Virus record (IMG/VR): IMGVR_UViG_3300048895_000111
Location: 1 to 26,798 of that record
Reading direction: 5' to 3' (one strand)
Origin: a virus
Taxonomy: Duplodnaviria; Caudoviricetes
Length of the DNA: 26,798 nt
Under the pieces are notes generated by a model. That model was not told the origin of the DNA. It did not search any database and saw nothing but the letters and a program-made list of their open reading frames with translations. This document shows, piece by piece, positions 1 through 26,798 of this stretch. The stretch's first letter is position 1; the number at the start of each line of letters is the position of its first letter. The position numbers and the translations under genes were made by a program.

Positions 1-915
1 GTCCGGGTCGCTCTCGTCGACGGCCTCGTCGTCGTCACAGGTCCAGACCCCGAAGCCGTCCACCGGGAGGCAGATGGCCGGGAAGAACGAGAACTTGCCC
101 CGCGTCGCACCCAGCGTCGGCAGCGCGCCCTTGATCGGGCGATCGGTGCTGCCGTTGACCGGGTTGCTGTAGATCGGCTGCGGGAGCGAGCAGCAACCGC
201 CCGCCGCCACCACGGCCTCCGGGCTGACGAACGAGTCGACCAGCCGGGTGTCCGCGTTGATCTTGCCGGTCAGCGTGCGGTCCTCGGCGTACGTGGTCTC
301 GATGCGGGCGACCCGCTCCTTGCCCGCCTTGAGGCTGCGGCTCGAGGAGTCGTGGAACGCCTCGGCCAGCGCACGGATGTTGGCACCCTGGACCACGTCG
401 CCGCCGATCAGCACGCGGGTATCGGTGGTCGCGAGATCCGGCTCGTTGACCTGGACGGTGGCGGTGCCGCTGAGGCCGAGCCGAGCGACTGCCTCCTGGA
501 CGGAGAGCATCTTGCCTCGCTTCGGCTTGGAGGAGAGCGACTTCTCGCCGTCCTTCTTCTTCTCGGCGTCGTCCTCGGGGTCGTTGTTGCCGTCGGTCTC
601 GTCGGCGTCGCCCTCGGTGTCGTCCTCGGGGTCCGAGGTCGCCTCTTCGGCGTCCGGGTCCGGGATGTCGGAGAGCGCGGCGTCCACGTCGGCGATCGCC
701 GCCTCCTGCTGCTCGGCAACGGCCTTGACGGCGGCGTCGGCAGCGAAGTAGGACTCGCGGAGGGTGGTCAGCGCGTCGAGGTCCGGCGAGCCGGAACCAC
801 GAAGGGCGTGGAGTTGACGGGCGATGGTGTCGCGGGCCTGAGTGAGTTCGGACAGCGAGAGAGTCTCTCCCGCGCCAACCCGACCCAGAATGCTGAGAGC
901 CTGCTGGAGATCCAT
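1..915 (-). CDS. Major capsid protein, hexamer-type (N-terminal part; runs off window edge)
   Basis: Not in the ORF track because it is open at the edge. My translation from ATG 915 reads MDLQQALSILGRVG..., then a long acidic scaffold-like stretch, then EAVVAAGGCCSLPQPIY, which resembles the (L/V)xAAGGxCxPxxxxY start of cluster-B-like actinophage hexamer capsid proteins. It lies directly downstream of the protease gene. Confidence 0.8.
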   Translation of the reverse strand, partial: MDLQQALSILGRVGAGETLSLSELTQARDTIARQLHALRGSGSPDLDALTTLRESYFAADAAVKAVAEQQEAAIADVDAALSDIPDPDAEEATSDPEDDTEGDADETDGNNDPEDDAEKKKDGEKSLSSKPKRGKMLSVQEAVARLGLSGTATVQVNEPDLATTDTRVLIGGDVVQGANIRALAEAFHDSSSRSLKAGKERVARIETTYAEDRTLTGKINADTRLVDSFVSPEAVVAAGGCCSLPQPIYSNPVNGSTDRPIKGALPTLGATRGKFSFFPAICLPVDGFGVWTCDDDEAVDESDPD

Positions 916-1024
916 TGGTGGACTTCTTTCGCGTCTGGAGTGAATCAGGGACGCGGTGCCCACCGCCAGTTCGCTCTACACAGAGCCGATTAGACCGAAG
1001 GGTAGCCTCGGATTGGCGGTCCCG

Positions 1025-3277
1025 CTACTCTTCGGGAGAATCTTCTGGAATCGGGACATCTGTGAGAGCCTCTTCGGCGACCAGAGCGACCGCCTTCTCG
1101 ATCCGCTTCAGGCTCGCCATGACGTCCTCCAGGCTGACCGTCTCCGCTGGCTTGTCCCCCTCCGCGGGGAAGGGGTTGTCCTCGAAGTGGTCACCGCACT
1201 CGGCGCAGAAACCGCCCTCCGGGTTCAGCACGTGGACGTGCTCCGGGCCGGTCAGAATCTGCGCGTCGCCGCCCGCGCTGGCCGCGACCGGCCACGCGGG
1301 AGTGGGGACGAGGTGGAGGCCGACCAGCGTGCGGCCACGCCCAGCGGGCCACAGTTCCACGCTCGGGGCGGACGCAGCGGCACGGAGCAGGGCGTCCTTG
1401 TCCACACCGGGCATCACGACCCCGCTGATGGCGAGGCCGAAGGGAGTTTCCCAGGCACGGACCATCGCGAAGATCGTGTTCGCGTCGTCGCGGTGGCGAC
1501 CCACCTCCAGCACACCCACACCCTGACGGGCGAGGTTGGCATCGATGTGCCGACCACCGAGGGTGAGCGCACCCGGCTGGAACGTGGTGCCGTCGGACAG
1601 TGTGATCAACTGCCCCGTGTGGAAGCCCCGGTGCCGAGAGTCCACGTCGCCGGGGTACTGGAAGCACGCGCCCATGTCGCTCCGGTGGCACACGCCCTTC
1701 GGCGCGGCGATGCCGTAGATGCGGCGGAGGCCGTTGGCGTCCTCGTCGCCGACGGAGAGCGGCACCAACTTCTTCGGCTTGAAGTCGGCGAAGTACTCAG
1801 CCGGGAGGGACGTCGAGCCAGCCGCAGCGGTGACCGCCTCGACGTCCTCCCCGGTGAGCGCCTCTGGCCGGACCGCCGTCTCCATGCCGTCGACCCGCTC
1901 GAGAGCGCTGATGGACCCGACCACCACCCCGTCGTGGTCGTTGTTGTCCGGGTCCCAGATGATCGGGATGGGGAGCAGTTCGTCGTCCCACTGGAGCGAC
2001 CCGTACTTCAGCGTACGGACGTCGCCGGTGTAGATGCCCTCGAACGTCACCGGGCCGGACACGCCGTAGCCGTCCTCGTCCAGGGTGAGGCGGGCGTTGC
2101 TGAACGCCGCCGTGTCGACGATCGCGACGTGGCGCGGGCGGATCTCGGCGTTGAGGTAGATCTCGTTCGCCTCCGCCATCTTCGCAGCCATCGTCTCCTC
2201 GTCGTCGTCCGGGCTGGGCTCCAGCGCGGCCAACTTCTCGGCCACCTCCGGGTGGAGGTCGTGCTTGATGGACACCGCCACCGCACCCTCACGGAGGAGT
2301 TCCTGCACGCGGGCCACCAGAGCCTGAGTGCGGGGGTCCTCGGACAGGGACAGGGTGCCCGTGCCGATGATGCCTGCGGTCTTCTTCTCGTCAGCCACGG
2401 GGGGCTCCTCTGTCTCTTCGGTGGTCCAGCCGTCCGGAAGATCGACATCACACTTGAGGGCGCTCCTCCGCTTCTTGATGTGAGCCTTGGCCTTGGCCGG
2501 GTCACTCGCCCGGCCAATGGCCTGGATCGCGTTCTTCAGGTCAGCGCAGTCGCCGATCGGGAACGACCCGTCCGGGAGCGCCCTGCCGTCCTTCGCCATC
2601 GCCTTCCGGGCTTCAGGCGAGTAGTCCTTGAAGTCCACGCCGTCACCGTCCTTGTCGTTCCGACGCTCCTTGCGCTCGGGGCGCGTACCGTCCGCATCGA
2701 AGGGGCAGTCGGGCCAGTCCTCGTACTTGTCGACGATCCGCTTGTAGATCGCGCAGATCTTGCTCTTGATCGCCTGCTTCTCGGATGGGGATGCACCCAC
2801 CATCCTGTCGATACCGTGCCCCCCGGACACGGCCGACATTCCACGGGGGACGATGTGCAAGCCACCGTCGTTGACATCGGTGTAAGGGAGTTTGTACGCC
2901 TGTCGGGTGTTGAGGTCCTGCGAGGTGTCGATGAAGAAGAACGCCTGACGGAGTTTTGCAGTGTCGAGCGACCCGTCGTCTTTCGTGGCCCACTCGAACA
3001 CTCGGTTCGTTGCAGCCTCGCCGTCCCACGGCTCGTCACGGCCACCGATGGGGAGTTCGAGGCTCCCACCGACCTTGAACTCGCCGGCATCCACCTCCAG
3101 CCACTCCATCAACGCTCTCAGGGAGCGTGGGCCGGGGAGCCTGCCCTGCTTCAGACGGCTGAACGCGGCCTGATGGATGCCCACCTCCTCCGCAACCTCG
3201 CTCCAGGACAGTGGGACGCCGGACCCTCGCGTCTCACGGGCGTCCTCAAGGGCTGCAAGAAGAGCGTAGGCGTCCAT
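1025..3277 (-). CDS. Capsid maturation protease, multidomain (N-terminal XRE-like HTH, PWDG...YKLP domain, ALPDGSFPI/DUF6582-like domain)
   Basis: 750 aa between portal and capsid genes. Motifs LSWSEVAEEVGIHQAAFSRLKQG, RDEPWDGEAA...AYKLPYTDV...IVPRG, ALPDGSFPI...DLKNAIQAIGRA and the C-terminal RIYGIAA...CH region typical of actinophage head proteases. Confidence 0.75.
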   Translation of the reverse strand: MDAYALLAALEDARETRGSGVPLSWSEVAEEVGIHQAAFSRLKQGRLPGPRSLRALMEWLEVDAGEFKVGGSLELPIGGRDEPWDGEAATNRVFEWATKDDGSLDTAKLRQAFFFIDTSQDLNTRQAYKLPYTDVNDGGLHIVPRGMSAVSGGHGIDRMVGASPSEKQAIKSKICAIYKRIVDKYEDWPDCPFDADGTRPERKERRNDKDGDGVDFKDYSPEARKAMAKDGRALPDGSFPIGDCADLKNAIQAIGRASDPAKAKAHIKKRRSALKCDVDLPDGWTTEETEEPPVADEKKTAGIIGTGTLSLSEDPRTQALVARVQELLREGAVAVSIKHDLHPEVAEKLAALEPSPDDDEETMAAKMAEANEIYLNAEIRPRHVAIVDTAAFSNARLTLDEDGYGVSGPVTFEGIYTGDVRTLKYGSLQWDDELLPIPIIWDPDNNDHDGVVVGSISALERVDGMETAVRPEALTGEDVEAVTAAAGSTSLPAEYFADFKPKKLVPLSVGDEDANGLRRIYGIAAPKGVCHRSDMGACFQYPGDVDSRHRGFHTGQLITLSDGTTFQPGALTLGGRHIDANLARQGVGVLEVGRHRDDANTIFAMVRAWETPFGLAISGVVMPGVDKDALLRAAASAPSVELWPAGRGRTLVGLHLVPTPAWPVAASAGGDAQILTGPEHVHVLNPEGGFCAECGDHFEDNPFPAEGDKPAETVSLEDVMASLKRIEKAVALVAEEALTDVPIPEDSPEE

Positions 3278-3294
3278 AAGACGCAGCGTAGGGG

Positions 3295-4995
3295 TCAGTC
3301 GGGGGTGTTTGCAAGCCCTTGCAGAAGATTTGCCAGTTCATCGTCTCCCAGGGGGACCGGATCGGTGCTGTCCAACGTTGCCAGCACATGCTCGGTCAAC
3401 CCGTCCACGAGATTGTCCCCCGCGCAGGACCGTGGGCCGAGGAACAGGAGACTGTCGGACACCACCGAGGCCACATCCAGCCCCGCGCTCTCGAGCGCAT
3501 GGAGTCCCAGGTGGGCGGGCACCGCGTCGTTGGTCATGTTGGACGGCAGGGAGTCTCTCAGGACCTTGTGCGTGCGAGCCTTGGCACCTATCCGGTCCCG
3601 CGCCCGGAACGTGGCGACGTCGATCTTGCCGCGCCACTCCGCGATGACAGTGGGGTCCAGATCCTTCTGGTCAGCAGGGGCACCGCTGGGGTCTTCCCGG
3701 TCGGCGCGTGCTGCCCGCTGGCGGGGTGTCTCGGTGGTCGGGCTGTGACCTCCCTGATCCTGGTTCTCCGGCTTGTCCACGCCGATGGTCTGGCGGCGTG
3801 CCCGCTCTTCCTCGGACGGGGCGGCGTACGACGGGATGTCGAGAACCTCGCGGAGATAGTCGCCACTGACCTCGCCCCGGTCGTAGGCATCCTTGACGTC
3901 TTGGACCGTGGACCGCTTGGCGAGGAGGAGGGTCGGGTCCGGCTTGACCTCGACCTCCACGTCCTCGAAGAGGGTGTTCAGCACGTCGGTCGCCACCTGA
4001 GCGACGATGTTGGCTGGCGGCTCGATGTGCGCCCGGTACGAGTTCTCCTCGACCTGGAAGGCCGTGGCCCGCGACTGCGCTGACAGGCCCAGCAGGATCT
4101 CAGGTGGGATGGGCAGGCCGTACGCCAGCCGGTGGATCATGGCCTCCATGCGGCCCTCGATGCGGGCGTCGTAGGGGAAGTCGGGCACAACCCAGGAGAG
4201 CCCGCCCATGCCGCGACCTGACGCCATCGGCTCGACGAGTTCCTTCGCGCCTCGCAGGTGGACCGGCCCCACGTCGGTCGGGTCGAGCATCTTGGCCCGG
4301 AGCGACTTGTCCCACTCGTCCCAGAAGTCACCGCCCCCTGCGAAGTTCAGGCCATCGGCCGAACCGAGGATGCCGCGCATCCCCACCCGGTTCGCGGACT
4401 GAGCACGGCTCAGTCGCTGGAGCCAGTCCATGTCGCAGAGGATGGACAGCACCCCGAACAACGGAGCATCCGGCATCACCGGGTCGATGGGTGAGGGCCA
4501 CAAGCCCCGGACGACATGCTCCGCCTCCTTGAACCAGGAGTTCTGGTCGGGGTGGATGACGGACAGGACGTGCCAGCAGTCGTCCTTGTAGACGTAGAAC
4601 AACTCGCCAGCGACGTACAGGTTCGTCGTCACCAGCCGGACCATGCCGGTCGTCCAGCCGATGGACTTCAGCACCTCGGCGGAAGCCTTCGAGTGCGGGT
4701 TGGTCTTCTCACCCTTGCCGCCGGACACGACGGTGCTGCCGTCGGGGAGTTCCAGTTCCCAGTCAGTGGACCCGTCGACGAAGACGTCCCACTGCATCCG
4801 GGACATCTGGTCGGCAGCCCACCCGACGATGTAGCGCACCTCACCGACGGCCTCGGTCTCCGTGACGGCAGCACCATAGACGGCGGTCTTCGGCTGAGCC
4901 TGAGCAGCCGCAGCCGCCGCTCCGTAGGCTCCGTAGTAGCCCCACGCCTGAATCTGCTGATTCCTGACGAGGGTGGCAGGCGGTGAGTAGGCCAT
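3295..4995 (-). CDS. Portal protein
   Basis: 566 aa between terminase and protease. AWGYY...VGEVRYIVGWAADQMSR and RLAYGLPIPPEILLG motifs match cluster-B-like actinophage portals. Confidence 0.85.
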   Translation of the reverse strand: MAYSPPATLVRNQQIQAWGYYGAYGAAAAAAQAQPKTAVYGAAVTETEAVGEVRYIVGWAADQMSRMQWDVFVDGSTDWELELPDGSTVVSGGKGEKTNPHSKASAEVLKSIGWTTGMVRLVTTNLYVAGELFYVYKDDCWHVLSVIHPDQNSWFKEAEHVVRGLWPSPIDPVMPDAPLFGVLSILCDMDWLQRLSRAQSANRVGMRGILGSADGLNFAGGGDFWDEWDKSLRAKMLDPTDVGPVHLRGAKELVEPMASGRGMGGLSWVVPDFPYDARIEGRMEAMIHRLAYGLPIPPEILLGLSAQSRATAFQVEENSYRAHIEPPANIVAQVATDVLNTLFEDVEVEVKPDPTLLLAKRSTVQDVKDAYDRGEVSGDYLREVLDIPSYAAPSEEERARRQTIGVDKPENQDQGGHSPTTETPRQRAARADREDPSGAPADQKDLDPTVIAEWRGKIDVATFRARDRIGAKARTHKVLRDSLPSNMTNDAVPAHLGLHALESAGLDVASVVSDSLLFLGPRSCAGDNLVDGLTEHVLATLDSTDPVPLGDDELANLLQGLANTPD

Positions 4996-5001
4996 GACTT
5001 G

Positions 5002-5274
5002 TCAGTCTCCCTGAATGTAAGAGCCGACAATCCCAGTGATGGCGGCAGCGGCGAAAGCGGTGATGATGGTGTGACTCCAGTCGGGGTGGTACAGGATCAC
5101 GGCGGGGATGATGCTGAACCATGCTCCGCTGCACCACGGGCACATCAGCCACTTCTTCGACCACGGATGCCGATACAGCAGGCGAGGCACCGGCGCGAAC
5201 ATGCCGTCCTCATCGTTCAGGTTCGCGTGCCACCAGACACCGAACAGTCCGGCAATCACGGCGATCGTGATCAC
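5002..5274 (-). CDS. DUF1360-like membrane protein
   Basis: Hydrophobic segments and a WLMCPWCSGAW motif; sits immediately upstream of the portal gene. Confidence 0.7.
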   Translation of the reverse strand: MITIAVIAGLFGVWWHANLNDEDGMFAPVPRLLYRHPWSKKWLMCPWCSGAWFSIIPAVILYHPDWSHTIITAFAAAAITGIVGSYIQGD

Positions 5275-5774
5275 AGGAGTTCCTCAGCCGCCAGCATCTT
5301 CTCGAGGTCAGCGGTCAGGCCGACGCGCTGCTTCCCCTCTTGCTCGGCCTCCAGCGCGGCCTGCGCCCGGTCCGGGTCGTCGCCGACCCACTCCAGCACC
5401 ACGGCAGCCGAGCCGTCAGGCACGACGTCCATCTCCTGGGTGTCGTCGTCCTCAGGAAGTTCGACGGTCTCGGGCTCCGGTGCTGCCGCGAGGGAGGCGT
5501 CCCACCACTGCGTCATGGTCTCGGTGGAGACCTTGCACTTCGCGAGTTTGTACTGACACGAGGAGCCTCTGCGTCGCCACGTGATCGGGCCTTCCTCGCT
5601 GACGCCGGTGCCTCGCCCCGTGGTGACGTTCTGCACGGCGAACGCGGCGTACGGCTCCTCGGAGCCGGCGATGAACACGACCCCCTCGTCCTCGTCGTTG
5701 ATGAGGATGCGGCTCAGCCCGAACTTCCAGCCGGGTCCGGTCACCGCCGCGATCAGGTCATGCGTTACGTTCAT
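5271..5774 (-). CDS. Hypothetical protein with small C-terminal helical domain (VLEWVGDDPDRAQAALEAE)
   Basis: GAGAGAAG RBS upstream; 4-bp overlap with the next gene; the C-terminal motif recurs in actinophage virion-region proteins. Confidence 0.7.
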   Translation of the reverse strand: MNVTHDLIAAVTGPGWKFGLSRILINDEDEGVVFIAGSEEPYAAFAVQNVTTGRGTGVSEEGPITWRRRGSSCQYKLAKCKVSTETMTQWWDASLAAAPEPETVELPEDDDTQEMDVVPDGSAAVVLEWVGDDPDRAQAALEAEQEGKQRVGLTADLEKMLAAEELL

Positions 5775-5786
5775 CTTCTCTCCTTC

Positions 5787-7148
5787 TCAGAACCGACCCA
5801 TTCTCACAGAACTCAGGGCCGAGGGGAGCCCGACCGGCCCCGGCGTTGACACACTACTCCCTCGGACGACGGCTGTATGCCTTGACCTCAAGTACCAGCA
5901 CGCCCAGACCATCGCGTCCAGCCGGTCGGGCGACGCGGGAGTCTCGCCCGGCACCCACTCGCACAACTCGTCGATCAACTTCCCGCTCGTCGTCACCATG
6001 TGGACGATCTGCTCGCTGACCTCCCAGAGTAGGGCAATCGGCTCGGCCCGCGTCTTCTTGTTCTTCGTGGCGTTGACCGTGTGAATCGGCAGCGCGTGCC
6101 CAGCGGAGTTGAGCACCTCTTTCACCATCTGCCCGCCCTGATTGATCTCGGCGATCACGACGGCGTCGTACGTGTCGGCGGCATCCTTCACCCGCGCCGC
6201 CCAGACGTGCGGGCTGGCCTCCTCCACCGAGCGGTCGTCAAGGACATACATGTGACCGCTCGCGTCTTGGCCGACCACGACGATTCCGCAGGTCCCCTGC
6301 CCGGTCGGCGGGTCCACCCCCACGACGATCCTGTCACAGATCGCAGCCACGGCGGAGGCTGGCCCGGTGACCTTCGACCGCTCAATGTCGTTCGCCTTCC
6401 ACAGCGCACCCTCCACATCCTCGATGACCTCGCCCAGGACCTCCTGGCGGTAGAGCCGAGTTCCGTAGTAGAGCGTGTTCAGCGTGTGCAGCCAGTCCAG
6501 GGGGATGTACTTGTTGTCCATCGACGTGCCGTGCCTGACCACGACCCGTGGGTCGGCCTCCCACTTCTTGATCAGGTCGTGGGGCCGGGGCGTGCTGCTC
6601 ACCAGCCACCGTCGGTCCCCACGTCGACGTGACAGCGACGCCTGCTGGAACGCCTGAGTGGCGCACGGATTGGCGAAGAACTCCTCAAAGACGTCGAAGT
6701 CCACGTTCGTCAGAGCACGGAGCCTGTCCACGTCTTTCTCGGTGGGTGTGCCCACGATCCACACGCGACTCCCGTTCGGGTAGCGCACACACGCGCCACC
6801 GGGCGCAGACGGGAGCCACTTCGCGACTCCCTTCGACAGAGTCAGCAGTCCGTTGGGTCCATCCACGGCGGCGGCAATACCGTCGCCCAGAGTAGGAGCA
6901 ATGACCCTCGCCCTGATGTTCTTCGTCTCGCTCAGAGTCGTGTGGAGTTCCCACATCGCCGCGAACGACTTCCCAGCACCGCGCCCTGCCATCATGGCGA
7001 AACCGAGCGCGTCGGCGTTCTCCCCCGGGTCGCGGGCAGAGCCGGGGGGAATCCTCCATGGGGGGATCTGATGGTGCTGGAGAATGACTCTACCCGCTAG
7101 GCGCTCCCGTAGTCCTTCCGCGAGGGCGGTGGACGTCAAGGAGGCCAT
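5787..7148 (-). CDS. terL: Terminase large subunit
   Basis: Walker A AGRGAGKS, Walker B-like DVFEEF, STTPRP coupling motif, RQEVLGE, nuclease VGVDPP and SPDRLDAMVW. Confidence 0.95.
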   Translation of the reverse strand: MASLTSTALAEGLRERLAGRVILQHHQIPPWRIPPGSARDPGENADALGFAMMAGRGAGKSFAAMWELHTTLSETKNIRARVIAPTLGDGIAAAVDGPNGLLTLSKGVAKWLPSAPGGACVRYPNGSRVWIVGTPTEKDVDRLRALTNVDFDVFEEFFANPCATQAFQQASLSRRRGDRRWLVSSTPRPHDLIKKWEADPRVVVRHGTSMDNKYIPLDWLHTLNTLYYGTRLYRQEVLGEVIEDVEGALWKANDIERSKVTGPASAVAAICDRIVVGVDPPTGQGTCGIVVVGQDASGHMYVLDDRSVEEASPHVWAARVKDAADTYDAVVIAEINQGGQMVKEVLNSAGHALPIHTVNATKNKKTRAEPIALLWEVSEQIVHMVTTSGKLIDELCEWVPGETPASPDRLDAMVWACWYLRSRHTAVVRGSSVSTPGPVGLPSALSSVRMGRF

Positions 7149-7154
7149 AGCCCG

Positions 7155-7394
7155 CTACGTTAGCAGGTCGTCCTCGGTCGCGTCGTCAATCAAGATCACA
7201 ACGTCCTTGCCGATCCGCTCCAGGAACCAGTCCGTCGCCGCAGGGTTCAGGCTGTTGATCTGGAGAGTCCCGGACGGAGTGTACGCCGCCCACTCCTTGT
7301 ACGGACCCTTCGCGACGGGCTGGGCATTCAGGACACCGACACCGTTCGCTCGCTTCTCGACGCCTGAGATGTAGAACACGCACTTCACAGCCAT
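7155..7394 (-). CDS. Conserved phage hypothetical protein (YTPSGTLQINSLNPAA)
   Basis: GAGGAG RBS; the TPSGxLxIxxxNP motif is common in small phage proteins. Confidence 0.75.
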   Translation of the reverse strand: MAVKCVFYISGVEKRANGVGVLNAQPVAKGPYKEWAAYTPSGTLQINSLNPAATDWFLERIGKDVVILIDDATEDDLLT

Positions 7395-7591
7395 GACTTC
7401 TCCTCTTGTCGTTTCCGGTAGAAGCGGCTGCGAATCTCCACGGGAGCATCCGACCAGGGCTCAGCATACACCCGAGGGAATCTCCATGCGCGTGTCTCGG
7501 CTATGCGTGCGGAGAATGCCATGTGCGATCTCAAAAGCCGGTGAAGGGGACGTCGGTCGTCTCCGCGGCGGATCCCGGGGGCCTGCGCGGC

Positions 7592-7620
7592 TTGCCTAGC
7601 GCGTGGGCGTGTGCTAAGAT
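7592..7620 (+). promoter_or_regulatory. SigA/HrdB-like promoter TTGCCT-N17-TAAGAT with extended -10 TG
   Basis: Near-consensus hexamers with exact 17-bp spacer; followed by TAGGCAAGC like the other promoter copies; AAAGGA RBS before ATG 7668. Confidence 0.75.
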
Positions 7621-7667
7621 TGCCGTAGGCAAGCCACCAGGGCCTGCCACTAGCAAAGGAAACCGCT

Positions 7668-8015
7668 ATGCCCGCAAAATCCGCCGCCCCCGCCCCCGCC
7701 GCGCACGTTGGCCCGTACCGCACGCACGCGGGCTGGCACGCCGCGCACGCCGCCGCCGTGGGTGCCAACCGTGGCAACCCCACCGCGCGCGCCGCGTGCA
7801 CGGTTGCCACGCACCTTGCGTGGCGTGCCCCCGCCGCCGCCGTGGCGTGGCACAAGGGCACTAACGCCGCCATGCTGGCCCACTGCGCCACGCTGGGGAT
7901 TTCCACCGGCATGCCCGTGCACGCCGCTATGGCCCTTGTGGTGGCAAGCCTGCCCGCTGGCCCCACCACAACCGCGCTGGCCAAGGAAACCCGCGCGCTG
8001 GCCCCGGCCAAGTAG
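7668..8015 (+). CDS. Ala/His-rich THLAW-motif protein, paralogue of 9712-10155, encoded in GA/TC-depleted DNA
   Basis: Own promoter and RBS; 20/50 ungapped identity with the core of the 9712 protein. Confidence 0.8.
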   Translation: MPAKSAAPAPAAHVGPYRTHAGWHAAHAAAVGANRGNPTARAACTVATHLAWRAPAAAVAWHKGTNAAMLAHCATLGISTGMPVHAAMALVVASLPAGPTTTALAKETRALAPAK

Positions 8016-8021
8016 CCCGCC

Positions 8022-8050
8022 GCCCCCCGCCGCCGCCAGCGGCGGGGGGC
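8022..8050 (+). terminator. 12-bp GC hairpin after stop codon (terminator or RNA stability hairpin)
   Basis: GCCCCCCGCCGC-cgcca-GCGGCGGGGGGC; no U-tract. Confidence 0.5.
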
Positions 8051-8071
8051 CACCGGCAGGAGCGACAAACC

Positions 8072-8136
8072 GCCAGCGCAGCACGGTCCGGGGTGCGACC
8101 CCCCGGCTGGCACGAGGCCCCGCAACGGGCGGGGCC
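8072..8136 (+). ncRNA. tRNA-like T-loop leader element, copy 1 (divergent), plus downstream hairpin
   Basis: GCCAG...CCGGGG-TGCGACC-CCCCGG-CTGGC-acga-GGCCCCGC/GCGGGGCC; same architecture as copies 2-4 with compensatory changes. Confidence 0.6.
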
Positions 8137-8157
8137 ACGAGGGCGAAGGAGCCCAGC

Positions 8158-8382
8158 ATGACAAGCAAGATCCACGGCACGCGCCGCGACACGGCGTCCG
8201 TGTCGACCACGACCCGGACGACGCACTACGTCAGCGTCGACCTCTCCGACCTGCTGGCGCAGTTCGACGTGACCGACGAGGTGGTCCTGATGGTGGCAAC
8301 GCCGTCCGGCCGCGACCAGCGGGTCGCCGTCCGCCGCAACCTGCTGGCCCCGGCCCGCAACGACGAGGGATGGGCCGTCTGA
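8158..8382 (+). CDS. Hypothetical protein (MTSKIHGTRR...)
   Basis: GAAGGAG RBS before ATG 8158; typical codon usage; TGATG coupling to the next gene. Confidence 0.75.
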   Translation: MTSKIHGTRRDTASVSTTTRTTHYVSVDLSDLLAQFDVTDEVVLMVATPSGRDQRVAVRRNLLAPARNDEGWAV

Positions 8383-8594
8383 TGACCATCCACATCCACG
8401 CGGGCGGCACGCTTCGCACGCTCTGCGACCAGCCGCTCGTGCTCGGGGACGTCTCGTGGGAGGACGCCGCGAAGGCGGAGTGCACGGTCTGCGCCTCCTA
8501 CTTCGGGCGGCGGGTCCCGCAGTACGGACCGGAGTGGGTCTCCCACGTCCAGTCCGGCGGCACCGTCCTGGACGGGAACCTCCTGGTCGGCTGA
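8382..8594 (+). CDS. Hypothetical protein, possibly Zn-binding (H...C...CxxC)
   Basis: TGATG overlap start; MTIHIHAGG...TLC...ECTVC. Confidence 0.7.
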   Translation: MTIHIHAGGTLRTLCDQPLVLGDVSWEDAAKAECTVCASYFGRRVPQYGPEWVSHVQSGGTVLDGNLLVG

Positions 8595-8610
8595 CCGGCA
8601 GGAGCGACAA

Positions 8611-8644
8611 GGGCCTCGTCCCCCTCGGGGGGCGGGGCTCTTTC
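8611..8644 (+). terminator. Intrinsic terminator
   Basis: GC-rich stem with G-U pairs (GGGCCTCGTCCCC...GGGGGGCGGGGCTC) followed by TTT, right after the 8382-8594 stop. Confidence 0.65.
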
Positions 8645-8658
8645 GCGCGCCCGGCCCG

Positions 8659-8970
8659 CGATGATCCTCGTCACGGCGGAGCCGACGATGATCCTCGTCT
8701 CGGCGGCGCAGCCGCACGACGATCGTCGCCGACGATCCTCCGGCCCCCCGGTCCAAGCGGACGATCCTCGTCCTCCGGCGGGCCGGGGTGGGGCGGCGTC
8801 TCGCCGGACGATCCTCGTCGGCGGGCGGCGTGACGAGGATCGTCCGGCGGCTCCGCGGCCGACGGCCTGCTCCGGCGGGCCTCCGCCCGGACGATCGTCC
8901 TCGGCGCAGCGGCGTCGCCGCGGAGCCGCAGATCCCGGACAGGACGGCGTCTCTCGCCCGCAGCGATCGT
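8659..8970. repeat. Non-coding GACGATC(C/G)TCGTC repeat block (10 GATC sites) including a perfect 18-bp inverted repeat (8802-8819 / 8832-8849)
   Basis: GATC at 8663, 8690, 8721, 8734, 8763, 8810, 8838, 8893, 8931 and 8965; overlapping ORFs are low-complexity and Arg/Pro-rich. Confidence 0.85.
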
Positions 8971-9030
8971 GGCGGCGGTGCCCGCGGACGGTTCGTCGGC
9001 GAGGCCGCTCCACCGCGACGCCGCGCCCCG

Positions 9031-9190
9031 TCGTAAGCCGACTCGTAAGCCGACTCGCGCCGTCGTACCGACGTCGTAAGCCGACTCCTGTACAGGTACA
9101 CAGGTACGCGTCCTACGCCTCAATCCGTCCTTCTGCAAATCCAGAACAGGCTCTTGCAGAACGCCGCACGCTAGGCGCATCGTAAGCCGA
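9031..9190 (+). repeat. TCGTAAGCCGAC repeats (9031, 9043, 9074; 11/12 copy at 9180)
   Basis: Three exact 12-mers, two of them tandem, plus one 11-nt match. Confidence 0.85.
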
Positions 9191-9249
9191 GTTCAGGGCT
9201 GACATTTGAGCCTAGCAGCACGTACCCGCAAGACGTCCCCGCGGACTCA

Positions 9250-9484
9250 TGCGGGTACGGGTACACGGGTACGTTCGTCAGTTGGGTTGTACCCGCATGA
9301 CGCGAGACGATAGGAAGGATCGGGGTCCAGAACCGAAAACCTGAACAATGGCGTGTCATTGGAATGTCTTTAGATACCCCTCCGGCTAGCAAGAAGACTA
9401 CTAGCCACGCGCTAGGCTACGACTTCTTTCATCCAATGCGGGTACAACCCAACTGACGAACGTACCCGTGTACCCGTACCCGCA
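9250..9484. repeat. Perfect 49-bp inverted repeat (9250-9298 / 9436-9484) built from CGGGTAC/GTACCCG units, 137-bp spacer
   Basis: Reverse complement checked base by base; extra GTACCCGCAAGACG direct copies at 9222 and 9476, and TGCGGGTAC at 9501. Confidence 0.9.
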
Positions 9485-9535
9485 AGACGATCACCCGCCC
9501 TGCGGGTACGCCCGAAAAGACCCTCCTCCAACCCC

Positions 9536-9564
9536 TTGTCCAGTGATAGGCGGTGTGCTACGAT
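9536..9564 (+). promoter_or_regulatory. SigA-like promoter TTGTCC-N17-TACGAT with extended -10 TG
   Basis: Hexamers at exact 17-bp spacing, preceded by AACCCC like the copies at 9627 and 24986. Confidence 0.65.
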
Positions 9565-9626
9565 CAACCCCCCATCCACCCCGATCCACTATTGCAAATC
9601 AGTGGAGCAAAACACCGTCAAAACCC

Positions 9627-9670
9627 TTGGTTCGGACGCTCACCCCTGCTAGGCTAGCCTCTAGGCAGCC
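9627..9670 (+). promoter_or_regulatory. SigA-like promoter TTGGTT-N17-TAGGCT plus conserved TAGGCAGC
   Basis: Member of the repeated GCTAGGCTAGCC promoter family; GAGAAAGG RBS before ATG 9712. Confidence 0.7.
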
Positions 9671-9711
9671 CACCAAGGGGAGGCCGATACCAGAAGAGAA
9701 AGGTTGGTCCC

Positions 9712-10155
9712 ATGACCACCAGCACGAAGACCCAGAAGTCCACCCCGGCTCCGGCCAAGCGCACCGCCGCGAAGCCGAAGGCGGAGACCCCCGCCGAGGC
9801 CCCCGCCGCCAAGAAGGCGACGGTCCCGGCCAAGCCCGCGTACCGCGACGTGGAGGGCTTCGCCGAGGCCCTGAAGTCGGCCAAGGCGGCGGCCAAGGGG
9901 AACACGGACGTCACCCAGGCGCTCCAGTTGGTCACCCACCTCGCGTGGAAGACCCCCGGCGGAAACGTCGGCTGGGCCAAGGGGACCACGCCGAACGTCG
10001 TGGCCTACGCCGACGACATGGCGATCCCGGAGGGCACGTCCATCCCGGACGCGCTGGCCGCTGCGCTCGCGGCCGCGGACAAGGGTGCGGCCGACAAGCC
10101 GCAGAAGGACGCGCTCTCCGTCCTCACCAAGGTGGTCAAGGCGCACGCTGCCTGA
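9712..10155 (+). CDS. THLAW-motif protein with Lys/Ala/Pro-rich (histone-like) N-terminal tail
   Basis: Strong RBS and strongly GC3-biased codons; first gene after tandem promoters. Confidence 0.85.
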   Translation: MTTSTKTQKSTPAPAKRTAAKPKAETPAEAPAAKKATVPAKPAYRDVEGFAEALKSAKAAAKGNTDVTQALQLVTHLAWKTPGGNVGWAKGTTPNVVAYADDMAIPEGTSIPDALAAALAAADKGAADKPQKDALSVLTKVVKAHAA

Positions 10156-10163
10156 TCCACCCC

Positions 10164-10201
10164 GCGTGGACGTCCCCGCTGGGGGGTGGGGACGTCCACG
10201 C
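10164..10201 (+). terminator. 14-bp hairpin after stop codon (terminator or stability hairpin)
   Basis: GCGTGGACGTCCCC / GGGGACGTCCACGC; no U-tract. Confidence 0.55.
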
Positions 10202-10203
10202 TA

Positions 10204-10269
10204 GCCCGACTGGCAGACACCCGGAGTTCGAGTCCCGGGCGGGCGCTAGGCGAGAGATTGGCTCTCGCC
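10204..10269 (+). ncRNA. tRNA-like T-loop leader element, copy 2, plus downstream hairpin
   Basis: GCCCG-actggcagaca-CCCGGaG-TTCGAGT-CCCGGG-CGGGC, then GGCGAGAG/CTCTCGCC, then RBS. Confidence 0.7.
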
Positions 10270-10284
10270 ACGAAGGAGGAACAG

Positions 10285-10677
10285 ATGACGTACGACGAGT
10301 TCATCGCCGAGCAGGAGCGGATGTGCGGGTCCAGCGTGACCCTCGGCGGCAGCGACCCCTACGGGGCGACCTGCGAGTTGGACAGCGGGCACCGCGGACC
10401 TCACGTCAGCGCCAACCCGTTCGGCGGGGACGGGGTTTACGAGTGGAGCGGCGGAGGGTACTGCGCCGGAGACCCGCTGCCCGTCCGGGGTGCTCGCTTC
10501 CTGGAGCGGGCCTGCGATCGCGAGTTCGGCCCGCACGAGCACGACAACGCCGAGTGCGAGCGGATGCTCGACACGATGAACGGCGGCGGGGACGACGGCT
10601 CCTGGCTGGCCGACGCGCTGAACCGTGAGGCCGAGGAGGGTATGCTCGGTCGGCCGCTGATGCCCAACGAGTACTGA
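10285..10677 (+). CDS. Hypothetical Cys/His-rich protein (C...GHRGPH)
   Basis: AAGGAGG RBS before ATG 10285 (MTYDEF...). Confidence 0.75.
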   Translation: MTYDEFIAEQERMCGSSVTLGGSDPYGATCELDSGHRGPHVSANPFGGDGVYEWSGGGYCAGDPLPVRGARFLERACDREFGPHEHDNAECERMLDTMNGGGDDGSWLADALNREAEEGMLGRPLMPNEY

Positions 10678-10684
10678 GATGGAA

Positions 10685-10749
10685 GCCCGAGCGGAACACT
10701 CCCAGGTTCAAGTCCTGGGCGGGCACGAGGCCGGGGATCAGCCCCAGCC
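10685..10749 (+). ncRNA. tRNA-like T-loop leader element, copy 3, plus downstream hairpin
   Basis: GCCCG-agcggaacact-CCCAGG-TTCAAGT-CCTGGG-CGGGC-acga-hairpin, then RBS. Confidence 0.7.
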
Positions 10750-10768
10750 AGCACAGAGGAGAACGAGA

Positions 10769-11278
10769 ATGGAACAGCAGTTCAGCATCGGCGAGTGGGT
10801 CGAGCGGATCTTCGACGGCAAGGTCGGCGTGGTGAAGAGGGTCCAGCCGGGGGTCGGAGACGCCGAGGGCGACTTCTACTTCTACGTGGACCTGGACCCG
10901 CAGCGGAGGGTCAAGGCCGCGGACGAAGACCTCTGGGCCGGAACCACCGGCGCGTGGCGAACCCACTTCCGCGTGCACGCGCACGTGGAGACCAGCAGCC
11001 GCGACTGCGACGGGGACTACTCCGGAGGCCACGTCGACGACATGACCATCCAGGAGCGATGCGACCAGTTCGGCGACCTGCACTTCAAGGAGCGAGTCCT
11101 GGGCAACGTGGTCAGCCTCCACGGGGAGGGGACCCTCGAGGTCTCGCCCACCGGGCTCCACTGGCACGAGCAGACGGAGGAGGGCTACCGCCGCGCCGAC
11201 GTCACGTGGTGCGAGGACGACTGCCCCGACGAGCGCCCGTGGCAGCGCGACCACCGCGCAGAGAGCATGGGGTACTGA
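10769..11278 (+). CDS. Hypothetical protein (SH3/KOW-like N-terminus)
   Basis: GAGGAG RBS; FSIGEWVERIFDGKVGVVKRV. Confidence 0.75.
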   Translation: MEQQFSIGEWVERIFDGKVGVVKRVQPGVGDAEGDFYFYVDLDPQRRVKAADEDLWAGTTGAWRTHFRVHAHVETSSRDCDGDYSGGHVDDMTIQERCDQFGDLHFKERVLGNVVSLHGEGTLEVSPTGLHWHEQTEEGYRRADVTWCEDDCPDERPWQRDHRAESMGY

Positions 11279-11280
11279 TC

Positions 11281-11625
11281 ATGAGGACCCTAGCCGCCGC
11301 CGCGCTCACCGCCCTGCTGCTCGCCGCTCCAGTGGCCGCTGAGGGGGCCTCACAGCCCGCTGAGGCGTCCGCCAGGACCGCACCGGCCCCCGCTGACCCC
11401 GTGTTCCCACGGGGCCTCCCAGCCGCGCCGAGCGAAGACTCGTGCTACGCCTATCGCTGCGTGTGGGACGCGAGGCACATGGGGAACGGGCGAGGTCACT
11501 CCCTGATCCTCACCCGGTTCCACGGGGACTTCATCGGCAAGCAGATCACGCACCGCCGAGCCCACCGCCTGCTGGACGCGTGGTGCGCCCGACCGAGCGT
11601 AGGCTGCATCGGCTACGAGGACTGA
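11281..11625 (+). CDS. Secreted or membrane-anchored protein (signal peptide; CxWDAxxxGNGxGxS)
   Basis: MRTLAAAALTALLLAAPVAA signal-like N-terminus; motif common in actinophage exported proteins. Confidence 0.7.
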   Translation: MRTLAAAALTALLLAAPVAAEGASQPAEASARTAPAPADPVFPRGLPAAPSEDSCYAYRCVWDARHMGNGRGHSLILTRFHGDFIGKQITHRRAHRLLDAWCARPSVGCIGYED

Positions 11626-11633
11626 GCACCACC

Positions 11634-11698
11634 GCCCGAGCGGCACACTCCGGAGTTCGAGTCTCCGGCGGGCACGAGGCGAGGGACCAGCCCCCGCC
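11634..11698 (+). ncRNA. tRNA-like T-loop leader element, copy 4, plus downstream hairpin
   Basis: GCCCG-agcggcacact-CCGGAG-TTCGAGT-CTCCGG-CGGGC-acga-hairpin, then RBS. Confidence 0.7.
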
Positions 11699-11717
11699 AG
11701 CACAGGAAGGAAAGTTG

Positions 11718-11903
11718 ATGGCACGCACGAAGGACAGCGCGACCACCGAACTCGCGGTGGCCCACGCCGCCTTGATGTTCATTGCCGCGAAGGGGTTGAC
11801 CGATGAGTTCTACGGCAGCGGCGCGCTCACCGGAAGACTCTGTACCGAGAGGTGCAGCCACACCGACGACCTGCTCGCCGTGAAGGAGACGACCAATGGC
11901 TGA
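11718..11903 (+). CDS. Hypothetical protein (MARTKDS...)
   Basis: AGGAAGGA RBS before ATG 11718; overlaps the next start. Confidence 0.7.
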   Translation: MARTKDSATTELAVAHAALMFIAAKGLTDEFYGSGALTGRLCTERCSHTDDLLAVKETTNG

Positions 11904-12159
11904 CGACAAGGATGAGCCGAAGGCCGAGGAGCAGCCGCCGCGCAGCCTTCACCACCGGATCTACCCGTACATGGACGAGATGGTCCAGTACGCCACCGAG
12001 CGGGCGGACGACCTGTCCGACCCGGACGCAAGGCCCTGGATCGTTCGGGACCGGAGCACCGCGCTCCGCAACGAGCGGCAGGGGCGGGGGCGAGCACTCG
12101 TCAGGGTGTGGATCCCCACCTCGTGGGAGTACGTCAACGTCGAGGAGGAGGACAAGTGA
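11896..12159 (+). CDS. Hypothetical protein
   Basis: AAGGAG RBS; coupled to neighbours. Confidence 0.7.
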   Translation: MADDKDEPKAEEQPPRSLHHRIYPYMDEMVQYATERADDLSDPDARPWIVRDRSTALRNERQGRGRALVRVWIPTSWEYVNVEEEDK

Positions 12160-12242
12160 GGTACACGATCTGGGAGTTGCTCTTGTGGGCCGTCATCCTC
12201 GGCGGCGTGGCCGCGCTTCTGCTCTGGGCGTGGTTCGCATGA
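12156..12242 (+). CDS. 28-aa single-pass membrane protein (MRYTIWELLLWAVILGGVAALLLWAWFA)
   Basis: GTGA and ATGA overlaps on both sides; GAGGAGG RBS; below the ORF-track cutoff. Confidence 0.7.
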   Translation: MRYTIWELLLWAVILGGVAALLLWAWFA

Positions 12243-12556
12243 GTTACTGCGAAGACTATCCGTGCTGCGGACACACCCCGCAGGACCCGTGCGAGCGCCA
12301 GCCGTACGACGAGCCGGGCTACTACGACACGACCGTCCGCGGACAGGAGCACCGACTCTGCGACCACGAGAACGGCGAGTGCAACGTGGAGTACGACGAG
12401 GAGGACTACGAGTGCGAGGAGTTCAACGTCGTCAGGCAGGGGATGTGCAAGGCCACGCTGGATGACCGAGGCGACTGCCCCGATCAACTCGAGCACGGTG
12501 ACGAGTTCACGGACGTACGCTCCCTGGAGATCAGCGACAGGTGGTATCCGCGATGA
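12239..12556 (+). CDS. Acidic Cys-rich protein (CEDYPCCGH)
   Basis: ATGA-coupled start MSYCEDYPCCGH; C-terminal part of track ORF 11852-12556. Confidence 0.7.
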   Translation: MSYCEDYPCCGHTPQDPCERQPYDEPGYYDTTVRGQEHRLCDHENGECNVEYDEEDYECEEFNVVRQGMCKATLDDRGDCPDQLEHGDEFTDVRSLEISDRWYPR

Positions 12557-12906
12557 GTGAGCGCATGACGTGGGGCCTGATCTGGGTCGACACGGACGGG
12601 CAGTTCTACGTCCAGAACAGCCAGAGTCTGGAGCAGGCGCTGACCTCGGAGCGGATCGCCTCGGGCAGCGGGCTGCCGGCGATGCTGTTCTCGAACCGCG
12701 AGTTCATCCATCGGGTCACGCACCCCGACGAGCAGATGGTCGAGCAAGCCTGCGAGGTGATGCACGACGCCTACGAGCAGGCCGCGCTCGGGGCCGGATG
12801 GGAGACGAACCCCGCCAGCCGGAAGCCGTGGGCCGACGTGCCCGAGGCGAACAAGGCGACCATGCGCGCAGCGGTGATCGCTCTTCTGGGGTGGCTCGAT
12901 GAGTGA
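12553..12906 (+). CDS. Hypothetical protein (HDAYE...PWADVPEANK)
   Basis: ATGA overlap; recurring phage motif. Confidence 0.7.
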   Translation: MSERMTWGLIWVDTDGQFYVQNSQSLEQALTSERIASGSGLPAMLFSNREFIHRVTHPDEQMVEQACEVMHDAYEQAALGAGWETNPASRKPWADVPEANKATMRAAVIALLGWLDE

Positions 12907-13123
12907 AGTGCCGGTGCCTCCTCTCGACAACAACGAGCCGAACAGCGCCTACTGGAAGGAGCGCGAGGCAAAGATGCAGGACATCACGGCTCCTGAGCAC
13001 GGGGTCGAGATCGAGATCCGCGAAGACGGCACCGTGATCTGGGTACACGTGAACGGCGTCACCGCCCTGCGGATCTGTCGCATTCCGTACCTCGTACTCA
13101 CCGACCACCGAAGGACGCAGTGA
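12899..13123 (+). CDS. Hypothetical protein
   Basis: Overlapping start; DGTVIWVHVNG...LRI motif. Confidence 0.7.
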   Translation: MSEVPVPPLDNNEPNSAYWKEREAKMQDITAPEHGVEIEIREDGTVIWVHVNGVTALRICRIPYLVLTDHRRTQ

Positions 13124-13284
13124 TGGGCATCGACTTCGAGGAGTTGGCCGCGTCCATCGAGAACATGCGGGAGATCTTCAGGGCGATGGTGGCCGGGCTC
13201 ATGGACGACGGCTTCACCGAAGAGCAGGCACGGGCGCTCGTCGTGGAGATCACCACACGGAAGGTGGACGACGATGATGAGTGA
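13123..13284 (+). CDS. Hypothetical protein with GFTEEQA motif (53 aa)
   Basis: TGATG coupling; my translation MGIDFEELAASIENMREIFRAMVAGLMDDGFTEEQARALVV...; below the track cutoff. Confidence 0.7.
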   Translation: MGIDFEELAASIENMREIFRAMVAGLMDDGFTEEQARALVVEITTRKVDDDDE

Positions 13285-13474
13285 GACGCACGACGAGGCC
13301 GAGGTGATGTTGCGCCATGCCTCCGACGTCAGCCTGCTCCGGACCTTCGCCGCCCTGACCCACCGGCTGCACGTCGCCGACCGGAAGGCGGCAGGCCCGA
13401 TCATCCGCTCGCAGCGTGACCGAGTGGAGGCTGAGATCCTAGGGAGGATGCGCCATGAGCGACACGCTCCATGA
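13277..13474 (+). CDS. Hypothetical protein
   Basis: Fills the gap in a tightly packed operon; start 13274 or 13277. Confidence 0.6.
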   Translation: MSETHDEAEVMLRHASDVSLLRTFAALTHRLHVADRKAAGPIIRSQRDRVEAEILGRMRHERHAP

Positions 13475-13718
13475 GTCCCACCGCTGGGGTACACGCGACG
13501 GCGTGCCCCTCTGCCTGGACTGCCGGGTGGAGGGGTTCGAGGACGAGCCGGATGCGTTTGACGTGTGCCTGGGTCCGCCCGTGAAGAAGCCGTACTGCAA
13601 CGCGGCGATGCCGTCCCGGGACGATCCCGATCACGTGCATCGGTGCTTCGGCGGGCACACCACGGGAGATCATATGTGCCGGTCCCCAGACTGCGCCCGC
13701 TGGTTCGGTAAGCGATGA
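13455..13718 (+). CDS. Cys/His-rich putative Zn-binding protein
   Basis: GGAGG RBS; HRW...CLDC and several C/H clusters. Confidence 0.65.
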   Translation: MSDTLHESHRWGTRDGVPLCLDCRVEGFEDEPDAFDVCLGPPVKKPYCNAAMPSRDDPDHVHRCFGGHTTGDHMCRSPDCARWFGKR

Positions 13719-13996
13719 AGGAGTCGCGGGTCGAGAAGGTGCTCGGCTGGGAGGTCAAGGGACGAGGCGGCTGGGCGATCAAGTTCCTGCCGTCAGTGTC
13801 CGGGCTGCCGGACCGGATCGTCCTCCTTCCTGGCGGGAGAGTGATCTTCGTGGAGACCAAGTCCCCGACGGGAACCGTGGCTCCGCACCAGACCGTCGTC
13901 CACAATCGCCTTCGCCGGCTCGGCTTCGAGGTCATCGTACTGTCGTCAACCGACGCCGTGCGGGAGTGGGTAAAAGGACTGGACTCCCCCGGCTAG
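13715..13996 (+). CDS. VRR-NUC domain nuclease
   Basis: MKESRVEK...GLPDRIVLLPGGRVIFVETKSP...Q...LGFEV; classic single-domain phage VRR-NUC. Confidence 0.92.
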   Translation: MKESRVEKVLGWEVKGRGGWAIKFLPSVSGLPDRIVLLPGGRVIFVETKSPTGTVAPHQTVVHNRLRRLGFEVIVLSSTDAVREWVKGLDSPG

Positions 13997-14026
13997 CCTA
14001 GCGATGTCTAACCTGCTAGGCTAGCC
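13991..14026. promoter_or_regulatory. Palindromic promoter/operator GGCTAGCCTAGC-N12-GCTAGGCTAGCC
   Basis: Perfect 12-bp inverted arms; gives TAGCCT-N17-TAGGCT on both strands. Confidence 0.7.
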
Positions 14027-14063
14027 ATAGGCAGCCCACAAGGGGTCGCCAGGAAAGGAAGAC

Positions 14064-14234
14064 ATGAACGAGTGCAAGCGCCTCATCCTCATCGCTACCG
14101 ACACCACCCCGGATCGCGTGACGTGCAGTCACCCCGAGGGTCACTCCGGGCCGCACATCGGCACGCTGCTTGACGGACGCCAGTACGAGTGGACCCTCCC
14201 GCGTGGGGAAGCCGCGCTCGGCCACTTCGTGTAA
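14064..14234 (+). CDS. Small protein with C...GHSGPH motif (56 aa)
   Basis: GAAAGGA RBS; my translation MNECKRLILIATDTTPDRVTCSHPEGHSGPHIG...; lies between two promoter repeats. Confidence 0.7.
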   Translation: MNECKRLILIATDTTPDRVTCSHPEGHSGPHIGTLLDGRQYEWTLPRGEAALGHFV

Positions 14235-14251
14235 AAGAACTGGACCCTCCC

Positions 14252-14287
14252 GGCTAGCCTAGCGACGTTCAACCTGCTAGGCTAGCC
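14252..14287. promoter_or_regulatory. Palindromic promoter/operator, copy 2 (N12 spacer)
   Basis: Same 12-bp arms; followed by TAGGCAAC, a leader hairpin and GAGAAAGG. Confidence 0.7.
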
Positions 14288-14339
14288 GTAGGCAACGCAC
14301 GCGGGGGGAGGTCCTCCGCGAAGAAGAGAAAGGCTAGCC

Positions 14340-14633
14340 ATGACTGACAACCCGTGGATCCAAAGCAAGCACGGCCCGCTCCTGGAGAAGATGGTGAGGG
14401 AGCACGGCGACTCCCTCAAGGAGCGCTACCACACCGAGGACGTGTACTTCGCTATCTGGCTGCACGCGCTCAACCGCGCAGTCCAACGGCGGGTGCTGGT
14501 CTCCTTCGACGACCTGGAGGACTGGGACTACTGGTCGAACTACGACGCGGGTATGTCCCCGGTGGACGCGGCCAAGGAGATGCTGGCCGACAACGGCTGG
14601 GACGACGCCTACGACGTGGACGTGATCGGATGA
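14340..14633 (+). CDS. Hypothetical protein (DLEDWDY...YDAGMSP)
   Basis: GAGAAAGG RBS; recurring phage motif. Confidence 0.75.
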   Translation: MTDNPWIQSKHGPLLEKMVREHGDSLKERYHTEDVYFAIWLHALNRAVQRRVLVSFDDLEDWDYWSNYDAGMSPVDAAKEMLADNGWDDAYDVDVIG

Positions 14634-15010
14634 ACGCCTGCCAGCACGAGGCCGGGATGGTGCCCAACGACGCGGCGGGCACCTGGGAGTGCGAACTCGG
14701 CTGCGGCTACTCGGTCCCGCCCACGCACCGCTACAGAGTGTCCGTCAACGTGACGGCAGACGACGCGACCGGCGCAGCGCGCATGGTCGGCGAGGCTCTG
14801 GGGTTCGACCAGAACTCGGTACACGAGATCGGGGGACTCTCGGTCGACCTTCTCCCCGACGAGAAGCGGTTCCTCGTCTGCCGGGGCTGCGGCGAGGCCT
14901 GCGACGGCATTATCTCCGCGACCGAGCACGGGGTCTCGGACGTGTCCGGGTGCGGGGGCTGGTGTGGCGAAGAGGGATTCGACATCGTCCCCGAGAGCGA
15001 GGCGTACTGA
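14630..15010 (+). CDS. Cys-rich hypothetical protein
   Basis: ATGA-coupled start MNACQHE... Confidence 0.7.
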   Translation: MNACQHEAGMVPNDAAGTWECELGCGYSVPPTHRYRVSVNVTADDATGAARMVGEALGFDQNSVHEIGGLSVDLLPDEKRFLVCRGCGEACDGIISATEHGVSDVSGCGGWCGEEGFDIVPESEAY

Positions 15011-15011
15011 T

Positions 15012-15158
15012 ATGAACCTCGCGGCAGACCTGGAGTACTACCTGGACCGCAAGCCCACCTTCGCGGAGATCGCGGAGGCGGAGGAGTGGCAGCAGGATCA
15101 CCCCGGAACCAACCTCGCCGAGTACGTCGAGGCCATGATCGAGATCGGAGCATTGTGA
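15012..15158 (+). CDS. Small hypothetical protein (MNLAADLEYY...)
   Basis: Starts just after the previous stop; TGATG coupling downstream. Confidence 0.65.
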   Translation: MNLAADLEYYLDRKPTFAEIAEAEEWQQDHPGTNLAEYVEAMIEIGAL

Positions 15159-15346
15159 TGGACGAGACAACCGAGTGGACCACCGCGCAGATGCAGGAGG
15201 AGTTCGAGGTCAAGGGCTTCGCGATGGGCCTCTGTGTCGTGAGGCGGAAGGCTGACAACGTGCTCGGGTCGCTGACCTTCCACGCCAGAGTGGACGACGA
15301 GGGCGACATCCGCCGCATCTACACCGGATGGACGGAGGACAAGTGA
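15158..15346 (+). CDS. Hypothetical protein (EFEVKGF...VRRKAD..GSL.F)
   Basis: TGATG-coupled; recurring small-protein motif. Confidence 0.7.
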   Translation: MDETTEWTTAQMQEEFEVKGFAMGLCVVRRKADNVLGSLTFHARVDDEGDIRRIYTGWTEDK

Positions 15347-15483
15347 AGAGGAAGGCCACGTGTGAGGAGTGCGGGCGCACCTTCTACCTGACCATCGTTG
15401 ACGCCGACGGCGTGCTGATCGGCGGCGAGTGTACCTGCGGATACTACGTCACTCGCTACATGCCCGGACAGGAGCCGAAGTGA
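15343..15483 (+). CDS. Small zinc-ribbon protein (CEECG...CTCG)
   Basis: GGAGG RBS; GTGA overlaps on both sides; below the track cutoff. Confidence 0.65.
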   Translation: MKRKATCEECGRTFYLTIVDADGVLIGGECTCGYYVTRYMPGQEPK

Positions 15484-15659
15484 ACCTGGAGGATATGGAG
15501 GACGACTTGGTCAAGGTCATCGTCCACAGGTCCATCGCCCACGCCGAGAACATCCTGGTCATGCTCCGGCAGCACGAGATCGCAGGGCTTGACCACGCCA
15601 CCAGCATCCGCACTCTCCACAGGGAGTTCATCGCCAAAGGAGTGGACCTTCCCGGCTAG
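15480..15659 (+). CDS. Hypothetical protein
   Basis: GTGA overlap and AGGAG RBS; ends inside the promoter repeat. Confidence 0.6.
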   Translation: MNLEDMEDDLVKVIVHRSIAHAENILVMLRQHEIAGLDHATSIRTLHREFIAKGVDLPG

Positions 15660-15690
15660 CCTAGCGGACGTCTGCCATGCTAGGCTAGCC
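15654..15690. promoter_or_regulatory. Palindromic promoter/operator, copy 3 (N13 spacer)
   Basis: Same 12-bp arms; leader hairpin at 15701-15719 and GAGAAAGG. Confidence 0.7.
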
Positions 15691-15737
15691 ATACGGCAAC
15701 GCGGGGGGTGGTCCTCCGCAGAGAGAAAGGTATCGCA

Positions 15738-16043
15738 ATGAGACTGTCAGACTTCCCCGACCAGGGACGCCCCGGCTACGTCGTGGTCAACGCGTCCATG
15801 GCCGAGGACCGCAACCTCCCGGTGAACCTGGGACCGGACGAGTACCTCATCGTCAGGACCTGCACCTTCTGCGGGGAGGGCACCGCCACCGTGGTCCCCG
15901 CGCAGGGACTCTGGGACTGGGAGCACGGCAAGTTCGCGCAGGTCGCGTTCCCCAACCTGACCGCCGGTGAGCGCGAGCAGGTGATGACCGGCACGCACGA
16001 CGCCTGCTACGACAAGTTCATGAAGGACCCCGAAGATGGCTGA
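15738..16043 (+). CDS. Zn-binding hypothetical protein (CTFCG...QVAFPNLTAGERE...TG.H..C)
   Basis: GAGAAAGG RBS before ATG 15738; widespread phage motif. Confidence 0.75.
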   Translation: MRLSDFPDQGRPGYVVVNASMAEDRNLPVNLGPDEYLIVRTCTFCGEGTATVVPAQGLWDWEHGKFAQVAFPNLTAGEREQVMTGTHDACYDKFMKDPEDG

Positions 16044-16194
16044 CAAGAAGGTCCACTACGGGCCGGGCGGTCTCAACCCGCAGGGCACGCTCTGTAGTCC
16101 GTACTTCTCGCACCTGGAGATGACGAAGGTGCGGGCGGACGTGACCTGCGAGAAGTGCAAACTCACCCGCATCTGGAAGGAGCACGATGAGTGA
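16036..16194 (+). CDS. Small Zn-binding protein (VH...LC...VTCEKC)
   Basis: My translation MADKKVHY...VTCEKCK; 8-bp overlaps on both sides. Confidence 0.65.
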   Translation: MADKKVHYGPGGLNPQGTLCSPYFSHLEMTKVRADVTCEKCKLTRIWKEHDE

Positions 16195-16552
16195 CACGAC
16201 TATCCGGTTTGCCGACGTGGCGGACCTGAAGAAAGCGTACGAGGGATCGTACTACTTCATCGCCGGCACGGGGGGAGACCTCGCGGGGTGGACCTCCGGC
16301 TACGAGGAGTTGATGGGGCAGCAGGAGATCGGCAAGCCGACGCAGTGGCTCCAGACGAACGGTGCCACGGTGAACGGCTTCGCGAGCCAGCACCACCACG
16401 GACTGATCACGGACAGGGACCAGTTCCCCGGCGACCTGTCGTGCCTCCTGTTCCCGCTGAACGAACTGCACGTCGGCCGGTTGGCGATGTTCAAGTTGCA
16501 GATGCAGGACCGCTGGTTCGACGACGTGATCCAGAACATGAGGACAGCATGA
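16187..16552 (+). CDS. Hypothetical protein (C-terminal RWFDDVIQN)
   Basis: AAGGAG RBS; good coding signal. Confidence 0.75.
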   Translation: MSDTTIRFADVADLKKAYEGSYYFIAGTGGDLAGWTSGYEELMGQQEIGKPTQWLQTNGATVNGFASQHHHGLITDRDQFPGDLSCLLFPLNELHVGRLAMFKLQMQDRWFDDVIQNMRTA

Positions 16553-17733
16553 GCACCGATCAAGCGCAAGCCGTGTACGCGGCCGAGGACCTCTGGTCCA
16601 GCAAGGAGCCGCAGGCCCGCATCCGCTTCGGCGACTGGAACGAGGTGTGGCCGTTCTACTACACCCTCGCCGAGCGATGCCGCGAGGCCGACATGGGCGA
16701 CGTGAAGGTGCCCAAGGTGAAGGCGCGGAAGGGAGCGCTCCAGGCTCACTACGACACGGCCACCGCCACCGTCTTCATCCCGCCGTACGACAAGGGCGGA
16801 TCGTGGGCGCTGACCGTGGGCACGGCGGTCCACGAGTTCGGGCACCACATCTCACCGGGCGCGGGCCACGGACCCGCGTTCCGGGCTGCGATGGTTGACC
16901 TTGTGTCGGCCCTCGGCTGGGACGGTGACCTACTGGCCGACTGCTACGCGCAGGCCGGTCTGACGACCAGCGACAAGGCCGAGGGAATCACCGACAAGGT
17001 GAGCACGCTGCTCACGCACGCGGACGGCAAGGGCCGCACCGCCGAGGAGAAGAAGACGTTCCTGGAGAAGGCCGAGCGGCTGGCCGCCGAGCACTCCATC
17101 AACCTCGCGCTCGTCCGGAAGAAGGCGGCTGACTCTGGAGGCCACGGCGCGGAGAGTCCCATCACCGGGGAGATGTACTCGCTCATGGCCCTGCCGAGCG
17201 TGACGTTCCGCAACCTCGCGGTGGAGTTGGGCAGCGCCATCTGTCGGGCGCACGGGGCGCAGTGTACGATCCGCGGGAAGTCGCAGTGGCTGACGTTCTA
17301 CGGGTTCCCCGAGGACGTCCACCTGACGGAACTCATGCTGGCCCGCGTCACGCCCATGATGTTCGAGGAGAGCGAACTCTACCTCAGGTCACCCGAGCAC
17401 CGTACCTCCGGGGTGGCAGGGGTCAGCGCACGGATCACGTTCTGCCAGAACTTCGCGATGGAGGTGGGCCGTCGCTTGAGGGAGGCCGTGAGGCAGACCG
17501 AGAAGACGGTGGGGGAGACGCTGGCGATCACCGACGGCACCGTCAGTACGGAACTCGTGCTGCGTGAGAAGGCGATCGAGGTAGCGGACTACGTGGCCTA
17601 CGAGTTCAAGCGGCAGGGCGTGAAGGGATCCTGGAAGGGGAGCAACACGAACTCGTGGAGCCCGGGAGCAGCAGACGCAGGCAAGGAGTCAGCGAAGAGG
17701 GCCAACCTCTACGGACGGAAGGAACTGGGATGA
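16549..17733 (+). CDS. TIGR04338/SprT-like HExxH metallohydrolase fused to a DUF2786 domain
   Basis: VYAAED...VHEFGHH...GHGPAF, then ITDKVSTLL..A....TAEEKKTFLEKAERLAAEHSI. Confidence 0.75.
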   Translation: MSTDQAQAVYAAEDLWSSKEPQARIRFGDWNEVWPFYYTLAERCREADMGDVKVPKVKARKGALQAHYDTATATVFIPPYDKGGSWALTVGTAVHEFGHHISPGAGHGPAFRAAMVDLVSALGWDGDLLADCYAQAGLTTSDKAEGITDKVSTLLTHADGKGRTAEEKKTFLEKAERLAAEHSINLALVRKKAADSGGHGAESPITGEMYSLMALPSVTFRNLAVELGSAICRAHGAQCTIRGKSQWLTFYGFPEDVHLTELMLARVTPMMFEESELYLRSPEHRTSGVAGVSARITFCQNFAMEVGRRLREAVRQTEKTVGETLAITDGTVSTELVLREKAIEVADYVAYEFKRQGVKGSWKGSNTNSWSPGAADAGKESAKRANLYGRKELG

Positions 17734-17936
17734 GCATGGAGCACCTGAGTGACCAGCAGATCGCCCGCGTGGAGGCACTCCACGCATCGCGGGAGGTGGG
17801 GCGCAGGATCCCCAGCGCGTTCGGGGGCACCACCCCGCCGGACACCGCGGACCTCGTGGATCTCGCTGAGTACATCCTCAACGGGACCCACCCGATGGAA
17901 AGATACGGAGATGCGCCCAATGTCCACGATGCCTGA
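17730..17936 (+). CDS. Hypothetical protein (DLVDLAEYILNG)
   Basis: ATGA overlap. Confidence 0.65.
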   Translation: MSMEHLSDQQIARVEALHASREVGRRIPSAFGGTTPPDTADLVDLAEYILNGTHPMERYGDAPNVHDA

Positions 17937-18330
17937 GGAACTCCGGGGACGGCAGACGGGCGGGGAGGAGGCTCGGTTCACGTGGGCGTTCAACGAGTGC
18001 CTCCGCCTCTACCCGGACGAGGCACCCACGCCCACCCGGATCAACATCCTGCTGGAGAAGCCGCCGCCCCTGAACATCCTGACGGGACGCAAGTCCGTGC
18101 TCCGTCGCCGGCTCCTGGTCGAGGCGGGCTTCGTGCAGGAGAACAAGTGGGGACGGTGGCGCAAGCCTCCTAACCTCTACCGTCTCCAGACCGAGGACGG
18201 GGAGTCGTACAGCCCGAGCACTCGGGACAAGGTCAACGCTCTCATCGAGAGTGGGGGTGCCGAATGGGTCGGCACCGATTTCAACGAAGAGGTGGGCGCG
18301 TATGTCCACTATGCAGATAGGATCAAATGA
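17920..18330 (+). CDS. Hypothetical protein
   Basis: GGAG RBS before ATG 17920; start uncertain (17911, 17920 or 17929). Confidence 0.6.
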   Translation: MSTMPEELRGRQTGGEEARFTWAFNECLRLYPDEAPTPTRINILLEKPPPLNILTGRKSVLRRRLLVEAGFVQENKWGRWRKPPNLYRLQTEDGESYSPSTRDKVNALIESGGAEWVGTDFNEEVGAYVHYADRIK

Positions 18331-18632
18331 TGGCGAGCCGGAAGAGAAAGCCGCGCTACACACCGAGGAACCACCCGTGGCAACCGACCGATGACCAACT
18401 CCTGTGCCGAGACCTCCAGCACTCGTGGGCTCCGCACACCGCGCACCGCGAAGACGACGGGTTCGTCCGCACGCTGGTCTGTGTCCGCTGCGGTGGCCTG
18501 AAGCATCAGACCCTGGACTCGAGCGGGTACATCATGCGGACCAGCATGGTCTACCCGGTGGGGTACGTCCGGCCGGGCGAGGGACGCATGACCCGCGACG
18601 AGCGGGCCAGCCTGAGGGTGAGGAACCTGTGA
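18327..18632 (+). CDS. Zn-binding hypothetical protein (CRDLQHSW...CVRCG...YPVGY)
   Basis: Recurring actinophage motif; coupled overlaps. Confidence 0.75.
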   Translation: MMASRKRKPRYTPRNHPWQPTDDQLLCRDLQHSWAPHTAHREDDGFVRTLVCVRCGGLKHQTLDSSGYIMRTSMVYPVGYVRPGEGRMTRDERASLRVRNL

Positions 18633-18787
18633 TGACGTGTCCACACTGCGGCCAGGACGAGGTGGTCACGGTCGACACGGACTGCCCCAACCCGGAAGAG
18701 CCCGGCGAGACGCTGGCGTTCGGGGTGTGCCGGAACTGCGACTACGGGATCAACGAGCACACCGAGGGGGTGTGTGACTGTGCGTAG
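18632..18787 (+). CDS. Small zinc-ribbon protein (CPHCG...CRNC)
   Basis: TGATG coupling. Confidence 0.65.
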   Translation: MTCPHCGQDEVVTVDTDCPNPEEPGETLAFGVCRNCDYGINEHTEGVCDCA

Positions 18788-19058
18788 GGTGAGCATCGTG
18801 ATCATGTGCGACGCCTGCGGCGAAGAGGTCGAGGAGGAGAACGAAGGCGACAGTGTCCTCCGGTTCACCGTGCGCGGCGAAGAGAGGGAGATGGACATCT
18901 GTGGCGAGTGCCTCGGCGGTACGTTCTTGCAGGAGGCCCGCCCCGTGAACAACCGGCGCAGGCGGAAGAAGGCCACCGGGTTCTCCTGCGAGAAGTGTGG
19001 AAAGGACTACGTGCGAGAGCGTAACCGAGACAAGCATCAGGAGACCTGCGAGGGATGA
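18774..19058 (+). CDS. Lsr2-dimerisation-like domain with CxxC pairs plus C-terminal zinc finger
   Basis: RRVSIVIMCDACG...VLRFTVRGEEREMDIC parallels Lsr2 KVxVxLxDDxDG...VxFxxDGxxYEIDL; C-terminal FSCEKCGK...H...C. Start 18774 or 18780. Confidence 0.6.
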   Translation: MTVRRVSIVIMCDACGEEVEEENEGDSVLRFTVRGEEREMDICGECLGGTFLQEARPVNNRRRRKKATGFSCEKCGKDYVRERNRDKHQETCEG

Positions 19059-20491
19059 GGGAGTACACGAGCGCAGTGAGAGAGCCACTGATCGATCCCC
19101 TGGATGCGTTGCAACTCGCGCTGGACGTTGCCGCCGTTCCGCACCACCCGCTGGACGAGCGGCTGCACGACTACCAGAAGGACTCGGTGGCCCATCTCCA
19201 CGCACACCCTCGGGCGGGGTTGTTCCTGGTCCCCGGTCTCGGCAAGACGGCGATCGTCCTGTCTGCTCTGACGGAGGTCCATCTGCCTGCGCTGGTCATC
19301 GCGCCGAAGCGGGTGACCGAAGAGGTGTGGCCCGAGGAGATCGCCAAGTGGAGACCCGACCTCACCTACTCGCTGGTGCGCGGCAACCCCGAGCAGCGGA
19401 AGCAGCGACTCACCGAGGACACCGACCTAATCACACGGGACACCTTCGGCGGTGACCTCGTCAGCCGGAAGACGTCGAGGTACAACACCATCATCATCGA
19501 CGAGTTGTCGGGCTTCAAGAACCGGGCGTCGCAGCGGTGGAAGCACGCGAACCGGCTGACGAAGAACATGCCCTACGTCTGGGGCCTGACCGGCACGCCC
19601 ACGCCGAACAGCCTGCTCGACCTCTGGCCTCAGGTGTATCTCCTGGACAGGGGCGCACGGCTCGAGCGCACGCTCACCGCGTACCGGACGAAGTACTTCG
19701 CGCCGGGTGGGCGTCTGCCCAACGGGATCATCACCAACTGGACGCTCCGGCCTCACGCCGAGGGCATCATCCAGAACGTGATCAAGGATCTGTGCCTGTC
19801 GATCGACCAGAGCCACGCGACGTACCCCGTGAAGAACGACGTGTACCACCGCTTCGATCTGCCGACGAAGGCACGCAAGGCGTACGACGACATGAACCGG
19901 CACTTCGTCGCTGAGGTGGGGGAGACCCTCGCCAGCGTGGAGCACGCCGCCGCGAAGACGAACAAGTTGAGCCAGATCGCCAGCGGCTTCATGTATCACA
20001 GCGGACTGGTGGGTGCGGAGGAGTCGGACGAAGGCGACATCACACACCACCACATGATCCGCATGGAGATGCTCCAGGAGATCCTGGCCGACGCGCAGGG
20101 TGCGCCCGCTCTAGTGTTCTATCGCTTCAACGAGGACCGGCGCAGGCTGCTCCACCTAGACGGGGCGGTGGACATCAAGACGCCACACGCCATGGATCGC
20201 TGGAACCGGGGCAACATCCCCATCCTCATCGCGCACCCCGCGAGCGCAGGCCACGGGCTCAACCTTCAACGGGGCGGTAGCCTACTCATCTGGTACGCGA
20301 TGGACTGGTCCAGCGAACTCTACACCCAAGGGATCGGTCGTCTGGTGCGGCAGGGTCAGCCGTCTCCTGCCGTTGCTGTCCACCACATCATCGCACGCGA
20401 TACGGTGGACGAGCAGGTGCTGGATGTGGTGCAGGGTAGGATCACCAGGCAGGACGCGCTGCTCAAGGTGTTGGAACGAGGGAAGCGGTGA
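19055..20491 (+). CDS. SNF2-family (SF2) DNA helicase
   Basis: LHDYQ, GLGKT, IIIDELS, GLTGTP, HPASAGHGLNLQ, QGIGRLVRQGQ. Confidence 0.92.
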   Translation: MREYTSAVREPLIDPLDALQLALDVAAVPHHPLDERLHDYQKDSVAHLHAHPRAGLFLVPGLGKTAIVLSALTEVHLPALVIAPKRVTEEVWPEEIAKWRPDLTYSLVRGNPEQRKQRLTEDTDLITRDTFGGDLVSRKTSRYNTIIIDELSGFKNRASQRWKHANRLTKNMPYVWGLTGTPTPNSLLDLWPQVYLLDRGARLERTLTAYRTKYFAPGGRLPNGIITNWTLRPHAEGIIQNVIKDLCLSIDQSHATYPVKNDVYHRFDLPTKARKAYDDMNRHFVAEVGETLASVEHAAAKTNKLSQIASGFMYHSGLVGAEESDEGDITHHHMIRMEMLQEILADAQGAPALVFYRFNEDRRRLLHLDGAVDIKTPHAMDRWNRGNIPILIAHPASAGHGLNLQRGGSLLIWYAMDWSSELYTQGIGRLVRQGQPSPAVAVHHIIARDTVDEQVLDVVQGRITRQDALLKVLERGKR

Positions 20492-20494
20492 GCG

Positions 20495-20701
20495 TTGGAC
20501 AGGGAACTCGCCCTCCTGCTGGACGATGGTACGATCGTCCGGGACGCGGGGTGGCGATGCGTCGCCGACGTACACGGTTCCTTCCATGGGTTCCTCCCCC
20601 GTGGAGGCCAAGCGTACGGCGTGATCGTGGACGCGGAGACACTTGTCCAGGTGTATCCGAAGCCCAACGAGGTGACCGCTAGCCGTAGCGGGATAGACTA
20701 G
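20495..20701 (+). CDS. Hypothetical protein
   Basis: TTG start just after the helicase stop; fills the gap; weak RBS. Confidence 0.5.
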   Translation: MDRELALLLDDGTIVRDAGWRCVADVHGSFHGFLPRGGQAYGVIVDAETLVQVYPKPNEVTASRSGID

Positions 20702-20763
20702 CCGCACGTTAGGCTAGGTAGTAGGCAACGCGTCGGGGAAATCCCCCGGCGGGTCAGAGAAAG
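20686..20763 (+). promoter_or_regulatory. Promoter-family copy (CCGCACGTTAGGCT...TAGGCAAC, leader hairpin, GAGAAAGG)
   Basis: TAGGCT at 20710-20715; same downstream module as the other copies; weak -35. Confidence 0.6.
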
Positions 20764-20772
20764 GTACGAACT

Positions 20773-20991
20773 ATGATCATCGCACTTATCCTTCTGGTGG
20801 GGGCGCTCTGCCTCATCTCCGGCTGGGCCGCACGTCAGATGCAGGCCGACCGAGAGAACACTGCCACCATCGAGCAGCAGCGGCTCGACCTCGAGAGGTT
20901 GACCCGTGAGAACGAGAGCCTGCGCCGCGACGTGGCAGACCACACGGGCAACCTCGAGATGGTGCTCTCCGAACTTGACACTTCTGCCTAA
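20773..20991 (+). CDS. Membrane-anchored coiled-coil protein
   Basis: Hydrophobic N-terminus then heptad-like region; GAGAAAGG RBS. Confidence 0.75.
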   Translation: MIIALILLVGALCLISGWAARQMQADRENTATIEQQRLDLERLTRENESLRRDVADHTGNLEMVLSELDTSA

Positions 20992-21019
20992 CCATCACTA
21001 CCCCCCAAGGAGCAGCGCA

Positions 21020-21430
21020 GTGACGTCGATGACCGACGAAGAATGGAAAGGCGTGCAGGAAGCGCTCGTGGTGGGAGGTCTCTACGAGTGCATCAATAAC
21101 CTCCTCGCCAACCGTTTCCGACAGCGGTGCCCCGTGTCCATCAGCGACCGGAACCGCCGGATCGTCGAACAGGCGTACGACGACGGCGAGGGTGAGACCG
21201 TTACCCTCGTGCCCACCGACGACTGCCCGTGGTTCGCGGGCGTGTGGGAGGGACACGAGGTGATGCAGGGCGTGGAGCACAACGGCACGCTCTACTCCAT
21301 CACCGCACTCAGCGGCGGGGGCCTTGTCGCGGTGATCGTGGGGCGCGGCCTCATCGAGAACGAGATAGGGGTCGCGTTCCCCGACTTCGACACTGCGAAG
21401 GTGTACGTCAAGGGCCTGACGGCCCCGTGA
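21020..21430 (+). CDS. Hypothetical protein
   Basis: AAGGAG RBS before GTG 21020; TGATG coupling to the primase gene. Confidence 0.65.
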   Translation: MTSMTDEEWKGVQEALVVGGLYECINNLLANRFRQRCPVSISDRNRRIVEQAYDDGEGETVTLVPTDDCPWFAGVWEGHEVMQGVEHNGTLYSITALSGGGLVAVIVGRGLIENEIGVAFPDFDTAKVYVKGLTAP

Positions 21431-23694
21431 TGTCGATGCCCGCACCCGTACCAGATGCGCCGACCCTCTGCTGGTCGACGGGGCGCTCAAGGACGACCGC
21501 GACTTGGTCACCGATCCATGACCAGTCGTGGTCGTCCTTCGTTCGGTGGCTGAAACCCGACCAGCCAGCGGGGAGCAAGGAGGTTCGCCCCTACGTTGGC
21601 GGCACTCTCCAGCATGGACGGCGCACCATCCGCACGGTGGAGCAGCGGTTCTTCCTGACACTGGACGCGGACTACGCCGACGCGTTCTTCCCGACCGACG
21701 TGGGACTCGAGTTTCTCGGCGTGCCCTACCTGATCCACACGACGTGGAGGCACACCGCCGAGGCGCACCGCTACCGGCTGATCATCCCCTTGTCCAGAGG
21801 TGTCGAACCCAACGAGTACAAGGAACTCTCCTGGACAGTGATGAACCTACTGGACGGAGATAGGTTCGACAAGACCACCGCGCAGGCGGAGCGGTTCATG
21901 TGGAGTCCGTCCAGCGCAGACCCGGAGACGTACTACTGGACGTCGGCCAACGCTGGCAGCCCGTACCTACCCGCGGATGCATGGCTAGACGGGCACCACG
22001 GCCCCTCTGACGCTCCCGCAGCGGGTGGGCAGGGTACAGGCACCCCGGCCAATCCCGCGACGTCTGAGAGGGCGCACACGGCTCCGGCTACCGCCGAGGA
22101 CAAGGAGCGGGCGCTCGAGATCCTGGCTCAAGCCTGCGACAGCGTGGAGCACGTCTACGAGCGGGACGAGTTTCAAGGCAGGAACGAAGCGGTCTTCCAC
22201 TGGATGCCCCTGCTCTTCCGGTTCGCCGGGGCAGGGGCGTTGGACGAGGACACGGTGATGGATGCGTTGTGGACCGCCGCCCAGCGAGTGTCCGCTGACG
22301 AACCGTACGAGCAGTCGGAGTTCAACGCCAGTGTGAAGTCCGCCCGACAGTACGCCGAAGAGTCCGGCCCCGCCTTGCCCGAGACGACGCCGACGAAGAT
22401 GGCGCAGGCTGACTTCGAGGATATAGATCTCGAGGTTGACATCTGGGACAAGACCGATCGCCTCCAGCACATCAAGCAAGCGGCTGAGAGTTTGAACCGG
22501 AACCCGCTTGCGCTGCTAGCGGTGACCATCGCTCGCGTGCTCCACGAGGTACACCCGTCAATCCGTCTTCCCGGCATAGATGACGGGTACATCGGGGACA
22601 GGGCTGCACTCAACCTCGGGGTGGCGTTGATCGGGTCGAGCGGACAGGGCAAGACCATGATCACCACGATGAGTATGAGACTCCTGGGCCGCAAACAACA
22701 CGACAACCACCCGTCCACCGGACAAGGGTTGATCCAGACGTACTTGAAGTGGGACATTGATAGCCAGAAGAACGTGCTGATCGACGACCCACGGGCACTT
22801 TTCTACGTGGACGAGATCGACACGCTTGGGGCGCTCGGAAAGGACACCGGGAGCACCTTGCTCAGCGAGATGCGGACGTTGCTGACGGGCGGGGCTACGG
22901 GGACCAACAACGCCACGGCTGTCCGGCAGCGATCATTGCCCGCTGGGTCGTACAACTTCCAGATCGTGGCGGGTGTGCAGCCCCGGAGGGCGGGTGTCCT
23001 GCTTGACGGACGTGACTCGGGCACCCCGCAGCGGTTCATCTGGGTGCCGGTCACTGACCCGAAGAACGCATTGAAGGACCGCAGAGACCGCCCTGAGTGG
23101 CCGGGACCTCTTGACTGGGACAATGAGTTTCTGGCGGTGTTCGACTTCGAGATGGACCCGATTGTCCGATACCCCAAGTGGCTGCTGGAAGAACTCCTGG
23201 ACTACGACATCAAGGTCGCACAGGAGGGTACGGATGGCGGGGAGATGAGTAGACACGGTCACCAGAACCTGCTCCGCCTCAAGGTGGCGGCAGGCATCGC
23301 GTTCCTCCACGAGTCTACTGTCATTGAAGACCTGCACGTCGAGATCGCAGACATGATCATCACGGTGTCCAGACGTATGCAGACGGTGTGTGAGCGGGCT
23401 GTGAGCGAAGCCGCACACGAGAAGAAGAAGGCGTCAAAGAAGAGCGACGAGCAGGTGAGCGAAGAAATCCGCGATGAACGGGCGGCGAAACTGGTGGGGA
23501 ACGCTCGTGGCAAACTCCTTCGGGAGAAAGGCGAATGGGTCAACTGGCATGGTCTCCGCCCGGCACACCGTGATCGCGAGGCATACGAGGAGGCAGTGTG
23601 GGACGCGCTCGTTACGATGGAGGATGTCGAGTGCGAAGAGAAACCGTTCGGTGGCGGTGTTCGCAGAAGGGCAAGGATCACAAGTGAGCAGTGA
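21430..23694 (+). CDS. Primase-helicase (AEP-like primase N-terminus plus P-loop ATPase)
   Basis: LTLDADY...HTTWRHT...RYRLIIPLSR (prim-pol-like); Walker A GSSGQGKT; Walker B FYVDEID. Confidence 0.85.
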   Translation: MSMPAPVPDAPTLCWSTGRSRTTATWSPIHDQSWSSFVRWLKPDQPAGSKEVRPYVGGTLQHGRRTIRTVEQRFFLTLDADYADAFFPTDVGLEFLGVPYLIHTTWRHTAEAHRYRLIIPLSRGVEPNEYKELSWTVMNLLDGDRFDKTTAQAERFMWSPSSADPETYYWTSANAGSPYLPADAWLDGHHGPSDAPAAGGQGTGTPANPATSERAHTAPATAEDKERALEILAQACDSVEHVYERDEFQGRNEAVFHWMPLLFRFAGAGALDEDTVMDALWTAAQRVSADEPYEQSEFNASVKSARQYAEESGPALPETTPTKMAQADFEDIDLEVDIWDKTDRLQHIKQAAESLNRNPLALLAVTIARVLHEVHPSIRLPGIDDGYIGDRAALNLGVALIGSSGQGKTMITTMSMRLLGRKQHDNHPSTGQGLIQTYLKWDIDSQKNVLIDDPRALFYVDEIDTLGALGKDTGSTLLSEMRTLLTGGATGTNNATAVRQRSLPAGSYNFQIVAGVQPRRAGVLLDGRDSGTPQRFIWVPVTDPKNALKDRRDRPEWPGPLDWDNEFLAVFDFEMDPIVRYPKWLLEELLDYDIKVAQEGTDGGEMSRHGHQNLLRLKVAAGIAFLHESTVIEDLHVEIADMIITVSRRMQTVCERAVSEAAHEKKKASKKSDEQVSEEIRDERAAKLVGNARGKLLREKGEWVNWHGLRPAHRDREAYEEAVWDALVTMEDVECEEKPFGGGVRRRARITSEQ

Positions 23695-24160
23695 CAGGCT
23701 GGAGTTCGTTGCGGAGTTGACCCTGCTGGGGTTCAGCCCCGGTAAGATCGCGGAGAGGCTAGGCGTCAGCGAGCGGGTCGTCAAGAGCGATCTCGAGCAG
23801 GTCCGCATCAAGTGGCAGGAGAACCGCCAGAAGTCCTACACGCAGTTCATCGAAGAGGAGTTGGCGACCCAGCGGATGCTGATGCAGGCGTTGGAGGTGG
23901 GCATCTCGCAGGGGTCGTGGAAGCACGTTGAGACGGCCCTCAAGATCACCGAGCGCCGTGCCCGCGTGATCGGCCTGGACCACACCGACCGCATGGAGCA
24001 GGCGCGGGTAGAGATCGAGGCGCGGCAACTCGACATGATCAGCCACGCACTCGAACGTGTGATGGACGTGCTGGGGCTGAACGACGAGCAGCGAGAACTA
24101 GCCACGAGCACATTGATTCTAGAACTAGAGGAAGGCGACATTGAGATCATCGAAGAGTGA
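23684..24160 (+). CDS. HTH DNA-binding protein (possible terminase small subunit)
   Basis: GFSPGKIAERLGVSERVVKSDL HTH, then KITERRARVIGLD. Confidence 0.7.
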   Translation: MSSDRLEFVAELTLLGFSPGKIAERLGVSERVVKSDLEQVRIKWQENRQKSYTQFIEEELATQRMLMQALEVGISQGSWKHVETALKITERRARVIGLDHTDRMEQARVEIEARQLDMISHALERVMDVLGLNDEQRELATSTLILELEEGDIEIIEE

Positions 24161-24962
24161 GCCACTGGTCTACGTACCGACGTACAAGCGGGACGACCTA
24201 CTGACACTGGAGAGCCTGAAGGGAACCAAGATCCTGGAGCGGACCGCGCTGGTCGTACACCCGGATGACGTATCAAGATACGCTTCCCACGGGGTACAGA
24301 TCGTGCCCTGCCCCGCGCAGGGAGAACTCGGTGCCGTACGCCGGTGGTTGATGGAGAACCACGAGGGCGACTACATGGTGCAGATGGACGACGACCTGCG
24401 GTTCGCGGTACGCCGGAAGGACGACCCCACGAAGTTCCGCCAACCGGAGAGCCCGGACGAGGTTGACGAGATGTTCGACCGAATCTTCGCGCTGCTGCGG
24501 GAGGTGCCCCTCGTGGGAGTACGGCAGCGGGGCGGAGCCAACCGCTCTACACCGCCCGTCGAGGTTGCGACTCGCCAGTGTATGCTCCACGCACTGGACC
24601 TACGAGCGGCGAGGGAGAACGGGTGGGTCTACAAGTCATGCGTCTTCGAGGACTTCGACTACACGCTCCAGGTGTTGACCTCGGGATACGAGAACGCCGT
24701 CCTGAACACGCACGTCATCGACCAACGAGAAGCGCAGGCACCCGGAGGGGTTGAGGGCTACCGGACGAACGACCTCATGGCCCAGGATGCTCTGGAACTA
24801 GCAATGAACTTCCCGGGCTTCGTGCGTGTCGTGGAGAAGGCAGGCTGGCGAGGCATGGAGTCCCGCACAGACGTCAACGTTCAGTGGAAGAAGGCTCTCT
24901 CGTCCGCCGGGGCGAAGACCATTCTGGACGTTGGGTTCTACGAAGACTTGTGGTGGTCGTGA
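24141..24962 (+). CDS. GT-A fold glycosyltransferase, TET-associated/GREB1-like (probably DNA-modifying)
   Basis: VYVPTYKR, RRWLME, VQMDDDL, FEDFDYTLQVL..GY, APGG; located in the replication region. Confidence 0.7.
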   Translation: MRSSKSEPLVYVPTYKRDDLLTLESLKGTKILERTALVVHPDDVSRYASHGVQIVPCPAQGELGAVRRWLMENHEGDYMVQMDDDLRFAVRRKDDPTKFRQPESPDEVDEMFDRIFALLREVPLVGVRQRGGANRSTPPVEVATRQCMLHALDLRAARENGWVYKSCVFEDFDYTLQVLTSGYENAVLNTHVIDQREAQAPGGVEGYRTNDLMAQDALELAMNFPGFVRVVEKAGWRGMESRTDVNVQWKKALSSAGAKTILDVGFYEDLWWS

Positions 24963-24985
24963 CGCAGCCGAACGACCGCAAACCC

Positions 24986-25062
24986 TTGTGCGTTGATAAC
25001 CCGCACGCTAGGCTAGCGGTAGGCAACACGCCGGGGGGAGTCCCCGGTGAAACCGAGAAAGG
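24986..25062 (+). promoter_or_regulatory. Promoter TTGTGC-N17-TAGGCT, TAGGCAAC, leader hairpin and GAGAAAGG
   Basis: Exact 17-bp spacing; member of the repeated family. Confidence 0.7.
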
Positions 25063-25071
25063 CAAAGCCAG

Positions 25072-25395
25072 ATGGCAACCATCAGAGCCGTGATCGTAGA
25101 CCCTGACGGCACAGTCCGAGACACCGAGATCGGGAGTGACCTTGCGTCCTTCCAGGCCGTCGTTGGCGGCTACATCGAGGGCGTCCTCGGCAACGTGGCG
25201 ACAATGTACGTCAACGAGGAGGGCCTGCTCAGGGCGCTTCCACCCAACCCGCTCGCGACTCAGTTCGCGCGGTTCATCCTTGGACGCAACGTGATCTTGT
25301 ACGGCACGGCTTTGATCCTGGGATCGCCCGATGACGAGGGCAACGACACACCTGTTCGGCAAACCGTTGTCGACTACTTCAACCAGGAGGACTGA
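25072..25395 (+). CDS. DUF3846-like protein
   Basis: LASFQAVVGGYIE...MYVNEEG...LPPN..AT. Confidence 0.8.
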   Translation: MATIRAVIVDPDGTVRDTEIGSDLASFQAVVGGYIEGVLGNVATMYVNEEGLLRALPPNPLATQFARFILGRNVILYGTALILGSPDDEGNDTPVRQTVVDYFNQED

Positions 25396-25397
25396 AC

Positions 25398-25811
25398 ATG
25401 CAGATCACCTTTGACACCGCGAACCTCTCCCCGCTGGACTACCAAGTCCTCGCCCTGCTGGGCGGAGTAGCGACGGCCCCTGCCGACGAGGCCGAGGAGG
25501 CCGTCACGCCCGCACCCGCGAAGAAGGCACCGGCCAAGAAGGCAGCGGCGAAGCCCGAGCCTGAGCCCGAGCCGGAGCCGATGGCTGAAGAGCCGATCGA
25601 GGACGACGTCCTGGGCGAGGACCCCGACGAGGACCCCAACGAGGACATGAGCGACGAGGACCTCCTCGCGCTGGCCGTCAAGAAGGCGACCGAGATGGTG
25701 GGTGGCGGTGACGCGGCCAAGGTGCGCGAGGCGCTGGATGCCGCTGGAGCGAGCCGGGTGCGAGAGCTCAACGCCGACAACGTCCGCGACTTCTTCAAGG
25801 CGCTCTCGTGA
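25398..25811 (+). CDS. Hypothetical protein typical upstream of DUF2800 genes (PAKK/EP-rich linker)
   Basis: AGGAGG RBS; C-terminal KVREALDAAGASRVREL. Confidence 0.75.
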   Translation: MQITFDTANLSPLDYQVLALLGGVATAPADEAEEAVTPAPAKKAPAKKAAAKPEPEPEPEPMAEEPIEDDVLGEDPDEDPNEDMSDEDLLALAVKKATEMVGGGDAAKVREALDAAGASRVRELNADNVRDFFKALS

Positions 25812-26014
25812 AGGTAGCCGTCTACCTCCGCGACGAGTTCACGGACGCCCACCGCGAGCAGATCGCCGTGATCAACGACGACGCACGGCTCGACCGGCTG
25901 GCCTCGCGTGACGAGATCAAGGAGTTCTTCGAGACTCACGGGAACCAGTGGCGGGCCGTCCTCGAGTCGCAGTTCGCCAAGTACGTCCAGGCGGACTTGG
26001 AGGACCTCATCTGA
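25808..26014 (+). CDS. Hypothetical protein
   Basis: GTGA and TGATG overlaps. Confidence 0.7.
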   Translation: MKVAVYLRDEFTDAHREQIAVINDDARLDRLASRDEIKEFFETHGNQWRAVLESQFAKYVQADLEDLI

Positions 26015-26798
26015 TGGGTGGAAACGGCCACGCCATACTCAGCCCGAGTGCCAGCGGCAGGTGGATTACCTGCCCGGCCTCGGTCCGGATGTGCCGCGAT
26101 CTCCCCACGCAGATCGAGAGCGTGTACGCCCGTGAGGGCACCGACTTCCACACGCTCTGCGAGATCGAGGCATCACGGCGCATCCTGAACAAGGAGCCGA
26201 GTGAGTACGCCCTGGACCGTCTGGAGTGGGCGCTCGAGACCGAGGAGGAATGGCGCGACGACCAACTCCGCTATGTGGAGCAGTGGATCACGTTGCTGGA
26301 GGAGTATCTCGCCGAAGAGGAGGGCGCGCAACTCTTCCTGGAGGTCGTCGTGCAGACGGGTATCCCTGGATGCTGGGGTACGGCTGACGCCATCATCGTG
26401 TACAGCGATCGGGTCCGCGTCATCGACATCAAGTATGGCGCGGGCGTCAAGGTCGTGGCGATCAAGAACAGTCAGGCTCGCCTCTACGGGGTGGGTGCGC
26501 TGGAGACTCTGGTCAAGGACCCACTCACCATCCGGGAGGTCACGAACACGATCTGGCAGCCCCGCATGAACAACCTCTCCGAGGAGACGCTGACGCGGGC
26601 GGAACTGGTGCAGTGGCGGGACGACACCCGGCTCGTCGGGGAACTTGCGTTGACCGAGGATGCCCCGTTCGGCCCCAGCGAAAGTGCCTGTCGGTTCTGC
26701 CCCATCGCCGGCGAGTGCGCCCCGCGTGCGAAGTTCATGCTGGCCCAGGACTTCGGCGACCCGGACATCCTCAGCGGCGAGGAGTTGGCGGATGCGTT
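26014..26798 (+). CDS. DUF2800 / Cas4-like PD-(D/E)xK exonuclease (runs off window edge)
   Basis: My translation: HAILSPSASGRWITCPAS...EGTDFH...WGTADAII...IDIKYG...NSQARLYG...CRFCPIAGEC. Confidence 0.88.
   Translation, partial: MGGNGHAILSPSASGRWITCPASVRMCRDLPTQIESVYAREGTDFHTLCEIEASRRILNKEPSEYALDRLEWALETEEEWRDDQLRYVEQWITLLEEYLAEEEGAQLFLEVVVQTGIPGCWGTADAIIVYSDRVRVIDIKYGAGVKVVAIKNSQARLYGVGALETLVKDPLTIREVTNTIWQPRMNNLSEETLTRAELVQWRDDTRLVGELALTEDAPFGPSESACRFCPIAGECAPRAKFMLAQDFGDPDILSGEELADA

Follow-up and report, generated by a model that had tools for sequence, protein, structure and literature searches.

The DNA of phages T7 and T5 that enters the cell first avoids restriction sites, and mRNAs that are free of a toxin's motif also exist. 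Phage CAjan is said to carry a 7-deazaguanine modification at GA and GGC, and DarT reportedly ADP-ribosylates at TNTC.

In phages M6, ViI and phiW-14, T is hypermodified at TG and TC steps (available part of PMC6449724). The available part of PMC8989533 gives the pathway from 5-hmdU without a sequence context, no sequence-context data were found in that of PMC13326640, and neither PMC6449724 nor PMC8989533, as far as their available text goes, describes a modification-free gene in M6-type phages.

How does the present locus compare with these systems? It lies in a 26.8-kb phage fragment (the whole of which we call the window), in which one predicted transcription unit, comprising gene A, has lost nearly all of its GA and TC steps. 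The likeness to T7, T5 and the toxin-motif-free mRNAs is that of a privileged early segment or message without a motif that an enzyme reads; the differences are that the motif here is a dinucleotide, that a single transcription unit is concerned, that the protein has been rewritten while an unpurged twin (gene B) is kept, and that the alleles run from TC-free to TC-saturated. Moreover, only the island itself is motif-free, the rest of what may be a terminal repeat (7427-7574 and 8060-9279) having normal or high GA/TC. A dinucleotide-context mark of the CAjan type would give a symmetric GA/TC purge, template-strand GA being critical; however, GGC/GCC is 2.4-fold enriched in the island (67 vs 27.8 expected) and the enzymes that were found act on pyrimidines, so that a G mark at GA and GGC, one of the precedents cited in the original prediction, is disfavoured. 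No DpdA/Que-type (preQ0) Pfam family was found in the part of the ORFs that was scanned. A literature search at title and abstract level, with subscription journals largely outside it, found no published description of a dinucleotide-purged phage gene.

The purged island and its surroundings

In the window, genes for terminase, portal and a capsid-region protein run leftward from 7394, and small genes, a helicase, a primase and a TAGT-family glycosyltransferase run rightward from 7668 (Table 1). Gene A comes first among the rightward genes, heading the arm of small genes on the other side from the terminase operon. The GenBank phage records searched gave no close match (35% for the best terminase), and we infer an actinobacterial host from the phages with the closest versions of the modification genes described below, together with the GC content. 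The sequencing runs containing the stretch are soil, root and rhizosphere metagenomes, with no RNA dataset listed among them.

Two further features of the window may be mentioned here. The 750-aa capsid-region protein (1025-3277) has a weak N-terminal helix-turn-helix (HTH) match (Pfam E 0.007), and is possibly a fusion or has a mis-set start. A leader element, its copies 60-80% alike, is repeated before early genes (8088-8137, 10221-10270, 10685-10775 and 11634-11724); its GGTTCRAGTCC-like core presumably resembles a tRNA T-arm, and the element is a possible RNA processing or regulatory signal.

Table 1. Features of the window and their positions
Feature	Position	Strand	Remarks
Terminase large subunit	5787..7148	-	near head of leftward structural operon
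Possible direct terminal repeat, about 1.9 kb	7427..9279	.	holds gene A and two small genes; suggested, weakly, by contig depth
GA/TC-purged island	7575..8059	.	one predicted transcription unit; 6 GA/TC vs 73.5 expected
Putative host-type promoter	7592..7620	+	read by eye; -35 TTGCCT (7592-7597), 17 bp, extended -10 TG-n-TAAGAT (7612-7620; TAAGAT at 7615-7620)
Putative ribosome-binding site	7655..7660	+	AAAGGA, from sequence; holds survivor 7659
Gene A	7668..8015	+	115 aa, TAG stop; predicted five-helix domain
GC-rich hairpin after stop	8015..8057	+	inverted repeat I15; without GA/TC or U tract
Conserved 16-nt motif ending the island	8053..8068	+	second copy at 8595; GA-free recoding in G004
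52-nt inverted repeat (98%)	9247..9487	.	137-nt spacer; precedes gene B; contig ends fall in it
Gene B, unpurged paralogue of A	9712..10155	+	34% over 68 aa; Lys/Ala/Pro-rich N-terminal tail
TAGT-family glycosyltransferase	24141..24962	+	candidate writer of mark; PF20691 E 3.8e-15; phrog_842

The island contains exactly six GA or TC steps (at 7618, 7659, 7680, 7898, 7902 and 7986), as the original prediction had counted by hand. If the 485 bp had the frequency seen elsewhere in the window, 73.5 would be expected, and local base composition predicts 45.2. GA/TC is the sole dinucleotide pair below half its expectation. CGA/TCG, CTC/GAG, GAC/GTC and TCA/TGA are each absent, in agreement with the earlier claim, and five of the six survivors are in TTCC or ATCC on the TC strand, the sixth being an ATCT in the putative -10 box. 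When 200-bp windows were stepped along the 26.8 kb, fewer than 20 GA/TC were found only where they overlapped the island, and the longest run without either step is 218 bp in the island, compared with at most 43 elsewhere. The borders are indeed sharp, with normal flanks; outside the island GA and TC are enriched (observed/expected, O/E, 1.34 and 1.30), including the 150 bp before the promoter. Within it, CA/TG occurs at 1.23 times and CC/GG at 1.4 times expectation, the latter leading us to reject avoidance of Rho (YC) sites as the cause.

When the protein was held fixed and codons were resampled 5000 times from 23 reference genes of the window, the gene A coding sequence had two GA vs 12.6 expected and two TC vs 11.0, values reached in none of the 5000 resamples in either case; the same null applied to the 23 reference genes gave none below p=0.04, and a null from the codon usage of nine paralogue genes agreed with the first. 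The non-coding leader and hairpin are purged as well. The deficit therefore persists after sliding-window, composition and protein-fixed controls, and within the window is confined to the island. As a fixed protein does not abolish it, it is the nucleic acid that is under selection, and the missing Asp, Glu and Phe come in addition. That selection on nucleic-acid sequence overrode protein sequence, as originally proposed, is borne out both by these nulls and by the substitution patterns between alleles described below.

The gene A protein has no Asp, one Glu and no Phe, compared with eight Asp, five Glu and one Phe in the product of gene B, which sits 2 kb past gene A behind the 52-nt inverted repeat; both the 13 acidic residues of the paralogue and the particular aligned replacements quoted earlier were recovered in the A/B alignment. 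A predicted structure (pLDDT 90) has five helices, and Tyr17, Arg18, His49, Leu50, Trp52 and Pro55 are invariant in 66 purged-type sequences, from which it appears that the fold survived recoding. Searches for relatives gave no Pfam or PHROG family above the cut-off for gene A, no A or B homologues among GenBank phages, no A relatives in GTDB genomes and no Atlas match for B. Fold searches with A returned nothing usable from Foldseek (best E 0.7 against PDB and 2.8 against BFVD), the best VIA-align match being to a designed helical bundle (Z 7.3, rmsd 2.8, 78 aligned), and the predicted fold gives no pointer to activity. As a guess, the product might bind a host reader or polymerase.

The original prediction included the promoter in the purge. 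The purge of leader, coding sequence and hairpin stands, but the promoter was recognized by eye, a sigma-70 consensus scan found no site at its threshold for it, and the promoters of ordinary (unpurged) orthologues are also GA/TC-poor: these have no GA/TC between -35 and -10, and few upstream of the start (four in 50 bp in L002, two in 47 bp in L022). The allele-specific purge is therefore mainly one of leader, coding sequence and hairpin. Promoters of the same early family occur at 14014 and 14275 in the window and in eight copies in the stretches searched of G004, a related complete genome, in which the ribosome site is a GA-free AGGGG in place of AAAGGA. The 3' segment lacks GA/TC in all four purged-type alleles of the family to which the window's allele belongs.

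Contigs covering about 7430-9279 had 1.48-2.44 times the depth of flanking pieces in 8/8 runs (in run X2, which like X1 may be the source of the window, 1.55 raw and 2.44 after deconvolution), a measure that is not copy number, from runs chosen by this stretch, in which strains sharing the segment would look alike. This is a weak hint that gene A stands first in a terminal repeat some 1.9 kb long. The 52-nt inverted repeat keeps its position, with changed sequence, in L002, G004, L049 and L052, and is a candidate signal for an origin or a terminus. In the window and several relatives, GA/TC-rich non-coding repeat tracts follow closely on the cassette (window 8654-8906; L043:17970-18110 and 19290-19650; L046:600-1200), whose repeat units are lineage-specific; they could possibly be a binding array or decoy for a TC-reading protein.

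Alleles and homologues of gene A

Ten distinct alleles at the gene A slot were read as DNA: four are purged on both strands, one is purged of TC on the coding strand only, three (L002, L022 and L024) are ordinary and two are TC-saturated on the coding strand. Three of the both-strand purges belong to one family, namely those of the window (also found in L001/L004), L003 (GA 2 vs 11.4 expected, TC 1 vs 11.3) and L023 (GA 2 vs 16.5, TC 1 vs 9.6). L013 has no TC (vs 9.3 expected) but 20 GA (vs 18.0), so that 20 TC are left on the template strand of its coding sequence; the TAG stop is kept. The L002 phage matches the window at 94.7% identity along 6.9 kb, with a gene B that is 99% identical, yet its A allele is ordinary.

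The fourth both-strand purge is in a second, distantly related family (hhalign probability 77%). G004, a complete 55.7-kb genome with a terminase 89% identical to that of the window, has 646 bp between successive GA/TC steps, where about 100 would be expected; this run holds a 138-aa gene without Asp or Glu and reaches about 150 nt past its stop. The G004 A protein has no BLAST match to that of the window at E 0.05, and is 60% identical to its nearest relative, the unpurged A of L049; its other near relatives, L050-L052, are unpurged too. Since the nearest relatives are unpurged, the purge probably arose at least twice, as judged from sequence comparison.

L049 and L052 present the mirror image of the purge (L049:4263-4667; L052:9881-10282), with 41 vs 25.7 and 38 vs 27.9 coding-strand TC, above all 5000 resamples. 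In L049 A, Val is GTC in 11/12 cases, Leu is CTC in 10/10 and Ser is TCN in 13/13, compared with 41/91, 54/119 and 63/107 in its other ORFs, and there is no general bias to C-ending codons (for Ala, 15 GCC to 20 GCG). An alternative reading of this pattern is avoidance of TG (z -4.2) and AG (z -3.5). In a further relative, G005, there is no purged gene: the slot (L046:1340-2210) is occupied by an opposite-strand 138-aa gene with a KPAS-repeat tail, flanked by GA/TC-free simple repeats (L046:1340-1650 and 2065-2210).

The purge is complement-symmetric in four of the ten alleles; TC is purged in 5/5 purged-type alleles and GA in 4/5, and there is no depletion of TG (z +1.4 to +3.9). It extends across codon junctions: G before an A-starting codon is found in 1/23, 1/21, 0/28 and 0/27 junctions of the four both-strand purged alleles vs 566/1193 in reference genes, and T-ending codons are never followed by C (window 0/11, L023 0/4, L013 0/5, G004 0/15, vs 146/421). 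Where purged alleles differ from one another, substitutions that would make a new TC are avoided (p at most 6e-4 in 5/5 pairs), as are, in the three pairs without L013, those that would make a GA (p 0.027, <2e-4 and <2e-4). The purge is thus real, selected and recurrent.

Flanking bases matter. In the three window-type islands, TTCC is spared (8 vs 8.6 expected) and ATCC partly so (4 vs 10.0), some of the survivors being homologous and so not independent, whereas the other 14 contexts have two occurrences vs about 199 expected, both in a -10 box or ribosome site. DarT, put forward in the original prediction as a second precedent, fits poorly with this, because its TNTC is kept: the island has a TTTC at 7900-7903, and the opposite strand has two more, at 7658-7661 and 7985-7988. 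G004 spares no WTCC (0 vs 9.1), and its promoter spacer, leader, ribosome site and conserved 16-nt motif are recoded relative to sister copies. In one G004 promoter copy the spacer, which precedes the presumed start, has been recoded, while three neighbouring copies keep GA; this suggests that the target is DNA and not RNA. The borders coincide with promoter and hairpin in L013 and in the four alleles purged on both strands. An attempt to look for the WTCC exemption in known T-modifiers was uninformative: M6 DNA is cut by AlwI and FokI, and ViI DNA resists AlwI, BamHI and FokI (PMC6449724, available part).

A profile of seven first-family alleles recognized 111 clusters of gene A homologues among 8000 scored candidates. 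When these and six DNA-derived rows were classed, leaving out P0155 (an apparent chimera) and P0156 (a fragment), 45 were ordinary, 46 had at most one Asp or Glu, five had two and 19 had three or more (P0148 being placed among the last by rule, although it groups with ordinary alleles). Asp plus Glu makes up 0.17% of residues in the 46 purged-type proteins vs 7.4% in the 45 ordinary ones, and Phe 0.09% vs 1.6%. The acid-containing group is still poor in Phe (0.10% vs 1.6%) and likewise in Ile (0.36% vs 1.4%), which a continued ban on coding-strand TC would predict, L013 being the one case read as DNA. In a quick tree of 100 columns, itself subject to compositional bias, purged-type rows fall on one side (69 rows, support 90), and the L013 clade of acid-containing, Phe-free proteins (nine rows, support 94) is nested in a 61-row clade (support 96) of mostly acid-free proteins. 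From this nesting, it seems probable that GA was regained in the L013 clade while TC stayed banned.

Candidate modification genes

The window ends before the region in which its relatives carry a thymidylate synthase (TS)-like gene, so the genes concerned were read only in those relatives. All three distinct relatives that cover the region (G001/G003, G004 and G005) encode a TS-like protein (dUMP-hydroxymethylase-like, TS superfamily) and HMUDK_hel (PF18723), as well as PolA and several glycosyltransferases. The TS-like protein of G001 is 33% identical to M6 gp58, sharing an RSND..WG..G.NA motif. By inference, the phage of the window also has TS and HMUDK_hel and marks TC, the TC context being drawn from the purge itself. 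The TS-like protein at L026:3990-5645 has about 250 extra C-terminal residues with no Pfam match, which, as a guess, might act as a nucleotide pyrophosphatase.

The likeness to M6, ViI and phiW-14 thus consists of TS-like and HMUDK_hel proteins in the relatives, and of TC being among the two contexts reported. There are three differences. TG is not avoided here (a matter of avoidance rather than of the mark itself); glycosyltransferases are present, while the part of the ORFs scanned (18 of G001 and 44 of G004) yielded HMUDK_hel but neither a P-loop kinase nor an amino acid:DNA transferase; and the M6 genome has no purged island. The slot after the HTH gene is variable, coding for a TAGT of 273 aa in the window and one of 333 aa in G001, a different protein with weak glycosyltransferase signals in G004 and, to judge by the N-terminus, a protein resembling that of G004 in G005. 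Three different alleles can be seen at window 24141-24962, L026:11817-12818, L041:15853-16785 and L044:15446-16582. A second TAGT follows the TS gene in G001, and none does so in G004 or G005. The context exempted from the purge differs along with the slot allele between window-type islands and G004, a contrast of two lineages: the window and G004 alone have both a purged A and the slot, G001 being without the A region and the sequences of L002, L022, L049 and L052 stopping short.

Among cultured phages, the nearest carriers are Brevibacterium phage LuckyBarnes, Glutamicibacter phage Montesquieu and the Microbacterium phages Golden and Pikmin, with TS-like, HMUDK_hel-like and (LuckyBarnes) TAGT-like proteins at 30-42% identity; they have no A or B homologue, and no GA/TC island was found in these four or in M6 (n=5). 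In Golden gene 33 (L032:24111-24450) and Pikmin gene 32 (L033:23374-23680), each a single minus-strand gene, plus-strand TG is depleted (5 vs 26.7 and 3 vs 24.1), which may result from amino-acid composition.

Explanations of the purge and their meaning

What has to be explained, then, is an established purge at the nucleic-acid level, kept up between diverged alleles in two protein lineages, with T-modification-type genes in relatives that include a complete purged genome. The reading that we prefer, and to which we give about an even chance, is that the phage spares gene A its own T mark at TC, a mark read by a protein, so that A can be expressed from incoming virion DNA. The phage would replace T with 5-hydroxymethyl-U and then glycosylate it at TC steps, the context being set by the variable glycosyltransferase slot. 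Gene A, at the head of a terminal repeat, would be read first. What disables marked DNA would be a mark-reading protein (a modification-dependent nuclease, glycosylase or silencer of the host), not a steric obstacle to the elongating polymerase, and the coding strand would matter most. The A product might then relieve or tune the block on marked DNA, with the unpurged twin B taking over this role at a later stage. Phages with ordinary or TC-saturated alleles would have a different mark or host, or would need A to be silent on marked DNA.

Why should a reader protein be invoked, when the original prediction had host RNA polymerase requiring unmarked DNA? That requirement, taken generally, is not supported, given the ordinary and TC-saturated alleles that fill the same slot and L013, in which only the coding strand is freed of TC. 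The 20 template-strand TC of L013 are the opposite of what polymerase block by a marked template T would predict, and, for a mark on T, speak for the non-template strand. Bulky C5 or major-groove groups act at initiation in vitro (available parts of PMC4838386 and PMC11550810), and did not block elongation (PMC4838386). Taken with the L013 asymmetry and the mix of alleles, this makes a direct polymerase block an unlikely reason for a purge of the whole coding sequence, and it is on this account that a mark-reading protein is placed in the mechanism. Several findings count against the preferred reading: ordinary alleles occur in close relatives, L002 included; G005 has TS, HMUDK_hel and the slot protein and yet no purged gene; five cultured phages with related genes show no island; and TG, the other M6-type context, is not depleted.

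There is a lower but appreciable chance that the threat comes from outside, from an enzyme of the host or of a competing element that attacks unmodified TC/GA (a deaminase, ADP-ribosyltransferase or nuclease, for instance, with a preference for the exposed non-template strand or marking template GA). Gene A would encode the antidote, so that only A must lose the motif, and its alleles would track host range. This would accommodate the coding-strand-only purge of L013 and its Phe-free clade, the polymorphism among near-identical phages, the flank-dependent exemption and the lack of islands in the five cultured phages; but DarT's own motif survives in the island, the remaining genome is rich in GA/TC right up to the promoter, and TC-saturated alleles would be the worst possible antidote genes.

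Could RNA be the target instead? The A message might shun UC and GA to survive sequence-specific RNases or an ADP-ribosyltransferase like CmdT, with TC-saturated alleles giving a short-lived message. The purge does coincide with the predicted transcript, the half that is always purged (UC) is on the mRNA strand, and the promoters of ordinary alleles are GA/TC-poor too. CmdT, of the host defence CmdTAC, reads GA, modifying the A of GA steps in single-stranded RNA (PMC11618068, available part). Such an activity would leave unexplained the TC purge, the 20 GA in the coding sequence of the L013 mRNA and the GA that window-type alleles keep in the ribosome-binding site, a likely CmdT target according to the same part of that source. 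Two unrelated RNA enzymes would need exactly complementary motifs, and in G004 the promoter spacer is recoded upstream of the presumed start and the GA/TC-free run extends well past the stop. We therefore regard an RNA target as quite unlikely.

It is very unlikely that GA/TC-free DNA is itself a cis element near a genome end (for packaging, ejection or the landing of a protein), with A recoded by overlap. The GA/TC-free repeats at the same position in G005, which has no purged gene, and the possible terminal repeat would suit such an element; however, short-unit repeats easily miss a given dinucleotide, the borders track promoter and hairpin in the four both-strand purged alleles and L013, and a duplex site does not explain coding-strand bias. 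Selection for an acid-free protein, or against tRNAs with GA/UC anticodons destroyed by a host enzyme, would agree with the amino acid composition of purged-type proteins, but is highly improbable and largely refuted, because the deficit persists with the protein fixed and because codon junctions, leader and hairpin are purged (the purge of junctions and of non-coding DNA leading us to reject tRNA-anticodon targeting). Local mutational bias (TC-specific deamination) or drift in a gene that is Ala-rich, in an island of 75% GC where Ile is ATT and some Val and Leu are GTT and CTT, is scarcely credible, since C>T does not account for the majority of replacements (Val GTG, Leu CTG, GAC>GCC, TGA>TAG) and since the codon null, the sharp borders with normal flanks, the exclusion of new GA/TC between alleles and the recurrence in a second lineage all refute it.

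We also put forward, as a speculation that is rather unlikely to be right, the idea that gene A is a sequence-encoded sensor of DNA modification state, in which coding-strand TC density would set the strength of silencing by the mark or its reader. In the same speculative vein, selection might have tuned the alleles, with twin B as the constant counterpart, so that those without TC on both strands or just on the coding strand are immune and that of L049 is hypersensitive. If this were true, the dinucleotide content of a coding sequence would be an epigenetic on/off switch in phages, and islands would reveal the sequence context of an enzyme from the genome alone.

Selection on a dinucleotide has been so strong here that, more than once and in one genomic slot, it has rid a protein of Asp, Glu and Phe. 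This bears on how transcription by the host machinery begins in phages whose DNA is heavily modified, and on which host proteins read the marks, the transcriptional role of modified bases having been called underexplored (PMC11550810, available part). Nature has supplied the controls in one gene of 115-140 aa, as TC-free, coding-strand-only, ordinary and TC-saturated alleles beside a constant paralogue, and this allele series may expose a new modification reader or anti-defence protein.
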